From NCBI GenBank assembly GCA_004294135.1, contig RDZY01000016.1, positions 18,036 to 82,035 of the forward strand: DNA of 64,000 nt, written 5' to 3'. Both the position numbers and the translations under genes were made by a program. Shown piece after piece: positions 1-64,000 of the stretch; positions within the stretch are counted from its first letter, which is position 1; each line of letters opens with the position of its first letter. Source of the stretch: Sphingobacteriia bacterium. Its GTDB lineage: Bacteria > Bacteroidota > Bacteroidia > Chitinophagales > Chitinophagaceae. The notes under the pieces are model-generated. The model was not told where the DNA came from. It searched no databases and saw only the letters and a program-made list of their open reading frames with translations.

Positions 1-1071
1 ACTATTTTTCTGTTTGTCAATATTTTTATTGGCCTACTATTTTTAATAGCCTGCCTATCTCCCTATATAAATCCCAACGATATTTGGCTGCACGGATTCA
101 TGTCGCTCATGACTCCCTATTTAATTGTTTTATTAATTTTATTCATCCTACTTTGGTTAATCAGTAATCCAGTTTGGGCATTACTTCCTTTTCTTTGTTT
201 GGTAGTTGGTTTTAAGCAGGTTGCGGTTGTATTTGCGTGGCATGGTAATTCGGGTTACAGCAAAAGAAAATTAGAAAATAATATTCGTATTGTTGACTGG
301 AATGTACAGGGTTTTAATGGATTAACAAAAGACGTAAATGCAAAAAAATTAGTACGCAACGAAGTAGCATCTTCTATTTTAAAAACCCATCCAGATATTA
401 TTTGTCTCCAAGAATTTAATAGTGCTGCATCAGAAAATAATATTGCATTGTTTACGGCTACGCATCCTTTTTATTATTTTTCGGCAGACCATAAAGGAAG
501 GCTGAGTGATTATAAATCGGGATGTATTATTTTTTCTAAATACCCCATCATCAATAGTGGAAAAATAGATTTTCCTTCCGAAGAAAGTTTGATTTACACA
601 GATCTACTTAAAGGGTTAGATACCATTCGCATTTTCACCACCCATTTACAATCGTTTAAATTTAAGCGCGAAGATTACGCAGATATTCAAAAAATTAAAG
701 CATCGGATGAAGCTTCTATTCATGCTTCAATAGGCATTATGAGAAAAATGAAAGCCGCCTACAAAAAAAGAGGTGTACAGACCAATATGGTGGTGAAAGA
801 GCTGGAGAAAAGTCCCTACCCATTTTTAATCTGCGGTGATTTTAATGATGTTCCCAATTCTTATGCCTACTTTAATATACGAGGAGATCGTCAAGACGCT
901 TTCTTAAAAAAGGGTTTTGGTATTGGTAGAAGTTTTATTTCGTTGGCACCTACTTTAAGAATTGACTATATCCTACCCGATAATCACTTTGAAGTGAAAC
1001 AGTTTGACATGATAGATGAGCAGCTCAGCGACCATATCATGCTATTGGCTGATATTCGTTTAAAAAAATAA
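1..1071 (+). CDS. Endonuclease/exonuclease/phosphatase (EEP) family membrane-anchored protein, 5'-partial
   Basis: The frame is open from base 1 (TIFLFVNIFIGLLF...) so the gene starts before the window. EEP motifs WNVQGF, DIICLQE, THLQS, GDFND, RIDYI and SDH are present. Confidence 0.88.
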   Translation, partial: TIFLFVNIFIGLLFLIACLSPYINPNDIWLHGFMSLMTPYLIVLLILFILLWLISNPVWALLPFLCLVVGFKQVAVVFAWHGNSGYSKRKLENNIRIVDWNVQGFNGLTKDVNAKKLVRNEVASSILKTHPDIICLQEFNSAASENNIALFTATHPFYYFSADHKGRLSDYKSGCIIFSKYPIINSGKIDFPSEESLIYTDLLKGLDTIRIFTTHLQSFKFKREDYADIQKIKASDEASIHASIGIMRKMKAAYKKRGVQTNMVVKELEKSPYPFLICGDFNDVPNSYAYFNIRGDRQDAFLKKGFGIGRSFISLAPTLRIDYILPDNHFEVKQFDMIDEQLSDHIMLLADIRLKK

Positions 1072-1073
1072 AA

Positions 1074-1081
1074 TACCTTCG
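1074..1081 (+). promoter_or_regulatory. Bacteroidota -7 promoter element (TACCTTCG) for cysS
   Basis: TAnnTT(T/C)G match ending 5 nt before the cysS ATG at 1087. Confidence 0.6.
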
Positions 1082-1086
1082 CCTTA

Positions 1087-2592
1087 ATGTCGCTGAAAGT
1101 CTATAACTCACTCACCCGTAAAAAAGAAGTTTTTGTGCCGCTTAACCCACCCTATGTGGGAATATATGTATGCGGACCAACCGTAAGTGGTGAGAGCCAC
1201 TTAGGCCATACCCGTCCCTATATTACTTTTGATGTACTGTTTCGCTACTTAACTTACTTAGGTTATAAAGTACGTTATATTCGTAATATTACCGATGCTG
1301 GTCACTTTGAAGAAGAGGGGAGAGAAGCAGAAGATAAAATTAGTACCAAAGCCACGCTGGAAAAGCTAGAACCCATGGAATTGGTGCAGAAATATACCAA
1401 CCTCTTTCATTGGGCAATGAGCCAATTAAACAACCTGCCTCCCAGCATTGAGCCCACCGCAACGGGTCATATTGTAGAGCAGATAGAGATGATTAAAAAA
1501 ATAATAGCCGATGGGTATGCTTATGAATCCAATGGCTCCGTTTATTTTGATGTAGAAAAATACAATACTGATTATTCCGCAAAAAATCAACCCTATGGTA
1601 TTCTCAGTGGAAGGGTATTGGAAGATCAGATTGAAAGTACTAGAGAACTAGACAATCAAGCAGAAAAACGCTATAAAAGCGATTTTGCACTCTGGAAAAA
1701 TGCTCCACCAGAACATATAATGCGCTGGCAAAGTCCCTGGGGCGAAGGATTCCCTGGATGGCATATTGAATGTTCTGCCATGAGTACTAAATACTTAGGA
1801 GAGGAATTTGACATTCATGGGGGAGGTATGGATCTACAGTTTCCGCACCATGAGTGTGAGATTGCGCAAAGCACCGTTTGCAACCATAAAATGCCTGCGC
1901 GTTTTTGGATGCACAATAATATGATTACCATCAACGGAAAAAAGATGGGCAAGAGTTACAACAATGTAATCAAGCTAAGTGAGTTATTCAGCGGCAATCA
2001 TCCTTTGCTTACTCAGGCCTATGCACCATCAACCGTAAGGTTTTTTATTTTACAATCACAGTACAGAAGTCAGCTCGATTTTGGCAATGAAGGATTGCAA
2101 GCCAGTGAAAAAGGGTTGCGCAGAATGATGGAAGCATTTGAGTGGCTGATGGGCGAAAATAATATTGGCAGCATCCAACCTACTGATGATTCACTCAACG
2201 AAAAAGTAGTGAAGTTGGTAGCAGAATTTGATGAATTCATGAATGATGATATGAATACAGCCAAAGTAATTGCCAATATATTTGAATTGGTTCCCATTAT
2301 TAATTCCATTAAAGACAAGCATATAGCAGTAAACGCTCTTAGTACTGATACGGTGGCATTATTAAAAAAGCAATTGCAGCATTTTATTGTAGATATTTTA
2401 GGGTTGCAGACCAGCAAACCTAACCACGACAGTAAACTAGAGGGGGTACTCCAACTACTCATTAATATTCGCAAGGAAGCCAAGAGCAGGAAAGACTTTG
2501 TAACCAGCGATAAAATTAGGAATGAACTGTTAGAACTGGGAGTACAATTGAAAGACGAGAAAGACGGTGAGATGAGTTATACCATTGGTTAA
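1087..2592 (+). CDS. cysS: Cysteine--tRNA ligase
   Basis: YVCGPTV, HLGH (HIGH motif), [27 protein letters not shown] and KMGKS (KMSKS motif). Confidence 0.98.
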
Positions 2593-2612
2593 TAAAGGGT
2601 AGCTTGTACTTA

Positions 2613-3350
2613 TTACGACAGTAATTCCTGTAAAATAGCATAGGTTTTCAGCTTGCCAAAATTAGAAATATGCAGTGATAGATACAGTTGGTATGACTCT
2701 AGTAACTGCCTTCTTATTTGTTGATTAAGTTGAATATTTTCCAGCTCATTGTAAAACGTTAGATTAGAAATATCGGATGTGGTTCTAGCCAATTGTCCCT
2801 CTAAAAAATAAGGATGCAAGGGTTTCTCAGTCACAAATATACCTTCCTGCAAATCTATTATTGGTGTTGAGCTGCTATAATCACCCTGCAATTGAAAGCC
2901 CAGCTCTGCTGCTAAATGTAGGGTAAAATACAGTGGTAAATTTGCGGCTAAGCTTCCATTGGCCTTATCCAATTGTTTCAGCGTATCTTCTATCAAATAA
3001 AATAATTCAGGATTGGCTTCGGGTTGCTTTAAACTATGTTGCAACAATTCCATTACATACATGGCAACGGTATGCTTCACCACATCAAACAAAACAGCTT
3101 GATACATATAGCCCCAGCGGTACTCTTTAATGAATTGCAATTGCTTTAATTCATTGTGGTGTACTTCCAATTCTAAAATAGCAGACGGTTGAAAATAACT
3201 GGCTTTACCAGCAGAAGTCTTGGTGGTTTGTCTTACCCCTTTTACAATGTATTGTTGTATCCCAAATAGTTCGGTATAAATACTGGTAATAATACTGGTA
3301 TCACCATATTTTACAGTACGCAATACAACCCCTCTGGTAGTATGAATCAT
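2613..3350 (-). CDS. recO: DNA repair protein RecO
   Basis: N-terminal TRGVVLRTVKYGDTSII OB-fold start; 245 aa; Bacteroidota RecO pattern. Confidence 0.92.
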   Translation of the reverse strand: MIHTTRGVVLRTVKYGDTSIITSIYTELFGIQQYIVKGVRQTTKTSAGKASYFQPSAILELEVHHNELKQLQFIKEYRWGYMYQAVLFDVVKHTVAMYVMELLQHSLKQPEANPELFYLIEDTLKQLDKANGSLAANLPLYFTLHLAAELGFQLQGDYSSSTPIIDLQEGIFVTEKPLHPYFLEGQLARTTSDISNLTFYNELENIQLNQQIRRQLLESYQLYLSLHISNFGKLKTYAILQELLS

Positions 3351-3379
3351 ATTCTGAGGGTTAAGAAAAGCAATTTGAA

Positions 3380-4162
3380 TTAGGCAATCATTGCTTCGGG
3401 AATATTACTGCCTTTTTCTTTAGGAAGTACCGCAGGAATTAATTGTATAATACCTACTGCGTGTAAACCTCTCATAAAGAAAAAAGTAAGATCAAATTCA
3501 AACCATTTTTTAGCAAAATTAGCATCTTCTTTTGCAAAGTGGTGATTGTTCTGAAACAGTTCGCCCATGAGTAAAATTCCCCATGGTGAGCTATTTTTTG
3601 AGTGATCCCCATTATTGAAATTGCTATACCCATATTTATGCCCGCACCAGTTTACAATGGCTCCTTGAATTGGCCCCATTAAGAAATGTATGGGCAACAA
3701 TAAATACCACCAAGCATTGGGCGCAAAATAATAATAGAAGGTAATATAGCTGGCCATAAAAACAAGACGAGTAATTGGATGGTGTCCGAACTTATCTAGC
3801 TTATCCCATACGGGTAGATAGTCTTTTGTGAATTTAGGATCTGGTAAATTTTTCCCTGTGAGAAAACCCCTAAATATTAAAATGGTACTCTGCATCATCT
3901 GATACACATCTTTAAAAAAATGCGGAGAATGTGGATCTTGCTCCGTATCACTAAATTCATGGTGCATCCGATGCATTACCCCATAAGCCCTGGGTACCAA
4001 ATACGATGATCCTTGCACAAACCAAGTACTGAGATAAAAAAATCTCTCCCAGTTTTTACTGGTTGTATACATTTTATGTGAAGCAAAACGATGCAGAAAA
4101 AATGAATGAAAAAACAAGGATCCGAACCAGTGAAGTGCAAAGAATAGTAAAACAGCAACCAT
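3380..4162 (-). CDS. Acyl-CoA / fatty acid (delta-9-type) desaturase
   Basis: Three His boxes (HRFASH, HRMHH, QNNHH) and hydrophobic segments. Confidence 0.9.
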   Translation of the reverse strand: MVAVLLFFALHWFGSLFFHSFFLHRFASHKMYTTSKNWERFFYLSTWFVQGSSYLVPRAYGVMHRMHHEFSDTEQDPHSPHFFKDVYQMMQSTILIFRGFLTGKNLPDPKFTKDYLPVWDKLDKFGHHPITRLVFMASYITFYYYFAPNAWWYLLLPIHFLMGPIQGAIVNWCGHKYGYSNFNNGDHSKNSSPWGILLMGELFQNNHHFAKEDANFAKKWFEFDLTFFFMRGLHAVGIIQLIPAVLPKEKGSNIPEAMIA

Positions 4163-4249
4163 TGACTAATAATTTAAGTTTCGTAAGATAAGAGATTATA
4201 CAATACACTCAACAATTTTTAGCCGTCTTTAAATAAACTGCTAGATCTG

Positions 4250-5305
4250 TTAAACAACACCCGTAAACTGCTTAAGAAAGCGAATATCATTTTGTGAATA
4301 AAGTCGCAAGTCGTTTACTTGGTACTTTAACTGCGTAATTCTTTCTACTCCCATACCAAAGGCAAAGCCAGTGTATTTATTGGCATCAATACCAAAGTTC
4401 TCCAACACTTTTGGATGCACCATTCCACTTCCCAATATCTCTACCCATCCAGTATGTTTACAAATATTACATCCCTTTCCTGCACAGATTAAACAACTGA
4501 TATCCATTTCTGCGCTGGGTTCTGTAAAGGGAAAATAACTGGGCCTAAACCTCACTTTTACGTCTTTCCCAAACATCTCCTGCACAAAAAAGTAGAGGGT
4601 TTGTTTCAGATCTGCAAAGCTCACATTTTCATCAATATACAATCCCTCTACCTGATGAAAAAAGCAATGTGCGCGCGCACTGATGGTCTCGTTTCTGTAT
4701 ACTTTGCCCGGACAAATTACCCGAATCGGTGGTTTCTGCGTCTCCATTACCCTTGCCTGAACACTGCTGGTATGTGTGCGCAACAGCCAGGTTGGTCCAT
4801 TGCCATCAGTTGGTTTTTTAATATAAAAAGTATCTTGCATATCTCTTGCAGGATGGTCTTCTGGAAGATTCATAGCCCCAAAATTATGCCAGTCGTCTTC
4901 TATTTCTGGCCCCTCTGCTACCGCAAAACCAAGTCGTTTAAAAATAGATACCATTTCATTTTTTACCAAGTTCAGCGGATGTCTGCTACCTACGGAAACC
5001 GAATCACCGGGGAGGGATAAATCATCTTGACTATCAGATCCTGGAAGCTTCAATTTTGTAGTAGTATTATCAACCTGTAAAGCTGCTAACTTGGCTTCTG
5101 CAAAGAGTTTGAATTCATTCAGCAGCAGTCCAAAAGCCTTTTTCTGTTCATTGGGAACCTGCTTTATTTCGCCCATCACTTGCTTTACCAAACCCTTAGT
5201 ACCCAGCCACTTAATACGAAAAATTTCTACATCTTCGGCATTTAAAGCGTTGAAAGCAGCCATTTCAGCCTTATATACTTCTATTTGTTGCAATAAAGAT
5301 TCCAT
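4250..5305 (-). CDS. pheS: Phenylalanine--tRNA ligase alpha subunit
   Basis: HPARDMQDTFY, LLRTHTS, FRPSYFPFTEPSAE and GFAFGMGVER. Confidence 0.98.
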   Translation of the reverse strand: MESLLQQIEVYKAEMAAFNALNAEDVEIFRIKWLGTKGLVKQVMGEIKQVPNEQKKAFGLLLNEFKLFAEAKLAALQVDNTTTKLKLPGSDSQDDLSLPGDSVSVGSRHPLNLVKNEMVSIFKRLGFAVAEGPEIEDDWHNFGAMNLPEDHPARDMQDTFYIKKPTDGNGPTWLLRTHTSSVQARVMETQKPPIRVICPGKVYRNETISARAHCFFHQVEGLYIDENVSFADLKQTLYFFVQEMFGKDVKVRFRPSYFPFTEPSAEMDISCLICAGKGCNICKHTGWVEILGSGMVHPKVLENFGIDANKYTGFAFGMGVERITQLKYQVNDLRLYSQNDIRFLKQFTGVV

Positions 5306-5309
5306 GCAG

Positions 5310-5317
5310 CGAAGATA
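5310..5317 (-). promoter_or_regulatory. -7 promoter element (TATCTTCG) for pheS
   Basis: Minus strand reads TATCTTCG-ctgc-ATG (4-nt spacer). Confidence 0.62.
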
Positions 5318-5368
5318 AAAAGTAAGATTGAAAACATATTTAAAATCTACTACAAGGCGCAGTTTACC

Positions 5369-5376
5369 TATATTTG
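5369..5376 (+). promoter_or_regulatory. -7 promoter element (TATATTTG) for the DUF4290-murA operon
   Basis: Exact TAnnTTTG 22 nt upstream of the ATG at 5399; divergent from pheS. Confidence 0.6.
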
Positions 5377-5398
5377 TTGTTGCAATAAGCTATTTTAC

Positions 5399-6178
5399 AT
5401 GGAATACAATACCTCCAGAAACTATCTGGGAATGAAGGAATACGGCCGGCACGTGCAAAAAATGGTAACATATCTCCTTACCATTGAAGACCGAGACAAA
5501 CGTCAACAACAGACATTATCGGTAATAGAATTGATGGGCTTCTTGAATCCGCATTTGAAAAATGTGGAAGATTTCCGCCATAAACTATGGGATCATCTTT
5601 TCTTCATCAGTGATTTCACATTAGATGTAGATAGTCCCTATCCCATTCCTCAAAAAGATACTTATAGGCAAAAACCCGATCCACTTCCTTATCCCAAGCG
5701 TCATCCTAAATATGCGCATCTTGGTAAGAACCTAGAGGTGGTTATTGACAAGGCGTTGAAGGAAGAAGATCCTGAGAAAAAAGTAGGTTTTGCCAACGCA
5801 ATTGCCTATTATATGAAGCTTTCTTATAGCAACTGGCATAAAGAACTGGTTCACGACGAAGCCATTCGTTCTGAATTAAATAATATTACTGGTGGTGAGC
5901 TAGAATTTAGTAATACCCCATTCATCAAACATCGCAATCAGAATTTTGAGCGCGATGAATACCCTGCTCGCAGCGGTGGAAGGTGGCAACAAAATTTTGG
6001 CGGTCGCAATAATCGTAATTCGGGTGGCTCGCAGCAGCGCAACGATCGCAATGCTGGTGGCAGAAACAATAATAACAATAGAAACACCCAAGGGGGACAG
6101 CGCAATGACACCCGCAATAGCAGTGCACTTCGCAACGACCGCAATACTGGTGGAAATGGTTTTAAGAAGCGTTATTAA
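5399..6178 (+). CDS. DUF4290 family protein with N/R/G-rich low-complexity tail
   Basis: MEYNT...EYGRHVQKMV, HKLWDHLF, YGKN-like and WNK-like motifs; typical position upstream of murA in Bacteroidota. Confidence 0.85.
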   Translation: MEYNTSRNYLGMKEYGRHVQKMVTYLLTIEDRDKRQQQTLSVIELMGFLNPHLKNVEDFRHKLWDHLFFISDFTLDVDSPYPIPQKDTYRQKPDPLPYPKRHPKYAHLGKNLEVVIDKALKEEDPEKKVGFANAIAYYMKLSYSNWHKELVHDEAIRSELNNITGGELEFSNTPFIKHRNQNFERDEYPARSGGRWQQNFGGRNNRNSGGSQQRNDRNAGGRNNNNNRNTQGGQRNDTRNSSALRNDRNTGGNGFKKRY

Positions 6179-6196
6179 AATTAGCCCCAATCATAA

Positions 6197-7504
6197 ATGA
6201 GTAGTTTTGAAGTAAGAGGCGGCAATAGACTAAGCGGTGAAATTATTCCGCAGGGTGCCAAGAATGAGGCATTACAGATTTTATCTGCTGTTGTACTCAC
6301 CAGCGAGCCTATTACCATCTCTAATATTCCCGATATAGTTGACGTTAATTTATTGGTTGAATTGATAGCTGAAATGGGTGTTAAAGTAACACGCATCAAT
6401 AGCAATACTTATTGTTTTCAAGCCGATCAAATTGATGCTGCTTATTTGGCTTCTGAAACTTTTAGAAAAAAAAGTGGCCGATTACGAGGCAGTGTAATGT
6501 TGGCGGGACCTATGTTGGCTCGTTTTAATAAAGCTTATATTCCCAAACCCGGTGGCGACAAAATTGGTAGAAGAAGATTGGATACCCATATTATTGGGTT
6601 TCAAAAATTAGGCGCAGATTATGCTTACGATGACGCGTTGGCTTGCTTTACCCTTACAACAGGGGGATTAAAAGGCAGTTATATGTTACTCGATGAGCCC
6701 TCCGTTACTGGCACCGCTAATATTGTAATGGCGGCTGTTTTAGCAGAAGGTATTACCACTATTTACAACGCAGCTTGTGAACCATACCTGCAACAGTTAT
6801 GTGGTATGCTGAACAGAATGGGCGCAAAAATAAGCGGTATTGGCAGCAATCTATTAACCATAGAGGGTGTAATAAAACTGGTTGGTACAGACCATCGTTT
6901 GCTGCCCGACATGATTGAGATTGGTAGTTTTATTGGGCTGGCGGCAATGACCAAAAGTGAGCTTACCATTAAAGATGCGGGTGTGCAACATTTAGGTATA
7001 ATTCCTGAAAAATTTCAGCAGCTTGGCATAGCATTTCAAATTAAGGGTGATGATATTTATATTCCCGCACAAGAATCGTACACCATTCAAACATTTATGG
7101 ATGGTGGCATATTAACCATATCCGATCATCCCTGGCCGGGCTTCACACCCGATTTACTCAGTATTGTATTGGTAGTTGCTACGCAAGCCATTGGCAGTGT
7201 ACTCATTCACCAAAAAATGTTTGAGAGTCGATTATTTTTTACGGACAAACTCATAGATATGGGTGCCCAAATTATTCTCTGTGATCCACATAGAGCAACG
7301 GTTATAGGGTTGGGCAGAAAAAATAATTTAAGGGGAATTACCATGAGTAGTCCCGATATTCGTGCGGGACAAGCTTTGTTAATTGCGGCACTTAGTGCAG
7401 AAGGCAAGAGCACCATTCAAAATATTGAACAGATAGATCGTGGCTATCAGTTTATAGATGAACGATTGAGAAATTTGGGAGCTGATATAAAAAGAGTTGG
7501 ATAA
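6197..7504 (+). CDS. murA: UDP-N-acetylglucosamine 1-carboxyvinyltransferase
   Basis: GAKNEAL, LRGSV, PGGDKIGRR, SVTGTANI, PWPGFTPD, HQKMFESR and DIRAG. Confidence 0.97.
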   Translation: MSSFEVRGGNRLSGEIIPQGAKNEALQILSAVVLTSEPITISNIPDIVDVNLLVELIAEMGVKVTRINSNTYCFQADQIDAAYLASETFRKKSGRLRGSVMLAGPMLARFNKAYIPKPGGDKIGRRRLDTHIIGFQKLGADYAYDDALACFTLTTGGLKGSYMLLDEPSVTGTANIVMAAVLAEGITTIYNAACEPYLQQLCGMLNRMGAKISGIGSNLLTIEGVIKLVGTDHRLLPDMIEIGSFIGLAAMTKSELTIKDAGVQHLGIIPEKFQQLGIAFQIKGDDIYIPAQESYTIQTFMDGGILTISDHPWPGFTPDLLSIVLVVATQAIGSVLIHQKMFESRLFFTDKLIDMGAQIILCDPHRATVIGLGRKNNLRGITMSSPDIRAGQALLIAALSAEGKSTIQNIEQIDRGYQFIDERLRNLGADIKRVG

Positions 7505-7582
7505 AAACTAGTTTATCATCCTTTTTCAAATTTCAGGTTTCAATTAAACTTGATTGTTTGAATTGCTAGCTTTCTGTTTAAT

Positions 7583-7612
7583 AAGCGGCTGCCCCTACTG
7601 TGACAGCCGCTT
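7583..7612. terminator. Hairpin between convergent murA and S41 peptidase
   Basis: AAGCGGCTG ... CAGCCGCTT inverted repeat; T-run on the minus side. Confidence 0.65.
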
Positions 7613-7624
7613 TAGATGACATGA

Positions 7625-10600
7625 TTATTTAATTATTTTCATCAATTCTTTTACAGCCGCTTCCAACTGCTGATCCATCCCTTTCTTTACCATTTCATAC
7701 TCATTCATCACTTTAATATCAGGTTCAGTCTGGCTGTTTTCTAAATATTTTCCATTGGCTCCTTTTACGCCAACTGAAGGAGCACCCCAGCTAATACCCG
7801 TATCCATGAGTCCCTCCCAACCAGCAAAAGTACAAGTGCCTGGCACTGGCATACCGACCAATTTATTTACTTTTAATTCTTGAACCATATAAGCATAACA
7901 ATGCCCATCACTGTAATTGGCTTCGTTTGCCAATGAAATACTGGGTTTAGTCCACCTAAAATTGGGTTCATAGCCATTGCTTCTCACATCATTGGTATAG
8001 TCCATGAATTGCTTACCACTTAGAAATACCGCCAGATCTGCTACCAAATCTCCACCTCCATTATTACGCGTATCTACTACTACCCCTTTTTTCTGAAAAT
8101 ATTTACCCATTACCTCTTCATAAGTAGTTCTAAAAGCACCATCATTCATGCCGGGAATATGAATATAGCCTAAAGTTCCTTCACTCAATCGCTCTACTTC
8201 ATCTGCATTGCGTTTAACCCAACGTTTATACAACAGTTGATTTTGTTCGCCTGTACTTATTGGCTTTACCGTTATTTCTCGCTTGGTTATTCCGTCTACC
8301 AACGATAATAATACCGTTTTTCCTGCCTTTCTATTGAGGTATTGCGCAAGGTCTTTATCAGCAGTCAACTCTTCTCCATCAATGGCTTCAATGATGGTGC
8401 CGGGTTTAATATTGAGCCCCGATTTTGCCAATGGCCCGTCTACAATCACTTCTTCTATGGCTACTCCTTTACCAATATGGGCAGGGTTATAAAAAGCACC
8501 TAGTGAAGCTGTAGCATCCCCCAATGCGCTAAAGTTTCCGTAGGAACTTCCGCTGTGACTTACATTTAATTCTCCCAATAACTCACTCAACATTTCGCTG
8601 AATTCATAGTTATTGCCGATAGAAGAAATATAGGCATCATAATCTGCTTTATAGCTATCCCAATCAATTCCATGAAATGTTTTAGTATAAAAAGTCTTCT
8701 TGGTTCTTCGCCAAACATGGTTAAACATGGCTTGCCGCTCTTCGGTAGTATTTACCAGCATTTCTCCGCTAATACCCACTCTATCTTGTTTGCTGGTGGT
8801 TGGGTCTAACTTGATAATTCCACCATCACTACTGATGAAAATATTTTTCTGTTCTTTATCCCATACCATACTTGCTCCACCTGCATTTAAAGGAACCAGC
8901 ATTTTGGTTTCTTTGGTACGCAAGTTGGTAGTCCACAAATTCATTCCTTTTTCAAAGCGAGCCAGGTAATAAAGGGTCTCACCATCTTTACTTAACAAGG
9001 CATCCCCCATGCTAGACGAGTGAATGGTTAGCTTGGCTTTCCTTTGTGCAAGCCCTTCCCATTCAATGATTACACTGTCTTTTACCACTGTTTTTTTCTT
9101 AGTGGTATCAGCTTTGGTTTTAATTTCTTCTATTTCTTTTACCAAAGCAATTTCATCTTTAGAAAGGCGAAAACGGTCGAATGACTCCTGTGTAAAAAAC
9201 AGCATATAAGCATCACTTTGAGCACCTCCACTCATAGCAGCAGCGCGTAATCCATCTCTATTACTTTGCCACAGCATGGCTTTACCACCCATTACCCATT
9301 TGGGGCGATAATCGTTGAATCCACTCTCTGTAATATTCATTATTTTTTTACCATCAGCGCTGGCCAATCCAACTTCACCAACAGCACTACCCGTAACTGC
9401 ATAATCAAAAAGCAACCATTTACTATCGGGACTCCATTGAAAATATTGATCGTTTTCCATCCAAGCAAAAATCTGTTCGTTGCCGAGTATGGTGCGCGAC
9501 TGCTTACTGGCTAAATTATAGATTCGAACCTGATTGCGATTTTCTACATAAGCAATTTCTTTGCCATCGGGAGAATACAGTGGTTGTGTATTATCATTGT
9601 TATTATCCAGCACAGGTGTTTCTTTAATTAAAGTGGCTGCATAAAAATAAGGCTCATCGGCACGTAGAATTTTAGATTCAAAAATGCCCCATTTATGATT
9701 GCGTTCTGCGGTATAGATAATTGATTTACCATCAGGAGAAAACTGAATACCCGTTTCTTGAGAAGCGGTGTTGGTAATGCGTTTGGTAGTACCGCTCTCT
9801 ACACTGGTTACAAACACTTCACCCCTGAAAACAAAAGCAACTTCTTTGGCATTGGGAGCTACGGAAATACCACTACCTGTGGTAACACGAATAAGCTGCT
9901 CATCGTTTTTACGGGCATCGGAAACAATGGTAACAGGTATTTTCTTAGCACTGCTACCAGGCTTCATGGTATAGAGTTCACCATCATAACCAAAGCAAAG
10001 TAGGCCATCATTGGCAGCACTTAAAAAACGAACGGGATGTTTTTTATAATTGGTAAGTTGTTCGCTTCTGCCGCCAGCTAAATTCATTTTATGAATGTTA
10101 AAACTGCCGCTCTCTTCACTCAGATAGAAGATGGCTTTTTCACCTTCGGTAAAAAGAGGCGTTCTATCTTCTCCATTAAATGAAGTGATTTTTGTGTGTT
10201 TTGCCGTCTTCATATCATAGAGCCATATATCTCGGGTGATGGAAGAAATATGGTGCTTGCGCCAAGCATTTTCACCACCTTTTTTATCGTGGTAAATTAG
10301 TTTAGTACCGTCTCTACTGTATTTTACGTCTTCGGCAGGAGTAGTTAAAATTTGAGTGGGTGTACCTCCACTGGTGCTAACACTGTATAATTCAGGCATG
10401 GCGCCAGTAGGGAATTGGCGGTTAGCAGCAAGGTCTAATCTGGCTGAACTAAATAAGATGGTTTTATCGTTTTGCGAAAAATCGTAAGGATATTCAGCAG
10501 CAGAATGATAGGTAATTCTTTTTGCTTCACCACCGTTGATGGGTATGGTAAAAATATCGAAGTTACCGAAGCGGTCACTGGCAAAGGCAATGGTTTTACC

Positions 10601-10825
10601 GTCTTTGCTAAAAACAGGCATAAAGTCGTGCGCTTCGTGCATGGTAAGCTGAACAGCTAGTCCACCAGCAGCAGCAATTTTGTACAAATCGCCTTTATAG
10701 GTAAACACAATGGTTTTACCATCGGGAGAGATGGATGCATAACGAATCCATTTGGGGTCTGATTGGGCAGTAAGTTGCAAGCAGAAAAAAGAAAGGAGGG
10801 TAACAAAAGCGCATATTTTCTTCAT
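7625..10825 (-). CDS. Tricorn-like S41 family peptidase (beta-propellers, PDZ, S41 domain)
   Basis: Signal peptide, repeated PD40-like SPDG motifs, GELNVSH, GYIHI, DTRNNGGG and NYSDG catalytic region. Confidence 0.92.
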   Translation of the reverse strand: MKKICAFVTLLSFFCLQLTAQSDPKWIRYASISPDGKTIVFTYKGDLYKIAAAGGLAVQLTMHEAHDFMPVFSKDGKTIAFASDRFGNFDIFTIPINGGEAKRITYHSAAEYPYDFSQNDKTILFSSARLDLAANRQFPTGAMPELYSVSTSGGTPTQILTTPAEDVKYSRDGTKLIYHDKKGGENAWRKHHISSITRDIWLYDMKTAKHTKITSFNGEDRTPLFTEGEKAIFYLSEESGSFNIHKMNLAGGRSEQLTNYKKHPVRFLSAANDGLLCFGYDGELYTMKPGSSAKKIPVTIVSDARKNDEQLIRVTTGSGISVAPNAKEVAFVFRGEVFVTSVESGTTKRITNTASQETGIQFSPDGKSIIYTAERNHKWGIFESKILRADEPYFYAATLIKETPVLDNNNDNTQPLYSPDGKEIAYVENRNQVRIYNLASKQSRTILGNEQIFAWMENDQYFQWSPDSKWLLFDYAVTGSAVGEVGLASADGKKIMNITESGFNDYRPKWVMGGKAMLWQSNRDGLRAAAMSGGAQSDAYMLFFTQESFDRFRLSKDEIALVKEIEEIKTKADTTKKKTVVKDSVIIEWEGLAQRKAKLTIHSSSMGDALLSKDGETLYYLARFEKGMNLWTTNLRTKETKMLVPLNAGGASMVWDKEQKNIFISSDGGIIKLDPTTSKQDRVGISGEMLVNTTEERQAMFNHVWRRTKKTFYTKTFHGIDWDSYKADYDAYISSIGNNYEFSEMLSELLGELNVSHSGSSYGNFSALGDATASLGAFYNPAHIGKGVAIEEVIVDGPLAKSGLNIKPGTIIEAIDGEELTADKDLAQYLNRKAGKTVLLSLVDGITKREITVKPISTGEQNQLLYKRWVKRNADEVERLSEGTLGYIHIPGMNDGAFRTTYEEVMGKYFQKKGVVVDTRNNGGGDLVADLAVFLSGKQFMDYTNDVRSNGYEPNFRWTKPSISLANEANYSDGHCYAYMVQELKVNKLVGMPVPGTCTFAGWEGLMDTGISWGAPSVGVKGANGKYLENSQTEPDIKVMNEYEMVKKGMDQQLEAAVKELMKIIK

Positions 10826-11158
10826 AAAAACAGGTTGAGTCGGAAAGATAATAAAGAACCTGATTATGATAAAAATATTTGGATGAAAGGTTGGTCTGAA
10901 AACTTTTAGCTTTATATATATGATTTGTTGATGGCAATTATAATATAACCATTACTAGCGATTCTTAGGAACTGCCCTTTTTTATTTGTACTTTAGGCTA
11001 ATAATAGTGATAGAATCTATTACAGTTATTCACTCGGTTACAATATTTACCAAAGCAATGAATATGGTAGAATTTAAGTTTGCCTTGAGAGCAAAAAAAT
11101 ATTTGAAAAGAAATTGATATAAAAATAGTACCGCTATGCATTTAAAAATTTATCTAGA

Positions 11159-11803
11159 ATGAATATCATAAGTAAATTAAAGCAAAAGAAGTGGATAACT
11201 ATTTTTGTAATATACCTCAGGTATTTGATTGGTGGTGCAATGGTATTTTCATCTATTGTTAAAATAAAAGGCGAACGATTTACCTCTATGGATGGAATAA
11301 AGGAACCGATAAATAGTGCTTGGCATTTCTTTGAGACATTATATCAATCTGGAATTTATTGGAAGTTTATAGGCTGGGGTCAACTCATCGCAGGCTTACT
11401 GTTAATGACACAACTTTATGCTGCACTTGGTGCAGTAATGATGTTTCCAATCGTTATCAATATTTTCATCATTACCATCTCGTATTATTTTGCTTTTACT
11501 CCCGTAATTACAGGACTTTTATTGATAGCGAATATATTTCTCCTATTGTGGGATTATCAAAAACTATTACCATTACTTCAGCCAAATACTGTTCAAAAAA
11601 TCAATGCTGTTTTAATCAATAGAGAAATTGAAGCCAATAAGTTATGGTGTTACCTTGGCTTGCTGTTATTTCTTATAACGGTAATTTATATTCCATTATT
11701 TGAGAGAAATCCAGTCTATTGGTTTTTGATTTGTATTGTGCTTGGGCTTACAGGATTAATTATTTTTAACAAACAAGAAAAGCAGTTTATCAAGAAGAAT
11801 TAA
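11159..11803 (+). CDS. DoxX-like membrane protein
   Basis: Multiple TM helices; FFETLYQSGIYWKFIGWGQLIAGLLL pattern typical of Bacteroidota DoxX-like proteins. Confidence 0.7.
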   Translation: MNIISKLKQKKWITIFVIYLRYLIGGAMVFSSIVKIKGERFTSMDGIKEPINSAWHFFETLYQSGIYWKFIGWGQLIAGLLLMTQLYAALGAVMMFPIVINIFIITISYYFAFTPVITGLLLIANIFLLLWDYQKLLPLLQPNTVQKINAVLINREIEANKLWCYLGLLLFLITVIYIPLFERNPVYWFLICIVLGLTGLIIFNKQEKQFIKKN

Positions 11804-11805
11804 CT

Positions 11806-12183
11806 CTTTTTGATAAACTTCTTATAAAATAGCTTCAAAAAAATGAAATACTGCTGAATGAAGGAACCGTTTTTACTAAAGCATGATTTATATTATCAGG
11901 AGCTATTTATGAGTTTAAGTATAACAATATTGATGAAAATGTATTTGATTTGCATTGTGAAAATGACTGGTTTGTTGGTCATTTAATTTTTGTAACACAA
12001 AAGCCCTTAATTACAATAATAAAAGCCGATTGTGACGTATTGGAAATAAATATTGACTCAATTCATCAGTTAATTGCTCTGTCCCCTTCATTTCTGCGAT
12101 TGGGTAAAATTTTAGATACGGCAGTTTCCAGAACATATTATTTTGATAATGCATTAACACCTTATGAAAAATATGATACTTGA
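11806..12183 (+). pseudogene. Crp/Fnr (cNMP-binding) transcriptional regulator relic
   Basis: One frame reads LFDKLLIK*LQKNEILLNEGTVFTKA*FILSGAIYEF...ENDWF...LGKILD...TPYEKYDT*. It has TAG at 11830-11832 and TGA at 11884-11886, no start codon and no C-terminal HTH. Confidence 0.7.
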
Positions 12184-12709
12184 AAAATATTCATCAAACT
12201 GGGTTAATAATTTCACAGATATTAAGCGTGAAATCGAAAATGCCTTAAAAGGACTTACATTTACTATAGAACATATTGGGAGTACCGCTGTACCTAATTT
12301 GGACTCAAAACCAATAATAGACATTGATATTATCTACTACAATCAACAATACTTTGAAAAAATAAAATTGGCACTTGAAAAAAGCGGATATTATCATAAT
12401 GGTAATCAAGGAATTGAAGACCGAGATGTATTTAAACGGAAAGGCAAACTTAAAAATGAAATATTAGACACGGTAAAGCATCATCTTTATGTTTGCCTAA
12501 GTGAAAGTAAAGCATTAGAAAGACATATTTTATCCCGAGATTTTTTAAGAAAAAATGATTGGGCCAGAATAAAATATCAGCAAATGAAATACGAATTAGC
12601 TGAAAAAGCCAAGCAGAACAGAAAAGTGTATGCTGCTTTAAAAGAACTTAATGTTAATGATTTTATCGACTCAATTATAGCGGAAAAAAGCACACCCAAC
12701 AAGGTATAA
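12164..12709 (+). CDS. GrpB/UPF0157 nucleotidyltransferase-fold protein
   Basis: IEHIGSTAVPNLDSKPIIDIDI, HHLYVC and RDFLR...Y..K motifs. True start may be the ATG at 12173. Confidence 0.88.
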   Translation: MKNMILEKYSSNWVNNFTDIKREIENALKGLTFTIEHIGSTAVPNLDSKPIIDIDIIYYNQQYFEKIKLALEKSGYYHNGNQGIEDRDVFKRKGKLKNEILDTVKHHLYVCLSESKALERHILSRDFLRKNDWARIKYQQMKYELAEKAKQNRKVYAALKELNVNDFIDSIIAEKSTPNKV

Positions 12710-12730
12710 TATGTTTCTATAGTTATACAT
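12701..12730 (-). pseudogene. Truncated N-terminus of a putative HEPN (DUF86-like) toxin gene
   Basis: ATG at 12730 overlaps the MNT stop (ATGTATAA). It reads MYNYRNILYL and then runs into the 3' end of the convergent GrpB gene. Confidence 0.4.
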
Positions 12731-13022
12731 ATATCACATCTTTTTTTGCTCGCATCCAAATCACTTCATTCATTTTTCTTTTATTCACTAAATCAATTTT
12801 TAGGTCTGTTATTGCATTAAGGTCTCGTTGCAGCCCTAAATAATTATGTAGGTCTAAAAAAGTGTCTGGTAAGGTTTAGTACACTATATCTAAATCGCTA
12901 TTTGGTGTTTCTTCACCACGACTGTATAAGCCAAAAACCCCTAAAGAAACTAAAGGATATTTTGCTTTGAGTGCTGGCAGGTTTTTGTGTAGCGTTTGTA
13001 TTATTGAGTTCCTAGTTGCACT
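12723..13022 (-). pseudogene. Minimal nucleotidyltransferase (MNT) antitoxin relic
   Basis: Reads ATRNSIIQTLHKNLPALKAKYPLVSLGVFGLYSRGEETPNSDLDIVY*TLPDTFLDLHNYLGLQRDLNAITDLKIDLVNKRKMNEVIWMRAKKDVIYV*. In-frame TAA at 12876-12878, GS motif changed to GL, no ATG. Absent from the ORF track. Confidence 0.8.
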
Positions 13023-13063
13023 AAAAGAGCAGCTACAAACTTCCGTTCATAACTGCTCTTTTT
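13023..13063 (-). terminator. Intrinsic terminator after tRNA-Ile2
   Basis: AAAAGAGCAG ... CTGCTCTTTT stem with T-runs. Confidence 0.75.
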
Positions 13064-13066
13064 ATG

Positions 13067-13140
13067 TGGGCCCACCTGGGCATGATCCAGGGACCCCCTG
13101 ATTATGAGTCAGGTGCTCTAACCAACTGAGCTATAGGCCC
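13067..13140 (-). tRNA. tRNA-Ile2 (anticodon CAT, lysidine-modified type); CCA not encoded
   Basis: GGGCCTA TA GCTC AGTTGGTTA GAGC A CCTGA CTCATAA TCAGG GGGTC CCTGG ATCATGC CCAGG TGGGCCC A folds as a cloverleaf. C4-G69 and C5-G68 (TilS determinants) favour Ile2 over Met. Confidence 0.9.
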
Positions 13141-13169
13141 AAAGAACATTGCTGTTCTTATAAGGGCGG

Positions 13170-13177
13170 CAAAAATA
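13170..13177 (-). promoter_or_regulatory. -7 promoter element (TATTTTTG) for tRNA-Ile2
   Basis: Exact TAnnTTTG about 30 nt upstream of the tRNA. Confidence 0.65.
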
Positions 13178-13251
13178 ATGAAATAATTCTTTTATATATT
13201 TCTTTTTCTTGATTTTTGTAAAAGCTTTCAATCAGATAATACCGTTTATAA

Positions 13252-14370
13252 ATGAAAAAATATACAATTACCGTCCTTGTTTTATTATTCAATACTGCGC
13301 TTTTCTGCCAGCCCTCTTACAAAATGATTATTGGCACTTATACCCATTCGGGTAATAGTGAAGGCATTTATACCTTCCAATTCAATACCAAAGATGGTAG
13401 CGCTTTGCCACTGGGCAAGCAAGCCACTCCCAATCCCTCTTTTCTAATTAGTTCTATTAATCAACAAATTATTTATTCCGTAAATGAACAAGCCAATACT
13501 GGCACTGTAACTGCTTTTAAACTCAATACTAAGGCCGATTCCTTAACACAACTCAACACTGTAGCTACTGGCGGCGACCATCCCTGCTATTTGGCCAGCG
13601 ACCGTAATAATCGCTTTCTATTTGTTTCTAATTACACTGGTGGTAGTTTTTCTGCAATCCCCTTAAAAGCAGATGGAATACTGGACACCTCAATTCAAAC
13701 CATTCAACACATTGGCAAAAGCATCATTATTGGGCGACAAGAAAGTCCACACGTTCATTCTACCGTTTTATCTCCCAATGAAAAATATTTACTGGTGCAA
13801 GATTTGGGTACCGATAAAATAAGCGTTTATCAAGTTGATCTGAACAAAATCATCAACCCTATTGATTCTTCACCCATCCATATTTTTAATTGCAAACCAG
13901 GAAGCGGTCCCCGTCACCTCATTTTTCATCCTACCTATAAACTCGCTTATGCGGTTCAAGAATTAAGCGGCGCTGTTACCGTAATGTCTTTTAAAAACGG
14001 AAGGCTAAAGCAAATACAGGAAATTAGTATGATTCCTACCAGCTCGAAGGGAAAAGCGGGTGCTGCTGACATTCATATATCACCCGATGGAGCATTTCTT
14101 TATGCTTCTAATAGGGGTGATTTTAATGAGCTTGCTATTTATAAAATTAATAAGAATGGAACCCTTAGCCATATTGCTACCCAATCTACTTTGGGCAAAA
14201 CACCGAGAAATTTCGCCATCGACCCGAGTGGTAAATTTTTGCTGATTGCCAATCAAAACTCCAATGAAATTGTGGTTTTCGATAGAAATAAAACAACAGG
14301 ATTAATCAGCCACAATGGCCAAAGAATTAAAGTGGGCAGCCCCATCTGCATTCAATTTTTAAAAAATTAA
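13252..14370 (+). CDS. Lactonase family 7-bladed beta-propeller (6-phosphogluconolactonase-like), exported
   Basis: Signal peptide; IGTYT, NPSFL, HPCYL, NYTGG, PHVHS, GPRH, YASNRG and PRNF motifs. Confidence 0.9.
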   Translation: MKKYTITVLVLLFNTALFCQPSYKMIIGTYTHSGNSEGIYTFQFNTKDGSALPLGKQATPNPSFLISSINQQIIYSVNEQANTGTVTAFKLNTKADSLTQLNTVATGGDHPCYLASDRNNRFLFVSNYTGGSFSAIPLKADGILDTSIQTIQHIGKSIIIGRQESPHVHSTVLSPNEKYLLVQDLGTDKISVYQVDLNKIINPIDSSPIHIFNCKPGSGPRHLIFHPTYKLAYAVQELSGAVTVMSFKNGRLKQIQEISMIPTSSKGKAGAADIHISPDGAFLYASNRGDFNELAIYKINKNGTLSHIATQSTLGKTPRNFAIDPSGKFLLIANQNSNEIVVFDRNKTTGLISHNGQRIKVGSPICIQFLKN

Positions 14371-14374
14371 CTCC

Positions 14375-15631
14375 CTATCTCCTATGTTGAATAGGCCTAC
14401 CACCACTGCGCCCATTCCCTCCAGGTTTTGAGCCACCTCCTCCTCCACTTCTTCTAGCTCCTCCACCCTTATGCGATTTTGGTGCATATTCGGGTACAGG
14501 TCCAAATTGTTCAGGTATGGGTAATTTAACTACCTGCTTACCCAGTAAATCTTCAATAGCAGCAAATTTTCTTTGCTCTGCTTCGCTGATAAATGTGATG
14601 GCAGTACCCTTGGTTTCAGCACGAGCTGTTCTACCAATACGGTGAATATAGTCTTCCCCATCATTGGGTACATCATAATTAATTACCAACTCAATTTCTT
14701 CAATATCAATACCCCGACTAAGGATATCTGTTGCTACCAGTATGCGCAATTTTCTATTTCTAAAATCTTGCATTACTTGCTCACGCTTTTCTTGAAGTAG
14801 GTCTGAATGAATTTCTTCTGCTAAAAATTTCGCACGCTTTAAATCGGATGTAAGTTGTTTTACATTTTGTTTCTTAGAACAGAAAATTATGACACGCGTA
14901 AATTCTTTGGTATTCAGCACGTATTTAATCAGCGGAATTTTTTGTGGCTCATATACCACAAATGCTTCTTGTACAATCTTCTCTGGAGGTTTGGAAACAG
15001 CTATATTAATTTCTACTGGCTGGTGCAACAATTTTCTTGCTAGCTCTCTCATTTTCTGTGGCATGGTTGCCGAGAATAATAAATTCTGCCGCTCTTTAGG
15101 AAGAAATGAAATGATCTTCATAATATCATCATTAAAGCCCATATCTAGCATCCTATCTGCTTCATCCAATACCAAATACTTCACCTGCTGCATTTTTACA
15201 TAACCCATATTTAAATGCGCAATCATTCTGCCAGGTGTGCATACCACCATATCTACTCCACTGCTCAATGCCTTTTTCTCTGCTATAAATGAGCCCCCAT
15301 CACCTCCTCCATATACGGCAATACAACTCACATCGGTAAAATATCCCAGCCCTTCCATGGTTTCTGCAATCTGAATGGCCAATTCACGGGTGGGCACAAT
15401 AATTAAAGCATTGATATGATTGGCCGCATGCTGCTCTGTAAGTATTTTATGGACTATTGGCAATAAAAAGGCAGCTGTTTTACCAGTACCTGTTTGCGCA
15501 GAAGCTATAATATCCTTACCTGCTAAAATGGGCTGGATAACTTGAGATTGAACAGGAGTAGCTGTTTCATATCCCATTGCGTCAATACCTTCTAATAATC
15601 TTTCTTCTAATCCGAGTTCTCTAAAATTCAA
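14375..15631 (-). CDS. DEAD-box RNA helicase
   Basis: Q motif, AQTGTGKT, PTRELA, DEAD, SAT and HRIGRTAR; Gly/Arg-rich tail; TTG start. Confidence 0.95.
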   Translation of the reverse strand: MNFRELGLEERLLEGIDAMGYETATPVQSQVIQPILAGKDIIASAQTGTGKTAAFLLPIVHKILTEQHAANHINALIIVPTRELAIQIAETMEGLGYFTDVSCIAVYGGGDGGSFIAEKKALSSGVDMVVCTPGRMIAHLNMGYVKMQQVKYLVLDEADRMLDMGFNDDIMKIISFLPKERQNLLFSATMPQKMRELARKLLHQPVEINIAVSKPPEKIVQEAFVVYEPQKIPLIKYVLNTKEFTRVIIFCSKKQNVKQLTSDLKRAKFLAEEIHSDLLQEKREQVMQDFRNRKLRILVATDILSRGIDIEEIELVINYDVPNDGEDYIHRIGRTARAETKGTAITFISEAEQRKFAAIEDLLGKQVVKLPIPEQFGPVPEYAPKSHKGGGARRSGGGGGSKPGGNGRSGGRPIQHRR

Positions 15632-15688
15632 AGTAATAATAAGTTAATAACCGCTTTATGCGGACAGTAAATAATAAAAATCTTCCGC

Positions 15689-16477
15689 TCAAGACAGGGC
15701 AATAATTTCTTTGTGAAGTATCTCTTTGGCCAATTCGAAATATTTTTTAAAGAGGTTAAGCGTTGGAAGAATCGTGTCTAAGTTAATTAGCTTTTTTGCA
15801 TTTACTTCCATCGTATTTGCAAGTGTATGCATTTCATGTACCCGAACCACACTTAATGATGATTTTGCGTAGTGGGCAGATTTATATAAGTTTTCCCAAT
15901 CCTTTGCGGCTAAGTTTTCTTCTATCTTTTGGATAGATTCGGGCATACTTTCTAAAAACATATTGATGATGGTGGTCTTGTATTCATTATCATCTTCTGC
16001 CAGTTCATGCAACATTTCTAAATCAACAACTACTGAATCAACAGATTCAGGTAGTGGTATACCATTATTATCTGATTGTGTTTTTGCTGGTGCTGAATAA
16101 AAAATCTCATCCAAAGTTTTATAGAGGGCATCTAAACCAAATGGTTTTGCAAGGCATCCATTCATTCCTATCTTGGTAAATTTATCGGTCTCGGTTCTAC
16201 TACTCCATCCCGTCATAGCAATAATGGGAATGCTTTGGTTGATTTCAGCACGGATAATTTGGGTAGCTTCAAAACCATCCATTTCTGGCATATTAATATC
16301 CATCAAAATAAGGTCGTATTTACCCTCTTTGAGCATTTCTATGGCTTCCTGTCCATTCCCAGCAATATCAAATACAGCACCCGTAGTATTAAGCGAATGT
16401 GTAATGAGTTTTTGGTTTACAAAATCATCTTCCGCAACTAATATTCGTTTACCCTTTAAAAAATCGGTGTTCATCAA
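15689..16477 (-). CDS. Response regulator receiver domain fused to an HPt domain
   Basis: ILVAEDD, DLILMDINMPEMDG and LAKP receiver motifs; C-terminal AHYAKSS (HxxKS) HPt motif. Confidence 0.85.
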   Translation of the reverse strand: MMNTDFLKGKRILVAEDDFVNQKLITHSLNTTGAVFDIAGNGQEAIEMLKEGKYDLILMDINMPEMDGFEATQIIRAEINQSIPIIAMTGWSSRTETDKFTKIGMNGCLAKPFGLDALYKTLDEIFYSAPAKTQSDNNGIPLPESVDSVVVDLEMLHELAEDDNEYKTTIINMFLESMPESIQKIEENLAAKDWENLYKSAHYAKSSLSVVRVHEMHTLANTMEVNAKKLINLDTILPTLNLFKKYFELAKEILHKEIIALS

Positions 16478-16606
16478 TCATTTTTTTAGCTTCCAAGAGG
16501 TATAAATATAGAGCATATACCCGTTTTGCACCGAATTTAATCAAAATGAAGGGCATTACAACCCTTTTTGACTAATTTTTAACCAATAAGATGGCTTCAT
16601 TTTGAT

Positions 16607-16614
16607 TATTTTTG
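16607..16614 (+). promoter_or_regulatory. -7 promoter element (TATTTTTG)
   Basis: Lies inside the ORF-track 5' extension, supporting the true start at ATG 16653. Confidence 0.55.
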
Positions 16615-16652
16615 CCTTCCTGCAAGGGAGATTAATCTTGCAACTAACCAAA

Positions 16653-17387
16653 ATGAAAAAAATATTCTTATTGCTTACGGTACTGATTGGTGTGGCTGCA
16701 ACAGCTCAAACTACGGATACTAAGAAAAAAGATTGGAGTAAAATTGACCTCAGCAATCGATCCAAAGATCATTTTATGATTCAATATGGCATTGATAAAT
16801 GGACCAATAGACCCGATAGTGTTAGAACAGGTAATGGGCTTAGCAGGCATTTTAACCTGTATTTTATGCTCGATAAACCCTTTAAATCCAATCCGAAAAT
16901 GAGCCTTGGATTTGGCGTTGGAATTGGTTCTAGCAATATTTTCTTCAACAATGTAAACGTAGATATAAAGTCAACCGCCGCTAGACTACCCTTTACCATT
17001 GCTGATAGTATGAATCACTTTAATAAATTCAAAGTCACTAATATTTATTTAGAAGTTCCTGTTGAGTTACGCTATTTTTCAAATCCTGCTAACCCCAATG
17101 CATCTTGGAAATTTGCAATTGGTGCTAAAATAGGGACCCTACTAAAATCGTTTACCAAAGGGAAAGATTTGGTAAATAGACAAGGTCAATCTCTTTATGG
17201 CAAAAATTATATCCAAAAAGAATCTAGCAAAAGATTTTTTAACGGAACGCCCATTGCCATTACAGGCAGGGTGGGCTATGGCATTGTTTCTTTACACGGC
17301 AGCTACCAAGTTACCAGTGTATTAAGAGAAGGATTTGGCGCAGATATGAATCGATTTACGGTGGGCTTTACCATCAGTGGATTATAA
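16653..17387 (+). CDS. Outer-membrane beta-barrel protein (PorT-like family)
   Basis: MKKIFLLLTVLIG signal peptide; LEVPVELRY and GAKIG alternating beta-strand patterns. Start reassigned from 16602. Confidence 0.75.
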   Translation: MKKIFLLLTVLIGVAATAQTTDTKKKDWSKIDLSNRSKDHFMIQYGIDKWTNRPDSVRTGNGLSRHFNLYFMLDKPFKSNPKMSLGFGVGIGSSNIFFNNVNVDIKSTAARLPFTIADSMNHFNKFKVTNIYLEVPVELRYFSNPANPNASWKFAIGAKIGTLLKSFTKGKDLVNRQGQSLYGKNYIQKESSKRFFNGTPIAITGRVGYGIVSLHGSYQVTSVLREGFGADMNRFTVGFTISGL

Positions 17388-17404
17388 TATTCAATAAAAC
17401 TACT

Positions 17405-17436
17405 ACAAAGCCCCTTTGCCAGCAAAGGGGCTTTGT
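17405..17436 (+). terminator. Intrinsic terminator-like hairpin
   Basis: Perfect inverted repeat ACAAAGCCCCTTTGC / GCAAAGGGGCTTTGT. Confidence 0.75.
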
Positions 17437-17479
17437 GTTTAAGACGGGTTGAAAGATTAACTTTGTAAAAATTGATGGA

Positions 17480-18667
17480 TTGATAGAGAAAAAAAAACTG
17501 ATTTCACAGGAAGAACACGCAGTGCTGGTGGGGGTAATACTAAAAAACCAAACCACGGAGCAGTCCACCGAATATTTAGATGAACTGGCTTTTTTATCGG
17601 AAACGGCTGGTGCTATTGCCGTGAAAAGATTTACGCAGCGGCTGCCACATCCAGATAGTAGAACCTTTGTTGGCAAGGGTAAGCTGGACGAAATAAAACA
17701 ATACCTAAACGGAAAAAATATTTCCTTGGTTATTTTTGATGATGAACTCACTGGCTCTCAAATTTCTAATATTGAAAAAGAATTGCAGGTAAAAACCATT
17801 GACCGCAGTGATCTGATTCTAGATATTTTTGCCAGCAGAGCCAGAACCGCACAAGCCAAAGTACAGGTAGAACTGGCACAGTATCAATACTTACTTCCCC
17901 GCTTAAAAGGTATGTGGAAACACTTGGAACGCCAAGGTGGAGGTATTGGCACAAGGGGGCCGGGGGAAACGGAAATAGAGACCGACAGACGTATTGTAAA
18001 AGATAAAATAACCTTGCTGCGTAAGCGTTTGAGCGAGATTGACAAACAAGCATTTACGCAACGAAAAGAACGCGGGGAGCTTATTAGAGTAGCATTAGTA
18101 GGCTATACCAATGTTGGTAAAAGCACTTTAATGACCATATTGAGCAAGAGTGAGGTTTTTGCAGAGAATAAATTATTCGCCACACTAGATACCACCACCC
18201 GTAAAGTAGTTTTTGAAAATACCCCTTTTCTGCTGAGTGATACAGTAGGATTTATTCGCAAGCTTCCGCATCACTTGGTAGAAAGTTTTAAAAGCACGCT
18301 TGATGAAGTGCGTGAAGCTGATATTTTATTGCATGTGGTAGATACTTCACATCCGCATTATGAGGATCAGATAGGTGTAGTAAACAAGACTTTACAAGAA
18401 TTAAAAGCATTTGAAAAGCCCATCCTCACTATTTTTAATAAGATGGATTTATACCAAGAGCGCACTTTTGATGAATGGCTGGAAGATGAGGTAAAGCAAG
18501 AATTACTGAGGGAGTTGAAAGAAAAATGGGAGGATCTTACTGGTGGAAACTGCGTATTTGTGTCTGCATCTGAAAAAATGAATCTAGATGCGCTGAGAGA
18601 GCTTATATTGGAACGTGTGAAGAATATATCTAAAGTAAGATACCCTTATAAGACCATGCTTTATTAA
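17480..18667 (+). CDS. hflX: GTPase HflX
   Basis: GGGIGTRGPGETEIETDRR, GYTNVGKST, LFATLDTT, DTVGFI and NKMD. TAACTTTG promoter at 17458-17465. Confidence 0.97.
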   Translation: MIEKKKLISQEEHAVLVGVILKNQTTEQSTEYLDELAFLSETAGAIAVKRFTQRLPHPDSRTFVGKGKLDEIKQYLNGKNISLVIFDDELTGSQISNIEKELQVKTIDRSDLILDIFASRARTAQAKVQVELAQYQYLLPRLKGMWKHLERQGGGIGTRGPGETEIETDRRIVKDKITLLRKRLSEIDKQAFTQRKERGELIRVALVGYTNVGKSTLMTILSKSEVFAENKLFATLDTTTRKVVFENTPFLLSDTVGFIRKLPHHLVESFKSTLDEVREADILLHVVDTSHPHYEDQIGVVNKTLQELKAFEKPILTIFNKMDLYQERTFDEWLEDEVKQELLRELKEKWEDLTGGNCVFVSASEKMNLDALRELILERVKNISKVRYPYKTMLY

Positions 18668-18680
18668 TATAATTTATTGT

Positions 18681-19031
18681 ATGGAACAATCATTGAATTG
18701 GATTAAAATTGCAGTAACAGTAGCGGAACTCTCGTGGCAAAATAACCAGATGGCGATTGTGGAAGCTGATGGAAAAAAACTTACCCTAGCACAATACAAG
18801 AACCAGATTTATGCTTTTGCGCATAAATGCCCGCATGCCAGTGGAATTATGGCAGATGGTTTTATTGATGAAACTGGCAAGGTAGTATGTCCTTTGCATA
18901 GGTATAAATTTTCGATAGAAAACGGCAGAAATACCAGTGGAGAAGGGTATTATTTAAGAACCTATCCAGTAAAACAGGACGAGACAGGGGTATATATTGG
19001 ATTTAAGCAAACTAGTTTCTTTAATTTCTGA
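18681..19031 (+). CDS. Rieske [2Fe-2S] ferredoxin
   Basis: CPH (KCPHASG) and CPLH Rieske ligand motifs. Confidence 0.9.
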   Translation: MEQSLNWIKIAVTVAELSWQNNQMAIVEADGKKLTLAQYKNQIYAFAHKCPHASGIMADGFIDETGKVVCPLHRYKFSIENGRNTSGEGYYLRTYPVKQDETGVYIGFKQTSFFNF

Positions 19032-19062
19032 TGTAATTTTTTTGTAAGCAAGCGGAAACCCC

Positions 19063-19070
19063 TATTTTTG
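19063..19070 (+). promoter_or_regulatory. -7 promoter element (TATTTTTG) for tRNA-Asn
   Basis: Exact TAnnTTTG 19 nt upstream of the tRNA. Confidence 0.65.
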
Positions 19071-19089
19071 CAACCCCGAAAGGGGAAAT

Positions 19090-19163
19090 TCCTCCTTAGC
19101 TCAGTTGGTTAGAGCATCTGACTGTTAATCAGAGGGTCGTCTGTTCAAGTCAGACAGGGGGAG
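19090..19163 (+). tRNA. tRNA-Asn (GTT); CCA not encoded
   Basis: TCCTCCT..GCTCAGTTGGTTAGAGC..TCTGA CTGTTAA TCAGA..GTCTG TTCAAGT CAGAC AGGGGGA G cloverleaf. Confidence 0.96.
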
Positions 19164-19174
19164 CGTTGAAAATC

Positions 19175-19204
19175 AAAGGGTTACAAAAATGTAGCCCTTT
19201 TTTT
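19175..19204 (+). terminator. Intrinsic terminator after tRNA-Asn
   Basis: AAAGGGTTACA aaaa TGTAGCCCTTT followed by a T-run. Confidence 0.8.
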
Positions 19205-19213
19205 ATTTTTTAA

Positions 19214-19233
19214 TACGTCACATTTACGTCACA
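19214..19233. repeat. Direct repeat TACGTCACA x2, 11-bp period
   Basis: Copies at 19214-19222 and 19225-19233. Confidence 0.8.
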
Positions 19234-19287
19234 AATGGGGTTTTAACGGATTTATTTTCCTGTTTGCACGCTCGTCTTTTTTGAGAC

Positions 19288-19557
19288 CTAAGGCACTGGA
19301 TCCCATCCGGAGCCTCCGCCTGGCCTGCATTTGCTCAATCTTTTCAACAACAGCCAACCGCCCTTAAATAGTCCATATTTTTTTAAAGCTTGCTCTCCAT
19401 ACTGGGAGCAGGTTGGTACAAACCTGCACTTGGGTCCTAGTATGGGCGAAATAATATACTGGTATAATTTAATAAACGGAATGAAGAGTAAGCCCAAGAT
19501 TTTAGAAATAGAAAATGTAAATTGGCGTTTATTTTCTAACCTACAGTTTACACACAT
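19288..19557 (-). CDS. yidD: Membrane protein insertion efficiency factor YidD
   Basis: [37 protein letters not shown]. Start position uncertain. Confidence 0.93.
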
Positions 19558-19569
19558 AACTGATTGCTT

Positions 19570-20001
19570 TTAGCTTTTTGTGATTGTACTTTGCTGTTCA
19601 CCATCGCCCAGCTTCCCCATTAATTTAACCAATACTTTTGCCATAGCATGGGTTATTTCTATTTGCGTAGCCAGCTCCTTCCCTATAAATAAAAAGAACA
19701 CCGCTACCTGAATATTTTTTTCTGCAACAATTATATGCAATGCTTGCTTTTGCGTACGATATGCTTCACGCAGCAATCGCTTTATTCTATTGCGATCTAC
19801 TGCTTTTTTAAAATTTCGCGCACTTACACCCACCCCAGCATTTACCAATACCTTACTTGGCATTTCAGCATCAGTAGTTGTGAGCGTATAGAAAATTTTA
19901 ATGGGGAAAACACTGAACGATTTGCCCGCCGAAAATAGCAACTCCATGGCCTTGCGACTTTTGAGTTTTTCTTCACTGGGATAACCGTTCTTTACTTTCA
20001 T
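19570..20001 (-). CDS. rnpA: Ribonuclease P protein component
   Basis: EKLKSRK, SVSARNFKKAVDRNRIKRLLREAYR (RNR motif). Confidence 0.94.
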   Translation of the reverse strand: MKVKNGYPSEEKLKSRKAMELLFSAGKSFSVFPIKIFYTLTTTDAEMPSKVLVNAGVGVSARNFKKAVDRNRIKRLLREAYRTQKQALHIIVAEKNIQVAVFFLFIGKELATQIEITHAMAKVLVKLMGKLGDGEQQSTITKS

Positions 20002-20006
20002 GGGTA

Positions 20007-20014
20007 CAAAACTA
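20007..20014 (-). promoter_or_regulatory. -7 promoter element (TAGTTTTG) for rnpA
   Basis: Minus strand reads TAGTTTTG-taccc-ATG; it abuts the U-tract of the rpmH terminator. Confidence 0.55.
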
Positions 20015-20040
20015 AAAAAGCTCCGTCAATGGACGGAGCT
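20014..20040 (-). terminator. Intrinsic terminator after rpmH
   Basis: Minus strand AGCTCCGTC catt GACGGAGCT followed by a T-run. Confidence 0.8.
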
Positions 20041-20080
20041 AATATTTTATATCCTGCCCCTATTATGGGGTTGGAGTGGA

Positions 20081-20236
20081 CTATTTTAATCCTTTTTCGC
20101 TAGAAACACTTAGTTTCTTGCGACCTTTCGCTCTGCGGCTTGACAGTACTTTACGGCCATTAGCAGATTCCATACGTTTACGGAAACCGTGTACGGTTTT
20201 ACGACGACGTTTGTGTGGTTGGAATGTACGTTTCAT
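20081..20236 (-). CDS. rpmH: 50S ribosomal protein L34 (missed by the ORF track, 51 aa)
   Basis: Translated by hand: [51 protein letters not shown]. Confidence 0.98.
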
Positions 20237-20317
20237 TGATGTATTTTTTTACTAACCCTAAAATATAGTTTCTTTTCAAATGCTTCAGTCACCATACCGC
20301 CGCTTGTGAAAGGACGG

Positions 20318-20325
20318 CAAAATTA
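20318..20325 (-). promoter_or_regulatory. -7 promoter element (TAATTTTG) for rpmH
   Basis: Exact TAnnTTTG between the murI stop and rpmH. Confidence 0.6.
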
Positions 20326-20336
20326 AGTAAAAAATG

Positions 20337-21164
20337 CTAATGACCCAACAGAATATGCATTGATTTCACAGGTTTTCCAAAGAAAATAGCTCCATTGGCA
20401 TCAAAATCAGCTGTTGAATCGGTTGTACAGAACTTTATAGTGCCATTTTTAGAACATCGGTCAGCCATTTCGGGATGGCGTAACAAGTATTCCATCAAGC
20501 TATTGGCCACTATACTTCCCTGAGAAATAATTTTGATGCCCTTTGCAAAGGTCTCAATTTTGGGCAAGAGTAGCGGATAATGCGTACAGGCTAATAAAAT
20601 GGTGTCTATTTCAGGCGATTTTGATAAAAGTTGATCTAGGTTTTGCTTCACAAAATAATCGGCTCCTGCACCCTCATACTCCTTATTTTCTACCAAGGGC
20701 ACCCACATAGGGCAAGCTTCTTGGTAAACTTTTGCTTTTGGAAAAAATCGATTAATTTCTATCTCATAACTTTTACTGAGCACCGTTCCTTGGGTTGCCA
20801 TTACTCCCAATTGCTGGCTTTTAGAATAGTTGCCAATTACCTCAGCCGTTGGTCGTATTACACCCAATACCCGTTTATGAGCATCTATTAGGGGCAAATC
20901 TTTCTGTTGAATGGTTCTTAATGCCTTTGCAGAAGCTGTATTACAGGCCAGCACTACCAACTCACAACCTTGTGAAAAAAACCACTGCACCGCCTCAAAA
21001 GTGTATTGATAAACTGTTTCAAATGATCTGGTACCATAAGGTGCTCGGGCATTATCGCCCAAGTAGAGATAGTCGTATTCGGGCAACACTTTCACCAGTT
21101 CTTTTAAAACGGTTAGGCCACCATAGCCACTATCGAAAACCCCAATTGGTGCAGATTGCGCCAT
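20337..21164 (-). CDS. murI: Glutamate racemase
   Basis: GVFDSGYGGLTV, DNARAPYG, ACNTAS and LACTHYP. Confidence 0.97.
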   Translation of the reverse strand: MAQSAPIGVFDSGYGGLTVLKELVKVLPEYDYLYLGDNARAPYGTRSFETVYQYTFEAVQWFFSQGCELVVLACNTASAKALRTIQQKDLPLIDAHKRVLGVIRPTAEVIGNYSKSQQLGVMATQGTVLSKSYEIEINRFFPKAKVYQEACPMWVPLVENKEYEGAGADYFVKQNLDQLLSKSPEIDTILLACTHYPLLLPKIETFAKGIKIISQGSIVANSLMEYLLRHPEMADRCSKNGTIKFCTTDSTADFDANGAIFFGKPVKSMHILLGH

Positions 21165-21229
21165 ATATTTACTTTATTTGGCTGGTAAATTTCACTTACC
21201 GGTGATTACTACTTGTAAAACTACAAAAC

Positions 21230-21266
21230 AAAAGCCCCAATTCGAATAAATCAAATCGGGGCTTTT
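21230..21266 (-). terminator. Hairpin after the skp genes
   Basis: AAAAGCCCC ... GGGGCTTTT inverted repeat. Confidence 0.7.
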
Positions 21267-21282
21267 TATACTATAAATAAGA

Positions 21283-21897
21283 TTATCCTTTTCCAGCAGG
21301 TTTAACAGCGGCAGGCTTTGCTCCACCAGCAGCACCATTGGCAGCTTTCCAAGCATCTTCTACTTCTTTGCCCAAAGGAATATTCAACTTTTTTAATGCG
21401 CGAATACCTACATTATCCAGCAAGCTAATACTGGGTAAGAAATAGTCTGAAATGATTTCTTGCTTTACTATTAAAGAATATTTCTGTTCTGCTACTACTT
21501 GTTGTATGGCTTCAAATAATTTTTGACGGTAAGGGCGAGCCAATAACTCATATTTTGCCTGTAATAATTGCTGCTCATATTCTTGCCAATTGGCTAGTTT
21601 ATATCTTTTTTGTAAATTATCACGGTTGGCAATTTCGCGCGCTTTCGCAGGCATTGCGGCAGAATCTTTTCTAAATAAACTGTCGCTGCGCTGAAAATCA
21701 TACACCAGTCCTCTGTACTCGTCTTGTAATGAATCTAGCCTATAACTACTGATTAATGTATCAATTTTACTGAAACCTGGTAGGGCATAAAGCACTTCCT
21801 GCTCATTGATGTAACCTATTTTAACCTGTGCACTTACGCTGTTGGTAAAAAGTGTAATCGCTGCAATAGCCACACACACTAAGAAATTTTTGCTCAT
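21283..21897 (-). CDS. skp: OmpH/Skp family periplasmic chaperone (2nd copy)
   Basis: Signal peptide then AQVKIGYIN; helical body; located in the bamA operon. Confidence 0.82.
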   Translation of the reverse strand: MSKNFLVCVAIAAITLFTNSVSAQVKIGYINEQEVLYALPGFSKIDTLISSYRLDSLQDEYRGLVYDFQRSDSLFRKDSAAMPAKAREIANRDNLQKRYKLANWQEYEQQLLQAKYELLARPYRQKLFEAIQQVVAEQKYSLIVKQEIISDYFLPSISLLDNVGIRALKKLNIPLGKEVEDAWKAANGAAGGAKPAAVKPAGKG

Positions 21898-21929
21898 TGT
21901 AATGAAATTTATGGTTTGTTTTTGATTGA

Positions 21930-22448
21930 CTAAAATTTAATGCCCATTTCTCTCAGCACTTCATCGCTTTTATCAAGTTTTGGATCGGCAAATATAACGG
22001 TAATTCCTTCACTTTTATCCAGTATGAAATCATAAAATCTTGCCACTGCTATTTTCTGAATAGCATTATATACTTTGTCCTGTATGGGTTTTACCAGTTT
22101 CTGGCGCTCTTTAAATAAATCGCCCTCATATCCAAAACGTTTTTTTTGCAATTCACGCACCGTTTTTTCCTTGTTGAACAATTCATCTTCTCTTTTTTTC
22201 TTCAAATCATCGGTAAGCATAAACTGCTCAGCTTCATAATTCTTGTACATTTTATCGAGAGCTACTTGTAAATCGTCTATTTCCCTTTGCCATTGCTCAC
22301 CCACCAACTGAAGTTTTTTATCGGCTTCTTTGTACTCAGGTATTTTACTCAATATATATTTAGTATCAATAATGGCATAACGCTGTTGCGCTATTGCACT
22401 GAATGAAATAAGTAATACGGTTAAAAATACTACCAGTGTTTTTTGCAT
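21930..22448 (-). CDS. skp: OmpH/Skp family periplasmic chaperone (1st copy)
   Basis: AQQRYAIIDTKYILSKIPEY, KPIQDKVYNAI and YDFILDKS. Start reassigned to MQKTLVV at 22448. Confidence 0.92.
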   Translation of the reverse strand: MQKTLVVFLTVLLISFSAIAQQRYAIIDTKYILSKIPEYKEADKKLQLVGEQWQREIDDLQVALDKMYKNYEAEQFMLTDDLKKKREDELFNKEKTVRELQKKRFGYEGDLFKERQKLVKPIQDKVYNAIQKIAVARFYDFILDKSEGITVIFADPKLDKSDEVLREMGIKF

Positions 22449-22470
22449 ATAATGATTTTTATTTTTAGGA

Positions 22471-25206
22471 TTATTCAGGTTCAAACCCAAGCATAAAGGT
22501 AAAGCGAGCTGCATCCCTCAATGAATTGTTTGGCGTAAACCTATCCAATCCTATGCCATAATCAAATCCAAGCAATCCAAACATGGGTAAAAAGAAGCGC
22601 ATACCCACTCCCACTGAGCGTCTTAGCTGAAATGGATTATAGTCTTTAAAGGAGTACCAGCCATTCGCTGCCTCATAAAATGCAAGTGCAAAAATGGTGC
22701 TACTGGGATTTAAACTCAGCGGATAACGCATTTCCACCGTGTATTTATTAAATATAGTAAAGTATTGGCTCGCTCTCTGCTGATCAGGATTTACCCTTGG
22801 ATTTGAATTATCGTAAACAGGAAATCCTCTATGGGCTACTATATCAAAGCCCAATAATGCAAACTGATTGGTTAACCCTGCATCACCTACCTGAAAACGT
22901 TCGAATGGTGAAATCTGTAATTTACTGTTGAAGCGACCCACAAAACCAAACTTAGCTGCAAATCTCATCACAAACTGTTTGTTCCGATCTTCTCCATGTG
23001 GTTTTCCCAATGGCACAAACCACTCGCCATTAAAACGCCATTTATGGTATTCAATCCACTTATAAGGATTATTAGCAGGATTAATGCTGCTGTTAATTAG
23101 CGAGAAGGGCGGTGTTATGGCTAAACTCGCCATAAAATTTGAACCCGACTTAGGAAACATAGGTTGATCGATGGAAGAACGTTGTAATGAAACCCTAAAG
23201 TTGAGGTTGTTTACAACTCCATTGTCGAAACCGGGCAAATTGGTGGGGTCAATGGCATAATCACTCAATTTATAACGGGTATAATTCAATCCCATTGATA
23301 AAGAAAAATAATCATCAGGCCATTTTAGCTGCTTGGCAATACTGGCTGTAACACCCGTAGTAGATATATAACTTTGGTTGGCATATTTAGGATCAAACAA
23401 TCCTGTAGTAGGATTAAATGTTTGCCCGAATTTGGTATTGAAAACACTAACGGTAAGTGCATTTCTTTTCTTACCCCCCAGCCAAGGTTCGGTAAATGAA
23501 AAGTTATAGGAACGAAAAGCACGTCCATTACTCTGAATACGTAGGCTTAATTTTTGACCATCACCCATTGGCAACGGATCCCAAGCTGTTTTTTTAAATA
23601 AATTTCTAGCAGAGAAATTATTAAACGAAACACCGAGTGTACCCGTAAGCCCAATCAGTCCGCCCCAACCTGCACTCAATTCTAACTGATCACTCGATTT
23701 TTCTTCTACACTATAATTAATATCTACTGTTCCATCTTCTTGATTGGGGACTGGGTTAGGAACAATTTTTTCTTGGTTAAAATAATTTAATTGTGCCAAT
23801 TCACGCACTGAACGAATCAGGTTCTGGCGGCTGAATTTTTCTCCCGGTATGGTTCGGAGTTCGCGACGAATTACATATTCTTTGGTACGATCATTTCCAG
23901 ATATACGCACATTTTTAATGGTTGCTTGTGGCCCTTCAATCACCCTTATTTCAAAATCAATGGTATCGCGGTAAACCGCGGTTTCAACAGGATCTGTTCT
24001 GAAAAAAAGATACCCATCATCCTGATACAATCCACTTATATCATTCCCATCTGGTGAAGAAGATTTACCTAATTTTTTATTCAGTATTTCAAGATTATAG
24101 GTATCGCCTTTGCGTATTCCAAGGATGGCAGTAAGAATTGAATCTGAATATTTGGTATTGCCTCTCCAAGTAATATTACCAAAATGATAGCGCCTGCCTT
24201 CGTTCATTTTTACGTCGATATTCAGGTTACCATTTCCTACATAATACACTGTATCTTTTTCAATAATAGCATCTCTATAACCAAGTGTATTGTAATAATC
24301 AAGTAAGGATTCTTTATCCTCTCCATATTTTTTTTCATCAAATTTAGCAGATGCCAGCTTAATACGGACGTAAGGATCAAGGATTTTTTTGGTTCTAGTA
24401 AACGTTAAATACCCTCGCTCTTTAAGGTATTCATCAAACGTATAATGTTTTGGAACAACAATTCTTGCACTGTCATTGTAAGGATATAAAGTGAATCGGG
24501 ATTTTTCTTTAGAACCCTTCATCTGTTTTTTCAACTTCCCCTCTTCAACGGTTGTATTGCCGATATTAATATTATTAATTTTTACTTTGGGGCCTTTATC
24601 AATATAAAAATCAAGCGCTAATGTATTGGCAAAAGCGGTGTCTTTTCGTTCTGCTATTTTAACTTTGGTATCTCTGTATCCTTTTTCTGCAAAAAATTTC
24701 TGAATTACTTCTGTAGCAGTAATCTTCATATTTTCGGTAATAACCCTATTCGGAACCAGTCCAGTTTTACCCCTTAAATCATCTTGCTGACCTTTGGGAA
24801 TTCCTTTAAAAAAGAAATTAGATAAACGTGGGCGCTCTGTTACGGCAATTTCCACGTCAATTTCTTTTCCAGCCACACGGGTAATATAAATTTCTACATA
24901 GCTGAAGTAGTTTTGACTCCAGAGTTTTGTTATGGCTTTAGCAAAGTTATCACCGCCAGGAATAGCTATTTCATCGCCTATATTTAAATTGGCTATTGAG
25001 ATGAGTAGGTTCTCATCAAAAAAACGATTACCGGTTACTTGCACAGCCGATATTTTATACTTTTTGGGTGTTTTTTGATTGAAGAGATTAATCAGATCTG
25101 CGTCAATAGATGTGATGGTGGTATCGGTAGTTTCTTGCGAAAATGCCGAGTGATTCGTAAATAGAACAACTAATGCGAACAACGATAATTTAAACAATTT
25201 CTGCAT
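22471..25206 (-). CDS. bamA: Outer membrane protein assembly factor BamA (Omp85)
   Basis: POTRA repeats (GNDRTKEYVIRRE), SFTEPW, RSVGVGMRFFLPMFGLLGFDYG. Start reassigned to MQKLFK at 25206. Confidence 0.96.
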   Translation of the reverse strand: MQKLFKLSLFALVVLFTNHSAFSQETTDTTITSIDADLINLFNQKTPKKYKISAVQVTGNRFFDENLLISIANLNIGDEIAIPGGDNFAKAITKLWSQNYFSYVEIYITRVAGKEIDVEIAVTERPRLSNFFFKGIPKGQQDDLRGKTGLVPNRVITENMKITATEVIQKFFAEKGYRDTKVKIAERKDTAFANTLALDFYIDKGPKVKINNINIGNTTVEEGKLKKQMKGSKEKSRFTLYPYNDSARIVVPKHYTFDEYLKERGYLTFTRTKKILDPYVRIKLASAKFDEKKYGEDKESLLDYYNTLGYRDAIIEKDTVYYVGNGNLNIDVKMNEGRRYHFGNITWRGNTKYSDSILTAILGIRKGDTYNLEILNKKLGKSSSPDGNDISGLYQDDGYLFFRTDPVETAVYRDTIDFEIRVIEGPQATIKNVRISGNDRTKEYVIRRELRTIPGEKFSRQNLIRSVRELAQLNYFNQEKIVPNPVPNQEDGTVDINYSVEEKSSDQLELSAGWGGLIGLTGTLGVSFNNFSARNLFKKTAWDPLPMGDGQKLSLRIQSNGRAFRSYNFSFTEPWLGGKKRNALTVSVFNTKFGQTFNPTTGLFDPKYANQSYISTTGVTASIAKQLKWPDDYFSLSMGLNYTRYKLSDYAIDPTNLPGFDNGVVNNLNFRVSLQRSSIDQPMFPKSGSNFMASLAITPPFSLINSSINPANNPYKWIEYHKWRFNGEWFVPLGKPHGEDRNKQFVMRFAAKFGFVGRFNSKLQISPFERFQVGDAGLTNQFALLGFDIVAHRGFPVYDNSNPRVNPDQQRASQYFTIFNKYTVEMRYPLSLNPSSTIFALAFYEAANGWYSFKDYNPFQLRRSVGVGMRFFLPMFGLLGFDYGIGLDRFTPNNSLRDAARFTFMLGFEPE

Positions 25207-25321
25207 CCCTTTTATATTTGTTCTGTTGTCGGTTTGATGAATTCTCACCGTACAGCAATTAATTTGGTTATTGTAAGCAGGGCAAATTAACCCGAATAAT
25301 GAAAACTGTTTGTTAAATAAA

Positions 25322-26092
25322 CTACGCAACATCAGTACCCTCCTGTATTTGGTGACCAGTTTTGCCAAAACGGCGCTCTCTTTTCTGAAAATCTACAATG
25401 GCTTCATACAAATTCTCTTTGCGGAAATCAGGCCAGCGTGTATTGGTAAAATAAAGCTCAGCATAGGCCAACTGGTACAATAAAAAGTTGCTGATTCTAT
25501 ACTCCCCACTGGTTCTAATCATCAACTCTGGATCTGGAAATTTGCTGGTACTCAAATATTGTTGTAGCGTATCCGCATTGATCTGATCGGGATCAATAAG
25601 CCCTGCTTTCACGTCTAGCCCTATATTTTTTACTGCATTCACCAATTCCCATCTGCTACTATAACTCAATGCCATAATAAGGTTGAGTCCAGTATTTCCT
25701 TCAGTTAAATGAAGTGCTTCCTGCAATTCTTCTAGTGCAAATGCGGGCAACATATTCATATCTCCAATTACATGCAATCGAATATTATTTTTATTTAGAA
25801 TGGGCACTTCTTTTCGAATAGTATCTACCAATAAACCCATCAGTCCATCTACCTCTTGTCTTGGGCGATCCCAGTTTTCGGTACTGAACGCATACAAAGT
25901 TAGGTAGCCAATACCCAGTTCCGCCGCTCCTTCTACAATATTCCTCACACTCTCTACCCCATGAAAATGACCATATAATCTTTCTTGGCCTTTTTCTTCT
26001 GCCCAACGCCCATTACCATCCATAATGATGGCGATATGACTGGGCAAATACTCCTTATCAATGGTGGATAAAAGATCCTCCTTTTTAACCAT
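25322..26092 (-). CDS. uppS: Undecaprenyl-diphosphate synthase (isoprenyl transferase)
   Basis: HIAIIMDGNGRWA, YAFSTENWDRP, IRTSGEYRISNFLL and ERRFG. TAATTTCG promoter at 26110-26117. Confidence 0.97.
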   Translation of the reverse strand: MVKKEDLLSTIDKEYLPSHIAIIMDGNGRWAEEKGQERLYGHFHGVESVRNIVEGAAELGIGYLTLYAFSTENWDRPRQEVDGLMGLLVDTIRKEVPILNKNNIRLHVIGDMNMLPAFALEELQEALHLTEGNTGLNLIMALSYSSRWELVNAVKNIGLDVKAGLIDPDQINADTLQQYLSTSKFPDPELMIRTSGEYRISNFLLYQLAYAELYFTNTRWPDFRKENLYEAIVDFQKRERRFGKTGHQIQEGTDVA

Positions 26093-26167
26093 GGGTTAAT
26101 TTTAGTCTGCGAAATTAGCAAAATCAATGGTTTCTAAGGATTTAAAATACCTAAAACCTTGTTTTGT

Positions 26168-27016
26168 CTAGTTAGTGGGGCAGCGATAGGTCTGCAAATT
26201 GAAAGAGAGTCCCAATTTTAAGGTAGCAAATGCGTCTTTTTTTAAGCTATTGCCTCGCTGGCGGCCTTTAATTCCAATAGAACTACCTGTTTCATAGCTT
26301 CTGTCTTGTAATAAAAATCCAGGTGATGGCGATCCATCTGGCAGTGGTTGAAATGCGTCTGGTGCAAAACTAGCACCGCTTACATCATCTAGGTAGTCGG
26401 TATTGGTAAAGCGATAAATGATTTCAGCAAAAAAATTAGTCCGGGTATTGAGGGCATACTTTACTCCAAAAGAAAAGGGAATACTTATTCCAATTGGATT
26501 GTATATGGTTCTATTGGGATACAAGGCCGACCCTTGCCCCTCCGTTCCTAAGGTTCGCAACATATATTTTTCTCCATTTAAAAAAGCATAAGGGTCGTAA
26601 GAAAAAGCACTTATTCCAAGCCCGATATATGGAGTGAACTCAAATCCCTCGAATCCGGGTTGAAAACGGAAAAAATTAAAATCACCCGAAAGGCCTAATT
26701 CCCAAATATTGTTATTAAAACTAAGATTACGTCTCCGTTGAATGGGATTTTCACTGTATCGATCCGAATAGCCAAGCATAGTATATTCTCCAAATACCCG
26801 CAAGCTGATATAATTGGAGATTTGTTTTCTGAAAAACAAGCCGACAGCGGTTTTAGGCCTATTCAGCCTTGCTGAAGGATTTAAATCTCCAAAATAATGA
26901 CCAGCCCCAATTCCAATACCGATTTCTCCAGTATGCACAAAACTCTCCATGAGCTGGGCTTTGGCAGCTAATGTGGTTATAATCATCAGGACTATTATCA
27001 ACCTTTTTTTATACAT
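26168..27016 (-). CDS. DUF6089 family outer-membrane beta-barrel, PorG-like by synteny
   Basis: Signal peptide, YFGDLN, TDYLDDVS and RGN..KKD motifs. Sits immediately upstream of uppS-bamA-skp-skp, as porG does in Porphyromonas. Start reassigned to 27016. Confidence 0.75.
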   Translation of the reverse strand: MYKKRLIIVLMIITTLAAKAQLMESFVHTGEIGIGIGAGHYFGDLNPSARLNRPKTAVGLFFRKQISNYISLRVFGEYTMLGYSDRYSENPIQRRRNLSFNNNIWELGLSGDFNFFRFQPGFEGFEFTPYIGLGISAFSYDPYAFLNGEKYMLRTLGTEGQGSALYPNRTIYNPIGISIPFSFGVKYALNTRTNFFAEIIYRFTNTDYLDDVSGASFAPDAFQPLPDGSPSPGFLLQDRSYETGSSIGIKGRQRGNSLKKDAFATLKLGLSFNLQTYRCPTN

Positions 27017-27076
27017 AGGATAAAACGAAATATTGAGTTTACTGTAAAATAGCACCAAAAATCAATACCATAAATG

Positions 27077-27955
27077 TTAATTTCTTTTATCTAGACCCCA
27101 AGTAAGCTTGGATCGCAGCGTAGACAGAAAAGTATTTTCATTTAACCGGATCAAATTCACGCTGAATTTCTCTTTTCGAATTGCCAATTGAACCGACTTT
27201 GACACCAATTCCCTGCGGGCATCCATGGCACAAATAAATTGATCGGCCCGACCCTCTACTTCAAAAGAAATAATATTATTATCTGGCACTACAATAGAAC
27301 GAACATTCAAATTATGCGGTGCAATAGGGGTGATAACCAAACTAGATGAATCTGGAAATACAATTGGACCATTACAACTTAGGTTATAACCCGTTGAGCC
27401 TGTTGGAGTTGATACTATCAATCCATCCGCCCAATACGTATTAATGAATTCTCCATTCATATAAGTATGAATTTTAATCATTGGTGAAATATCCCGCTTA
27501 TGAATGGTGAATTCATTGAGTGCAAAAGGCGCGTCTACAAATAATGGAATATTAGAATCTAAATGTATTAGGGTTCTTTTATCAATAATAAATGTATGAT
27601 TCACCAGCGCATCTACGGCTACTTTTAGTTCTTCGCGGCTGATGCTGGCCAAAAATCCAAGGCGTCCGAAATTGATACCCAGTACTGGAATATTTTTTTC
27701 TTTAATTAGGGTAACTGCATCCAGCATGGTACCGTCTCCACCGAGACTAATGATGCAATCTATTGATTCATCTAAGTCGTTATAACCCGAAAATACTTTT
27801 AGCTTGGCCGATAAATGTTCTGGTATATGAAATTGCTCGGTAAGGGTATTATAAATAAGGATCTGTGTATCGTGTTTATTCAGTTCTTCCAATAAAATAA
27901 GCAATGGATTTTCCTGTTCAATATCTAGTCCACGACTGTAAATAGCTACCTTCAT
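27077..27955 (-). CDS. nadK: NAD kinase
   Basis: GGDGTML, GINFGRLGFL, ALNE, DGLIVSTPTGSTGYNLS. Start reassigned to MKVAIY at 27955. Confidence 0.95.
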   Translation of the reverse strand: MKVAIYSRGLDIEQENPLLILLEELNKHDTQILIYNTLTEQFHIPEHLSAKLKVFSGYNDLDESIDCIISLGGDGTMLDAVTLIKEKNIPVLGINFGRLGFLASISREELKVAVDALVNHTFIIDKRTLIHLDSNIPLFVDAPFALNEFTIHKRDISPMIKIHTYMNGEFINTYWADGLIVSTPTGSTGYNLSCNGPIVFPDSSSLVITPIAPHNLNVRSIVVPDNNIISFEVEGRADQFICAMDARRELVSKSVQLAIRKEKFSVNLIRLNENTFLSTLRSKLTWGLDKRN

Positions 27956-28067
27956 TCGTTTATTTTTAATAATTTTAACCTTCTCAAGAAATCCTGATAA
28001 GCCATAAAATTCGCTGACAAATATTTTCTTTGAAAGCAAATTGGGTAATGGCTCATTTCATAATCTT

Positions 28068-28721
28068 TTAAATATTAAGGTAAGAGAGTAGGTGCTGGTA
28101 GTTTTCTTTTAATTCATTGGCATATTCTTCTTCGCCAAAATAATAACGCACGGTATAGTCATATCGTTGAAAAGTAGCTACTATATCTGATACCTCTATT
28201 CGATTGATCTTTAGGGTAATAATCACCAATCCTGTACCTGCTTCTGTATAAGTATTAAGTTGGGTAATATAGGAATCATTGGTTTCTACCAAGCGGCTCA
28301 ACTCACCAAAAGAAAAATTACGTTTATCTGTTTCCAGTACAATTACTGCGCCTCGATCTTCATTTCCTACAAATATGGAAATGGTTTTGAGTAATTCTTT
28401 GGTTAATAGAACCCCAGTTAGTTCCATCTGCGCGTTTACCACGGGTAGCAAGGAGAGTTCATTATTAGCAATCAACCGAATTGCGCCTAAAAAATGTTCT
28501 TCTTGTTTAATATAGAATGGCTTAATTAACTCAGCGGATAATTGGCTTGCTTCATCCATGTCTAATAAATCTTCTTTGGCAACAACGCCCAAGAGTTTAT
28601 CCTCACTCACCAGAGGAAGGTGAAGTAGGTCATAATCATCCATGAGCTGAAGGGCAAATATTACTTTATCTGCAATATTCAGCGAAGGGAAACTGGTATT
28701 TAACAATTGCGATACAAGCAT
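28068..28721 (-). CDS. CBS domain-containing protein
   Basis: Two CBS-like repeats (HLPLV, LLPVVN..GV) plus C-terminal domain; conserved upstream of nadK in Bacteroidota. Confidence 0.85.
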   Translation of the reverse strand: MLVSQLLNTSFPSLNIADKVIFALQLMDDYDLLHLPLVSEDKLLGVVAKEDLLDMDEASQLSAELIKPFYIKQEEHFLGAIRLIANNELSLLPVVNAQMELTGVLLTKELLKTISIFVGNEDRGAVIVLETDKRNFSFGELSRLVETNDSYITQLNTYTEAGTGLVIITLKINRIEVSDIVATFQRYDYTVRYYFGEEEYANELKENYQHLLSYLNI

Positions 28722-28744
28722 TGAATACAGTTGTATTGAATCAA

Positions 28745-29524
28745 TTACGCTCCAACATTAGGTTTGGTTGCGTGTTGCGCTAAAAAAACACCTAAAATAC
28801 GATTGAATTCATCTGGCACTTCCATCATAGGAGCGTGACCACATTGATCAATAAAATGAAGTTCGCTATTAGGAATTAAGTTATTAAATTCTTTCCCAAC
28901 AAAAGGTGGTGTTACGGTATCATTATTACCCCAAATTAATAGGGTTGGTTGCTTTATCTGGTTGAGTTCTTCGCCTAAGTTATTGCGGATGGCACTTTTT
29001 GCCAGTGCAATAATTTTAATGACTTTAATTCTGTTATTGGTAATCTCAAAAACCTCATCTACCAATTCTTTGGTGGCGGTTTCTGGATGGTAAAAGGTAA
29101 TCTGTGTTTTTTTCTTAATATACTCATAGTCGCCTCTTTTCGGATAGGAGTCGCCCATACCATTTTCAAACAGTCCGCTACTACCTGTAAGAATAAGGGT
29201 TTTAATATGTTCGGGGTGTTTAAGTACGTGTACCAATGCCACATGACCTCCTAAGGAATTTCCCAGCAAGTGGATATTGGTATACTTTCTGCATTCAATA
29301 AATTTTTGGACATATTTTTCTAACCCTCCAACTGTAGTATGAAAAATATCAAGGTCAAAAAGAGGGAGAATGGGCACTACCACTCGAAATTGCTTTCTGA
29401 AATATTCGATGAGGTGTTCGAAATTGCTCATTGCACCAAATAAACCATGCAGCAGCAACAAGGTTTCCCCTTCGCCTTCTTCTATGAATTTAAACTTATC
29501 CGCTTGTTTTAACTCGTAATTCAT
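28745..29524 (-). CDS. Alpha/beta fold hydrolase
   Basis: LLHGLFG, GNSLGG nucleophile elbow, WGNND and CGHAPMME. Start reassigned to 29524. Confidence 0.9.
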   Translation of the reverse strand: MNYELKQADKFKFIEEGEGETLLLLHGLFGAMSNFEHLIEYFRKQFRVVVPILPLFDLDIFHTTVGGLEKYVQKFIECRKYTNIHLLGNSLGGHVALVHVLKHPEHIKTLILTGSSGLFENGMGDSYPKRGDYEYIKKKTQITFYHPETATKELVDEVFEITNNRIKVIKIIALAKSAIRNNLGEELNQIKQPTLLIWGNNDTVTPPFVGKEFNNLIPNSELHFIDQCGHAPMMEVPDEFNRILGVFLAQHATKPNVGA

Positions 29525-29681
29525 TGGGTTATTTTTCTTAAAAACGTGGCACTTGTACAAATAAAGCCAAAAAAGGGTACAAATTACCTAAAATAGACAA
29601 TTAGTTCCCGTTCAGCAGTGCAATCGCTGCTAAAGTAGGTAAAATAAGGCATATTTCAATTGTAGAGTTGGTTCAAAAGCA

Positions 29682-30218
29682 TTAGTCAAGCTTCTTTCCA
29701 ACTGCCTCAAAAAAAATGCTTAACTCTTTAAACATATCTTTAAATAGGGGAATTGCTTTGCCAAAAAAATCAATTGATTTAGGCCCCCAATAATGAATAT
29801 AAGTATATCCAACAGATTGCTGTATAACAGTAGGTTTGAGGAGGTGCATCTTTTCTAGATAAAATATTAAGACGCTAAAAATACTGATGTAAAGAACCGT
29901 ATATAAAATTATTCCGCCGAGGGTATTTACCCATCCAAGCATAGAAAATTTAAGGGTAGTTTCAATTATTTTAGCGACAATTCTAACCAGTATTCCTACT
30001 ACAATCATGATTACAATAAAAGCTAAAAAAGGCAACCAACCTATATTTATACTCACCGAATCACTCAACCATTTGGCTACTATTGCACTCATTTTTATAG
30101 CTGCGGCCATTCCAATAAATACTGCTGCAAAAGAAAAAGCTGCCACTACAAGTCCTTGTTTCCAACCTTTAATGATTGCCAAAACAATCAATGCTATTAA
30201 ACAGGTATCGATCAACAT
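29682..30218 (-). CDS. CvpA (colicin V production) family membrane protein
   Basis: MLIDTCLIALI..KGWKQGLV; N..LGG motif; four TM segments. Confidence 0.85.
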   Translation of the reverse strand: MLIDTCLIALIVLAIIKGWKQGLVVAAFSFAAVFIGMAAAIKMSAIVAKWLSDSVSINIGWLPFLAFIVIMIVVGILVRIVAKIIETTLKFSMLGWVNTLGGIILYTVLYISIFSVLIFYLEKMHLLKPTVIQQSVGYTYIHYWGPKSIDFFGKAIPLFKDMFKELSIFFEAVGKKLD

Positions 30219-30222
30219 ATAG

Positions 30223-30675
30223 TTATTTAGTCAATAATGCCTTAACGGTATCAGCAATTGCTTTGCCATCAGCTTTACCCGCAAGTTGTTTGCTGGCTGC
30301 ACCCATCACCTTACCCATATCTTGTGGTGAGGTTGCGCCCAATTCCGCAATAATGGCGGCAATTGTTTGTTCCAACACTTCTGGTGATAATTGGGCTGGC
30401 ATAAACTTTTCTATTACCTCAATTTCTTCTATTTCTTTTTGTGCCAAATCGGCTCGGTTTTGCTGTTGAAAAATGGTCAGCGAATCTTTGCGTTGCTTCA
30501 CCAGTTTTTGCAATAATTTAAGTTCTCCTTCAGTGGTTACTATTCCGTTTGCACCAGGCTCTGTTTTTACTTTAATGATTTCTGCTTTTATAGCCCTCAA
30601 CCCACGTAAAGCTGCTTCATCTTTGGCTTTCATAGCATCTTTCAATTTACCCATTACTTGTTCTTCTAAGCTCAT
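30223..30675 (-). CDS. GatB/YqeY domain protein
   Basis: LKDAMKAKD..LRAIK, KQRKDS..F..R.DL..E, DMGKVM and ADGK motifs. Confidence 0.93.
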   Translation of the reverse strand: MSLEEQVMGKLKDAMKAKDEAALRGLRAIKAEIIKVKTEPGANGIVTTEGELKLLQKLVKQRKDSLTIFQQQNRADLAQKEIEEIEVIEKFMPAQLSPEVLEQTIAAIIAELGATSPQDMGKVMGAASKQLAGKADGKAIADTVKALLTK

Positions 30676-30683
30676 ATACTAGG

Positions 30684-31028
30684 TTATTTTGTTTGATTAA
30701 TTTGTGTGGCGCGAAATTTTTTATAAAACTCTTTTGCGAAATTCTTCATATCATCTACCAGTTCCTGCTGTTGTGTGGCACGAAGATAAGTGTCTGCCAT
30801 ACCCATCATAGTTTGGTAATAGAAATCGGCCATTTCATCTACCATCATATCTTTTGTCCAGAGGTCAATCCTCAATGCAGTTTTATCTGCTCCATCCCAA
30901 AATGCCAGCATCATTGATTTGGCTTTTTGTTTCATATCGGCGGTACTGTCGGTAGCAATCCATTCGATGGATTGGGGTACTTTATTTTCGTCGAGTACTA
31001 TATCAACGGTAATATTTGATTGTTTCAT
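30684..31028 (-). CDS. gldC: Gliding motility protein GldC
   Basis: LDENKVP..I.W.A.D..KAMML.FWD..LRIDLWTKDM.VDEM..F..QT...MADT. Start taken at ATG 31028 (MKQSNI). Confidence 0.9.
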   Translation of the reverse strand: MKQSNITVDIVLDENKVPQSIEWIATDSTADMKQKAKSMMLAFWDGADKTALRIDLWTKDMMVDEMADFYYQTMMGMADTYLRATQQQELVDDMKNFAKEFYKKFRATQINQTK

Positions 31029-31037
31029 GTATTGATT

Positions 31038-31226
31038 TTTATTGATTTCATTTGCCACATGGAATTAGCTTCGCTGAACTTCGTTTCGCTAATCAACATT
31101 TTAGTTGGCTGCAAATTCCTGTTATGGCTCATTTCATGTGTTAATATTTATTGATTTCATTTGCCACATGGAATTCGCTAATCAAAATTTTGGTTGGCTG
31201 CAAATTCTTGTTATGGCTCATTTCAT
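31038..31226. repeat. Tandem duplication of a 100/80-bp structured element upstream of gldC
   Basis: Copies at 31038-31137 and 31147-31226 are nearly identical; the second lacks the 20 nt TAGCTTCGCTGAACTTCGTT. Confidence 0.92.
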
Positions 31227-31247
31227 ACTAGCTTTTCTTTAAAACTG

Positions 31248-31255
31248 CAAATTTA
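31248..31255 (-). promoter_or_regulatory. -7 promoter element (TAAATTTG) overlapping the glycosyltransferase stop codon
   Basis: Minus strand reads cca-TAA-ATTTG; the TAA at 31253-31255 is both stop codon and promoter TA. Confidence 0.55.
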
Positions 31256-32386
31256 TGGCTTAACGGTTACTGTATTAAGAATTTCCTGCCAAAATAGTTC
31301 TGCGGCAGTATCCCAATTATGGTGAACGGCTCTTTGTAATCCTTTCTGAATAAGTGTTTCTCGAATTTTTTCATCCCTATAAACTATTTGCATTTGTTCG
31401 GCTATTGCTGCCGGATTTTTTGCATCTGCGTATAAAACTGCATCACCCCCTACTTCTGGCATGCTTGAATTATTGGCAGTTATTACCGGAACACCCGATT
31501 GCATGGCTTCTACTATCGGCAGTCCAAAACCTTCAAAATCAGATATATACAGCGAGGCGTAAGCCGAAGCGGTTAATTTTTGCAGTACTGCATCTGCTAA
31601 ATAACCCGTAAGAATTACATCATTTCGGTATTTGTAGGTCTTCAATTTCTCTTGAAAAGCTCGGTAATGCCAAGCAAGTCTACCTACAAAAACCAATTTC
31701 ATATTAGTTTTATGCCATTTTTTAAATAAAGAGAATGCCTTAAGCAGGTTCATCATATTTTTACGAGGGCTAATTCCACCTACACATAAAAAAAATTCAT
31801 ACCCATCGGTATAAGCCTCTTTTAACTGCTCTTTTTCTTCCCAGCTAATGGGTACAAAACCCTTTCTTGCCGCACCGCTGATTACTTTTATTGGCTTGGT
31901 TGTAAGCGGATATTGTTGCTCAATATCTTTTTTAGAAAACTCAGAAACGGTGACAATATTAGCGGCTTTATTCAAAAAATGGGGCGTAAATATTTTATAA
32001 TGCCAGCGCTGAAGCCAACTTATTTGAAGCGGGAAATGATGAAAAGCAAGATCGTGTATCACCAATAGTTGAGGTGTTTTACTTGTAAGGCTACAGAATC
32101 CGTAAGGCTGCACCCATATATCAGGCTTTATTTTTCTTAGTGCCAATACCGCACTTATATTGTACCAGTACAAAAAAGCAGGAACGTGGCGAGCTGGCGG
32201 ACCTACTTGAATAGATTTAAGGTTTGGTGCAGTGAAAAATGGGTGACTGTATGCACGATCAAATACCAATACAAACTCATGTTCAGGGTGTGATTCAACC
32301 AGGCGACTAATAATTTCATTAGCATAGTTTCCATAGCCTTCTAATAAATTCGGCTGAAAAAAAATGGCATTCACTGCTATAACCAT
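31253..32386 (-). CDS. GT-B glycosyltransferase family 4 (group 1)
   Basis: VIHDL, TVSEFSK, GGISPRKN, EGFGLPIVEAMQSG and SSMPEVGG. Confidence 0.92.
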   Translation of the reverse strand: MVIAVNAIFFQPNLLEGYGNYANEIISRLVESHPEHEFVLVFDRAYSHPFFTAPNLKSIQVGPPARHVPAFLYWYNISAVLALRKIKPDIWVQPYGFCSLTSKTPQLLVIHDLAFHHFPLQISWLQRWHYKIFTPHFLNKAANIVTVSEFSKKDIEQQYPLTTKPIKVISGAARKGFVPISWEEKEQLKEAYTDGYEFFLCVGGISPRKNMMNLLKAFSLFKKWHKTNMKLVFVGRLAWHYRAFQEKLKTYKYRNDVILTGYLADAVLQKLTASAYASLYISDFEGFGLPIVEAMQSGVPVITANNSSMPEVGGDAVLYADAKNPAAIAEQMQIVYRDEKIRETLIQKGLQRAVHHNWDTAAELFWQEILNTVTVKP

Positions 32387-32390
32387 GGGG

Positions 32391-32398
32391 CAAAGTTA
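32391..32398 (-). promoter_or_regulatory. -7 promoter element (TAACTTTG) overlapping the DUF502 stop; leaderless geometry
   Basis: Minus strand reads gat-TAA-CTTTG-cccc-ATG. Confidence 0.6.
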
Positions 32399-33019
32399 AT
32401 CGTGCATGTCCGTAACACCGCCAGAAACTGTATACTTCATTGCATCGGATGCGCTTATATTTGGAAGGGGTTTTACATGGTCTTTGGGTACCATATAAGT
32501 GATGCCTGAAATGGCATAGGAATGAGGCACATAAACGGTTACATGATCTTCCAGCCCAAAATCTGCACTGCTTTGCTGGGTAATAAAACCAATTCGCCAG
32601 ATATCAGCAGCATCAACATTTACAAGTACTGGTTTATCGAATTTCTTTTTATTGCCTGCAAATGCCTCTAGAAAATCTTTTACTGATGAATAAATAAATT
32701 TAATACCAGGTGTTTTTTCCAGCACCGTATCTAATAAAGCCACCAATCGGCCAACAGCAAAAAGAGAAGAAAGCCATCCTACCAATAATACCAATGATAT
32801 CACTACAATAAAACCCAAACCAGGTAGCCTAATAAGATTGCCTTCGGCGTCTCTTTTTATAAGACTTGGTGCCAGCGTGCGAACAATATTGGGAAGAATA
32901 TCGTCCACTACATTAAACAAACTGATGACTACCCAAGAGGTAATACCAATTGGAGCGAGTACAATCAATCCCTGAAAAAAGAATTGAAGAAGCCGTTTTA
33001 AAAATTCGCGGATGGTCAT
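32396..33019 (-). CDS. DUF502 family membrane protein
   Basis: FFQGL..LAPIGIT, IPG.G, K.PG.K.IY..VKD, VYVPHS..G and SGG motifs. Start taken at MTIREF 33019. Confidence 0.88.
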   Translation of the reverse strand: MTIREFLKRLLQFFFQGLIVLAPIGITSWVVISLFNVVDDILPNIVRTLAPSLIKRDAEGNLIRLPGLGFIVVISLVLLVGWLSSLFAVGRLVALLDTVLEKTPGIKFIYSSVKDFLEAFAGNKKKFDKPVLVNVDAADIWRIGFITQQSSADFGLEDHVTVYVPHSYAISGITYMVPKDHVKPLPNISASDAMKYTVSGGVTDMHD

Positions 33020-33166
33020 AAGCAGCCCATTGCTTGGTGATGCAAGATACAATAAGATATATAGTTTTGAAAATGCTTACAAATTTTTAAAATACTTACA
33101 CCTATAAAGCTCGCCTTTCATCACGAAAATGCGGCTTTTAATAATAATTTAATCTAAATAGTTACT

Positions 33167-33204
33167 TGGAAACTTTGGTTACAAAAATAGTTTCCATAGT
33201 TTTG
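33167..33204 (+). promoter_or_regulatory. Putative TetR operator (TGGAAACT-N14-AGTTTCCA) abutting a -7 element TAGTTTTG
   Basis: Perfect 8-bp inverted repeat at 33167-33174 / 33189-33196, then TAnnTTTG at 33197-33204. Confidence 0.65.
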
Positions 33205-33224
33205 TCCTCGAATTAAATAAAATA

Positions 33225-33842
33225 ATGGAGCAAAGGATTACCATAAAAGCCCAAGAACTTTTTTTCAGATATGGTCTGAAGAGTGTTACTATGGACGATA
33301 TCGCTTCTTCTTTGGGCGTAAGTAAGAAAACAATTTATCAGTATTATACTGATAAAGATTCCTTAGTAGCAGCGGTAGTTCAACAAGAAATTGATAATGA
33401 TCTGGTTGAATGTTCTAAGCATAGCGCAGAAAGTGAGAATGCAGTTCATGAAGTATTTATGGCCATTGATATGATGCAAGAAATGTTCAGCACTATGAAT
33501 CCAGCCATCATTTTTGAGATGGAGAAATACCATCCAATTGCTTTTGAAAAAATGAACGATCATAAAAATAAGTTCCTTTATAAAGTCATCAAAGCTAATT
33601 TGGAGAAGGGGATGGAAGAAGGTCATTATCGTGAAGATCTTGATCCTGATATTATTGCTAAGTTCCGTATTGAAAGCATTTTTTTTGCATTCAATCCCGA
33701 ACTATTCCCTCCAAATAAGTACACATTGTTACAGGTAGAAATGATTATAATGGAACATTTTCTCTACGGTATTTGCACCCCAAAGGGAGAGAAATTAATA
33801 ATTAAGTATAAAAAGCAACGCGAAAAAAACAACCAATTATGA
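33225..33842 (+). CDS. TetR/AcrR family transcriptional regulator
   Basis: LFFRYGLKSVTMDDIASSLGVSKKTIYQYY HTH. Confidence 0.95.
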   Translation: MEQRITIKAQELFFRYGLKSVTMDDIASSLGVSKKTIYQYYTDKDSLVAAVVQQEIDNDLVECSKHSAESENAVHEVFMAIDMMQEMFSTMNPAIIFEMEKYHPIAFEKMNDHKNKFLYKVIKANLEKGMEEGHYREDLDPDIIAKFRIESIFFAFNPELFPPNKYTLLQVEMIIMEHFLYGICTPKGEKLIIKYKKQREKNNQL

Positions 33843-35242
33843 GCATTTTTAAAAAACAGGTCATATGGCTCTGCATGGTTTTACTGGCTTCTACGGCTGG
33901 TGCTCAAAAAACTGTTGCAAAACACGAATTGAGCATTGAACAAGCAGTGGTTTATGCCAATAAAAACAATGTACAAGTGAAAATTGCACTTTTAGCCATT
34001 CAAACTCAAATGCAAACCAATAGAGAAATTACTGCTGCGGCTTTGCCTTCCCTTACTGGTAGTATTGGTACCCAGCACTTCCCTAATATTGCCGTACAAA
34101 CTTTACCCAATTTTATTTCGCCAGCTACCTATCAAGTGCTGGTAGATGAAGGCGTAAAAGATGGTAGTGGCAATCCCATAAAATTTCCAGGTAATTTTGA
34201 CTTTATTCAAGCGCAATTTGGCACCAAATGGAATGCGAGTGCTGGCATAAGTCTTCAACAACTTTTGTTTGATGGTCAGGTTTTTGTAGGACTACAAGCG
34301 CGCAAAGCTGCTATCGAATTTCAAACTACCGGATCTAAAGTAACCGAAACCATTATTAAATCGAATGTTTACAAAGTATACTATCAATTGGTAGTAAGTA
34401 AAACGCAGATTGATTTACTAGATGCCAATATAACTAGACTGAAAAAACTGGAACACGATGTAAAAGCTTTATATAAAAACGGTTTTGCTGAAAGAATTGA
34501 TATTGATAAAATTGCAGTTCAACTTACCAACCTAAATACCGAAAAACTAAAAGCACTGAATTCCATTCAGATGGGATACCTTGGTTTGAAAACCCTAATG
34601 GGTATGCCTGCTGCTGACACTTTGGTACTCACCGATTCTCTCAACTACCAACAACTAAAAGAAGATATTACCAGCACTGCATACAATTACAACGATCGAC
34701 AAGATTTTCAGTATTTAGGGTTGGCAAAAAAACTGAATGAATACAACGTAAAACGCTATCAACTCAGTGCCTTACCTACAGTAGCTCTTGGAGCGCAATA
34801 CAGTAAAATTGCACAACGAAATCAGTTTAATTTTTTTAATAAAGGCGATTGGTTTACATCATCATCTATTGGCTTAAATATAGCGGTTCCTATTTTTGAT
34901 GGCTTTGCTAGAGACGCTAGAATAAAGAAAGCTAGGATTGATTTACAACAGACTGACTATCAAATTGACAACCTAAAACTTAATATTGATATTGCCGTAG
35001 AGCAGTCAAAACTAAAATATCAATCTGCCATTGCTACAATGGACTTTCAAAAAACAAATATGGATCTCGCCGAACGTGTATATACCCAAACCAAAAAGAA
35101 ATTTGAAGCAGGTACCGGTTCTAACACAGAAATCAATGCGGCGGATCTTGATTTAAAAACAGCTCAAACTAATTATATCAGTGCATTATACGATGCAATT
35201 ATTGCGAGAGTTGATTTTTTAACGGCTACCGGAAAACTATAA
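33839..35242 (+). CDS. TolC family outer-membrane efflux protein
   Basis: Signal peptide and OEP repeats; ATGA overlap with tetR. Confidence 0.92.
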   Translation: MSIFKKQVIWLCMVLLASTAGAQKTVAKHELSIEQAVVYANKNNVQVKIALLAIQTQMQTNREITAAALPSLTGSIGTQHFPNIAVQTLPNFISPATYQVLVDEGVKDGSGNPIKFPGNFDFIQAQFGTKWNASAGISLQQLLFDGQVFVGLQARKAAIEFQTTGSKVTETIIKSNVYKVYYQLVVSKTQIDLLDANITRLKKLEHDVKALYKNGFAERIDIDKIAVQLTNLNTEKLKALNSIQMGYLGLKTLMGMPAADTLVLTDSLNYQQLKEDITSTAYNYNDRQDFQYLGLAKKLNEYNVKRYQLSALPTVALGAQYSKIAQRNQFNFFNKGDWFTSSSIGLNIAVPIFDGFARDARIKKARIDLQQTDYQIDNLKLNIDIAVEQSKLKYQSAIATMDFQKTNMDLAERVYTQTKKKFEAGTGSNTEINAADLDLKTAQTNYISALYDAIIARVDFLTATGKL

Positions 35243-35259
35243 TTACCAACATTCAAACC

Positions 35260-36471
35260 ATGTTTATGAAAACTATACTACAATCACTGTTCATTGGAAC
35301 AACCCTACTGGTATTCATCAGTTGTGGCAGCAATTCAGAAAAAAACAATCCCCTTGCTGATAAAAAAAATGCGTTAGAGAAATTAAAAACGCAACAAAAC
35401 ACACTGACCAATCAAATTAAAAATTTAGAGTCTGAAATCGCAAAACTCGATACCAGTTCTTCAAATAGTGTGGCTAAATTAGTTGGCATCTCTGCTGTTA
35501 CTGCGCAATATTTTGCACATTATATTGACTTGCAGGGCAATGTTACCTCCGATAATATTTCTTATGTTTCTCCACGCATGGGGCCTGGTCAAGTTCGCTC
35601 CATCTTTATTAAAAAAGGGGATATGGTTAAGCAGGGTCAGTTGCTTATTAAGCTGGACGACGCAGTAATGAAGCAATCTGTAATTGCAGCTCAAAAAAGT
35701 TTAGAGACTTTGAAAACACAACTCAGCTTTGCAAAAGACATCTATCAACGTCAAAATAATTTATGGAAAGAGGGAATTGGAACAGAAGTACAATTAATTT
35801 CTGCAAAGAACAATGTACAATCTTTAGAGCGACAAATTGCTGCTGGTGAAGAACAAATTAAAGTTGCAGAAGAACAACTTAGAGCCACCAATGTAACAGC
35901 TGATGTAGCAGGAGTAGTTGACGAATTAAATGTGCGAGTTGGTGAAATTTTTGCTGGCATAGCAGGCGTAATGCCACAGATTAAAATTGTAAATACTGCT
36001 GCTATGAAAGTGACTACAGAAATACCAGAAAATTACAGCAGCAAAATTAAACAAGGTTCCAAAGTCATTATTAATTTACCAGATATTAATAAAGTATTTA
36101 ATAGTTCAGTAGCAACTGCCAGCAGATCTATTAATGCAAATAATAGAAGTTTTGAAGTGGAAGTGAAAATTCCTTATGATGCCAATATTCGTCCAAATCA
36201 ATTGGCACAAATTAAGTTTTTAGATTATGAAGCTACTAATGCTATTGCTGTAAATATAAATACAGTGCAGACAGATGAAAAAGGTAAATATGTTTATATA
36301 GCAGTAGCCAATGGCAATAAGTTAATGGCAAGAAAAAAAATGATTGTTGTAGGCGAGGTTAATGGCCAGCTCATTGAAATTAAATCAGGTCTTAACGCAG
36401 GCGATCAATTGATAACAGAAGGTTATCAGAATATTTACGAGGGGCAATTATTGACCGTATTAGCAAAATAA
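35260..36471 (+). CDS. RND efflux periplasmic adaptor (MFP), lipoprotein
   Basis: FISC lipobox, lipoyl-like G.V..G..L..LD, SRSF.VEV and GL..GD..I..G. Confidence 0.92.
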   Translation: MFMKTILQSLFIGTTLLVFISCGSNSEKNNPLADKKNALEKLKTQQNTLTNQIKNLESEIAKLDTSSSNSVAKLVGISAVTAQYFAHYIDLQGNVTSDNISYVSPRMGPGQVRSIFIKKGDMVKQGQLLIKLDDAVMKQSVIAAQKSLETLKTQLSFAKDIYQRQNNLWKEGIGTEVQLISAKNNVQSLERQIAAGEEQIKVAEEQLRATNVTADVAGVVDELNVRVGEIFAGIAGVMPQIKIVNTAAMKVTTEIPENYSSKIKQGSKVIINLPDINKVFNSSVATASRSINANNRSFEVEVKIPYDANIRPNQLAQIKFLDYEATNAIAVNINTVQTDEKGKYVYIAVANGNKLMARKKMIVVGEVNGQLIEIKSGLNAGDQLITEGYQNIYEGQLLTVLAK

Positions 36472-36513
36472 ATTGTGAACAGAAGCAGTTCTGCTTCCAT
36501 CAAAAGATTGTTT

Positions 36514-39500
36514 ATGAAATTCATAGAAGGCATTGCCAAAAAGTTCAAAGCGTTTAAGCCTACCAGTTGGGCAGTTGATAATAAAACAGCGGTATACGTA
36601 ATTACAATCCTCATTTCTTTGTATGGATTGAATAAATTCAATACCCTACCCAAAGAACAGTTTCCCGATATTGTAGTACCAACCATTTCGGTAAGTACAG
36701 TGTATTTTGGTAATTCTCCTAAGGATATTGAAAATCTGGTAACCCGTCCCATTGAAAAACAACTAAAGTCAATCAGTGGTGCTAAAGTGAATAAGATTCA
36801 ATCTACTTCGCAACAGGATTTCAGCTTGATTGTTATTGAGTTCGATACCGATATCAAAACTGAAGTTGCTAAACAAAAAGTAAAAGATGCAGTTGATAGA
36901 GCACAAACCGATTTACCCAACGACCTAACTACACAGCCCAATGTGCAAGAGTTTGCTTTCAGCGAAATTCCCATCATGTTCGTTAATCTCAGCGGTGAAT
37001 TTGATGGCGTAAAACTAAAACGATATGCAGATAAAATGCAAGATCGATTTGAAGAGATGAAAGAAGTGAGCAGGGCAGAAATTGTTGGGGCACCAGAAAG
37101 AGAAATACAAATTAATATTGATCCAGCAAAAATGGCCGCGGCAAGAATTACTTTTCGTGATATTGAAACGGCTGTGAATTATGAAAACAAAGACATCAGC
37201 GGCGGCTTGGTAAAAGTAGGTGAGATGAACCGAAATATTAAGGTAAAAGGCCAGTTTAGTTCTGCTTTTGACATGACCAATATTCAAATAAAAAACGTAC
37301 TAGGCGCTCCTATTTATTTAAAAGATATTGCACAAATTATTGATACAGTAAAAGAGACTGAAAGCTATGCTAGATTAGGTGGAGCAAATGTTATTACACT
37401 TAATATTGTAAAAAGATCAGGTGAAAATTTGATCAATACAGCAGATGGAGTTAAAAAAATTGTTGCTGAAATGCAAGCCAGTCAAGAACTGCCAAAAGAC
37501 CTTAAAGTATTAATTACGGGCGACCAGAGCAAAAAAACAAGGACCTCTTTCAACGAATTGGTGAATACCATTATTATTGGTTTTTTATTGGTATTGCTGA
37601 TTCTTATGTTTTTTATGGGTGTTACAAATGCATTTTTTGTTGCATTAAGTGTACCACTTTCTGTATTTGTATCTTTTCTATTTTTACCACTAGCAGATTC
37701 AATTGTAGGATCACCCGTAACCTTAAATTTTATTGTATTATTTGCACTATTATTTGGGCTAGGAATTATAGTAGATGATGCCATTGTGGTTATTGAAAAT
37801 ACACACCGTATTTACAATAATGGAAAAGTAAAAATTGTTCGTTCAGCTAAAGAAGCTGCTGGTGAAGTATTTATTCCCGTGCTGGCTGGTACCGCAACAA
37901 CATTGGCACCATTCTTCCCGTTGTTATTATGGAAGGGGCTGATTGGCAAGTTCATGATTTACCTGCCAACCATGCTTATCTTAACATTAACTGCTTCTTT
38001 GATAGTTGCCTTCATCATCAATCCAGTTTTTGCAGTAAGCTTTATGAAACCTGAAGGACGCGAATTTGAAGAACCCAAAAAAGCTATTTTTAAAAAGTGG
38101 TGGTTCTGGGCATTTGCAGCTTTTGGTGTGCTATTTAATATTGCCGGCTGGCATGGATTTGGGAATTTCTTGATTTGTATGGATCTCTTGTTTTTATTGG
38201 AAAGATTTTTATTAAGAGGAATCATTCATTATTTCCAAGAAAAATTATTGCCTGGATTAATGAATCGCTATGAGAAACTACTGAAGTATTTACTTACAGG
38301 ATTTCGTCCAGGATGGTTGATGTTGGGACTGTTTCTTTTATTCCCTATCTCATTATTTTTATTGGTTATAAGAAATAATCCCAAGCCGTTTTTCCCTAGT
38401 GGAGATCCAAATTTCATTTACGTTTATTTAAAAATGCCTATCGGTACAAAAACACATACAACCGATTCAGTAGTGCGCATTTTAGAAAATAGGGTTTATA
38501 AAATATTAGGCGATAATAAACCAGATATACCTGGCAGTATTGTAGAAAGTGTGATCTCTAATGTTGCCGTAAGTGCCAATAACCCAAGTGATAATAACAG
38601 AAGCACCCAATCACACTTAGGTAGAATTCAAATATCCTTTATTGAATTTGAAAAAAGGCATGGAAAGAGTAGTGCTACCTATTTAACTGCAATTAGAAAA
38701 GAGATGAATGGTATTCCTGGTGCATCTATTGAAGTGGGTCAAGAAGATAGTGGGCCTCCGACTGAATTACCAGTAAATATTGAAATTGTAGGCGATAATT
38801 TTGAGTCTATTGCAAAAGTTGCATACGAATTACAAAATCATCTGGATACCAATCGTATTCCTGGAATTGAAAACTTACAAATGGATGTAGATTTAAACAA
38901 TCCAGAAATTACAGTAAATATCAATCGTCAACGGGCACTTGCTGAAGGATTAAGTACTGCTCAAATTGGTATGGAGCTTCGTACTGCAGTATTTGGTAAG
39001 GAAGTAAGTAAATTAAAAGATGGAGAAGATGAATATAAAATTCAACTACGCTATAAAGATATTGCTCGTAATAATATTAATGATTTGATGAATATGCGCA
39101 TTGTTTTTCGTGACTTCAATAGTGGTCAAGTTAAACAGATTCCATTGAATAGTGTTGCTACCATTGACTATACCAATACCACTGGTGGCGTTAAAAGAAA
39201 AAATCTTAAACGTACCATTCAGATTCAATCAAATGTTACCGATCCTTCTTTAACACCTGTGGTAAATGCAGAACTGGCTAAAAAAATAGAAATATTTAAA
39301 TCGAAAACACAGCTACCTGCTGATGTAACCATTCGTCAGACTGGAGAAAGTGAACAACAAGCGGAAACATTAACCTTCCTCGGAACTTCTATGGTAGCAG
39401 CTCTACTAATGATTTTCTTAATTCTAGTATTACAATTCAATAGTCTTAGTAAACCATTTATAGTACTTACAGAAATATTTTTCTCTATTATTGGGGTATT

Positions 39501-40074
39501 CATGGGCTATGCACTAACAGGCATGACAATGGCTACTATAATGGTTGGGGTTGGTATTGTGGGTCTCGCAGGTATTGTAATTAAAAATGGGATCTTATTA
39601 ATTGAATTTACCGATGAGTTAAGAGGCCGTGGATATAAAACAAGGGCAGCAGCAATTGAAGCTGGTAAAATTCGGATTATTCCAGTATTACTAACAGCAT
39701 TGGCAACCATTCTTGGATTGTTACCCTTAGCAATTGGTTTTAATATTGATTTTGTTTCCATGTTCCAGCATTTGAATCCTAAGATTTTCTTGGGTGGCGA
39801 TAGCGTAGTATTCTGGGGGCCTTTGAGTTGGACAATTATTTTTGGGCTTATTTTTTCCTTCTTTCTTACCTTAATTATGGTACCAAGTATGTACCTAATT
39901 TCAGAAAGATTACGTAGGCCAATGGAAAAATTTTATGGCACCAAATACATTGCACTATTGGGGTTTGCTGGGCCATTCTTTTTCATCTTTGTTGGCCTAA
40001 TGCTTTTGGTAAGAAGAATTCAAGGGAAAAAAGTATGGTTTGGCCAAATGAAACAATCACCTGTTAAAATTTAG
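36514..40074 (+). CDS. RND efflux permease (AcrB/AcrD/AcrF family)
   Basis: LPKEQFPDI, GIIVDDAIVVIEN, GIVIKNGILLIEF and R..PVLLTA. Start reassigned to MKFIEG at 36514. Confidence 0.95.
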   Translation: MKFIEGIAKKFKAFKPTSWAVDNKTAVYVITILISLYGLNKFNTLPKEQFPDIVVPTISVSTVYFGNSPKDIENLVTRPIEKQLKSISGAKVNKIQSTSQQDFSLIVIEFDTDIKTEVAKQKVKDAVDRAQTDLPNDLTTQPNVQEFAFSEIPIMFVNLSGEFDGVKLKRYADKMQDRFEEMKEVSRAEIVGAPEREIQINIDPAKMAAARITFRDIETAVNYENKDISGGLVKVGEMNRNIKVKGQFSSAFDMTNIQIKNVLGAPIYLKDIAQIIDTVKETESYARLGGANVITLNIVKRSGENLINTADGVKKIVAEMQASQELPKDLKVLITGDQSKKTRTSFNELVNTIIIGFLLVLLILMFFMGVTNAFFVALSVPLSVFVSFLFLPLADSIVGSPVTLNFIVLFALLFGLGIIVDDAIVVIENTHRIYNNGKVKIVRSAKEAAGEVFIPVLAGTATTLAPFFPLLLWKGLIGKFMIYLPTMLILTLTASLIVAFIINPVFAVSFMKPEGREFEEPKKAIFKKWWFWAFAAFGVLFNIAGWHGFGNFLICMDLLFLLERFLLRGIIHYFQEKLLPGLMNRYEKLLKYLLTGFRPGWLMLGLFLLFPISLFLLVIRNNPKPFFPSGDPNFIYVYLKMPIGTKTHTTDSVVRILENRVYKILGDNKPDIPGSIVESVISNVAVSANNPSDNNRSTQSHLGRIQISFIEFEKRHGKSSATYLTAIRKEMNGIPGASIEVGQEDSGPPTELPVNIEIVGDNFESIAKVAYELQNHLDTNRIPGIENLQMDVDLNNPEITVNINRQRALAEGLSTAQIGMELRTAVFGKEVSKLKDGEDEYKIQLRYKDIARNNINDLMNMRIVFRDFNSGQVKQIPLNSVATIDYTNTTGGVKRKNLKRTIQIQSNVTDPSLTPVVNAELAKKIEIFKSKTQLPADVTIRQTGESEQQAETLTFLGTSMVAALLMIFLILVLQFNSLSKPFIVLTEIFFSIIGVFMGYALTGMTMATIMVGVGIVGLAGIVIKNGILLIEFTDELRGRGYKTRAAAIEAGKIRIIPVLLTALATILGLLPLAIGFNIDFVSMFQHLNPKIFLGGDSVVFWGPLSWTIIFGLIFSFFLTLIMVPSMYLISERLRRPMEKFYGTKYIALLGFAGPFFFIFVGLMLLVRRIQGKKVWFGQMKQSPVKI

Positions 40075-40077
40075 AAA

Positions 40078-40872
40078 ATGAAAAACAATCATGAAATAGA
40101 TTATCGAATTTTTGGAGAGGAAATGCAGTATGTAGAAGTAGAACTAGATTACAATGAGACTGCTGTTGCTGAGCCAGGTGCTTTTATGATGATGGAAGAT
40201 GGAATAGTAATGGAGACTATGTTTGGTGATGGTAGTCAACAAAATACCAGCATATTGGGGAAATTATTAAACGCAGGTAAAAGAGTATTGACAGGTGAAA
40301 GTCTTTTTATGACTGCTTTTACCAATATAAATCAAGGAAAAAGAAGGGTTAGTTTTGCATCCCCTTATCCAGGAAAAATAATTCCAGTGGATTTATCTCG
40401 TTTCAATAACCGAATCATTTGCCAAAAAGATACTTTTCTTTGTGCTGCCAAAGGGGTAAATATTGGTATTGAATTTCAACGAAAACTAGGGACAGGGTTA
40501 TTTGGTGGTGAAGGTTTTATTATGCAGAAATTAGAAGGCGATGGAATGGCCTTTATGCACGCTGGAGGGCATGTATTTGAGAAGCAACTAAACCCAGGCG
40601 AAGTTCTTAAAATTGATACCGGCTGTATTGTTGGCTTCACATCATCTGTTGCCTATGATATACAGTTTGTTGGAGGAATTAAGAATACAATTTTTGGTGG
40701 CGAAGGCTTGTTCTTTGCATTGCTTACTGGACCAGGAACGGTATGGATTCAAAGCTTACCAGTTAGTCGATTGGCGGGTAGAATTTTACAATATGCTACC
40801 GTTCATAGAAAAGAGGAAGGTAGTATATTAGGTGGATTAGGAAATCTTCTTGATGGGGATGGAAAATGGTAA
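40078..40872 (+). CDS. TIGR00266 / AIM24 family protein
   Basis: IFGEEMQYVEVEL, GKR..TGESLFM, LFGGEGFIMQKLEGDG, DTGC, FGGEGLF and WIQSLP. Confidence 0.92.
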   Translation: MKNNHEIDYRIFGEEMQYVEVELDYNETAVAEPGAFMMMEDGIVMETMFGDGSQQNTSILGKLLNAGKRVLTGESLFMTAFTNINQGKRRVSFASPYPGKIIPVDLSRFNNRIICQKDTFLCAAKGVNIGIEFQRKLGTGLFGGEGFIMQKLEGDGMAFMHAGGHVFEKQLNPGEVLKIDTGCIVGFTSSVAYDIQFVGGIKNTIFGGEGLFFALLTGPGTVWIQSLPVSRLAGRILQYATVHRKEEGSILGGLGNLLDGDGKW

Positions 40873-41550
40873 TCATTCAAATTCATGAGGATCATACAAC
40901 CTATTTTTTACTGCATAAACAACAAGACCTGCTGAATTTTTAGCATAGGTTTTGTTGTATAATATTTCTCGATAGCTTTCAACAGTCCTTATACCAATTC
41001 TAAGCTTTTTTGCAATTTCTTTATTACTAAACTGCTTACAAATAAGTATTAACACTTCTATTTCTCTTTCAGTTAAATCAATTGCGCTATTTTTTCTATG
41101 CGGATGATAACGGTTATTTGAAATTAAGTAGGTTAATTTTTTTTCGATAGAATTACAGTAATAGCTTCTACCTTCATGTACTGCTACTGCTGCTCTTAGC
41201 AATTCTTGTCGATTTGTATTTTTAAGTAAGTAACCACTAGCACCAGCACCAAGCATTGAAACAATTAAGTCATCATCATTAAACATAGAAAGTGCTATAA
41301 TCTTGGTTTTTAAGTTAGCCAATCGCAATTGCTTACAAAATTCTATTCCGTTCATTTTTGGCATCTGTATGTCTACAAATACAATATCAAGAAATTCAGT
41401 TTTACAAAGTTTTAAAAGTTCAATTCCGTTTTCAGCATCGCCTAGCAACTGCATTTCTGGTTGATCTTTTAGTAATAATTTAAACCCATTCCTAAAAATT
41501 TCATGGTCATCTGCTATGGCAATTCTAATTGGATTTTGTAGGTAATTCAT
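40873..41550 (-). CDS. NarL/LuxR family response regulator
   Basis: IAIADDH, phospho-acceptor in VFVDIQMP, GASGYLLK; LTEREIEVL..IA..L.I..RTVESYR HTH. Confidence 0.95.
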   Translation of the reverse strand: MNYLQNPIRIAIADDHEIFRNGFKLLLKDQPEMQLLGDAENGIELLKLCKTEFLDIVFVDIQMPKMNGIEFCKQLRLANLKTKIIALSMFNDDDLIVSMLGAGASGYLLKNTNRQELLRAAVAVHEGRSYYCNSIEKKLTYLISNNRYHPHRKNSAIDLTEREIEVLILICKQFSNKEIAKKLRIGIRTVESYREILYNKTYAKNSAGLVVYAVKNRLYDPHEFE

Positions 41551-42296
41551 TTTATTGGAATTTCAATGGTTAGAATTGTTCCTTTCCCTTTTTCAGAATA
41601 TAGATAGAAAATACCATTCATTAAATCAGTTCTATTTTGAATGCTACTGAATCCTCTTCCTGTATATGGTTCAACTTCATTGCTTACATTAAATCCTATG
41701 CCGTCATCTGAGCAAACAAGTACCAGCTTTTTTTTATACTCACTAAATATAATTTTCATTTGTCGAGCCTTAGCATGTTTGAAAACATTATTCACTGCCT
41801 CTTGAACAATTCGAAAAATCTGAATTGCTTGATTTTTGTCCATTGTTAGCAATGGAGGATAACTAAAAAATATCTGCAACGGATTAGATTGTTCCAGTGA
41901 ATAAATTAATTCTTGTATTGCCGCAAATGCTCCTTTTCGCTCTAAGATTGTTGGTAAGAGGTTATTCGATATTTCTCTAAGCTTCATCAGTATTTCATCT
42001 AGTTGATCGCTCGCATTTAAGAGGTATGAAAATTGATTTTTAGAACTATAAATGGCATTCCCAAGTTGAAATTTAATTACTGATAAAATTGGGCCAAGGT
42101 CGTCATGCAAATCAGATGCTATTCTAGCTCTTTCTTTTTCCATTGCATTAATTCCTGCTAAGGAATTTGCCTTTCGTAATTCTAGGTTTGTATGCTGTTG
42201 TTGAATAATTAATACTGCTAAGAAAAAAATAATTGCACCCACCAATGCTATTGCAATGAGTATTGAAAAGTACATTTTTGCTTCTTTGGCATCCAT
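41547..42296 (-). CDS. HisKA_3 histidine kinase with a single TM helix and no sensor domain
   Basis: ERARIASDLHDDLG H-box, RIVQEAVNN..KHA N-box, SDDGIGF and GKGT; ATGA overlap with the regulator. Confidence 0.93.
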   Translation of the reverse strand: MDAKEAKMYFSILIAIALVGAIIFFLAVLIIQQQHTNLELRKANSLAGINAMEKERARIASDLHDDLGPILSVIKFQLGNAIYSSKNQFSYLLNASDQLDEILMKLREISNNLLPTILERKGAFAAIQELIYSLEQSNPLQIFFSYPPLLTMDKNQAIQIFRIVQEAVNNVFKHAKARQMKIIFSEYKKKLVLVCSDDGIGFNVSNEVEPYTGRGFSSIQNRTDLMNGIFYLYSEKGKGTILTIEIPIK

Positions 42297-42910
42297 AATA
42301 TGACTATTACATAAAAGATATTGGTTACTAAATTTACATAAACATTGATTCTGTGCAACTGAATTCGAAAAATTTTGCTGGAATTAAGCCCATTAATCCA
42401 AAAAATTTCTACTATTGCTTTAGAAGTATAAAAGAATATCAGGCTAATACAAGCAATAAAAATATGATTCTGGGCTAATTTTTGACCCTTTTTTGATACA
42501 ACTGATCTAATTGAGTGTATACTCATCAGTATAATCAATAAGCTAAAAATCACTCTAGAATAACCATTAAAAATATAAAAAGAGGAAAAAATAAAATTCT
42601 CATATATCCAAAAAAGTGCAATGCTCAGCGCTAAAAATAAAAAGAAATTTTTTTTATCTGAGAAAAGATTCCAGCACTTGAACTGATACAACAATATTAC
42701 TGTAGAAAACAAAACATAAATATTGCTATTGATTACATTGGTATGATACAAACTTATAAAAATTGTAGATAAAATTTCATTGATAAAACCCAGCCATAAA
42801 AATAAAATGAAAGGATAATTAGCCTGATGAATGGTTCTAATTTTTATCAAGCCAATTATTGCAGCAATCCCTATTAAATAGGCTAAAAATTCGGTTAGTT
42901 TATAGTTCAT
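42248..42910 (-). CDS. Hypothetical seven-TM membrane protein
   Basis: Seven hydrophobic segments by eye in 220 aa; polar residues in TM2/TM3 (NE, NSNIY). Confidence 0.8.
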   Translation of the reverse strand: MNYKLTEFLAYLIGIAAIIGLIKIRTIHQANYPFILFLWLGFINEILSTIFISLYHTNVINSNIYVLFSTVILLYQFKCWNLFSDKKNFFLFLALSIALFWIYENFIFSSFYIFNGYSRVIFSLLIILMSIHSIRSVVSKKGQKLAQNHIFIACISLIFFYTSKAIVEIFWINGLNSSKIFRIQLHRINVYVNLVTNIFYVIVILWMPKKQKCTFQYSLQ

Positions 42911-42927
42911 TATTTACATAAGTATTA

Positions 42928-43287
42928 CTAGGAATTTAATGAAGAACTTGGGGGACAATCATCTGGGCATCTTCGCGAATCATTCCATAAATAAGGATCT
43001 GCTTCTAATGAGATAACTGAATCTGCTGGAGGAAGTATGTCTTGGTCGGCATCATTAACGGCCACCAAAATTGCATGTACTTTAAACCCGTCGTCCATTC
43101 CATAGTAGATTCTAAGTTTTTCACAACCTGACTTTGCCAACAAATCCTCTATACTTTTTCGACTAAATGTTTCACAAGTAGCTAAAATTTTCTTTCCCTG
43201 AAATGCTTGCGCTATGATTTGTTCTTTTTGAATTCTGTAGAAACTAGTCATTTTAATACCCTGTTGAAGTGAAATTGGTTTACTCAT
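42928..43287 (-). CDS. Hypothetical 119-aa protein with RIYYG motif and C-terminal CPDDCP
   Basis: ATG at 43287 follows an A-rich leader; no signal peptide; 17 nt upstream of the 7TM gene. Confidence 0.8.
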   Translation of the reverse strand: MSKPISLQQGIKMTSFYRIQKEQIIAQAFQGKKILATCETFSRKSIEDLLAKSGCEKLRIYYGMDDGFKVHAILVAVNDADQDILPPADSVISLEADPYLWNDSRRCPDDCPPSSSLNS

Positions 43288-43343
43288 TGTGTTGTTTTTT
43301 ATTGATTGAATAAAGCAAGTTGCGAAAAATTTAATATACATAT

Positions 43344-43361
43344 CCCCGTATTAATACGGGG
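43344..43361. promoter_or_regulatory. Perfect 18-bp palindrome CCCCGTATTAATACGGGG, putative operator
   Basis: Exactly self-complementary, no loop, GC-rich in an AT-rich spacer upstream of the four-gene operon. Confidence 0.6.
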
Positions 43362-43406
43362 GTACTTGGGTATTAAGACTATTTATAATAAGTAAATTCA
43401 GGTATT

Positions 43407-43784
43407 TTATCCGTTCAGCTTCAAATATTTCTCGAGTAAAGTCTGGTGTTTTTCAAGTAATTCGTAGTACCGAAACTTCCACTCATCTATATATTTTGCA
43501 GCTTCTTCAAGGGTTTGCGGAGGTGTTTCAGTCAAGTAGAAGTTACTCGGCTCTTTTACAAAATTCTCGAGTAATTCGGGAAAGTATATACTCAGATCTA
43601 CGTGTAAAATTTTTCCGTAATTTAATAAAATATCAATGGGTAGTTCCGGATCATTGATATGATTGTAGTAGCTTGATCTGCTGTAACCGGCTTTTCTTAC
43701 CAAGTTGGTTATAGACATGCCAGCACTAGCTACAACTTGTTGCAGCAATTCACCTCTATGAAATTTTTTATTATTTTTTTTCAA
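43407..43784 (-). CDS. XRE/Cro-like HTH protein with C-terminal coiled coil
   Basis: HRGELLQQVV..SITNLVRKAGYSRSSYYNH HTH-like segment; WKFRYYELLEKHQTLLE heptads; TTG start. Confidence 0.72.
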   Translation of the reverse strand: MKKNNKKFHRGELLQQVVASAGMSITNLVRKAGYSRSSYYNHINDPELPIDILLNYGKILHVDLSIYFPELLENFVKEPSNFYLTETPPQTLEEAAKYIDEWKFRYYELLEKHQTLLEKYLKLNG

Positions 43785-44123
43785 TTCAGTAAAGGAATAA
43801 ACAATATTGATTAAATAAATGGGCTAAAAACTAGCTTATTTGTACATTTATGATTAATTAAATAATCATTTATGTATAAATATAGAAAACTCTACCACCT
43901 TGAGTGGTTTAAAAGCAGTCACCCATCAACAAATCTTATTCCAAAAAATGCAATTCATTTCATTCTTACGTTTCTACTTAAGCAAATGCTAGCAGATAGA
44001 AAAGTGACTGGTTTAAAGAGGCAGGCAAAACATCCAAATTTTTTATTCAACTATTACAAGGCCTTTCAAATACACAAACGGCTTTTGAATAGCGGTAAAA
44101 TATGCATTAATAGGTAGTATAAA

Positions 44124-45272
44124 TTATAAGAAGCGCAATTTTTTCACTGCTTTTTCAAGGGTTTCTTCTTTTTTTGCAAAACAAAATCGGAGTACTTTAT
44201 TATCTTCTCCATTTTTATAGAAAACTGAAATCGGAATACTTGCAATACCATATTCTTTGGTGAGTTTGATAGCCAATTCCTTATCCCCCTCTTTACTGAA
44301 TCCTTCATAACTGTAACACTCAAAATAACTACCATGAGATGGGATACATTTAAAAGGTGTATCATTCATTAACTGTCTAAAAAAATCTCTTTTGGATTGT
44401 AAAAAACTACCCAATGATAAATAAACTTCTTTATTTTGAAGATAAGCCGCCAAGGCAACCTGTTTGGGTGTATCACAACTAAAGCAATTGTATTGGTGAA
44501 TTTTTCTAAACTCTTTCATTAGGTAATCTGGTGCTATACAGTAGCCCAATTTCCAGCCAGTACAGTGGTAGGTTTTACCAAAGGAAAAACATACAAAGCT
44601 TCTGGAGAATAATTCAGGATAGCGTAAAATACTTTGGTGTTGGTGTCCATCAAATATTAAATGCTCATATACCTCATCACTTAAAATAATAATATTGGTA
44701 TTAGCTACCAATACTGATAGTTGTTGCATATCAGCTTTTCCTAATATTGATCCCGTTGGATTGTGGGGAGAATTAATCATGATCATTCTTGTACGAGAAT
44801 TTATTTTTGCTTTTACCTCGTCCCAAGGAATAGAATAGTCCGGATATTTCAATGAAATTAATACTGGCACTGCTCCATTCAATTCAATAGTAGGAATATA
44901 GCAGTCATAAGCAGGCTCAAACACAATAACTTCGTCTCCTTTTTTCAACACGGTAGTAAGCGCCGTATAAATAGCATAAGTGCCTCCAGGTGTTACCGTT
45001 ATTTCATTTTCTGGACTGATTTCTGAGCCGTATAATGCAATCGATTTTTGTGCTATTGCCACTCTCAATGCAGACAATCCATGCATATGTGCATACTGAT
45101 TATTTCCATCTTGCATGGCTTTATTTACCAGCATTATTAAATCATTACTCATACTAAAATCAGGAAAGCCTTGTCCAAGATTAACCGCACCGTATTCGGC
45201 TGCAAGCTGACTCATAACGGTAAAAATAGTAGTGCCAACCGAAGGCAATTTAGAATCTAATGATAGATGCAC
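44124..45272 (-). CDS. Methionine aminotransferase (YbdL-like, class I/II PLP enzyme)
   Basis: SKLPSVGTTIFTVMS, NLGQGFPDF, NSPHNPTG, SDEVYEH and SFGKTYHCTGWKLG. Confidence 0.93.
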   Translation of the reverse strand: MHLSLDSKLPSVGTTIFTVMSQLAAEYGAVNLGQGFPDFSMSNDLIMLVNKAMQDGNNQYAHMHGLSALRVAIAQKSIALYGSEISPENEITVTPGGTYAIYTALTTVLKKGDEVIVFEPAYDCYIPTIELNGAVPVLISLKYPDYSIPWDEVKAKINSRTRMIMINSPHNPTGSILGKADMQQLSVLVANTNIIILSDEVYEHLIFDGHQHQSILRYPELFSRSFVCFSFGKTYHCTGWKLGYCIAPDYLMKEFRKIHQYNCFSCDTPKQVALAAYLQNKEVYLSLGSFLQSKRDFFRQLMNDTPFKCIPSHGSYFECYSYEGFSKEGDKELAIKLTKEYGIASIPISVFYKNGEDNKVLRFCFAKKEETLEKAVKKLRFL

Positions 45273-45364
45273 TATTAAAATGATTGAATGAAATAATCAT
45301 ATAAAGTTAATCATTGTTTGATAGTAAATTATTTTGCATGTAGTATAATTATAATAAAAATAAA

Positions 45365-45622
45365 TTGAAAAGACGAACTTGTATTAAGACAACTGGTATT
45401 ATAAGGGTTGCAAGCGTTAATTTAATAATATCATTTATAGCAGTTGATCAATATTACAGCCACGCAGGCGGAAATTTAAACTGGGTTTTTACACAAAATA
45501 AAAATGTATGCCCAGTACATGGGAGTGAATTTACGGCCATGGGAAATAGCATTCCTAATACTGGCACTGCGGCAAAAGATCTCAAAAAATTTGCTATTTC
45601 TATTCAAGGAAATAGCCTATAA
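45365..45622 (+). pseudogene. Degenerate exported Rieske-domain gene
   Basis: Twin-Arg-like start MKRRTCIK. The first ligand motif reads YSHAG instead of CxH; the second, CPVHGSEF, is intact. Only 85 aa, with linker and lipobox missing. Confidence 0.6.
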
Positions 45623-45635
45623 ATTAAGGGGTAAA

Positions 45636-47423
45636 TTACTGATCAGTTAATGTTTCAATGAATTGAATAATTGCCTGTATTTCTGTTGTTGAAAGATTCA
45701 AAGGATTTGATGGAAGTGTTTGATTCGTTACATTAATCCCTAACCCTTTGCCTCCGCCTTTATTATAAAAATCTAATACAGATTGCAAATCGGCATAAAC
45801 GCCATTATGCATATAGGGTGCAGTTTTGGATGCGTTTCTAATTGTTGGTGTTTTAAATGCATGCAAATGAAGCATGGATTGATACATCGAATATTTACCT
45901 GAATCGGCATCTAATGTATAGGGTGATTTATTAGTAGAAGGCACACCTATAACTTCTGATTCCATTGTATTGAAATGAGGAGGCACAACTCCATTAAATA
46001 GTGGCATAAAATGGCAAGTACCGCATTTGGCTTTTCCCATAAACAAGTTAAAGCCCTTCACAGCCTCATCACTCATTGCTTTTTTATTTCCGCGCATGTA
46101 CTGATCAAAAGGGGTATTGAAAACAGATTTTGATCGAATAAATGCAGCTATTGCTGTTTGAATATTACCCGGGCTTATAGCACTATCTTTATACGATTGC
46201 AGAAATTGATCTTGCATTAATTGATCTTTTTGAAGTACTAACGCAGCAATTTTTAAATTACCATGCAACTCATTGGGGTTCTCTATCACTTGTTTAGCTT
46301 GATCTTCTAAATACACTAATCTTGAATCAGCAAATTGTAAAGGTTGTAACCCAGCATATAAAATTGTTGGTGTATTTCTAAGGATCAACTTTTTACCATC
46401 AAAACTTTTGCTCTTAATTTTCCCATCAGTAAATGCTTTATTGGCTTGATGACAACTTGCACAACTTCTAGTTTGATTGAGCGAGAGCCTATTATCATAA
46501 AACAATTTTTCTCCCAAGGCAATCATTTGCTTATTCGATACATCTTTTTGTATGGGAGAATAAAACCAAGCATTCCAAGCATTTCGATCGAATATTGTGG
46601 TTGCAGATACATGTAAGGGCCTCGACTCATTGAAGTAAGGGATATTCAGTTTTTGCTGCAATAAGGCAAGATCATTACTTAATGGATTCAAGAATTCAGT
46701 AATAAAAAAAGCTCGATCAAAGTCATCAAAAGAGTGGTTGGATTTTAAATAATCAATTGCAAATGAAAGACGCAATAGAGCTTTATTTGAATCTTCTTCC
46801 TTCGTGTATGTATTAGTATAGTCGCGCAAAGCTTCTAAACTTACTTGCAATTCTTTAATAGCAGATTGTAAAATAGGAGTATCAAAACCAGTTATGCCCA
46901 TGGTTTCAATACGAATAATACTGGTTTTTAAAATATCAAAAAAGTGTTGGTCGGTAAAAGTTAAAGTTGTTGAACTGGCTTTTAATCTTAACGCCAAAGA
47001 TTCCATCAATGCTGCTTGTTCTTTCATTAAAGTAATAGAACCAGTATCAAAAAAAGGAAATAATTTTTCTTCAAGTACTTGAAAACCACTTGGAGGATTA
47101 GGTTTTGCAGGATTCTCAGCCTCTACTTCAAATAGAGCAGGGCCATTAATTGCTTTTGCAGTTGATGGATAGTAATAATCAACAAATAATTCGATTTTTT
47201 TATAGGCTATTCTATAATTTCTAAAATGCCATCTTATCAAATTACTATCAGTAGCATTTTCTTGAACTATATTGTTGAATTGTTGAGATACAGCATAAAA
47301 CGAATCAACATAATTGGTATAAACTAAACTTAGTTTTTCCACACCAGTTAGCTTTGTTGAAGAGCAATAATTAGCCATCAACACAATAAAAGCCAATACT
47401 ATTAACAAAATGGGTTTACGCAT
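45636..47423 (-). CDS. Di-haem cytochrome c peroxidase/MauG family protein with N-terminal helical extension
   Basis: Two CxxCH motifs (CASCH, CGTCH), LRNTPT, FKTPTIRN...APYMHNG. The about 270-aa N-terminal domain is inferred to be imelysin-like. Confidence 0.88.
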   Translation of the reverse strand: MRKPILLIVLAFIVLMANYCSSTKLTGVEKLSLVYTNYVDSFYAVSQQFNNIVQENATDSNLIRWHFRNYRIAYKKIELFVDYYYPSTAKAINGPALFEVEAENPAKPNPPSGFQVLEEKLFPFFDTGSITLMKEQAALMESLALRLKASSTTLTFTDQHFFDILKTSIIRIETMGITGFDTPILQSAIKELQVSLEALRDYTNTYTKEEDSNKALLRLSFAIDYLKSNHSFDDFDRAFFITEFLNPLSNDLALLQQKLNIPYFNESRPLHVSATTIFDRNAWNAWFYSPIQKDVSNKQMIALGEKLFYDNRLSLNQTRSCASCHQANKAFTDGKIKSKSFDGKKLILRNTPTILYAGLQPLQFADSRLVYLEDQAKQVIENPNELHGNLKIAALVLQKDQLMQDQFLQSYKDSAISPGNIQTAIAAFIRSKSVFNTPFDQYMRGNKKAMSDEAVKGFNLFMGKAKCGTCHFMPLFNGVVPPHFNTMESEVIGVPSTNKSPYTLDADSGKYSMYQSMLHLHAFKTPTIRNASKTAPYMHNGVYADLQSVLDFYNKGGGKGLGINVTNQTLPSNPLNLSTTEIQAIIQFIETLTDQ

Positions 47424-47438
47424 ATAAGATTAATTCAC

Positions 47439-47466
47439 AAAGGCACCGGAATAATCCAGTGCCTTT
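47439..47466 (-). terminator. Hairpin between the phoX-like and peroxidase genes
   Basis: AAAGGCAC ... GTGCCTTT stem with inner GGA/TCC; weak U-tract. Confidence 0.5.
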
Positions 47467-47486
47467 TAGTATAAAACGAGTTGATC

Positions 47487-48995
47487 TTACTTAGGTAATC
47501 CTTTGATCAAAACAATTTGACTTGCTTGCCTCTCTGCAGTTCTAATCGTTCCTTTATCTGCGTTGAGGTAACGATTGCCAGTCCATGTATGTGGTTGTAT
47601 ACATAATAAGAATGTATTTGGTGATCCTGTTTCTTCTGAAATATCAATCATAGCACCATACTCCCAAGATCCAAAACCACCAGATGTAGCGGGGGCTCCG
47701 GTTGGAATAGGATAGCCTGAAGAAGAACCAGGAACATTATACTTTGCTGCATCGGAAGCATTTCTCCTATGATCTAACTCAAATACTTTTTTTAATTGCT
47801 TGGAAGCAATATCATATTGGTAAATCAATGCATCGTGTGTTTGATCATTGTATCCAGAATTTGGATCTTCTTGCACATAAACAAAATTTTGTGTAACCAT
47901 TATATTATCTGGATTCTGAAAATCCTTGGCAATTCCAGTTCTATTGTCACCATCTAAAACTACTTCTAATTTACCTTTTGTAGGATCTGTATCATTTAAA
48001 TTCAACTTATATACACGACCATATTTGCTACGAGAATTGTCTGCATTTGATCCAGTATTATTTTGACCAGTTACTGTAAAATACAACTCACGATTATTGG
48101 CCGCAGAACCTTTTCTGTAATCAATGTCTTCTACTCTTCCAAAACGAATAGCATTTGCAGTTACAGAAGCTAAATTTAATTGTCGACCTGTTAAAGTAGA
48201 GGCGTTATCAATTTTCACAAATTCTACATCATAGTTTGCCCCTTCTACCATATCACGCTCTTTAAAATTATTATTACTTCTTTTCATTACGTACAAAGAT
48301 CCTGTTATTAAATCTCCCACTCTATCACTTATATATACAACAACCTGACCGCCTTCTGCATTGGAATCATCATCACCAATTACAATAACAGTTTTACCGG
48401 GGAATGCATTTTTATTTAAGGGAACTGCATTTTCTGCATTCCATCTTCCTAAGCCCGCTAATTCTTTGGATTGCCCAGGATTAAAGCTAAGCGCTAATGG
48501 ATCAACACCATGTGTTCTTGATTCTTCTCCACTTTCGCCACAGGTTAAAAAAAGAGGGCCAAAACCATGCTCTGCTTGTGTTGCTAAAGTTGCCGAACAT
48601 AAGCGCCATAAACCACCAGTAGAATTTAAAATATATTCTCCTTTAATTGGTTTTAATGAAGCATCTAATGTTAGTCTTGATACAGCAAAGTTATCTTCGT
48701 GATTAACTAGATAAGTAAAAGTTCCATCCGCATTTTTTAAAAATCCTGCACCATCAGCAGATCCGCCAAAAACATAACCAGCACTTGCTGGAATATCGTC
48801 ATCGCTCCCGATAACACTGTATACTTTTACATCAGCAAATCCAGGTAACACATTCACTAATGGATTTGTAACCGATTTGTTGGAAAAAGAAATTAATGAA
48901 GCTGCTAGAACTTCATCCTTTTTTTTACAAGATGTAAAGGCTAGAGAAAGTGATGCTATTGTAGCAAGACTCAAAGTTTTAAAATTAGATTGCAT
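47487..48995 (-). CDS. PhoX-like (DUF839) alkaline phosphatase lipoprotein
   Basis: AFTSC lipobox; VNHE, RLCSAT, ENAV, RVEDID, NPDNI and QEDP motifs typical of PhoX beta-propellers. Confidence 0.75.
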   Translation of the reverse strand: MQSNFKTLSLATIASLSLAFTSCKKKDEVLAASLISFSNKSVTNPLVNVLPGFADVKVYSVIGSDDDIPASAGYVFGGSADGAGFLKNADGTFTYLVNHEDNFAVSRLTLDASLKPIKGEYILNSTGGLWRLCSATLATQAEHGFGPLFLTCGESGEESRTHGVDPLALSFNPGQSKELAGLGRWNAENAVPLNKNAFPGKTVIVIGDDDSNAEGGQVVVYISDRVGDLITGSLYVMKRSNNNFKERDMVEGANYDVEFVKIDNASTLTGRQLNLASVTANAIRFGRVEDIDYRKGSAANNRELYFTVTGQNNTGSNADNSRSKYGRVYKLNLNDTDPTKGKLEVVLDGDNRTGIAKDFQNPDNIMVTQNFVYVQEDPNSGYNDQTHDALIYQYDIASKQLKKVFELDHRRNASDAAKYNVPGSSSGYPIPTGAPATSGGFGSWEYGAMIDISEETGSPNTFLLCIQPHTWTGNRYLNADKGTIRTAERQASQIVLIKGLPK

Positions 48996-49013
48996 TATTT
49001 TTATATTAGGCTG

Positions 49014-49070
49014 CGAAGATGCATACCCAATATTGCTTAATTGTTAAGCAATCATTAAGCTAGTTTTAAG
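49014..49070 (-). promoter_or_regulatory. Degenerate -7 element (CATCTTCG) plus three CTTAA direct repeats at 11-bp period (Pho-box-like)
   Basis: Plus-strand TTAAG at 49044-49048, 49055-49059 and 49066-49070; -7-like element at 49014-49021. Confidence 0.55.
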
Positions 49071-49087
49071 GATTGGGTTTTGTTGAA

Positions 49088-50390
49088 TCAAGGCTGCAAT
49101 AAATTGGCTAATCGCTTTAACTCTATTTCTGCAATTTTAGCAGTGTAAGCCAAGTTTACCAAACGGTAGGATTCGTTTTCGAAACTTTGTTGGGCAATTT
49201 TTACATCTATAATAGTGGACTGCCCCAATTGAAAACGCTGTAAAACCAGATCCAACAAGCGTTTGGAAAGATCTAAATTTTCCTGTGCTGTTTTTAATTG
49301 AGAAATAGTATTGGAATACGCTTGAAAAGTTCTTGTTGCTCCTGTTTCAATTGTAAGAATAAAACCATTGCGTTGTGTTTTAGCAATTCTGGTATTTATT
49401 TCTGCCACTTTTTGTAACCGTTTATTGATAGAGCCGTTGTAAATTGGTACGGCTAAATTGAGGCCAACAAAAGGGCCATAACTTTGGTTCTGTAAAATAA
49501 ATCCAGCAGCACTTGTTGTGTTGGTTAAATTAAATCCAGTAGTAGCCCTTAAGGTTGGGGAACGAAGTGCGGCCGTTTCTCTTTCAAGTAACTCATTTAT
49601 TTTGATCTGTTGTTCTGCCGCTTTTATAGTTGGATTTTTTATTGCAAGTGATTTGATTTGATTGAATTGAATAGACTGATCAATTACAATAGTATCATTG
49701 ATAACAATAGCCGAATCAGGATTTACAAAAATCAGGTTGAGTAAATCTGTTTTTCCTTGATCAATCACCAGTTGTTGCGCTTTTTCTGATTGAATAAGTG
49801 CATTATAATCGAGTTGTGCTTGAAAAATATCTGTATTATTGGCTAAACCAATATCTTTTCTATTCTGTAGTATCGTAATTCTTTGTTTAGAAACCTCCAT
49901 CGACTTAACAATGGTTCCTAAAAAATATTGCTGCCGCACTATATCATAATAACGTGTACTTACTTCTGCAATTGTATTTTGTATTTGTACATTGAGAAGA
50001 TCTTGATTTAATGCCTCTAATTCTTCTAAGCGTTTTTTGGTTGCTTTAACGCGAAAGCCATTGTACAATAAAATGCCACCGGTAATAGAAGCAGTTAAAT
50101 TATTGGTACTAACCCCACTTCTTTTTACATTTCTAGCGGGGTCGGGAAATTTTTGATTGATGCTGGTTACGGTTTCATTGTCGTTGGCAGCAGCATTCAC
50201 AACTGGTAAACCACCAGCAACACCAATATGATTGTTGATACCAGCAATTTCGAGATTGTCTTTAGCCAATTTAATATCGTAACTGTTTTTAAGCGCAGTT
50301 GCAATTGCATCATTTAAAGTTAAATGTTGCTGTGCTGTACAAAAGCCACCTAATAGCAGAACAAAAAATAAAACAAAAATTTTATTAGCC
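49088..50390 (-). CDS. TolC family outer-membrane protein (no adjacent pump genes)
   Basis: Signal peptide MANKIFVL, LTLNDAI..AL.N.YDI and two OEP repeats. Start taken at MANK 50390. Confidence 0.88.
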
Positions 50391-50449
50391 ATTTGCAATG
50401 AAATTACCAAAGGATGGTGGAAATATCCTGATTATTTTACAAGTGGAAA

Positions 50450-51166
50450 CTAGCTTACCAATGTTCCTACATTCATACCTTCCACTACTTGAAGCAGATT
50501 ACCTGGGGTATTCATATCAAATACAATAATGGGTAACTTATTCTCCATACAAAGGGTGAATGCAGTCATATCCATCACTTTCAGGTTCATTGAAATGCAA
50601 TCTTGAAAAGAAATTTTTTCATATTTAACGGCAGTCGGGTCTTTTTCTGGATCGGCATTATAAATTCCATCCACCCTTGTTCCCTTCAAAATAACATCTG
50701 CTTTCATTTCAATAGCACGAAGAGATCCCGCTGTATCGGTTGTAAAATATGGGTTTCCAGTGCCTGCGCCAAAAATTACAACACGCCCTTTCTCCAGGTG
50801 ACGCAAGGCTTTTCTGCGAATATACGGTTCGGCCACTTGTTCCATATTAATGGCACTTTGTAAACGGGTATAAACCCCAATTTTTTCAAGCATGGCCTGC
50901 ATAGCCATTGCATTTATTACTGTAGCCAACATTCCCATATAATCGCCGTGTGCTCTTTCAATACCACTATCGGCCTCATTCATACCTCGGTAAATATTAC
51001 CGCCGCCAATTACAATAGCCACTTGTACCCCCAAATCGGTTACTCTTTTTATATCATTGGCATACTGCTCAATAATTTTTGGATTGAATGGATCACCATT
51101 GCGCTGGTCGCCCAATAAGGCTTCGCCAGATAATTTCAGCAGGATACGTTTGAATTTTGGAAGCAT
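50450..51166 (-). CDS. pyrH: UMP kinase
   Basis: [34 protein letters not shown] and [13 protein letters not shown]. Start reassigned to MLPKFK at 51166. Confidence 0.98.
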
Positions 51167-51252
51167 GGTCGGAATGATTTGATTGCAAATAACCTCAATT
51201 TTTAATGCGCCGCCAAAATGAATAAACGCTATGCTTAAATTTTTATCATATT

Positions 51253-54200
51253 TTAATTTTTTATAACACGTTTGGAAGTCCATACTTTACCATCATAAAT
51301 ACGAATAAAATAAATATCAGCAGGTAATTCAGCTATATTTATTTTAGATTTTTTGGTGCTGCCATTCAATCTATTCTTTTTCTTTATACTACCGAATTTA
51401 TCTGTTATTTCTATTTCCTTTATATCCGTTTTTATATCTATTGCCTCAATTTGTATGTCCCCTGTAGTAGGGTTGGGTGAAACTGAAAATCTGTGTCCAC
51501 CATTATCGGTACAATCAAAACTAGTGCATACTGGGTAGCTAGTACTACAGGCATTGGAGTACGTAACACATAAGTAAGCATTACTGTAAATATTCTTGAA
51601 AGTTTGCACACTTGTTGGGTCGTTTACTGTTTGAGTTCCAGAGGATGTTTCTATTGTCCAAGTAAAATTATTTGCTGCATAGCTATTATTGGCAAAGCCA
51701 ATAACCTCAGGACAATGAACAGTAATTGAAAGGCTAGGAGTTGGTGTGCCAACAACAACTGTTTTAGTGATAATTATATTTGAACCTGCACAGGCATTTC
51801 CAATTTTTGCACTTAATGTTACTACCCCGCTTGCTATCCCAATTCTTTGTAATATAACCTGATTGCCATTGGGTGAAAGTGTTACAATATTAGCTGGTGA
51901 GGCAGTCCAAGTTATATTAGTTGTAGTATTACAAATATCAATAGAATAATTTTCTGATGAACAATTGATTGCTGATCCATAAATAACTTTGTTGGTGAAT
52001 ACAGGTAAATTTGCAAGATCACATTTTGCTTCGTTTTCAAACCATTCTGAGCCTTGTTGCGAAACAGAAACGTGTTCTTCATTTGTTGCTGGTGCATACA
52101 CATAATCGAAGGGAGTTTTGCCACACAAATATTCATTTGACCAATTCAAGTATAAATTTTTATTGCTATTATTTACACCAAAACGTAAATCGGCCGCACT
52201 ATAACTTGGCATCATAGTAAAGTTGTTGATATTTTGCATGATATTGGGTCTGCCGCCCGTTAATAGATAAATCAGTTCGCCAGCTAAAAAAACACCATGT
52301 GTTTGAATATCATCAGTCACTCTATTCCCAATTAATCCGCCTGGGGCATTGTCTTGGGCACTATTTCCCCAAGCAGCTTGTGCATAAGTATTGGTATATC
52401 CTGGTGGTACCCAAAATAAAAGATTAAAAACTGCACTTAATGTCCACATTTCAGATACTTTATTACTACCACTATTTCTAGTGGTTCTAGCAACCCAACG
52501 GAAACGTTTACAAATATTATCACCACAAACCCCCAAAAGTCCGTTTCGTTTTAGTGAAATATCTAAAAGGTCTGTGTTTGTTCCTTGATAAGGATTTAAC
52601 ATTCCTGTGTTAGACCCATTAATTAGCGCTACTTTTCTGCACTGTACGGGGTATTCTCCTACGGCTGCTAGATTTTGAAGAAACTGAACCCTTAATGCAT
52701 CGGGTGCTGGAAATTCTGAATTAGCAGTTTGGTGATGCGCCAACATTTGTTTTGCAGCTAAGCCATTGTACAAACCCTCCCTTATTTCTTTTATTCCTTT
52801 TAATATGCCCCTTTTTGTAATATACTCAACATAGTTTTGAATACCTATAGGCACATTTGCTCCTTGGTGGCAACCATCGAATGAAATATAGGTTTTTACA
52901 TGGTGGGCTAGGCTATTATGCTCCATATATGCCAATGCATATTGTGCTATTAAAGAACCCATGCTTGGCCCAATAAGTGTAATATCTTGCGTAAATGTTG
53001 ATCCATATGTTTGGTAAAGCCTTTGTAATAAGGTAACCAAAGTCATAGCATTGCGCTCTAATAAATCGTTGCCGTGTTTAAAATCTAAAATCACTAAATC
53101 ATAGCCTTCTTGTAGCATATAGTCGCCAAACTTTACTCCTACATTATTTCGATCTACTGGTTTATTAATAAAATCCGCATAAATTTTTTGTACCCCCCTC
53201 GAATTATCGGGGTCAAAACCATCAATAAATACAATGGGTTTGCGCAGTACGCCTGTATTACAGGAACTACCATTACCAGCAAAGAAAAAATAGGCCGTAT
53301 CTTTTACACCCTTGTAATCTATTGCTGGGTTGCCATATTGGGTATTTACAGTTGCAAGTGCGCCCGCATTGGCATCAATCACCCATTTTTGCCATCCCCC
53401 TTTACAAAAACTAAGGGGTGGGTATTCTATTTTAGGTTTAAAAAAAATTATAAAAGGATTACTGTATTGCACCAAATATCCTGCAAGGTCAATACCTATT
53501 ACTAGAATTCTTCCTCTAAGCGTTTTACCTATTAGTTTTGTAATACTATTAAGGAAACTATTTACACTTCCACTTTGTGTATTTTGCATCAAGTTATTTG
53601 AGAAGGGGTTATCAATTACCCATTCAGCTTCACCATCTCCAAAATCAATTCTTATCTGTTGCACATTTAAATATTTATTGCGCAGAAAAAACTGTTCATC
53701 AATGTAAAAACTATGTTCTCCTTCTTCTAAAACCTGATTTTCTGATTTTAGTGGACTTGCCATAAATGAAGTGTAAGTAAAATAAGGAGTTCTTGACCTG
53801 CCAGATACATCATTAAATTGACCATTTTGACTAGTATCTAAAAGGTTATCATCCAATGCCGTAGTATCTATCATATTATAGTCGTACAAGAATATCCCTA
53901 TTGGGTGTTGCCTATTATTGCCTTTGCTTTCAATTTGCGCGTCTATTTGTTCTGGTGCAAGCCACCCGCTTGTATTATAGCTTGCTTGATACATTTCAAA
54001 ATACGCTTGGGCAAAATGCATGGGACTAGCCGTATCCGTACTATTTGCAGATGCAATATGATTGTTTAATTGGGCAATAGGAAAAACCCTATCATATAAT
54101 ACACTTGTATTAATGTAGGATTTATTTAAGTTTTGAAACTTAAAGTCTGCATAGTCTCTAAAAGGCAGGTTTTCCCATATACTTTGGGCTTGTCCACTTT

Positions 54201-54264
54201 TACTAGCTGTGAAAATAAGTAATAAGATGGCAAATCTATAAATGCCGTTTAAACTCGGTTTCAT
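51253..54264 (-). CDS. T9SS type A-sorted secreted alpha/beta-hydrolase (lipase/esterase-like)
   Basis: Signal peptide; [16 protein letters not shown] elbow, FDGCHQGAN; Ig-like segments; C-terminal SPNPT...[10 protein letters not shown]...KRVIKN sorting domain. Confidence 0.85.
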
Positions 54265-54286
54265 GGGAGTTGGGTTTTAGTTTTAA

Positions 54287-54699
54287 TTAATTAGTGGTAT
54301 ATTTTAATCTAAATTTTCCATCGCTAACAACTACTTTTTTTTGTTGAACTAAATTGTATGCAGTAAATGAGAAATTACCTTCTATAATTTTATTTCGAGT
54401 GGAGAATTATCATAAATTGCTTTGTTTCTAGTATAATTTAGCAAATAGGATTTGGACATAATAGGATTTTCGTAGGTCCATATGGCCACAGATTCATAGC
54501 CCTTATTAGCACCAAGTATAAAAATGCTATCTTTATAAATAGTACAGGTAAGGCAGTTTGCACAGTTATTTGGTTTGTATTCTTGCCCATCAATTTTACA
54601 CTTATAATAAAATTCTGGTAGCCTTTCTTTTTTACAGGCTATTAGTATTAATGCAATACAAATAATGGATAGTACTAATTTTAGTTGAGTTGATTTCAT
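54287..54699 (-). pseudogene. Lipoprotein paralog 3, frameshifted by an internal deletion
   Basis: LIAC lipobox. Reads in frame to ...DNSPL, then joins the shared 3' cassette (54287-54395) out of frame; 67 nt shorter than paralog 1 at this junction. Confidence 0.8.
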
Positions 54700-54711
54700 A
54701 TGAATATTGTA

Positions 54712-55137
54712 TTAATTAATAGTATATTTTAATCTAAATTTTCCATCGCTAACAACTACTTTTTTTTGTTGAACTAAATTGTATGCAGTAAATGAGAAAT
54801 TACCTTCTATAATTTTATTTTATATATCATTTACAAGCGGAGAATTATCGTAATCTGCACTGTTTCTTGTATTATTAAGTTTGAACGATTTGGACGTGAA
54901 AGGATTTTCATACGCTCCTATACCCACAGATTCATAGCCCTTATTTCCGAAAACAATGAAGATTGAATCCGATAACAATCTTGCTACTTTGCAATTTGTA
55001 CAGTTGCTAGGAATATATGTTTCCCCATTAATTTTACACCTAAAATAAAATTCTGGTAGCCTTTCTTTTTTACAGGCTATTAGTATTAATGCAATACAAA
55101 TAATGGATAGTACTAATTTTAGTTGAGTTGATTTCAT
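54712..55137 (-). pseudogene. Lipoprotein paralog 2, junction-created TAA
   Basis: Reads ...NDI*NKIIEGNFSFTAY...RLKYTIN*. It is 54 nt shorter than paralog 1, in frame, with TAA at 54820-54822. Confidence 0.8.
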
Positions 55138-55149
55138 AAAATTATTGTA

Positions 55150-55644
55150 TTAATTAGTGGTATATTTTAACCTAAATTTTCCATCGCTAACAACTACTTT
55201 TTTTTGTTGAACTAAATTGTATGCAGTAAATGAGAAATTACCTTCTATAATTTTATTTACCCTATCTAGGGCTATTATATTTAGTGTTCCAGTATATGTT
55301 GAATCGGTTTTGTATATATCATTTACCAGTGAAGAATTATCATAACCAGCTTGCTTTCCAATTATGTTATTTAGTATGTAATTTTTGACACTAATAGCAC
55401 TTCTATCATTAATGCCGATGTTTACCGATTCATATCCTCTATTTGCCCCAAGTAAAAAAATAGTATCTCTGTAAATAGTACAAGTAAGGCAATTTGCACA
55501 GTTATTTGGTTTGTATTCTTGCCCATCAATTTTACACTTGTAATAAAAATCTGGTAGCTTTTGCTTATTGCATCCTATTGTTAGCATAATAGTGCTTACA
55601 ATAGCTATATATAAGAATCGAGGAAAAATGGTATATAGTTTCAA
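55150..55644 (-). CDS. Lipoprotein paralog 1 (intact; DUF6252-like beta-rich domain)
   Basis: TIGC lipobox followed by NKQK; C-terminal NKIIEGNFSFTAY...VSDGKFRLKY; TTG start. Confidence 0.78.
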   Translation of the reverse strand: MKLYTIFPRFLYIAIVSTIMLTIGCNKQKLPDFYYKCKIDGQEYKPNNCANCLTCTIYRDTIFLLGANRGYESVNIGINDRSAISVKNYILNNIIGKQAGYDNSSLVNDIYKTDSTYTGTLNIIALDRVNKIIEGNFSFTAYNLVQQKKVVVSDGKFRLKYTTN

Positions 55645-55907
55645 AGCGGGCTAATTGGATAACTAAAGTTTGTAAGAAATCCCGATAACTATATCTTTTG
55701 CATATTAACGAATTACTAAATAATGGATGGGAGTTTACCTTAATCGGTATTGTTGCATGAGCGAAAAGTTACCTATAAGCTGCTCAGAATTAAAGTTGGT
55801 GATAAAATCATATTAAGTTTTGACCAAAAACAGTCGATTATACCAATCGTCCCGAAGAGGTTTTTGTGAGTAAGCCAGATATTGGATTGGCTATTAACTT
55901 CTACCAA

Positions 55908-56471
55908 TTATTTTCTTTGTATTAGAAAAAAAGAAATTCCTGCATAAACCCCTATACCAAATACGCTACTAAAGTTTGCTTGATTGGTATTAAAGAGGGG
56001 GCCAAATTTTTGAGTTGTATTGGAATAATATCCAATATCAGTTTGAAAGAAAGCGTGCAAATTACCTGCTATTTTAGGTTGCACGCCTGTAGACAAGCCA
56101 ATAAAACTGCTATTTATTGGAGCATTACTTAAAGAGAATTTCCCTATATCGGCTGTTAGGGATAGATATTCGTTCCAGTTATCTTTCAGTAAAATACTGG
56201 AATACCATCTCAACTCTGTCCGAATACTTTTACCAGTCAACGGCAGTCCATTTATATTGCTATTAGTGGAGCCAATATTCATAAATAAACTAACTATATC
56301 TTTCTGGTCGGGTTTCTCTTTTTTTGCAAAAAAATATTCGCCTCCTATATTATATTTTCCAGAAAAATTTTCGATTGAAGTATTCAAAGCAAATCCGCCA
56401 CCCTTGATGTTTTGAGCAAAAAGGTTGCTACCTAGGGAAGTAAAAAAAATAAAAATGGATATTTTTATCAT
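55908..56471 (-). CDS. Hypothetical exported protein, small beta-barrel-like
   Basis: Signal peptide ending LFAQ; alternating beta-strand pattern; aromatic C-terminal strand GIGVYAGISF. Confidence 0.6.
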   Translation of the reverse strand: MIKISIFIFFTSLGSNLFAQNIKGGGFALNTSIENFSGKYNIGGEYFFAKKEKPDQKDIVSLFMNIGSTNSNINGLPLTGKSIRTELRWYSSILLKDNWNEYLSLTADIGKFSLSNAPINSSFIGLSTGVQPKIAGNLHAFFQTDIGYYSNTTQKFGPLFNTNQANFSSVFGIGVYAGISFFLIQRK

Positions 56472-56509
56472 ATATTATTAATTTGTATGAAGAATAACTT
56501 CATTTTTTT

Positions 56510-57582
56510 TTAGAATATTACCCATAAGGGATTATTAACAACACCATGAAATCCAAGCCCGAATTTTACCCAATCAGTAAAACTTCCGCTTCCCCAAGGA
56601 TCATAATTCCACTTTTGTTGATTAACTAGCTGTGAGCCAGTGTAGGTACCCATGCAATACCAACACCTAAAGCAAAGTAGGCCTTTTTGGTTGCAGCAGT
56701 AAACAACGCAGCTTTGTTAGCAGCAGCAAAGGCTTTTGCAGCAATAATAACAGAAAGTTTACCAGCTGATGCCAATGATATTGCTACAAAGTCTAATCCG
56801 TGCCAAAGCTTACCAAAAAACGACCTCCTCCTTGCATTCGATTGAAACTTATCAGAATATGCTTCAAAGCCATTACCTAAATCTTCAGTTCCAAAAGTTT
56901 AACCATATTGTGCTAGATAGGTATCTTTACTCTGCCTTTGAACTTCTAAGTTAGTAAGTATGTATTCTTTTTCTTCGTAGTTTAAACTATTAGAATTCAT
57001 CACTGAATTTTCTTGCTCTATAATTTTGTTTTCCATCATAGTCTCAGCTTGAGCATCACTAATAGATGTGTTCACCTGTATATTATCCGCTAATGCAAAC
57101 TGCTCATTACTTAAGCTATTTAAAGTTTGATCCCCAAAATTTGTAATCCCAAGAGTACTTCGAATTTGTGATAAATCTGTATTCTGTTGGTTGTTGCTAT
57201 AAGTATTTGAAATAGTCAAATCAATATCGTTAGCTAATCCAGTATTTACAGCATGCTCACTACCATAATTATTTTGTGTGTAATAATCAGAGTAACTACC
57301 TATAAAGCAAGTTGTGTTTTACATATTACCAAGATAAGAATTACAGCCAACTGAGTTTCGATTTAAACTATTATTACTTTAAATTGTGGCTAAATTGTTT
57401 TTATTAAACCCCGACATTGTTGAAGCAAAATTTATTCCTTTGACCATCGAGGATACCTCAATTTTTAACGATTCAAAATCGTCTTTTGTAAAATCTTTCT
57501 TTTCTAAATCATTACTGATGTTTTTTGAACATGACATCAAGAAGATGGGACTTAAGAATAATGTGGTGACTTTCTTTAACAT
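56510..57582 (-). pseudogene. Broken lipoprotein gene (3 in-frame TAA plus 1 frameshift)
   Basis: LMSC lipobox. The track fragments 57379-57582 and 56899-57219 share one frame, with TAA at 57379, 57319 and 56899. The frame continues RRRSFFGKLWHG...GIAWVPT, then shifts near 56640 to GSQLVNQQKWNYDPWGSGSFTDW...PLWVIF*. Confidence 0.78.
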
Positions 57583-57827
57583 AACCTGAATTTTTGATTT
57601 ATAAATTAATTTAAATTATTGATACTATAATATCAATGTGCGTGAGCATTGACAAAATAGTTATTACAAATGTATAGCCCGAATAAAATGACTTTAATCT
57701 TTTTTTAATCTTTTTTTCATTGAAAAAAAGCGCTTTTCAACTCAATTTATGTAGTATAAACACTACATATTTAAAAGTTTAAAATTACCAAGAGCGATAT
57801 ATAACCTTTGGCTATATATAAAAGAAA

Positions 57828-57856
57828 AAACCCCCTAGTTTACAACTAGAGGGTTT
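57828..57856 (-). terminator. Intrinsic terminator after tsf
   Basis: AAACCCCCTAGTT tac AACTAGAGGGTTT hairpin; T-run on the minus strand. Confidence 0.8.
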
Positions 57857-57873
57857 ATAAATAATTTTATAAA

Positions 57874-58710
57874 TTATCCTAAAGCAACTCTTTTAAATTC
57901 AGTAACCGTAATATTACCAACAGTTTTCAGATAAGCTTCTACGGTAATGCTGCCATCTTTTACAAAAGCTTGTGCTAACAATGTATTCTCCTTAAAGAAT
58001 GCATTCAACTTGCCTTCTGCAATTTTAGCCACCATTTCATCTGGCTTACCCGCCATTTTAGGATCGGCTTTCATAGTATCTACTACAATGGCTCTTTCTC
58101 TTTCAATAGTTTCAGCAGGAATGCTGTTGGCATCTACTGCCAATGGATTCATAGCTGCAATTTGCATAGCTACGTCTTTACCAGCTTCAGCCGCTTCCGC
58201 ACTTAACCCTACTAAAACACCCATACGATTGGCGCCATGTATATAAGAGGCTACATAAGGAGCTTCAATTCTTTCAAATTTAGCAACCCCAATTTTTTCA
58301 CCAATTGAAGCTAACTTGTCATTAATCATGTCAGCAACTTTTGCACCATTGATACTTACTTCATTCAGTTCCTCTGCACTTTTTACATCATTGGCTACTG
58401 CGGCATCCGCAATGGATACAGCAAATGCAACGAAATCTGCATTTTTTGAAACGAAATCTGTTTCACAACTAATACACACTACAAAACCTACTTTATTATC
58501 CGCAGATGTTTTTGCAATAATCACCCCTTCTTTCGCTTCTCTATCGCTTCTTTTAGCAGCAACTTTTTGTCCCTGCTTGCGCAACCAGTCAATTGCTGCT
58601 TCAAAATCACCATTGGTTTCGGTAAGCGCTTTTCTACAATCCATCATACCAGCACCTGTGGTCTGGCGTAATTTATTAATGTCTGTAGCTGTAATTGTTA
58701 TAGTTGACAT
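57874..58710 (-). CDS. tsf: Elongation factor Ts
   Basis: LRQTTGAGMMDCRKAL, CETDFV, IGEKI and MQIAAM. Start reassigned to MSTITI at 58710. Confidence 0.98.
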   Translation of the reverse strand: MSTITITATDINKLRQTTGAGMMDCRKALTETNGDFEAAIDWLRKQGQKVAAKRSDREAKEGVIIAKTSADNKVGFVVCISCETDFVSKNADFVAFAVSIADAAVANDVKSAEELNEVSINGAKVADMINDKLASIGEKIGVAKFERIEAPYVASYIHGANRMGVLVGLSAEAAEAGKDVAMQIAAMNPLAVDANSIPAETIERERAIVVDTMKADPKMAGKPDEMVAKIAEGKLNAFFKENTLLAQAFVKDGSITVEAYLKTVGNITVTEFKRVALG

Positions 58711-58741
58711 TATAAGTTTGTTTAAATTATTAATAACGAAC

Positions 58742-58793
58742 AATTAGTAATCTAGTTAAACAATAGGGTTACTGTTGAACTTGATTACTAATT
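58742..58793. repeat. Long imperfect inverted repeat in the rpsB-tsf spacer
   Basis: Arms at 58742-58757 and 58778-58793 match 15/16; inner CAATAG/CTGTTG. Confidence 0.7.
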
Positions 58794-58836
58794 ATTAATT
58801 GAACTAGGTTGCATCAAATGATTTGCTATTCACAAA

Positions 58837-59751
58837 TTATCTGCTTCCACCGCCACCACCACCTGCTGGGCGACGATTTCCGCCACTTGGAACACGACGC
58901 TTAGGAGGGCCGCCAGCACCAGGACCGCCAGCTGGTGAACCAGCACCGCGACTTCTACCTCCACGACCAGCTTCTGACTGGGCTTCGGCTTCAAGACGAC
59001 GTGCTCTTGTTTCATTTTCATTACTGCTGTCATCAGACTCATCTTCATCTTTAGACGCTTGACGTTCAGCAAGACCTTCAGCTATTGCTGCTACAATATA
59101 ATTGGTGATAATAGAAATTGATTTTGTTGCATCATCATTAGATGGAATGGCAAAATCAACTTTATTTGGATCACAATTCGTATCTACCATACCAAAAGTA
59201 GTGATGCCCAAACGCTTAGCTTCTGCCAAAGCGATATGCTCGTGACCAATATCTACTAGAAATAAAGCAGCCGGTAAACGACCCAGTTGAGCAATACCGC
59301 CCAATACTTTCTCCATTTTATCCTTGTCGCGAGTAAGGGTTAATCTTTCTTTTTTGGTCAAGCTCTCTGCGCTTCCATCAGCAAGCATTTTTTCAATGCT
59401 TTGCATTTTCTTCACACTCTTACGAACCGTGTTGAAATTGGTAAGCATACCACCCAACCAACGCTCTGTAGCAAAAGGCATATTTACGCGCCTAGCACAT
59501 TCAGTAACTATTTCTTTCGCCTGCTTTTTAGTAGCAACAAACATGATTTTCTTACCGCTTTTAGCAATTTGTTTAATGGCAGCAGCTGACTCCTGTAAGT
59601 AATCTACCGTTTTGTTCAGGTCGATAATATGAATGCCTTTTTTCTCAGCAAAGATGTAAGGCAACATCTTTGGATTCCACTTCTTTTTCAGGTGACCAAA
59701 GTGTACGCCGGCCTCCAGTAATTGCTGTTGTAGTGAAGTGTTATTTTCCAT
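58837..59751 (-). CDS. rpsB: 30S ribosomal protein S2 with Gly/Pro/Arg-rich tail
   Basis: LLEAGVHFGH..WNPKM, RWLGGMLTNF and DTNCDP..PSNDDA. Confidence 0.98.
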   Translation of the reverse strand: MENNTSLQQQLLEAGVHFGHLKKKWNPKMLPYIFAEKKGIHIIDLNKTVDYLQESAAAIKQIAKSGKKIMFVATKKQAKEIVTECARRVNMPFATERWLGGMLTNFNTVRKSVKKMQSIEKMLADGSAESLTKKERLTLTRDKDKMEKVLGGIAQLGRLPAALFLVDIGHEHIALAEAKRLGITTFGMVDTNCDPNKVDFAIPSNDDATKSISIITNYIVAAIAEGLAERQASKDEDESDDSSNENETRARRLEAEAQSEAGRGGRSRGAGSPAGGPGAGGPPKRRVPSGGNRRPAGGGGGGSR

Positions 59752-59808
59752 TGTGGTGAGTTATATAATTTTTTAAAATTTATTTTCAGTAGATATTCAA
59801 TACAACGA

Positions 59809-60198
59809 TTAACGTTTGCTGAACTGGTAGCTTCTACGTGCTTTCTTGTGACCAAATTTCTTACGCTCAACACTACGTGGATCACGCTTAAGTTGACCAG
59901 CAGCTTTTAATACTGGACGAAACTCAGGGTTTACCTCAAGCAATGCACGTGCAATACCCAATTTAGCCGCTTCTGCCTGTCCCTTTAAACCACCACCTTG
60001 TGCGTTAATAACAATATCAAATTTGCCTTCTACTTCTGCAGTTTTGATGGGAGCTTCTACCTGGTTTTGTAAGTAAACCAATGGGAAATAAGCTTTATAA
60101 TCTTTGTCGTTTACAGTGATCTTACCATCGCCCTTGCTGATGAATACGCGGGTAACGGCTTCTTTACGGCGACCAACTGCATTTTTTTGTTTTTCCAT
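59809..60198 (-). CDS. rpsI: 30S ribosomal protein S9
   Basis: GRRKEAVTRV, GGGLKGQA and RSVERKKFGHKKARRSYQFSKR. Confidence 0.98.
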   Translation of the reverse strand: MEKQKNAVGRRKEAVTRVFISKGDGKITVNDKDYKAYFPLVYLQNQVEAPIKTAEVEGKFDIVINAQGGGLKGQAEAAKLGIARALLEVNPEFRPVLKAAGQLKRDPRSVERKKFGHKKARRSYQFSKR

Positions 60199-60241
60199 TT
60201 TGTTTATATTGGGTGCTCTGTATTACTAACAGAGCAATGGT

Positions 60242-60685
60242 TTAGAATTTAAGTTCTTTTGCTTGCTGTGCAGTATGCGGATGAGCAGTACCTGCATACA
60301 CAAATAATTTTTTGATCATTTTGCGACCCAAACGATTTTTAGGCAACATACCCTTTACCGCTCTTTCCATGATTACTTCAGGGCGACGTCTTAAAAGATC
60401 AACTGCAGCTTCCTCTTTTTTACCTCCTGGATAACCAGAATAGTTGAGGTAGATCTTGTCTTCTAACTTATTACCGGTAAATACCACTTTCTCTGTATTG
60501 ATTACAATTACGTAATCGCCACAATCTACGTGTGGGGTATAATAAGCTTTGTTTTTTCCGCGAAGAACGGCGGCAATCTTAGATGCAATACGTCCCACGG
60601 TTTGATTAGTACCATCAACTACATACCAGTTGTGTTGAACGGTAGCCGCATTTGCATGCTTGGTGGTGAAATGAAGTTTACTCAT
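60242..60685 (-). CDS. rplM: 50S ribosomal protein L13
   Basis: WYVVDG..GRIAS, YTPHVDCGD, AVKGMLPKNRLGR and HPHTAQ. Confidence 0.98.
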   Translation of the reverse strand: MSKLHFTTKHANAATVQHNWYVVDGTNQTVGRIASKIAAVLRGKNKAYYTPHVDCGDYVIVINTEKVVFTGNKLEDKIYLNYSGYPGGKKEEAAVDLLRRRPEVIMERAVKGMLPKNRLGRKMIKKLFVYAGTAHPHTAQQAKELKF

Positions 60686-60757
60686 GATGCTTAAATTTAG
60701 TGAAGCCGGACGCTATCCCGCCGACCAGAATATCCCATTTTTGGGAGTGCAAAAGTC
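60686..60757 (-). promoter_or_regulatory. rplM promoter (GACTTTTG, 60750-60757) and structured 5' leader, candidate r-protein autoregulatory leader
   Basis: CCCA-aaaa-TGGG hairpin and a GTCGG...CCGGC GC-rich hairpin in an otherwise AT-rich leader. Confidence 0.45.
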
Positions 60758-61004
60758 GCGTTTTGCAATGAATATTCCAAGAATTTTGACAAGTATTTTT
60801 TATCGACTCCTCGTAACTAATTGATTTTCAATAAAAATTTGGCAAAATAATTTAAGTGGGATTTATTTTCAAACTAAAAATCCGTATTTTATTGCTTTCC
60901 TTCAAATCAAAACTACCTGTATCTTTAAAGTATATAAGAGATTTTAGTAAACAGTTTCAGTGTACCAAAGAAGCAACAATTAAAGCACCACAAATCCAAT
61001 TCAT

Positions 61005-62234
61005 TTGAACTATAAAAAATTTTCTGCAGACCAAATCTTTACGGGAAGTGATTTGCTTACCGACCAATCTGTATTAATTACCAGTAATGATGGTACTATA
61101 TTAGATATGGTAGCACCCGAAGATGCTGGCGATGATATTCAATATTTATCGGGTATTCTTTCCCCCGGCTTTGTAAATGCACATTGTCATTTAGAGCTGA
61201 GCCATATGAAGGGATTGATTCCTGAGCATACTGGCTTACCTGATTTTATCTTAAAAATTGTTAATGAAAGGCATTTTCCAGAAGAGCAGATATTAGATGG
61301 CATTGCAAAAGCGGAAGCGGAAATGTTGACAAACGGGATTGTTGCTGTGGGCGATATTTGCAACAACACACTCACTATTCCACAGAAGGTATTGGGCAAT
61401 ATGGCTTACCATAATTTTATTGAAGTAAGTGGATGGAAGCCTGAAATTGCTGTAGCTAGATTTGAACATTCGAAAACAGTGCTGGCAGCTTTTGTTGCTG
61501 GGCTAGAATCTGCACAAAATAAAAATCAACGCTCTATTTCTGCTTCTAATATTCATCATTCATCATTATCGCCGCACGCCCCATACTCTGTTTCCAATGA
61601 ATTATGGCAGCAACTAATGCCTTATTTTGAAGGAAATACAGTTACCATTCACAACCAAGAAACCCAAGCAGAAAATCAACTCTTTGGAGATGGAACAGGC
61701 AATTTTATAAGCATGTATGCGGCAATGAATATTAACCAAACGCATTTTGTACCAACGGGGCTCACCAGCTTACAATCTTATTTTCATCAATTGAATACCG
61801 CAAAAAATTTACTTTTGGTTCACAATACGGAGACGAATGCACAGGATATATTTTTTGCAAACGCTGCGCAAGGCGAAAACAAGCAATCACTTTACTGGTG
61901 TTTGTGTGTGAATGCCAATTTATACATTGAAAATAAATTACCTCCCATTGAATTATTAAGCCGCTACCACGTAAATATGGTTATAGGAACAGATAGTTTA
62001 GCCAGCAACCACAGTCTCAGCATATTGGATGAACTTAAAACCATTTCAAAACATTTTCCTCAAATACCATTGGAAGAACTATTGCAATGGGCAACGCTGA
62101 ATGGTGCCAAAGCCTTACAGTTGGATCACCAATTCGGTAGTTTTGAAAAAGGAAAGAAGCCAGGGATGATTCTGATACAAGGCATTGAGGAAGACCAACT
62201 ACTCAATCATACAACAGTAAATATTATTCGTTGA
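61005..62234 (+). CDS. Metal-dependent amidohydrolase (deaminase-like)
   Basis: PGFVNAHCHLELS (HxH), PHAPYS, HNQE and IGTDSLASN; TTG start. Confidence 0.9.
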   Translation: MNYKKFSADQIFTGSDLLTDQSVLITSNDGTILDMVAPEDAGDDIQYLSGILSPGFVNAHCHLELSHMKGLIPEHTGLPDFILKIVNERHFPEEQILDGIAKAEAEMLTNGIVAVGDICNNTLTIPQKVLGNMAYHNFIEVSGWKPEIAVARFEHSKTVLAAFVAGLESAQNKNQRSISASNIHHSSLSPHAPYSVSNELWQQLMPYFEGNTVTIHNQETQAENQLFGDGTGNFISMYAAMNINQTHFVPTGLTSLQSYFHQLNTAKNLLLVHNTETNAQDIFFANAAQGENKQSLYWCLCVNANLYIENKLPPIELLSRYHVNMVIGTDSLASNHSLSILDELKTISKHFPQIPLEELLQWATLNGAKALQLDHQFGSFEKGKKPGMILIQGIEEDQLLNHTTVNIIR

Positions 62235-62247
62235 TTACCCCCAGCAA

Positions 62248-64000
62248 CTATTTTTCTCCAGGATGATAGCTCAGCTCTTTATGTTTTAATACATCATCCC
62301 GATAAAAGTAAACTTCTTTAAATTTTCCATGAAGGTACCCTTCCGCTTGATCGGTAAAATGCTGCGAGCCTGGATATTTGCTTTGGCCCCCAGTAAGAAT
62401 AGTTCTTGCTTTTATGCGAGGCCCAAATTCTACCGCTGCAATAAAACTATTGCCTGCATAACCATAGCGTTTTTTGGTATTGGACATAAAGCCACTTTCA
62501 AAAGCTGGCAATGAACCCCAACGGGAAGAACTCAACGGTACAGCCATACTTGGTTTGGCATCATCATATAACTCATTGAATTCACCCGTAAGCCGCTGGT
62601 AACGGTTAATGCTTCCCCAATTCACGCGCCACAATCCATACTTTTTTTCTAGGGTTTTAATCACTTCCAGCATTTGTTCTAATAATTTTCTTTCCGATAT
62701 TTTATCAACAATGGAATTAAACCTAGCAATTATTTCTGTGCCCTCTTCTCTAGTTTTTGCAATCGGAATCAATGTATTTATTTTTGTTGCCCAATCAATT
62801 GCCAGCGTAGTAGCAATAGAATTGGTATCACTAATTTTATTCCAAGCCTTTAGTATATCAATCGGCTCCTGTAGTTTTTGTTTGATTGAGTCGTTGCTAG
62901 GCAGTGCATCGAAAGCTTTAAAAAGCGGAGTCAGCAAAATATCAAAAGCCGTAAGGTATCGGTTGTATCCAATTTCAATAAGTTGGTCTAGACTTATTTT
63001 ATTGGAATTGTTGAGTAACCTAATAGCGTTTAGTGCACGTGCATTCTGTCCATCAGGTGCCATATAATTGGGATGGTTTTTTTTATCGGGACTAGCCATG
63101 CCTGCCAATGTATATGGGGTGGCGTTGCAGTTCTGCATCCATCCTGTTTCTGGATTAATTAAGTGTACCGTTTCTTCTAAGGAATGAACTCCCTGCCACT
63201 CGGTTTTAGCCGTTGTTCCATCTACGGGTAGCGACCAATTATAAGCTGGATCTCGCTTTGGTATAAAATTACCATGCCAATAGGCAATATTTCCTTGATC
63301 GTCTGCGTACACAGTATTATTGCTGGTATTGGATAATCCGCGCATGACCCGAATAAATTCAGTCAAGTTATTGGCCTTGGTTGTTAACCAAGATTGTATC
63401 AATGCTTTTTTTGAGCGGTTGTATTCTTTCAAGCTCAGCCATTTACCTGCTCGCTTTGCTACAATTGGTCCGTGGTGCGAATAATATGCCGTAAAAGTTT
63501 TAGAGAGTCGCTGATTATTTTCGGTATAATAAAGGGTGATATTTTTAGTTTTCAGTGGAATTTGTTTTTGTTCGTATTCATACATCCAACCCTTAGAAGT
63601 TTCTGTCACTTTCTCTTCATAGAGGTCGGCCACATCGGCATAGCTTGTTGTATGCATCCAACCCAGATGAGCATTAAAGCCTTGGTAAATAAAAAACTGA
63701 CCCCAAGTTGCGGCACCATAAGCGTTGAGTCCCTCTTTACTCACCATTTGCGCTTCACTTCTAAAATAAAAAGGCACATGGGGATTGATGTAAAGCATTG
63801 CATTACCCGAAACCGTTTTTTTGGGTGCAATAGCAAAACCATTGGAGCCTCGATCTTCAATATCCCTATCATTATCAGCAAATGCTGTGGATGCTGATGG
63901 TAAATTGCTGTAAAAAAGTTTTACTTCTTCAATAGTTGCACCACCCATACTGGTTGCAGATACGCTGCCATCTGTGTACATTAGTTGAAACCAAGGTTGG
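62248..64000 (-). CDS. Penicillin acylase / peptidase S45 family Ntn-hydrolase, 5'-partial
   Basis: Frame is open to the window end (QPWFQLMY...). GSNG beta-chain N-terminal Ser, NPHVPF and HLGWMHT. Confidence 0.92.
   Translation of the reverse strand, partial: QPWFQLMYTDGSVSATSMGGATIEEVKLFYSNLPSASTAFADNDRDIEDRGSNGFAIAPKKTVSGNAMLYINPHVPFYFRSEAQMVSKEGLNAYGAATWGQFFIYQGFNAHLGWMHTTSYADVADLYEEKVTETSKGWMYEYEQKQIPLKTKNITLYYTENNQRLSKTFTAYYSHHGPIVAKRAGKWLSLKEYNRSKKALIQSWLTTKANNLTEFIRVMRGLSNTSNNTVYADDQGNIAYWHGNFIPKRDPAYNWSLPVDGTTAKTEWQGVHSLEETVHLINPETGWMQNCNATPYTLAGMASPDKKNHPNYMAPDGQNARALNAIRLLNNSNKISLDQLIEIGYNRYLTAFDILLTPLFKAFDALPSNDSIKQKLQEPIDILKAWNKISDTNSIATTLAIDWATKINTLIPIAKTREEGTEIIARFNSIVDKISERKLLEQMLEVIKTLEKKYGLWRVNWGSINRYQRLTGEFNELYDDAKPSMAVPLSSSRWGSLPAFESGFMSNTKKRYGYAGNSFIAAVEFGPRIKARTILTGGQSKYPGSQHFTDQAEGYLHGKFKEVYFYRDDVLKHKELSYHPGEK

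Follow-up and report, generated by a model that had tools for sequence, protein, structure and literature searches.

How a histidine kinase that carries no sensory domain of its own receives its signal is, to our knowledge, a long-standing question for which few accessory systems have been worked out (Sae, Lia, Bce, Uhp). It is raised here by a compact gene block in the window, the 64,000-nucleotide stretch of Sphingobacteriia bacterium contig RDZY01000016.1 that was analysed. The initial annotation had described the block as five tightly coupled minus-strand genes, for a helix-turn-helix (HTH) protein, a small cysteine-tailed protein (SM), a seven-helix membrane protein (7TM), a kinase (HK) and a response regulator (RR), and had suggested a peptide-sensing system. 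All five open reading frames are present on the minus strand, and the spacings reported for them are exact: a gap of 17 nt between SM and 7TM, an overlap of 49 nt from 7TM into HK, and four shared nucleotides (ATGA) where the RR start overlaps the kinase stop. The block is also as AT-rich as was said, with a GC fraction of 0.313 vs a genome mean of 0.375 (sd 0.022), a value that low being reached in just 0.8% of 2.9-kb windows across the genome; the 7TM gene, at 0.265, accounts for a large share of this. A search for transcript evidence returned runs containing the locus that were DNA metagenome only.

The last two genes of the block are readily classified. The RR gene (40873–41550, minus strand) encodes a NarL/LuxR-type regulator of 225 aa, in which a receiver domain (Response_reg, PF00072, 90.2 bits, 1.2e-25) is followed by a GerE helix-turn-helix domain (PF00196, 45.5 bits, 5.7e-12). 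The HK gene (41547–42296, minus strand) encodes 249 aa, consisting of an eight-residue N-terminal stub, one transmembrane helix at about residues 9–31, some 30 further residues leading to the H-box (..DLHDDLGP.., at residue 64), a HisKA_3 dimerization domain (PF07730, residues 55–116, 32.5 bits against a cut-off of 24) and a HATPase_c domain (PF02518, residues 157–248, 41.4 bits against a cut-off of 26.4). The Pfam scan found no HAMP, PAS or any further domain in it, so the description of the kinase as sensor-less holds; with an outer stub of eight residues and a single helix, it would therefore not sense a ligand through a domain of its own. Both proteins score below every NCBIfam equivalog cut-off, including those of NarL, UhpA, LiaS and MctS (for example, 138.7 vs 300 for MctR and 106.3 vs 700 for MctS), and the best kinase matches, to MctS, UhpB and LiaS, span the catalytic core only and fall far under their cut-offs. 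Kinase and regulator are thus a two-component system of the NarL/HisKA_3 class that lies outside the named equivalogs. The N-terminal motif MDxxExxIY and the transmembrane helix are common to 35 kinase orthologues.

A kinase of this build has the features of the intramembrane-sensing class: its extracytoplasmic part is negligible, it carries no cytoplasmic input domain, and its operon also specifies an accessory membrane protein that is conserved alongside it. In the pairs LiaF-LiaS, BceAB-BceS and UhpC-UhpB, kinases of the HisKA_3 or intramembrane-sensing classes are fed by a separately encoded membrane protein, and the NarL-type regulators LiaR and UhpA pair with such accessory-dependent kinases. 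The partners in those systems are LiaF, an ABC transporter and an MFS sensor, whereas SM and 7TM match no family.

If the neighbouring genes supply the missing input, they should be found with the kinase elsewhere, and gene order, overlaps and family distributions could be observed directly. The order SM, 7TM, HK, RR recurs in about 33 of 38 Chitinophagaceae loci, with the regulator kept as the final gene of the operon in 33 loci and the 7TM and HK genes overlapping by 37–49 nt in most. Across the phylum, the 7TM profile picks up 30 of 401 Bacteroidota genomes, from 25 of 178 genera, or about 7% of those sampled. An SM-like gene lies directly upstream of 7TM in nearly all fetched loci, and a kinase with a single N-terminal transmembrane helix follows 7TM in at least 26 of the 30 phylum loci. 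This partner kinase is either of the HisKA_3 type or, in other Bacteroidota classes, of a TM-PAS-HisKA type, and the triad of SM, 7TM and kinase therefore survives a change of kinase class. At one locus (L016) a single HK-RR pair is preceded by a duplicated SM-7TM unit, and two others (L064 and L076) have 7TM genes in tandem. AraC-type regulators, SusC/D and a TlpA-like protein recur as neighbours, each in a minority of loci only, and a test of neighbour-gene enrichment across the loci gave no consistent functional theme. Cultured carriers include Terrimonas ferruginea DSM 30193, Niabella aurantiaca DSM 17617 and Terrimonas pollutisoli.

These comparisons bear on two readings in which the arrangement would mean something other than a sensor. 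One is that the 7TM and kinase frames are a single multi-helix kinase gene split by a frameshift or an assembly error, to which an overlap of 49 nt between different frames, being unusual, might point. Dozens of independent genomes show this split, with an overlap of comparable size; the best 150 matches to the 7TM profile are all stand-alone proteins, and a conserved start motif (MDxxE) opens the kinase. The comparative data refute the idea, whose probability we regard as practically negligible. The other is that SM and 7TM form an independent unit, a membrane enzyme or transporter with a soluble partner, which the two-component system merely regulates. Such a unit could account for the loci at which SM stands alone (L012, L050) or SM and 7TM occur with no adjacent kinase (L021, L073). 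It fits poorly with a 7TM/kinase overlap kept in most loci, with a pairing that spans two kinase classes, and with partner kinases that have no other input domain, and we hold it to be very unlikely.

The 7TM protein had been put forward as the partner of the kinase, a receptor docked on its helix. The pairing itself stands and may be called obligate on comparative evidence (adjacency, overlap and two kinase classes); the docking enters below as a conjectural step of the mechanism. The expectation that the four genes co-occur in other genomes is likewise borne out, and searches of the literature, Pfam, NCBIfam and the PDB gave no characterised Bacteroidota system of such architecture, in keeping with what the initial annotation had supposed; a literature search for a description of an SM-7TM-kinase-regulator system found none. 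Judged by its sequence record, SM-7TM-HK-RR is a conserved, hitherto undescribed Bacteroidota signalling operon of four genes.

Four genes and not five, as the HTH gene (43407–43784, minus strand) does not share this conservation. It encodes a Cro/C1-like protein of 125 aa whose match to HTH_26 in Pfam (E 0.0029) is below the cut-off. The claim that it is a fifth core member fails, since it accompanies the module in just 4 of about 41 loci (homologues flank the module only at L014, L008/9 and L010/11) and its family is often found elsewhere without the module. The family is present in 12 of 151 family genomes. In 3 of 12 other loci fetched the gene adjoins a HisKA_3 kinase and/or a NarL-type regulator gene, and in one genome (G010) a homologue adjoins an orphan NarL-type regulator at the syntenic site. 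From its distribution, the HTH gene is a facultative, occasional neighbour rather than a core part.

What kind of protein would pass a signal to the kinase? The 7TM gene (42248–42910, minus strand) encodes a stand-alone protein of 220 aa from an unnamed family, whose profile retrieves 2982 representative proteins at E<=1e-3, the best 150 of them being about 215–220 aa long. AlphaFold2 models it with high confidence (pLDDT 91.9) as seven long helices with a break in the first, and by the positive-inside rule the N-terminus is predicted to lie outside and the C-terminus inside. E168 is invariant and P33, E45, N63, W101, N193 and N197 are near-invariant, with the outer half of the predicted bundle holding conserved polar residues in a pocket-like cluster. 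The family has no conserved Cys or His and no conserved catalytic-type motif. Searches of Pfam, NCBIfam and PDB sequences with the protein gave no match, and Pfam and NCBIfam were also empty for distant homologues of SM and 7TM and for two paralogous modules. Foldseek against the PDB returned generic seven-helix bundles, with proteorhodopsins and GPCRs among the nearest at TM-scores of 0.5–0.6, none of them significant (E >=0.13 for the nearest bundles, >=0.38 for rhodopsins), and no transporter or enzyme fold that resembles the model. A protein that looks like generic bundles only, with no catalytic-type motif, argues further against the enzyme or transporter raised above.

Three more specific identities were tried for 7TM and rejected. 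An AgrB-like peptidase is discounted on the lack of conserved Cys or His. A rhodopsin is discounted as there is no Lys in TM7, the fold matches are non-significant and no PDB sequence matched. In layout, the sensory rhodopsins are still among the closest known systems: sensory rhodopsin II docks on the transmembrane helices of its transducer HtrII, which controls a histidine kinase, and Anabaena sensory rhodopsin is co-encoded with a small soluble transducer of about 14 kDa. Both resemble the present locus in having a stand-alone seven-helix protein with a separate transducer, and the Anabaena case in also having a small soluble protein, but in the window TM7 offers no retinal-binding Lys, and the proposed contact is with the kinase itself, with no MCP-like transducer or CheA in between. 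Finally, 7TMR-DISM (PF07695) comprises bacterial seven-helix modules that are coupled to outputs, histidine kinases among them; the window protein has no match to it (one distant homologue reaches E 0.072, 13.4 bits vs 29), lacks an extracellular DISMED domain and is not fused to an output.

The SM gene (42928–43287, minus strand) begins at an ATG at 43287 and encodes an alpha/beta protein of 119 aa with a C-terminal RCPxxCPP tail. An upstream in-frame ATG at 43341 would give a 137-aa frame; it is not conserved, and because it is out of frame in the closest relative we take the length of 119 aa as correct. SM gave no Pfam, NCBIfam or PDB sequence match, and its predicted fold, modelled confidently (pLDDT 88.5) with the cysteine tail packed onto it, has no PDB counterpart. 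The tail, RCPxxCPPxSxLN, is the most invariant segment of the protein and nearly invariant across genera, although both tail cysteines are absent from two distant homologues. A universal Zn(Cys3His) site formed by C55, H71, C107 and C111 was considered and dropped, as distant homologues do not keep C55 and H71. Each of the two paralogous modules begins with a gene whose product gives only a weak hhalign match to SM (E 0.15 for the 164-aa lipoprotein of C10, 0.039 for the 263-aa protein of C8), and a broadened SM HMM misses both.

The initial annotation had taken this protein as the ligand, or its precursor, of an Agr- or Com-like system, and several features do lend themselves to peptide quorum sensing, in which the cysteine loop would be cleaved, or SM released, as an extracellular ligand of 7TM. 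As in Agr (AgrBDCA) and ComCDE, one locus combines a small gene with genes for a polytopic protein, a kinase and a regulator behind a probably autoinduced promoter; the 7TM pocket faces outward in the model; SM-7TM pairs are duplicated together at L016; and the tail is short, proline-rich and could be disulfide-bonded. The details are otherwise. SM of the window's clade has no signal peptide or lipoprotein signal, no cleavage motif (double-glycine included) was found in it, and no exporter or protease gene was found in or near the loci, whereas Agr and ComCDE have a short variable precursor with a dedicated peptidase or exporter. The tail hardly varies between genera, whereas pheromones diverge, and what would be the 'leader', of roughly 100 residues, forms a conserved and well-folded domain. 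The 7TM protein lacks the conserved His or Cys of an AgrB-like peptidase site. Agr and ComCDE also use a receptor-kinase fusion of the HPK10 type with a LytTR regulator, whereas the window has a separate 7TM protein, a HisKA_3 kinase and a regulator with a GerE domain. The claim of a peptide ligand or precursor is therefore not upheld, and we rate quorum sensing by this route as very unlikely indeed.

What SM looks like, rather than a secreted quorum-sensing peptide, is a folded accessory subunit. In the window's Chitinophagaceae clade it has no export signal and is probably cytoplasmic. Across the phylum about half of the SM-like proteins bear Sec or lipoprotein signals. Many homologues in other clades are predicted to be Sec-secreted or, as lipoproteins, to be anchored rather than diffusible, which suggests stable subunits and not diffusible signals.

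The region ahead of SM points to a regulatory loop. A perfect 18-bp palindrome, CCCCGTATTAATACGGGG, occupies positions 43344–43361 (no strand), at -74 to -57 relative to the start of SM, and is a candidate operator. About 22 nt downstream of it, at 43315–43321 on the minus strand, lies an AACTTGC box which we infer to be a candidate Bacteroidota -7 promoter element; read by eye, many of the orthologous upstream regions have an AA[ACT]TTG-like box in the corresponding place. Conservation and position of the palindrome are themselves direct observations. A CCGTA-N4-TACGG palindrome precedes the SM start by about 57–80 nt in most loci, and the core CGTA-N4-TACG, at >=7 of 8 positions, occurs in 22 of 38 orthologous upstream regions vs 24 of 737 control windows, most sites beginning 71–81 nt ahead of the SM ATG. 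Elsewhere in this genome, two orphan NarL-type regulator genes and a paralogous module are preceded by similar palindromes. The palindrome is probably the operator of a NarL-type regulator, and its placement suggests that the operon is autoregulated through it; the predicted operator could also be bound by another regulator. A regulon prediction from the palindrome was dropped: the exact 14-mer has two occurrences in the genome, and the relaxed motif occurs 12 times, a count not above our rough chance estimate of about 30. Nor do any target genes hint at a physiological role.

Among known systems the layout is closest to saePQRS of Staphylococcus aureus (lipoprotein SaeP, four-helix SaeQ, intramembrane-sensing kinase SaeS, regulator SaeR), and our best reading is that the operon encodes an accessory-protein-dependent sensor kinase. 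Both are four-gene systems in which accessory genes precede a sensor-less kinase, and many SM homologues in other Bacteroidota are lipoproteins, as is SaeP. They differ in that the membrane protein has seven helices to the four of SaeQ, the window's SM has no lipoprotein signal, and the order of kinase and regulator genes is reversed. Where SaeS combines two transmembrane helices with a HisKA domain and works with the OmpR-type SaeR, the window kinase has one helix and HisKA_3 and its regulator is NarL-type. With no Pfam, NCBIfam or PDB sequence match, SM and 7TM gave no homology to SaeP/SaeQ, LiaF or BceAB. SaeP, SaeQ and SaeS form a ternary complex, and regulator sites lie in the autoinduced promoter before the first accessory gene (PMC5083920). 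A sensor-less kinase can thus be joined by a lipoprotein and a polytopic protein in one complex, a precedent that supports the sensor model.

The same precedent allows a different assignment of roles. The transmembrane helix of the kinase might itself sense a property of the membrane, as in DesK, with induced SM and 7TM perceiving no signal and instead switching the kinase to a phosphatase, thereby resetting the system as SaeP and SaeQ would. As in saePQRS (PMC5083920), the operon opens with the accessory genes, and the promoter before them holds a candidate regulator site; the kinase resembles a minimal single-helix HisKA_3 sensor whose membrane helix leads into the DHp helix. Against it, a pure scaffold would have no need of the pocket-like group of polar residues conserved in the outer half of 7TM, the triad persists where the kinase is of a PAS-containing class, and the 7TM/HK overlap argues for roughly equal production rather than an induced excess of accessory proteins. 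We consider this feedback arrangement unlikely, though worth keeping in view.

We lean, with some reserve, towards the accessory-dependent sensor: an autoregulated four-gene operon encoding a three-protein membrane sensor (SM, 7TM and kinase) and its regulator. The kinase would receive its input from the co-translated 7TM protein through helix-helix contact in the membrane, its transmembrane helix running almost directly into the HisKA_3 phosphorylation helix. SM would be an accessory subunit of a putative 7TM/kinase complex, with its rigid C-terminal CPxxC/PP loop as a conserved functional tip; in many other Bacteroidota its homologue would be secreted or lipid-anchored in the periplasm. Because the domain is exported in some clades only, a single fixed docking face for SM on 7TM is hard to reconcile with the data. 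The phosphorylated NarL-type regulator would presumably be the protein that binds CCGTA-N4-TACGG and would thereby control its own operon; the centre of the palindrome would lie about 40 bp ahead of the likely start of transcription. This direction of signalling, from membrane to operator, is the one that we infer.

A bolder version of the sensor makes 7TM a GPCR-like receptor with the CPxxC/PP loop of SM as its ligand, tethered in the periplasm in clades with a signal peptide and released from damaged or lysed kin in the signal-less Chitinophagaceae. We think it distinctly improbable; if true, it would amount to a phylum-wide pathway of protein ligand, seven-helix receptor and single-helix kinase that senses kin or damage.

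The operon brings together two unnamed protein families, a seven-helix bundle with about 3000 representative sequences and a small domain with a predicted fold that has no PDB match, in a conserved triad with single-helix kinases of two classes. Cultured carriers, and a candidate operator that offers a ready-made reporter, make the system directly testable. Nature has also run an unusual and informative experiment here, in that some clades export the small domain while in others it apparently stays in the cytoplasm.

The five genes assigned to the module by the initial annotation were recovered in the ORF listing as co-oriented minus-strand frames at 40873-43784, namely a NarL-type regulator (40873-41550), a single-TM HisKA_3 kinase (41547-42296), a stand-alone seven-helix protein (7TM, 42248-42910), a small 119-aa Cys-tailed protein (SM, 42928-43287) and an HTH protein (43407-43784). 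The spacings it described also hold, with 17 nt between SM and 7TM, a 49-nt 7TM/kinase overlap in different frames and an ATGA overlap between kinase and regulator. Pfam assigns Response_reg and GerE to the regulator and HisKA_3 and HATPase_c to the kinase, makes no assignment for 7TM or SM, and gives only a sub-threshold HTH_26 match for the HTH protein; in NCBIfam the kinase and regulator score under every equivalog cut-off, and 7TM, SM and the HTH protein have no match. The kinase was correctly called sensor-less, as an 8-residue stub, one hydrophobic helix and about 30 residues lead to the H-box. The block is indeed AT-rich: its GC is 0.313, the genome averages 0.375 (sd 0.022), and just 0.8% of genome windows of this size reach so low a value; this is in large part due to the very hydrophobic 7TM gene (GC 0.265).

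The SM-7TM-kinase-regulator order was also found in three other genomes of the genus, with 7TM/kinase overlaps of 37-40 nt and the ATGA overlap between kinase and regulator. Scanning the SM alignment against species-representative genomes gave 38 loci, almost all labelled Chitinophagaceae or genera thereof (Sediminibacterium, Ferruginibacter, Terrimonas, Niabella, Flavisolibacter, Flaviaesturariibacter), and this neighbourhood check confirmed co-occurrence, the complete four-gene order being present in about 33 of them. The best 150 of 2982 matches to the 7TM profile are without exception stand-alone, with lengths of about 215-220 aa. Because order and overlap are kept in other genomes, a frameshifted fused kinase is excluded; judged from these sequence comparisons, 7TM and kinase are truly separate genes and the module has a four-gene core. 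The HTH gene, proposed as a fifth member, lost that standing, since it accompanies the module in the closest relative and two other lineages only, lying downstream on the opposite strand in those two. Its family is present in 12 of 151 Chitinophagaceae genomes; of 12 other loci fetched, 3 place a homologue next to a gene for a HisKA_3 kinase and/or NarL-type regulator, and the remainder show none within 1.5 kb. Going by its neighbourhoods, the HTH gene is a facultative neighbour. In 11 of 41 loci (L018, L019, L020, L027, L028, L029, L032, L034, L039, L041, L046) the immediate neighbour of the module is an AraC-type HTH gene (110-322 aa), either divergent on the upstream side or on the downstream side; taken with the XRE-type HTH of the window clade, this shows that the module often has a gene for a second DNA-binding protein beside it. 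Two orphan SM genes without 7TM, kinase or regulator were also seen (loci L012, 5687-6456, and L050, 5950-7891), one divergent from a small XRE-like HTH gene and the other overlapping a 511-aa gene.

Across Bacteroidota, the 7TM profile matches 30 of 401 evenly sampled genomes (25 of 178 genera, other classes included), and in nearly all loci fetched the gene directly upstream of 7TM fits the SM profile (E 1e-5 to 1e-10). With phmmer, the next gene downstream was identified as a related kinase in 21 loci; in five further loci inspected, the downstream kinase combines a single N-terminal TM helix with PAS, classical HisKA and ATPase domains. The grouping of small domain, 7TM and single-TM kinase is thus retained when the kinase class changes, and this is the strongest argument for the three proteins working together. 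Two loci from another class (L065, L070) carry an extra short gene, encoding a TM helix and PAS only, between the 7TM and TM-PAS-HisKA kinase genes, which may be a truncated paralogue of the kinase input region. SM-7TM units are tandemly amplified in L016 (214-4532; a 'Sphingobacteriia bacterium' MAG with the AIM24/RND flank of the window), in the order 7TM, SM, 7TM, SM fragment, 7TM, one kinase, one regulator, the last 7TM gene not overlapping the kinase gene; tandem 7TM genes also occur in L064 and L076.

The window genome itself holds two more modules, on contigs C10 and C8, in each of which a 7TM paralogue is accompanied by a single-TM kinase and a regulator of the NarL type. The first (C10:19684-22279) encodes a 164-aa lipoprotein, a 219-aa 7TM (E 3.9e-8 to the 7TM profile), a 260-aa kinase and a 217-aa regulator, with a 37-nt 7TM/kinase overlap; the second (C8:1-3600, at the contig end) encodes a 263-aa protein ending in LCPPKEC, a 218-aa 7TM (E 2e-4), the kinase and the start of the regulator gene. 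The C10 lipoprotein has an SM-like sequence pattern and no Cys tail, hhalign gives it no significant match to SM (E 0.15), and homology to SM is not established for either first protein.

The structure model of 7TM is confident (pLDDT 91.9, seven long helices), and the positive-inside rule predicts the N-terminus out and the C-terminus in. The outer half of the bundle holds an invariant E168 and near-invariant E45, N63, W101, N193 and N197. Fold matches were generic 7TM bundles only (GPCRs, rhodopsins, adiponectin receptors; E at least 0.13, TM-score at most 0.6). There is no lysine in TM7, which argues against a rhodopsin, and no conserved Cys or His, which argues against an AgrB-like peptidase. 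About half of the distant SM-like proteins have clear Sec or lipoprotein signals (e.g., ...VFA/QS, ...FVGC), and the others, the entire window clade among them, have no export signal; some clades have the SM domain in the periplasm, and in the window clade it is apparently cytoplasmic. Loop charges read by eye predict an identical 7TM topology in clades with exported and signal-less SM. Distant members have a conserved CPP[FYW]C tail, cysteine-free in two (VPPWP or NPPYP). The idea that SM is a peptide signal, as in Agr/Com-like quorum sensing, fared poorly: the tail hardly varies between genera, the supposed leader is itself a conserved, folded domain, export or processing machinery is absent and many SM homologues are anchored lipoproteins. 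For these reasons we regard peptide quorum sensing as very improbable.

Upstream of SM, positions -74 to -57 relative to the start codon are occupied by a perfect 18-bp palindrome, CCCCGTATTAATACGGGG. Its core, CGTA-N4-TACG, is matched at 7 or more of 8 positions by 22 of 38 orthologous upstream regions, compared with 24 of 737 control windows, most sites beginning 71-81 nt ahead of the SM ATG; other lineages have different palindromes at that same place. About 22 nt downstream is a conserved AA[ACT]TTG box resembling the Bacteroidota -7 element, and if it is that element the palindrome would be centred near -40. Similar palindromes closely precede two orphan NarL-type regulator genes of the window genome (CCGTA-N4-TACGG type; C12:29197 and C4:22356/22380) and recur at the C8 module, where ACGTAAAAATACGT palindromes lie ahead of the first gene and in the adjacent divergent promoter region. 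This placement makes the NarL-type regulator the most likely binder, and the XRE-type HTH is less likely because most loci do not have it. The pattern suggests that CCGTA-N4-TACGG is a family-wide autoregulatory operator and that the operon is probably autoregulated. The C12 palindrome belongs to a divergent promoter region that also fronts the gene for a secreted protein, taken from its sequence alone to be DUF1080-like.

The assembly containing the window comprises 2.6 Mb in 51 contigs, and the module locus was found in microbial-mat and freshwater metagenomes. Within the genus, the methionine aminotransferase-AIM24 interval varies (window 40872-44124 versus L095, L096, L097): the module occupies it in the window, L014, G018, G007 and L016; genome G010 has an orphan NarL-type regulator with an HTH homologue there, G353 has an unrelated 173-aa gene, and in G019 nothing is inserted, the two flanking genes lying 86 nt apart. 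Compared in this way, the interval is an insertion/deletion hotspot. Of 25 genomes of the genus, only 4 have 7TM; in line with its low GC, the module behaves like accessory DNA that differs between strains. Small, mutually paralogous secreted proteins (one of 139 aa, two of 112 aa) flank the module in two same-genus genomes (L005 1279-5455, L006 2708-3575), G018 also has a 1243-aa protein resembling type IX secretion cargo in sequence, and L010 has an 870-aa T9SS cargo protein upstream; these may be a regulon hint or coincidence. Recurrent neighbours among the 41 loci (AraC-type regulator 11, SusD 10, SusC 7, TlpA-like protein 6) form no consistent functional theme.

We favour, with moderate confidence, an accessory-protein-dependent sensor in which 7TM and SM perceive the stimulus. 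As its partner in the membrane, 7TM would govern the single-TM kinase by way of helix contacts, SM would be a folded subunit of the 7TM/kinase complex, and the regulator would feed back on its own operon. The closest described layout is saePQRS, where genes for a lipoprotein and a polytopic membrane protein precede that of a sensor-less kinase, the three proteins form a ternary complex, and the accessory proteins, expressed from an autoinduced promoter, switch on the kinase's phosphatase activity (PMC5083920). A feedback-only role, 7TM and SM merely tuning the kinase/phosphatase balance, seems to us unlikely. Family, structure and literature searches found nothing on an SM-7TM-kinase-regulator system, upholding the initial annotation's view of it as undescribed. 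Two-component systems with auxiliary membrane proteins are a known kind; what is new here is one made from two uncharacterised protein families.

Follow-up and report, generated by a model that had tools for sequence, protein, structure and literature searches.

A conserved Cys-tailed small protein linked to a seven-helix membrane protein and a minimal sensor kinase in Chitinophagaceae, a candidate accessory subunit of a two-component system

The locus described here raises the question of what a protein of 119 amino acids, which starts with MSKPISLQQ and ends in NDSRRCPDDCPPSSSLNS (short form of the end: RRCPDDCPPSSSLNS), does next to the genes of a sensor kinase and its response regulator. 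It is encoded in a stretch of 64,000 nucleotides from a Sphingobacteriia bacterium, which was analysed as a whole and is called the window in the following. The original prediction regarded the C-terminal end as a cleavable, cyclisable signal peptide and the folded core as the chaperone carrying it; a redox or metal sensor was named as the fallback. We found that the open reading frame exists as described and that it lies on the minus strand, which had not been given before (Table 1). An alternative start at 43341 would lead to a protein of 137 amino acids; the homologues share the start of the 119-aa form, at MS-x-(F/P)-I-S-L. The core strings TFSRKSIEDLL, KLRIYYG and HAILVAVN were all found in the protein. 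Its Cys motif is encoded by TGC CCA GAT GAT TGT CCC, which translates to C-P-D-D-C-P, with a spacing of Cx3C and not CxxC and with a proline after each cysteine.

Table 1. Features of the four-gene cassette and of its first product (positions in the window).
Feature	Position	Strand	Remarks
CDS of the 119-aa CPxxC-tailed protein	42928..43287	minus	stop codon 42928-42930; cassette gene 1
Alpha/beta core, residues 1-86	43030..43287	minus	predicted by AF2 (pLDDT 86-97); conservation; coevolution of the hairpin contact Y62-H71/A72
Core elements			helices 7-20 and 43-50; beta-hairpin 57-64/70-77; residues E39, R59, Y61, G63, H71
Acidic linker, residues 87-99, of variable length	42991..43029	minus	mostly gap columns in the family; pLDDT 67
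Conserved C-terminal module, residues 100-119	42931..42990	minus	conservation, pLDDT 86-89, couplings; predicted docking on the core
C107-P-D-D-C111-P112 (Cys-Pro-x-x-Cys-Pro, Cx3C)	42952..42969	minus	sequence; 98-99% conserved; persists in divergent cassettes
220-aa stand-alone seven-helix membrane protein	42248..42910	minus	N-out/C-in; 17 nt downstream of the small gene
Overlap of the kinase and 7TM genes, 49 nt	42248..42296	minus	kinase gene begins within the 7TM gene, in frame -1; ATGGATNCC conserved
249-aa minimal sensor kinase, one TM helix, HisKA_3 and HATPase_c	41547..42296	minus	all catalytic boxes intact
225-aa NarL/LuxR-type response regulator (Response_reg and GerE)	40873..41550	minus	4-nt overlap with the kinase gene

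The features of the small protein are far beyond chance and define a real, conserved family. A word-indexed search yielded 56 close homologues, all of them unnamed or annotated as hypothetical, and an exhaustive phmmer search of 1.84 billion representatives extended the family to at least 326 clusters at 50% identity with E<=1e-3, 180 of them with E<=1e-10. No match to the small protein was obtained in scans of Pfam, NCBIfam, PADLOC and PHROGs or in phmmer and profile searches of the PDB sequences, and when the 56 aligned members were all run against Pfam, no meaningful weak match recurred among them. Literature searches found neither the family nor the cassette described anywhere. Apparent N-terminally extended fusions (P0066, P0080, P0122 and others) turned out to be miscalled starts and not domain fusions.

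Among the named genomes, the carriers are mainly Chitinophagaceae (Niabella, Ferruginibacter, Flavisolibacter, Chitinophaga, Lacibacter and Segetibacter) together with related Sphingobacteriia. The contig of one cassette (L041) is labelled as a metagenome-assembled genome of Acinetobacter pittii; every other carrier belongs to the Bacteroidota, and this contig was probably mis-binned. The small gene is present as a single copy in the 2.6-Mb genome to which the window belongs, and its distribution among relatives is patchy (5 of 25 genomes of the genus and 19 of 201 of the order). Decayed copies were also observed, one being a small gene with an in-frame TAG (G147:C1:1002507-1002815) and another a cassette 7TM gene with an in-frame TAA beside a truncated small gene (G048:C4:133727-134711). 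As far as can be read from their sequences, these copies are consistent with an accessory module that is gained and lost.

Residue conservation was calculated over 238 near-full-length members. R59 is present in 100% of these, P108 in 99%, and E39, Y61, C107 and C111 in 98% each; the Cys motif is thus conserved. The other tail residues follow with 90% for L117, 89% for P112, 87% for S115 and 83% each for N118 and R106, and the consensus of the C-terminal module reads I-x-E-x-G-x-R-C-P-x-x-C-P-P-x-S-P-L-N. CP..C was found in 185 of 205 retrieved sequences, the exceptions being mostly fragments. In the rare Cys-less members the two cysteines are lost jointly, as in the full-length proteins P0135 and P0157. 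The predicted tail with CPxxCP behind RR was borne out with respect to the motif, but the RR is not a conserved dibasic site, since position 105 is variable. H71 (77%, with R or K instead) and C55 (85%, with A or V instead) are less conserved. A Cys2His or Cys3His metal site with H71 and C55 as a universal feature was ruled out on these values, and no complete intramolecular metal site can be named because neither residue is universal.

A hydrophobic N-terminal segment is missing in 236 of 238 full-length members, in agreement with the expected lack of a Sec or lipoprotein signal; the other two are miscalled starts. The protein of the window is, by sequence, probably cytoplasmic because it is signal-less. 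The acidic linker had been recognised correctly; its length varies across the family, and in some members it is longer by 30 or more low-complexity residues.

An AF2 model built with the 56-sequence alignment reached a mean pLDDT of 89.1 and a pTM of 0.80. Short strands are additionally predicted at 100-102 and 105-106, and the linker is the sole weak stretch of the model, while the residues behind it are again modelled with good scores. Foldseek searches of this model revealed no similar fold in the PDB (best TM 0.26, E about 1) and no match in BFVD (best TM for both databases together 0.26-0.27, E>=0.3). Hence the core, for which an AlphaFold and Foldseek comparison had been proposed, resembles no known enzyme by fold, and the Pfam, NCBIfam and PDB profile searches were likewise empty. 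Coevolution was analysed by gap-masked, APC-corrected mutual information, which replaced a first mean-field DCA that was discarded because gap artefacts were dominant. With 238 sequences the statistical depth is low and the result is supportive only. The analysis recovered the expected contacts R43-E47 within a helix, Y62-H71/A72 in the hairpin and I46-L74. Couplings between tail and core were A36-R106 (rank 8), S45-W101 (rank 13), D83-S115 (rank 21) and T14/R18-L117/N118 (ranks 41-51). Model and mutual information agree, at modest depth, in the predicted docking of the tail on the core.

The strongest fact about the small gene is its linkage to a cassette of 7TM protein, kinase and regulator. 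About 55 of the 58 loci whose flanks were long enough show the order small gene, 7TM gene, kinase gene and regulator gene, and so does every one of the long metagenomic contigs examined. Among the genomes of an order-level sample, both the small gene and the 7TM gene were detected in 13, and in all 13 the two lie next to each other. The gap between the two measures about 5-60 nt, even across very divergent cassettes, while the other flanking genes vary. Genetic linkage to a kinase and a regulator across lineages, by which an accessory component of a two-component system can be recognised, is present in this family, and HisKA_3, HATPase_c, Response_reg and GerE, the Pfam domains of a HisKA_3/NarL system, were all detected. 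At one locus (L011:2059-5422), the small protein and the 7TM protein are followed by a TonB-dependent receptor with a Plug domain, in the usual place of the kinase and the regulator.

In 48 of 49 loci, the kinase start codon falls into the 3' end of the 7TM gene, in frame -1, and the two genes share 28-55 nt. The element ATGGATNCC is dual-coding, giving W-x-P in the frame of the membrane protein and M-D-x in that of the kinase, and the distance from the 7TM start to the kinase start is exactly 614 nt in each of the four loci that were checked first. Judged from this arrangement of the genes, 7TM protein and kinase form what we read as a conserved split sensor kinase with translational coupling via the -1 overlap. 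The catalytic residues H64, N170, D197xG199 and G213xG215 of the kinase are conserved to 92-100%. Its single TM helix leads directly into the DHp domain, without a sensor domain of its own. Since the kinase lacks an input domain, the input must come from partners. In two loci the corresponding regions differ by 1 nt in a C-run (CCCC vs CCCCCC region), and in one of them 7TM protein and kinase are fused to a 460-aa ORF (L032:5390-6772 vs L031:5394-6766). As a genuine fusion this was rejected, because it is topologically inconsistent, with the C-terminus of the 7TM protein inside and the N-terminus of the kinase outside; an assembly error or a pseudogene is more probable.

The AF2 model of the 7TM protein consists of seven long helices (pLDDT 91, pTM 0.86), and the positive-inside rule places its N-terminus outside and its C-terminus inside (K+R 9.1 inside vs 2.2 outside). 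Foldseek returned only a generic, non-significant likeness to GPCRs, rhodopsins and PAQRs (TM<=0.53, E>=0.2), and no Pfam model matched the 220-aa protein at E<=0.1, hence none of the 7TMR-DISM, 7TMR-HD and 5TMR-LYT models. E45, N63, E168, N193, W101 and P208 are nearly invariant, and the first four of these form a buried Glu/Asn/Glu/Asn cluster. No cysteine or histidine is invariant. A role as an AgrB- or CPBP-like protease was ruled out on this ground and for want of a fold match.

Flanking genes were counted around L008-L059. Recurrent, though not universal, neighbours are SusD-like lipoproteins (22 loci), AraC-type regulators (15 loci), MauE-like membrane proteins (8 loci), a secreted 144-aa protein (8 loci) and a 250-aa protein (7 loci), the last two of unknown kind. 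The SusD-like genes are usually convergent and 3-4 kb downstream, and the AraC-type genes follow directly after the response regulator. Possibly, these neighbours are members of the regulon; none of the five kinds occurs in the window. Here, the response regulator is directly followed by a convergent gene for an AIM24-family protein (40078-40872, plus strand, Pfam E 5e-72) with an RND efflux pair beyond it (35260-40074), and neither the AIM24 gene nor the RND pair is conserved beside the cassette elsewhere. Upstream of the cassette and outside the conserved block, a 125-aa protein with a weak Cro/C1-type HTH is encoded at 43407-43784 on the minus strand. It recurs only in L006, in the same position, and in L004/L005 and L021, in other positions and orientations. 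Between this gene and the cassette lies a perfect 18-bp palindrome (43344-43361, CCCCGTATTAATACGGGG). In the closest relative, L006, the flanks of which are 95% identical, the differences cluster in the arms of the palindrome and are not compensatory, and its hairpin folding is unremarkable (z = -1.1). Going by these sequences, there is no obvious sign that it is kept as an operator or terminator. Scans for promoters and terminators were uninformative.

Does the small protein give rise to a signal? With its small first product, polytopic membrane protein, kinase and regulator, the cassette resembles agrBDCA and comQXPA in layout, and ComP/ComA are likewise of the HisKA_3/NarL type. Accordingly one may picture an Agr- or Com-like autoinduction, in which the tail would be cleaved off its carrier and oxidised to a small disulfide loop, and the 7TM protein and the kinase would sense it after its release. 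Such a role would be in line with the position of the motif, which is always found close to the C-terminus (at 2-21 residues) and follows a flexible tether that varies in length, with the conserved arginine before the first cysteine, and with the acidic buried cluster in the outer half of the 7TM protein. Exported relatives, described below, show in addition that the motif can act outside the cytoplasm. However, of the expected combination of an invariant Cys motif and variable flanking tail residues, only the invariant motif was found. Over 300 random locus pairs, the mean pairwise identity of the tail 13-mer was 70%, vs 53% for the whole small protein, 41.5% for the regulator, 35% for the kinase and 34.5% for the 7TM protein. 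The tail is the most conserved and not the most variable part of the cassette, and a genome with four cassettes has RCPDIC in three of the tails, although the 7TM partners of these are only 50-76% identical. Moreover, all 119 residues are conserved and confidently folded, with the tail ordered, coupled to the core and docked on it in the prediction, and the RR offers no conserved cleavage site. Neither finding that was to refute the original prediction, an unconserved Cys motif or a core matching a known enzyme, turned up, but its main idea, a cleavable signal peptide on a chaperone core, does not stand up to the check on tail variability that came with it.

The absence of an exporter or protease from the block, which had been noted at the outset, extends to the family: none of the genes that recur over 60 loci encodes a dedicated processing enzyme or an exporter, and the 7TM protein lacks both an invariant Cys, His or Ser and a peptidase or transporter fold. 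Neither the variable mature segment nor the processing enzyme of an AgrD- or ComX-like pheromone or RiPP precursor was found. From agrBDCA and comQXPA the cassette also differs in that its first product is a folded domain of 119 amino acids, with the putative signal segment as the most conserved part, and in that there is no AgrB-like catalytic Cys/His in the 7TM protein and no ComQ-like enzyme. In a Chitinophaga locus (L060:4530-5267, plus strand), we found a 245-aa tandem duplication of the domain with GLPCPASCP in each repeat, in which the first motif is internal, which is difficult to reconcile with a cleaved tail. Both repeats match the family profile through their own GLPCPASCP (hhalign 97.7% and 97.9%). 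Divergent to the tandem gene lies a cassette (L060:1377-4110, minus strand) with a first gene of 140 aa that ends exactly with ...GGLPCPSYCP; because this distant member ends there, the extension PPSSPLN is specific to a subfamily. The chemistry of the motif also speaks against a closed loop, as synthetic CPXXC peptides favour intermolecular disulfide pairing from motif to motif (PMC11379947). They carry the identical C-P-x-x-C, and their pairing as dimers matches the natural tandem variant of L060. They are, however, designed peptides oxidised in vitro (PMC11379947), whereas the window protein would be a putative cytoplasmic case, and the comparison is one by analogy.

To follow the family beyond its clear members, 26 divergent cassettes were gathered via the 7TM profile or weak matches of the small protein. 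Of 23 ORFs that directly precede the 7TM gene in these cassettes, 16 have CP..C at a distance of 2-21 residues from the C-terminus, vs a background of 1.9% at the same loci (P=5e-23); among those missed by the family HMM, it is 5 of 12 (P=1.6e-6). Clearly homologous proteins with the core G-x-R-I-Y-x-G are encoded at ten loci (L063, L066-L068, L072, L081-L084 and L086). Five others (L064, L071, L073, L074 and L078) start with a lipoprotein or anchor signal. For L074, the alignment with the family profile begins at the hairpin and extends through ...PCPSTCDMSSPLM (hhalign 81%, E 1e-5). L071 aligns through the motif alone and is thus a putative homologue. Cys-less variants are L065, L075 and L076 (with signal) and L079 (without signal).

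The topology of the 7TM protein is identical in all divergent cassettes. Because the exported relatives keep this topology, the domain and its CPxxC seem, judging from the signals in the sequences, to act on either side of the membrane next to one and the same kind of receptor-kinase module. It follows that one fixed docking face on the 7TM protein cannot hold for all members. With the domain on both sides, a site of action outside the cytoplasm retains a small probability.

Taking these data together, we give about an even chance to a role of the small protein as a folded subunit with accessory or co-sensor function in the 7TM-kinase signalling cassette, as opposed to that of a peptide precursor. 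The protein would be stable and folded, with a core, a flexible acidic tether and a Pro-rich C-terminal module, and the latter would fold back on the core and display the two cysteines of C-P-x-x-C. It may bind the 7TM-kinase complex and modulate the output of the kinase, with the Cys pair as an element regulated through thiol chemistry. A reversible intermolecular disulfide between two motifs, leading to dimerisation, is one option; a bound thiophilic ligand, a metal or haem via Cys-Pro, would be the other. Most plausibly, the Cys pair supplies thiol chemistry of the redox or metal type, and the conserved pair fits the redox or metal sensor of the original prediction. The L060 tandem relative, each domain of which has its own CPxxCP, points to a functional dimer in which two motifs would lie side by side. 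That the small protein and its tail are the most conserved parts is as expected of a constant mechanistic subunit with diverging receptor parts.

In function, the small protein comes closest to accessory components such as those in NlpE-CpxAR, LiaF-LiaSR, UhpC-UhpBA and NreA-NreBC, with which it shares no common sequence or fold. In LiaF-LiaS-LiaR, VraT-VraS-VraR and UhpC-UhpB-UhpA, a sensor-poor HisKA_3 kinase with a NarL-type regulator receives its input from a separate membrane protein, and the cassette likewise combines such a kinase and regulator with a separately encoded membrane partner. In contrast to those systems, the partner is a compact seven-helix bundle without a Pfam match and not a LiaF/DUF2154 or MFS protein, and the cassette adds a fourth, soluble, Cys-tailed component. 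The copper site CPDxCP of Sco1/SenC, the zinc switch HxxxCxxC of ZAS proteins and Cys-Pro haem regulatory motifs serve as leads only. R-C-P-D-x-C-P locally resembles the Sco motif, but there is no thioredoxin fold (best TM 0.26) and the partner histidine, H71, is conserved to only 77%, with R or K in its place. With ZAS proteins the protein would share a Cys pair as thiol switch, but its spacing is C-x3-C and it has no His at -4. The two conserved Cys-Pro dipeptides (P108 and P112) are, in their local sequence, similar to haem regulatory motifs.

The NlpE-CpxA-CpxR system of E. coli is similar in that the sensor kinase receives information from an accessory protein that bears a conserved Cys motif, and in concept this likeness is strongest for the exported lipoprotein-type relatives L074, L073 and L071. 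The two proteins are related neither in sequence nor in fold, there is no 7TM partner in the Cpx system, and the window protein has no signal peptide. NlpE is also not co-operonic with cpxAR. For NlpE, it has been shown that the CXXC motif is dispensable for Cpx signalling to CpxA (PMC6538781). By analogy, the conservation of a Cys motif in an accessory sensor does not by itself make it the element that senses.

In a second reading, for which NlpE is a precedent, the protein would be a purely structural adaptor or scaffold of the 7TM-kinase complex and its Cys-Pro module a rigid docking clasp with structural cysteines. The tail is Pro-rich, highly conserved and coevolving with the core, Cys-less members exist that are otherwise intact, and the extreme conservation compared with the receptor parts fits a constant structural role. 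However, the near-complete conservation of the cysteines (98%), their joint loss and the persistence of the motif beyond HMM detection exceed what would be expected for two non-functional side chains, and a structural disulfide is unlikely to be kept in the reducing cytoplasm. We consider this reading unlikely.

A bolder version of the accessory model is unlikely in our estimation. Here, the 7TM bundle would signal to the sensor-less kinase through or with its small partner, the tethered Cys-Pro tail would be a thiol-gated plug or ligand, and the partner would have moved between the sides of the membrane. If true, this receptor + transducer + kinase arrangement would be a modular architecture of a new class with no described bacterial counterpart.

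Alternatively, the small protein might be co-transcribed as an effector of the regulon, such as a protective or chaperone protein that works through thiols, with no part in the control of the kinase. Being encoded in the same operon, the small gene could be induced by the regulator, and the presence of the domain in both compartments is easier to understand for an effector than for a regulator with a fixed interface. However, the small gene is always placed directly before the 7TM gene even in the very divergent cassettes, while the other flanks vary, and the effectors of two-component systems are rarely so tightly and universally linked to the sensor genes, which makes this quite an unlikely explanation. 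Very unlikely, finally, is a cleaved, specificity-bearing, disulfide-looped pheromone, because the conserved tail, the loops shared by paralogues, the lack of a peptidase or exporter, the tandem variant and the pairing chemistry of CPXXC together argue against it.

Overall, the cassette is a two-component system with two undescribed accessory families. Accessory proteins of two-component systems are well known, but the Cys-tailed domain and the 7TM bundle have no counterpart in Pfam, NCBIfam or the PDB, and the pair is linked across hundreds of Bacteroidota lineages. The occurrence of the domain with and without an export signal beside the same receptor represents a natural experiment on the side of the membrane from which an accessory sensor acts. 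Knowing the signal of the pair would annotate a recurrent hypothetical cassette of soil and freshwater Chitinophagaceae, and it could reveal a new route by which a thiol, metal or membrane signal enters a minimal histidine kinase.

Follow-up and report, generated by a model that had tools for sequence, protein, structure and literature searches.

Concerted evolution by gene conversion or unequal crossing-over is known from repeated bacterial genes such as the duplicated tuf genes and the rRNA operons. Silent-cassette antigenic variation is represented by pilE/pilS of Neisseria, vlsE/vls of Borrelia and tprK of Treponema; the silent donors of such systems have no start codon, signal sequence or promoter and are not expressed by themselves, and the expression site varies in sequence within a population. 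Homology-facilitated illegitimate recombination has been described in the natural transformation of Acinetobacter and Streptococcus pneumoniae, where 3–10 nt of microhomology is typical. In type VI secretion, Tle lipase effectors are accompanied by tandem genes for Tli lipoprotein immunity proteins.

The locus compared here with these systems lies in a 64,000-nucleotide stretch of DNA, hereafter the window, of a Sphingobacteriia bacterium (GenBank assembly GCA_004294135.1, contig RDZY01000016.1). It adds one more case to a known process, in a protein family not yet characterised. The locus is an array of old tandem DUF6252 paralogs; on good evidence their ends are homogenised by conversion, and copies 2 and 3 have probably undergone recent deletion at the edge of homology.

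Organisation of the lipoprotein array

The minus strand of the window carries three tandem DUF6252 lipoprotein genes, which are co-oriented and separated by spacers of 11–12 nt. The order is operon-like, from copy 1 through copy 2 and copy 3 to a cargo gene of 1003 codons:

55150–55644, minus strand: copy 1, DUF6252 lipoprotein gene, intact ORF of 164 aa with a TTG start and lipobox Cys25
54711–55137, minus strand: copy 2, paralog with a 54-nt internal gap, ORF 55137–54820 of 105 aa
54286–54699, minus strand: copy 3, paralog with a 67-nt internal gap and a frameshift, ORF 54699–54382 of 105 aa
51253–54264, minus strand: cargo gene, 1003 aa, serine-hydrolase-like, directly downstream of the array

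Copy 1 matched Pfam PF19765 (DUF6252) with 34.8 bits against a gathering cutoff of 27.2. Copies 2 and 3, with their truncated ORFs of 105 aa, fell below the PF19765 threshold, yet they could be aligned over their whole length, and the domain was present in most of 70 database relatives. A literature search revealed no paper mentioning DUF6252. All three copies encode a signal peptide ending in a lipobox with the invariant Cys, as in bacterial lipoproteins. The lipobox, read from the sequence and not called by a dedicated predictor, is MKLYTIFPRFLYIAIVSTIMLTIG before the Cys in copy 1 and MKSTQLKLVLSIICIALILIA before the Cys in copies 2 and 3. This Cys was invariant among 59 aligned relatives, an alignment that contains homologs of 157–170 aa. 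The AlphaFold model of copy 1, for which the 59 relatives served as the alignment, was all-beta with a pLDDT of 89. A Foldseek comparison with the PDB gave only a weak match, to LpqH of M. tuberculosis (E 5e-3, TM 0.36–0.55).

Copies 2 and 3 each have their own ATG, signal peptide and lipobox and begin 11–12 nt behind the preceding gene; judged from the sequence, they are placed like ordinary operon members. No further copy of the lipoprotein gene was found elsewhere in the genome, which leaves a total of three.

The C-terminus of the cargo protein carries a Por_Secre_tail domain (PF18962; 36.1 bits against 27, residues 929–1001), as in cargo of the type IX secretion system (T9SS). A PGAP1-like alpha/beta-hydrolase region with a GPSMG motif could also be recognised (E=2.8e-4), and the protein had no sequence match in the PDB. 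Scanning of species-representative genomes, with 9 closer sequences as query, together with look-ups of the database relatives, yielded 21 loci, all from Chitinophagales or unclassified Bacteroidota MAGs. The lipoprotein gene was located directly upstream of a cargo homolog in 13 of the 21, as 1–3 tandem copies. Fragments of the cargo gene were at times duplicated alongside (L018, L028), and the cargo gene was degraded in other loci (L012, L026, L036). Among genomes of the same genus, the lipoprotein gene occurred in none of 24 other species and the cargo gene in one of 24, there only as its C-terminal quarter; since the pair is missing from congeners, it behaves as an accessory module. The lipoprotein probably acts together with the T9SS hydrolase, as an inhibitor, an immunity-like protein or a chaperone; pointing this way are the adjacency kept across loci, a copy number that varies, a centre that has diverged and decay that is frequent. 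This coupling to a T9SS-secreted hydrolase provides a first functional handle on DUF6252.

Homogenised ends and divergent middles

Comparison of the three copies revealed a 110-nt 3' cassette present three times (54286–54395, 54711–54820 and 55149–55258) at 97–99% identity, with 1–3 nt differences, next to middles that are strongly diverged. The segments of the mosaic are as follows:

55149–55258, minus strand: 3' cassette T1, the final 35 codons and stop of copy 1
55044–55148, minus strand: spacer and 5' cassette of copy 2 (signal peptide, lipobox, KKERLPEFY), contiguous with T1
54711–54820, minus strand: 3' cassette T2, with its upstream edge at 54820/54821, the deletion junction of copy 2
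54606–54710, minus strand: spacer and 5' cassette of copy 3, contiguous with T2, its 94 coding nt equal to those of copy 2
54535–54633, minus strand: copy 1-like segment of copy 3 (codons 23–55), an older conversion tract with dS 0.36
54286–54395, minus strand: 3' cassette T3, with its upstream edge at 54395/54396, the deletion junction of copy 3

The first 94 nt from the ATG were 100% identical between copies 2 and 3, and this 5' cassette is a contiguous part of a larger block: 3' cassette, 11-nt spacer and next 5' cassette form one unit of ~214 nt which is present twice, while T3, the third 3' cassette, stands alone without the rest of it. Codons 23–55 of copy 3, which follow the lipobox Cys and contain YKCKIDGQEYKPNNCANCLTCTIY, matched copy 1 at 91% of nucleotides and copy 2 at 71%. 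Copy 3 is thus a mosaic with the 5' end of copy 2, an N segment close to copy 1, a middle close to copy 2 and the common 3' cassette. The near-identical 3' cassettes, the identical 94-bp 5' cassette and the copy 1-like segment had all been described in the first-pass annotation, and each of them was confirmed. The longest identical runs measured 87–100 nt, compared with maxima of 44–73 nt in 20,000 shuffles of the differences; the mosaic therefore exceeds chance.

Synonymous divergence differed sharply between the segments. For the middles, dS was ~1.6–1.7 between copies 1 and 3 and between copies 2 and 3, which is at or beyond saturation, and it was too high for an estimate between copies 1 and 2. 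The dN/dS of the middles was 0.14–0.22, a range that covers only the two estimable pairs (copy 1/copy 3 and copy 2/copy 3). The signal-peptide cassettes of copies 2 and 3 had zero differences (dS 0), and the 3' cassettes had dS of 0.05–0.10. The tract shared by copies 1 and 3 represents an older event, since its dS was 0.36. The middles are thus old and under long-term purifying selection. Old, saturated middles beside homogenised ends imply that the copies have been functional for most of their history and that their ends were homogenised repeatedly.

Trees of the different segments were in conflict. In the tree of the middles, copy 1 was nearest to a gene that another organism has in single copy (L011; path 0.22, 81% identity), with paths of 0.68 to copy 3 and 1.07 to copy 2, and copies 2 and 3 formed a long-branched sister pair; a copy of another array (L025_p3) grouped with copies of two further arrays (L023_p3 and L030_p2). 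In the tree of the ends, the three window copies formed one tight clade (SH-aLRT 97). Ends that group by genome and middles that group by type, together with dS close to zero inside the converted tracts and saturation elsewhere, are what is expected of concerted evolution.

The U-shaped identity profile, in which signal peptides and C-termini are near-identical and the middles between them divergent, could also be observed in the arrays L018, L023/L032 and L030 and, more weakly, in L025. Copies 2 and 3 of L018, for example, were 97–100% identical at both ends and 37–50% identical in the centre. The edges of the homogenised blocks differed among L018, L023, L030 and L025. Array copies in the other genomes were mostly intact, and the disrupted ones were found in L034 (stop and frameshift), L036 (frameshift) and L033 (lost stop). 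End homogenisation of this shape thus appears as a property of the family and not of the genome of the window alone. Gene conversion, or an equivalent recombination between tandem copies, is well supported as the explanation of the mosaic because the dS contrast between ends and middles, the discordant trees and the recurrence of the pattern in arrays of other genomes all point to it. Recurrent recombination within the array, by gene conversion or unequal exchange, would hold the ends (the 3' cassette, the spacer and the signal-peptide cassette of the next gene) almost identical while the middles stay divergent, and homogenised ends set against divergent, constrained middles would produce the mosaic.

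Two probable deletions with a common right end

Measured against copy 1, 54 nt are absent from copy 2 and 67 nt from copy 3. The gaps have different left ends and both stop immediately before AAATAAAATTATAGAAGG, and one junction creates a TAA while the other produces a frameshift, as had been reported at first reading. The copy 2 junction reads GAT ATA TAA; the TAA made there ends the ORF, and the 3' cassette beyond it stays intact and in frame. In copy 3, the shifted frame ends in …PLEIKL and a stop. An equally good alignment of copy 3 splits the gap into an in-frame loss of 66 nt, set between two GTAAAT repeats, and the loss of one further nt. At the copy 2 junction, GATATATA is joined to AAATAAAATT with 0 nt of microhomology, as judged against the full-length sequence from the sister assembly described below. 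At the copy 3 junction, CCACTCG is joined to AAATAAAATT, which is therefore preceded by G, and copies 1 and 2 have T at that position. The missing residues, ~111–129, span the beta-strand 119–127 with the invariant G119 and the nearly invariant L121, I123 and D127. According to the structural model, each deletion takes out a core beta-strand, and even an in-frame loss would probably destroy the fold.

A sister assembly, GCA_004295185.1, is 99.95% identical and has the locus split over two contigs, RDZS01000240.1 (L015) and RDZS01000220.1 (L016). L015 differed from the window by 1 SNP in ~3.77 kb. Its copy 2 contains the 54 nt in frame (…NDIYKTDSIHIGTLNITALDRVNKIIEGNFSF) and is an open frame through the gap region as far as the contig end, which lies 31 nt into the 3' cassette. 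L016 differed by 3 SNPs in 6.1 kb and starts exactly at AAATAAAATTATAGAAGG, the edge of T3. The common right end of both gaps thus coincides with the left edge of the homogenised 3' block and with the contig break of the sister assembly. Over 9.9 kb, the two assemblies differed by 4 SNPs and by no indel besides the copy 2 gap, and copy 1 was identical in both assemblies available. A contig from sequencing run SRR7244338 was identical to positions 54326–50995 of the window. The copy 2-specific 54 nt were 84% identical to the corresponding segment of copy 1 and were absent from the rest of the genome of the window. Since the sister copy 2 is full length across the gap and its 54 nt are unique, the full-length form would be ancestral and the allele of the window a very recent loss, which is irreversible from within this genome. 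The suggestion of a shared deletion that was later extended is ruled out by the same copy, which is intact across the gap. Comparison with related strains and MAGs, which had been proposed as a check, uncovered a polymorphic copy 2 deletion and recurring mosaics, but no switching of copy 1 between the two assemblies.

A full-length copy 3 was not found anywhere that was looked, and exact-protein look-ups of copies 2 and 3 gave no match. The partial products expected on k=31 Logan contigs also gave no exact-protein match; such contigs would be ~220–280 nt long, and the collection probably lacks them. Among JGI metagenome contigs, a copy 3-specific 28-mer had 0 matches. The truncations call for caution in annotation, because a near-identical assembly carries copy 2 with the gap region complete.

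Real and recent deletions at the edge of homology, known from one assembly, are the explanation that we favour as reasonably likely on the sequence comparison. Recombination would begin inside the perfectly homologous block and lose homology at its left edge; an illegitimate join within the divergent upstream DNA would then resolve the intermediate, and this would let the left ends vary and keep the right base the same. Copy 3 was probably the first to lose its segment; copies 2 and 3 would then be homologous only from that base, and the copy 2 gap would end there. The homology between copy 1 and the full-length copy 2 runs 10 nt further left than the common gap end, so the argument from the edge of homology holds only if copy 3 was deleted first. 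Against this mechanism, a junction without microhomology, as in copy 2, is unusual for slippage or for homology-facilitated illegitimate recombination. Copies 2 and 3 of this genome would be recent loss-of-function deletion alleles, whose existence in real molecules we infer.

Weighing of alternative explanations

An assembly artefact, which the first-pass annotation had also named and in which all copies are full length and a contig threaded through the collapsed 3' repeat produced one or both deletions, is unlikely. The sister contigs give it substance: the full-length copy 2 stands on a contig that stops 31 nt into the repeat, and the other contig starts on the very base where both gaps end. 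The exact repeat between T2 and T3 is 99 nt long, equal to the contig-end overlap of the assembly, and the lack of microhomology at the copy 2 junction and the ending of two deletions on the same base would also fit an assembly error at a repeat edge. However, the genome of the window contains no Ns and six pairs of its contig ends overlap by exactly 99 nt, which indicates a plain de Bruijn assembly, and the k-mers across the junctions should therefore stem from reads; an assembler of this kind emits only k-mers that come from reads or from earlier contigs. No route could be found by which it would make a loss of 54 nt or 67 nt, and the likely error, a merged bubble of copies 1 and 2, would yield a chimera of equal length. 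The absence of any other indel over the 9.9 kb, where only 4 SNPs were seen, and the disrupted copies in other arrays (L034, L036 and L033) also argue for real deletions. The end of L015 and the start of L016 are the same 31-mer, which implies that in the sister data AAATAAAATT is preceded by some base different from the T found in copies 1 and 2; the graph of the sister assembly requires such a predecessor, and the copy 3 junction supplies one in its G.

The first-pass annotation had read the array as cassette shuffling or gene conversion with a recombination hot-spot, producing variable silent copies which recombination could carry into the expressed gene. The conversion part of this proposal agrees with the dS values, the trees and the other arrays. 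The rest, in which copy 1 is an expression site, copies 2 and 3 are silent donors and a hot-spot at the cassette edge moves the middles, is highly improbable. Conserved ends with variable middles, the 91% identical segment common to copies 1 and 3, the difference at this locus between two 99.95%-identical assemblies and the position of both breaks at one edge would suit it. The supposedly silent copies, however, bear start codons, signal peptides and lipoboxes, their middles are under long-term purifying selection, and copy 2 of the sister strain is full length across the gap. Only two possible donors exist, with none elsewhere in the genome, and arrays of other genomes consist mostly of 2–3 intact genes. 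The deletion in copy 2 destroys unique sequence that this genome cannot restore. The tract shared by copies 1 and 3 is not recent (dS 0.36), the block edges vary by lineage, which argues against a conserved recombination site, and the conserved module contains no recombinase or reverse-transcriptase gene. Surface variation by cassette switching in a Chitinophagales bacterium would have been a notable finding, but the evidence speaks against it.

Adaptive pruning of an immunity-like array, in which the lipoproteins neutralise variants of the secreted hydrolase, surplus copies are lost and the truncations are selected or neutral and unrelated to recombination at the block edge, appears quite unlikely. 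The conserved pairing with the hydrolase gene, the copy number of 1–3 with its duplicated cargo fragments and degraded cargo genes, and the absence of the module from congeners are consistent with such a history. It leaves the common right end of the deletions unexplained, and the fold search gave only the weak match to the mycobacterial lipoprotein LpqH. We know of no T9SS cargo of this type that requires an immunity protein, and searching the literature for T9SS and immunity brought up nothing of relevance. It is decidedly unlikely that the block edge is a true recombination-linked deletion hot-spot driving fast birth and death in an immunity-like lipoprotein array that partners a T9SS-secreted lipase-like enzyme, and equally doubtful that paralogs are here switched off far above background, as one 54-nt change against 4 SNPs in 9.9 kb would have it. 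If true, no earlier module of the effector/immunity style would have been linked to type IX secretion. A hot-spot reading would cover L034 too, an unrelated array whose disruptions cluster in the same segment (stop at residue ~122, frameshift at ~116).

Three further candidates were tried and rejected. A mobile element, formed by the ~214-nt block bounded by an inverted 10-mer (AAATAAAATT and AATTTTATTT), was dismissed as coincidence: the 10-mer is a perfect match for copy 2 only, consists of A and T only and falls on the conserved NKII and PEFY codons, and its 7 matches compare with 2.8 expected, a number reached in 3 of 100 shuffles. Hairpin-mediated deletion was set aside because the full-length copy 2 segment folds no better than shuffled sequence (z = +1.2). 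A diversity-generating retroelement does not fit, since the differences between the middles extend beyond adenines and the conserved module has no reverse transcriptase.

The preferred reading, in which conversion homogenised the ends and recent deletions struck where homology stops, amounts to the usual turnover of a gene family, as opposed to programmed switching of a surface protein. It can be set beside the known systems as follows. Like the silent-cassette systems of Neisseria, Borrelia and Treponema, the array has conserved flanks, a variable centre and segmental copying between tandem copies. It differs from them in that every one of its three copies has a start codon, a signal peptide and a lipobox, and in that the sister assembly shows the putatively silent copy 2 full length across the gap, the observed change being an irreversible deletion. 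Homology-facilitated illegitimate recombination likewise has one end at the border of a perfectly homologous anchor, the other end in sequence without homology, and a deletion beside the anchor as its product; here, paralogs within one genome are involved, and the copy 2 junction has 0 nt of microhomology and not 3–10 nt. With the Tle/Tli modules the locus shares a secreted GxSxG hydrolase beside 1–3 tandem small lipoprotein genes, which diverge fast and often decay. In contrast to Tle, the hydrolase bears a T9SS C-terminal sorting domain and has no association with a type VI system, and the lipoproteins have no sequence similarity or clear fold similarity to Tli, the likeness being one of gene layout. 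With concerted evolution the array has in common blocks that are near-identical within the genome although the copies are old, segments with discordant trees, and identical tracts far longer than the overall divergence predicts. It departs from the duplicated tuf genes and the rRNA operons in that only the ends, the spacer and the next signal peptide are homogenised, while the middle stays divergent in several lineages. The DUF6252 arrays thus offer a clean case of concerted evolution limited to the gene ends, recurring across lineages in an uncharacterised family.

Pairing of the lipoprotein genes with the cargo gene

Homologs of the 1003-aa T9SS-secreted, hydrolase-like cargo protein were encoded directly downstream of one or more DUF6252 lipoprotein genes in 13 of the 21 homolog loci, all of which came from Chitinophagales or unclassified Bacteroidota MAGs. 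The number of DUF6252 lipoprotein copies per locus ranged from 1 to 3.

Window 51253-55644, minus strand: lipoprotein array and downstream cargo gene, counterpart of the pairing in loci L012, L018, L023, L025-L032, L035 and L036
Window 55908-56471, minus strand: gene a short way upstream of the array; its 187-aa product carries a signal peptide

No Pfam match was obtained for the 187-aa protein. Duplicated 5' fragments of the cargo gene were located between lipoprotein copies in two loci (L018, 518-754; L028, 1125-1382), and therefore the start of the cargo gene can belong to the duplication unit. The cargo gene was degraded or internally deleted at L026 (5527-5679) and L012 (970-1472).

Of the 24 other congeneric species, none had the lipoprotein gene, and the cargo gene was matched in only one, by its C-terminal part only. 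This distribution among congeners suggests an accessory module that may have been gained by horizontal transfer.

A second alpha/beta-hydrolase paralog, distantly related to the cargo, was encoded on contig C10 of the window's own genome (29969-31484), at 31% identity across residues 334-485 (E 7e-11). A match resembling DUF6252, though very weak (E 0.12), fell in the same region.

Disrupted and fused lipoprotein copies

Altered lipoprotein genes were also present in other arrays.

L034, 5001-5961 (Agriterribacter sp. bin636): two tandem lipoprotein copies, both disrupted
L033, 4944-5963: two tandem lipoprotein genes merged into a single 340-aa open frame

The disruptions in L034, a TAA inside TGKL*ITSLDK in copy 1 and a small indel following FRTD in copy 2, were approximately 10 codons apart and lay within the segment corresponding to the window deletions. 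An intact lipoprotein copy together with the cargo gene was present in the same bin on a separate contig (L029). The L033 fusion arose because the first gene lacked its normal C-terminus and stop.

Start codon and N-terminus of the lipoproteins

Window 55588-55644, minus strand: stretch bearing on the start of copy 1, for which the database gene call (P0001, 145 aa) begins at Met20

The Met20 start lies just five residues ahead of the lipobox Cys, and a TTG at 55644 yields a normal signal peptide. This TTG is more likely than Met20 to be the start of copy 1. Directly behind the lipobox Cys, several homologs carried K-(D/E)2 (CNKED, CNKEE and CKKED); the corresponding residues of the window copies are CNKQK and CKKER. 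A K-(D/E)2 motif placed there resembles the surface-lipoprotein export signal of Bacteroidota.
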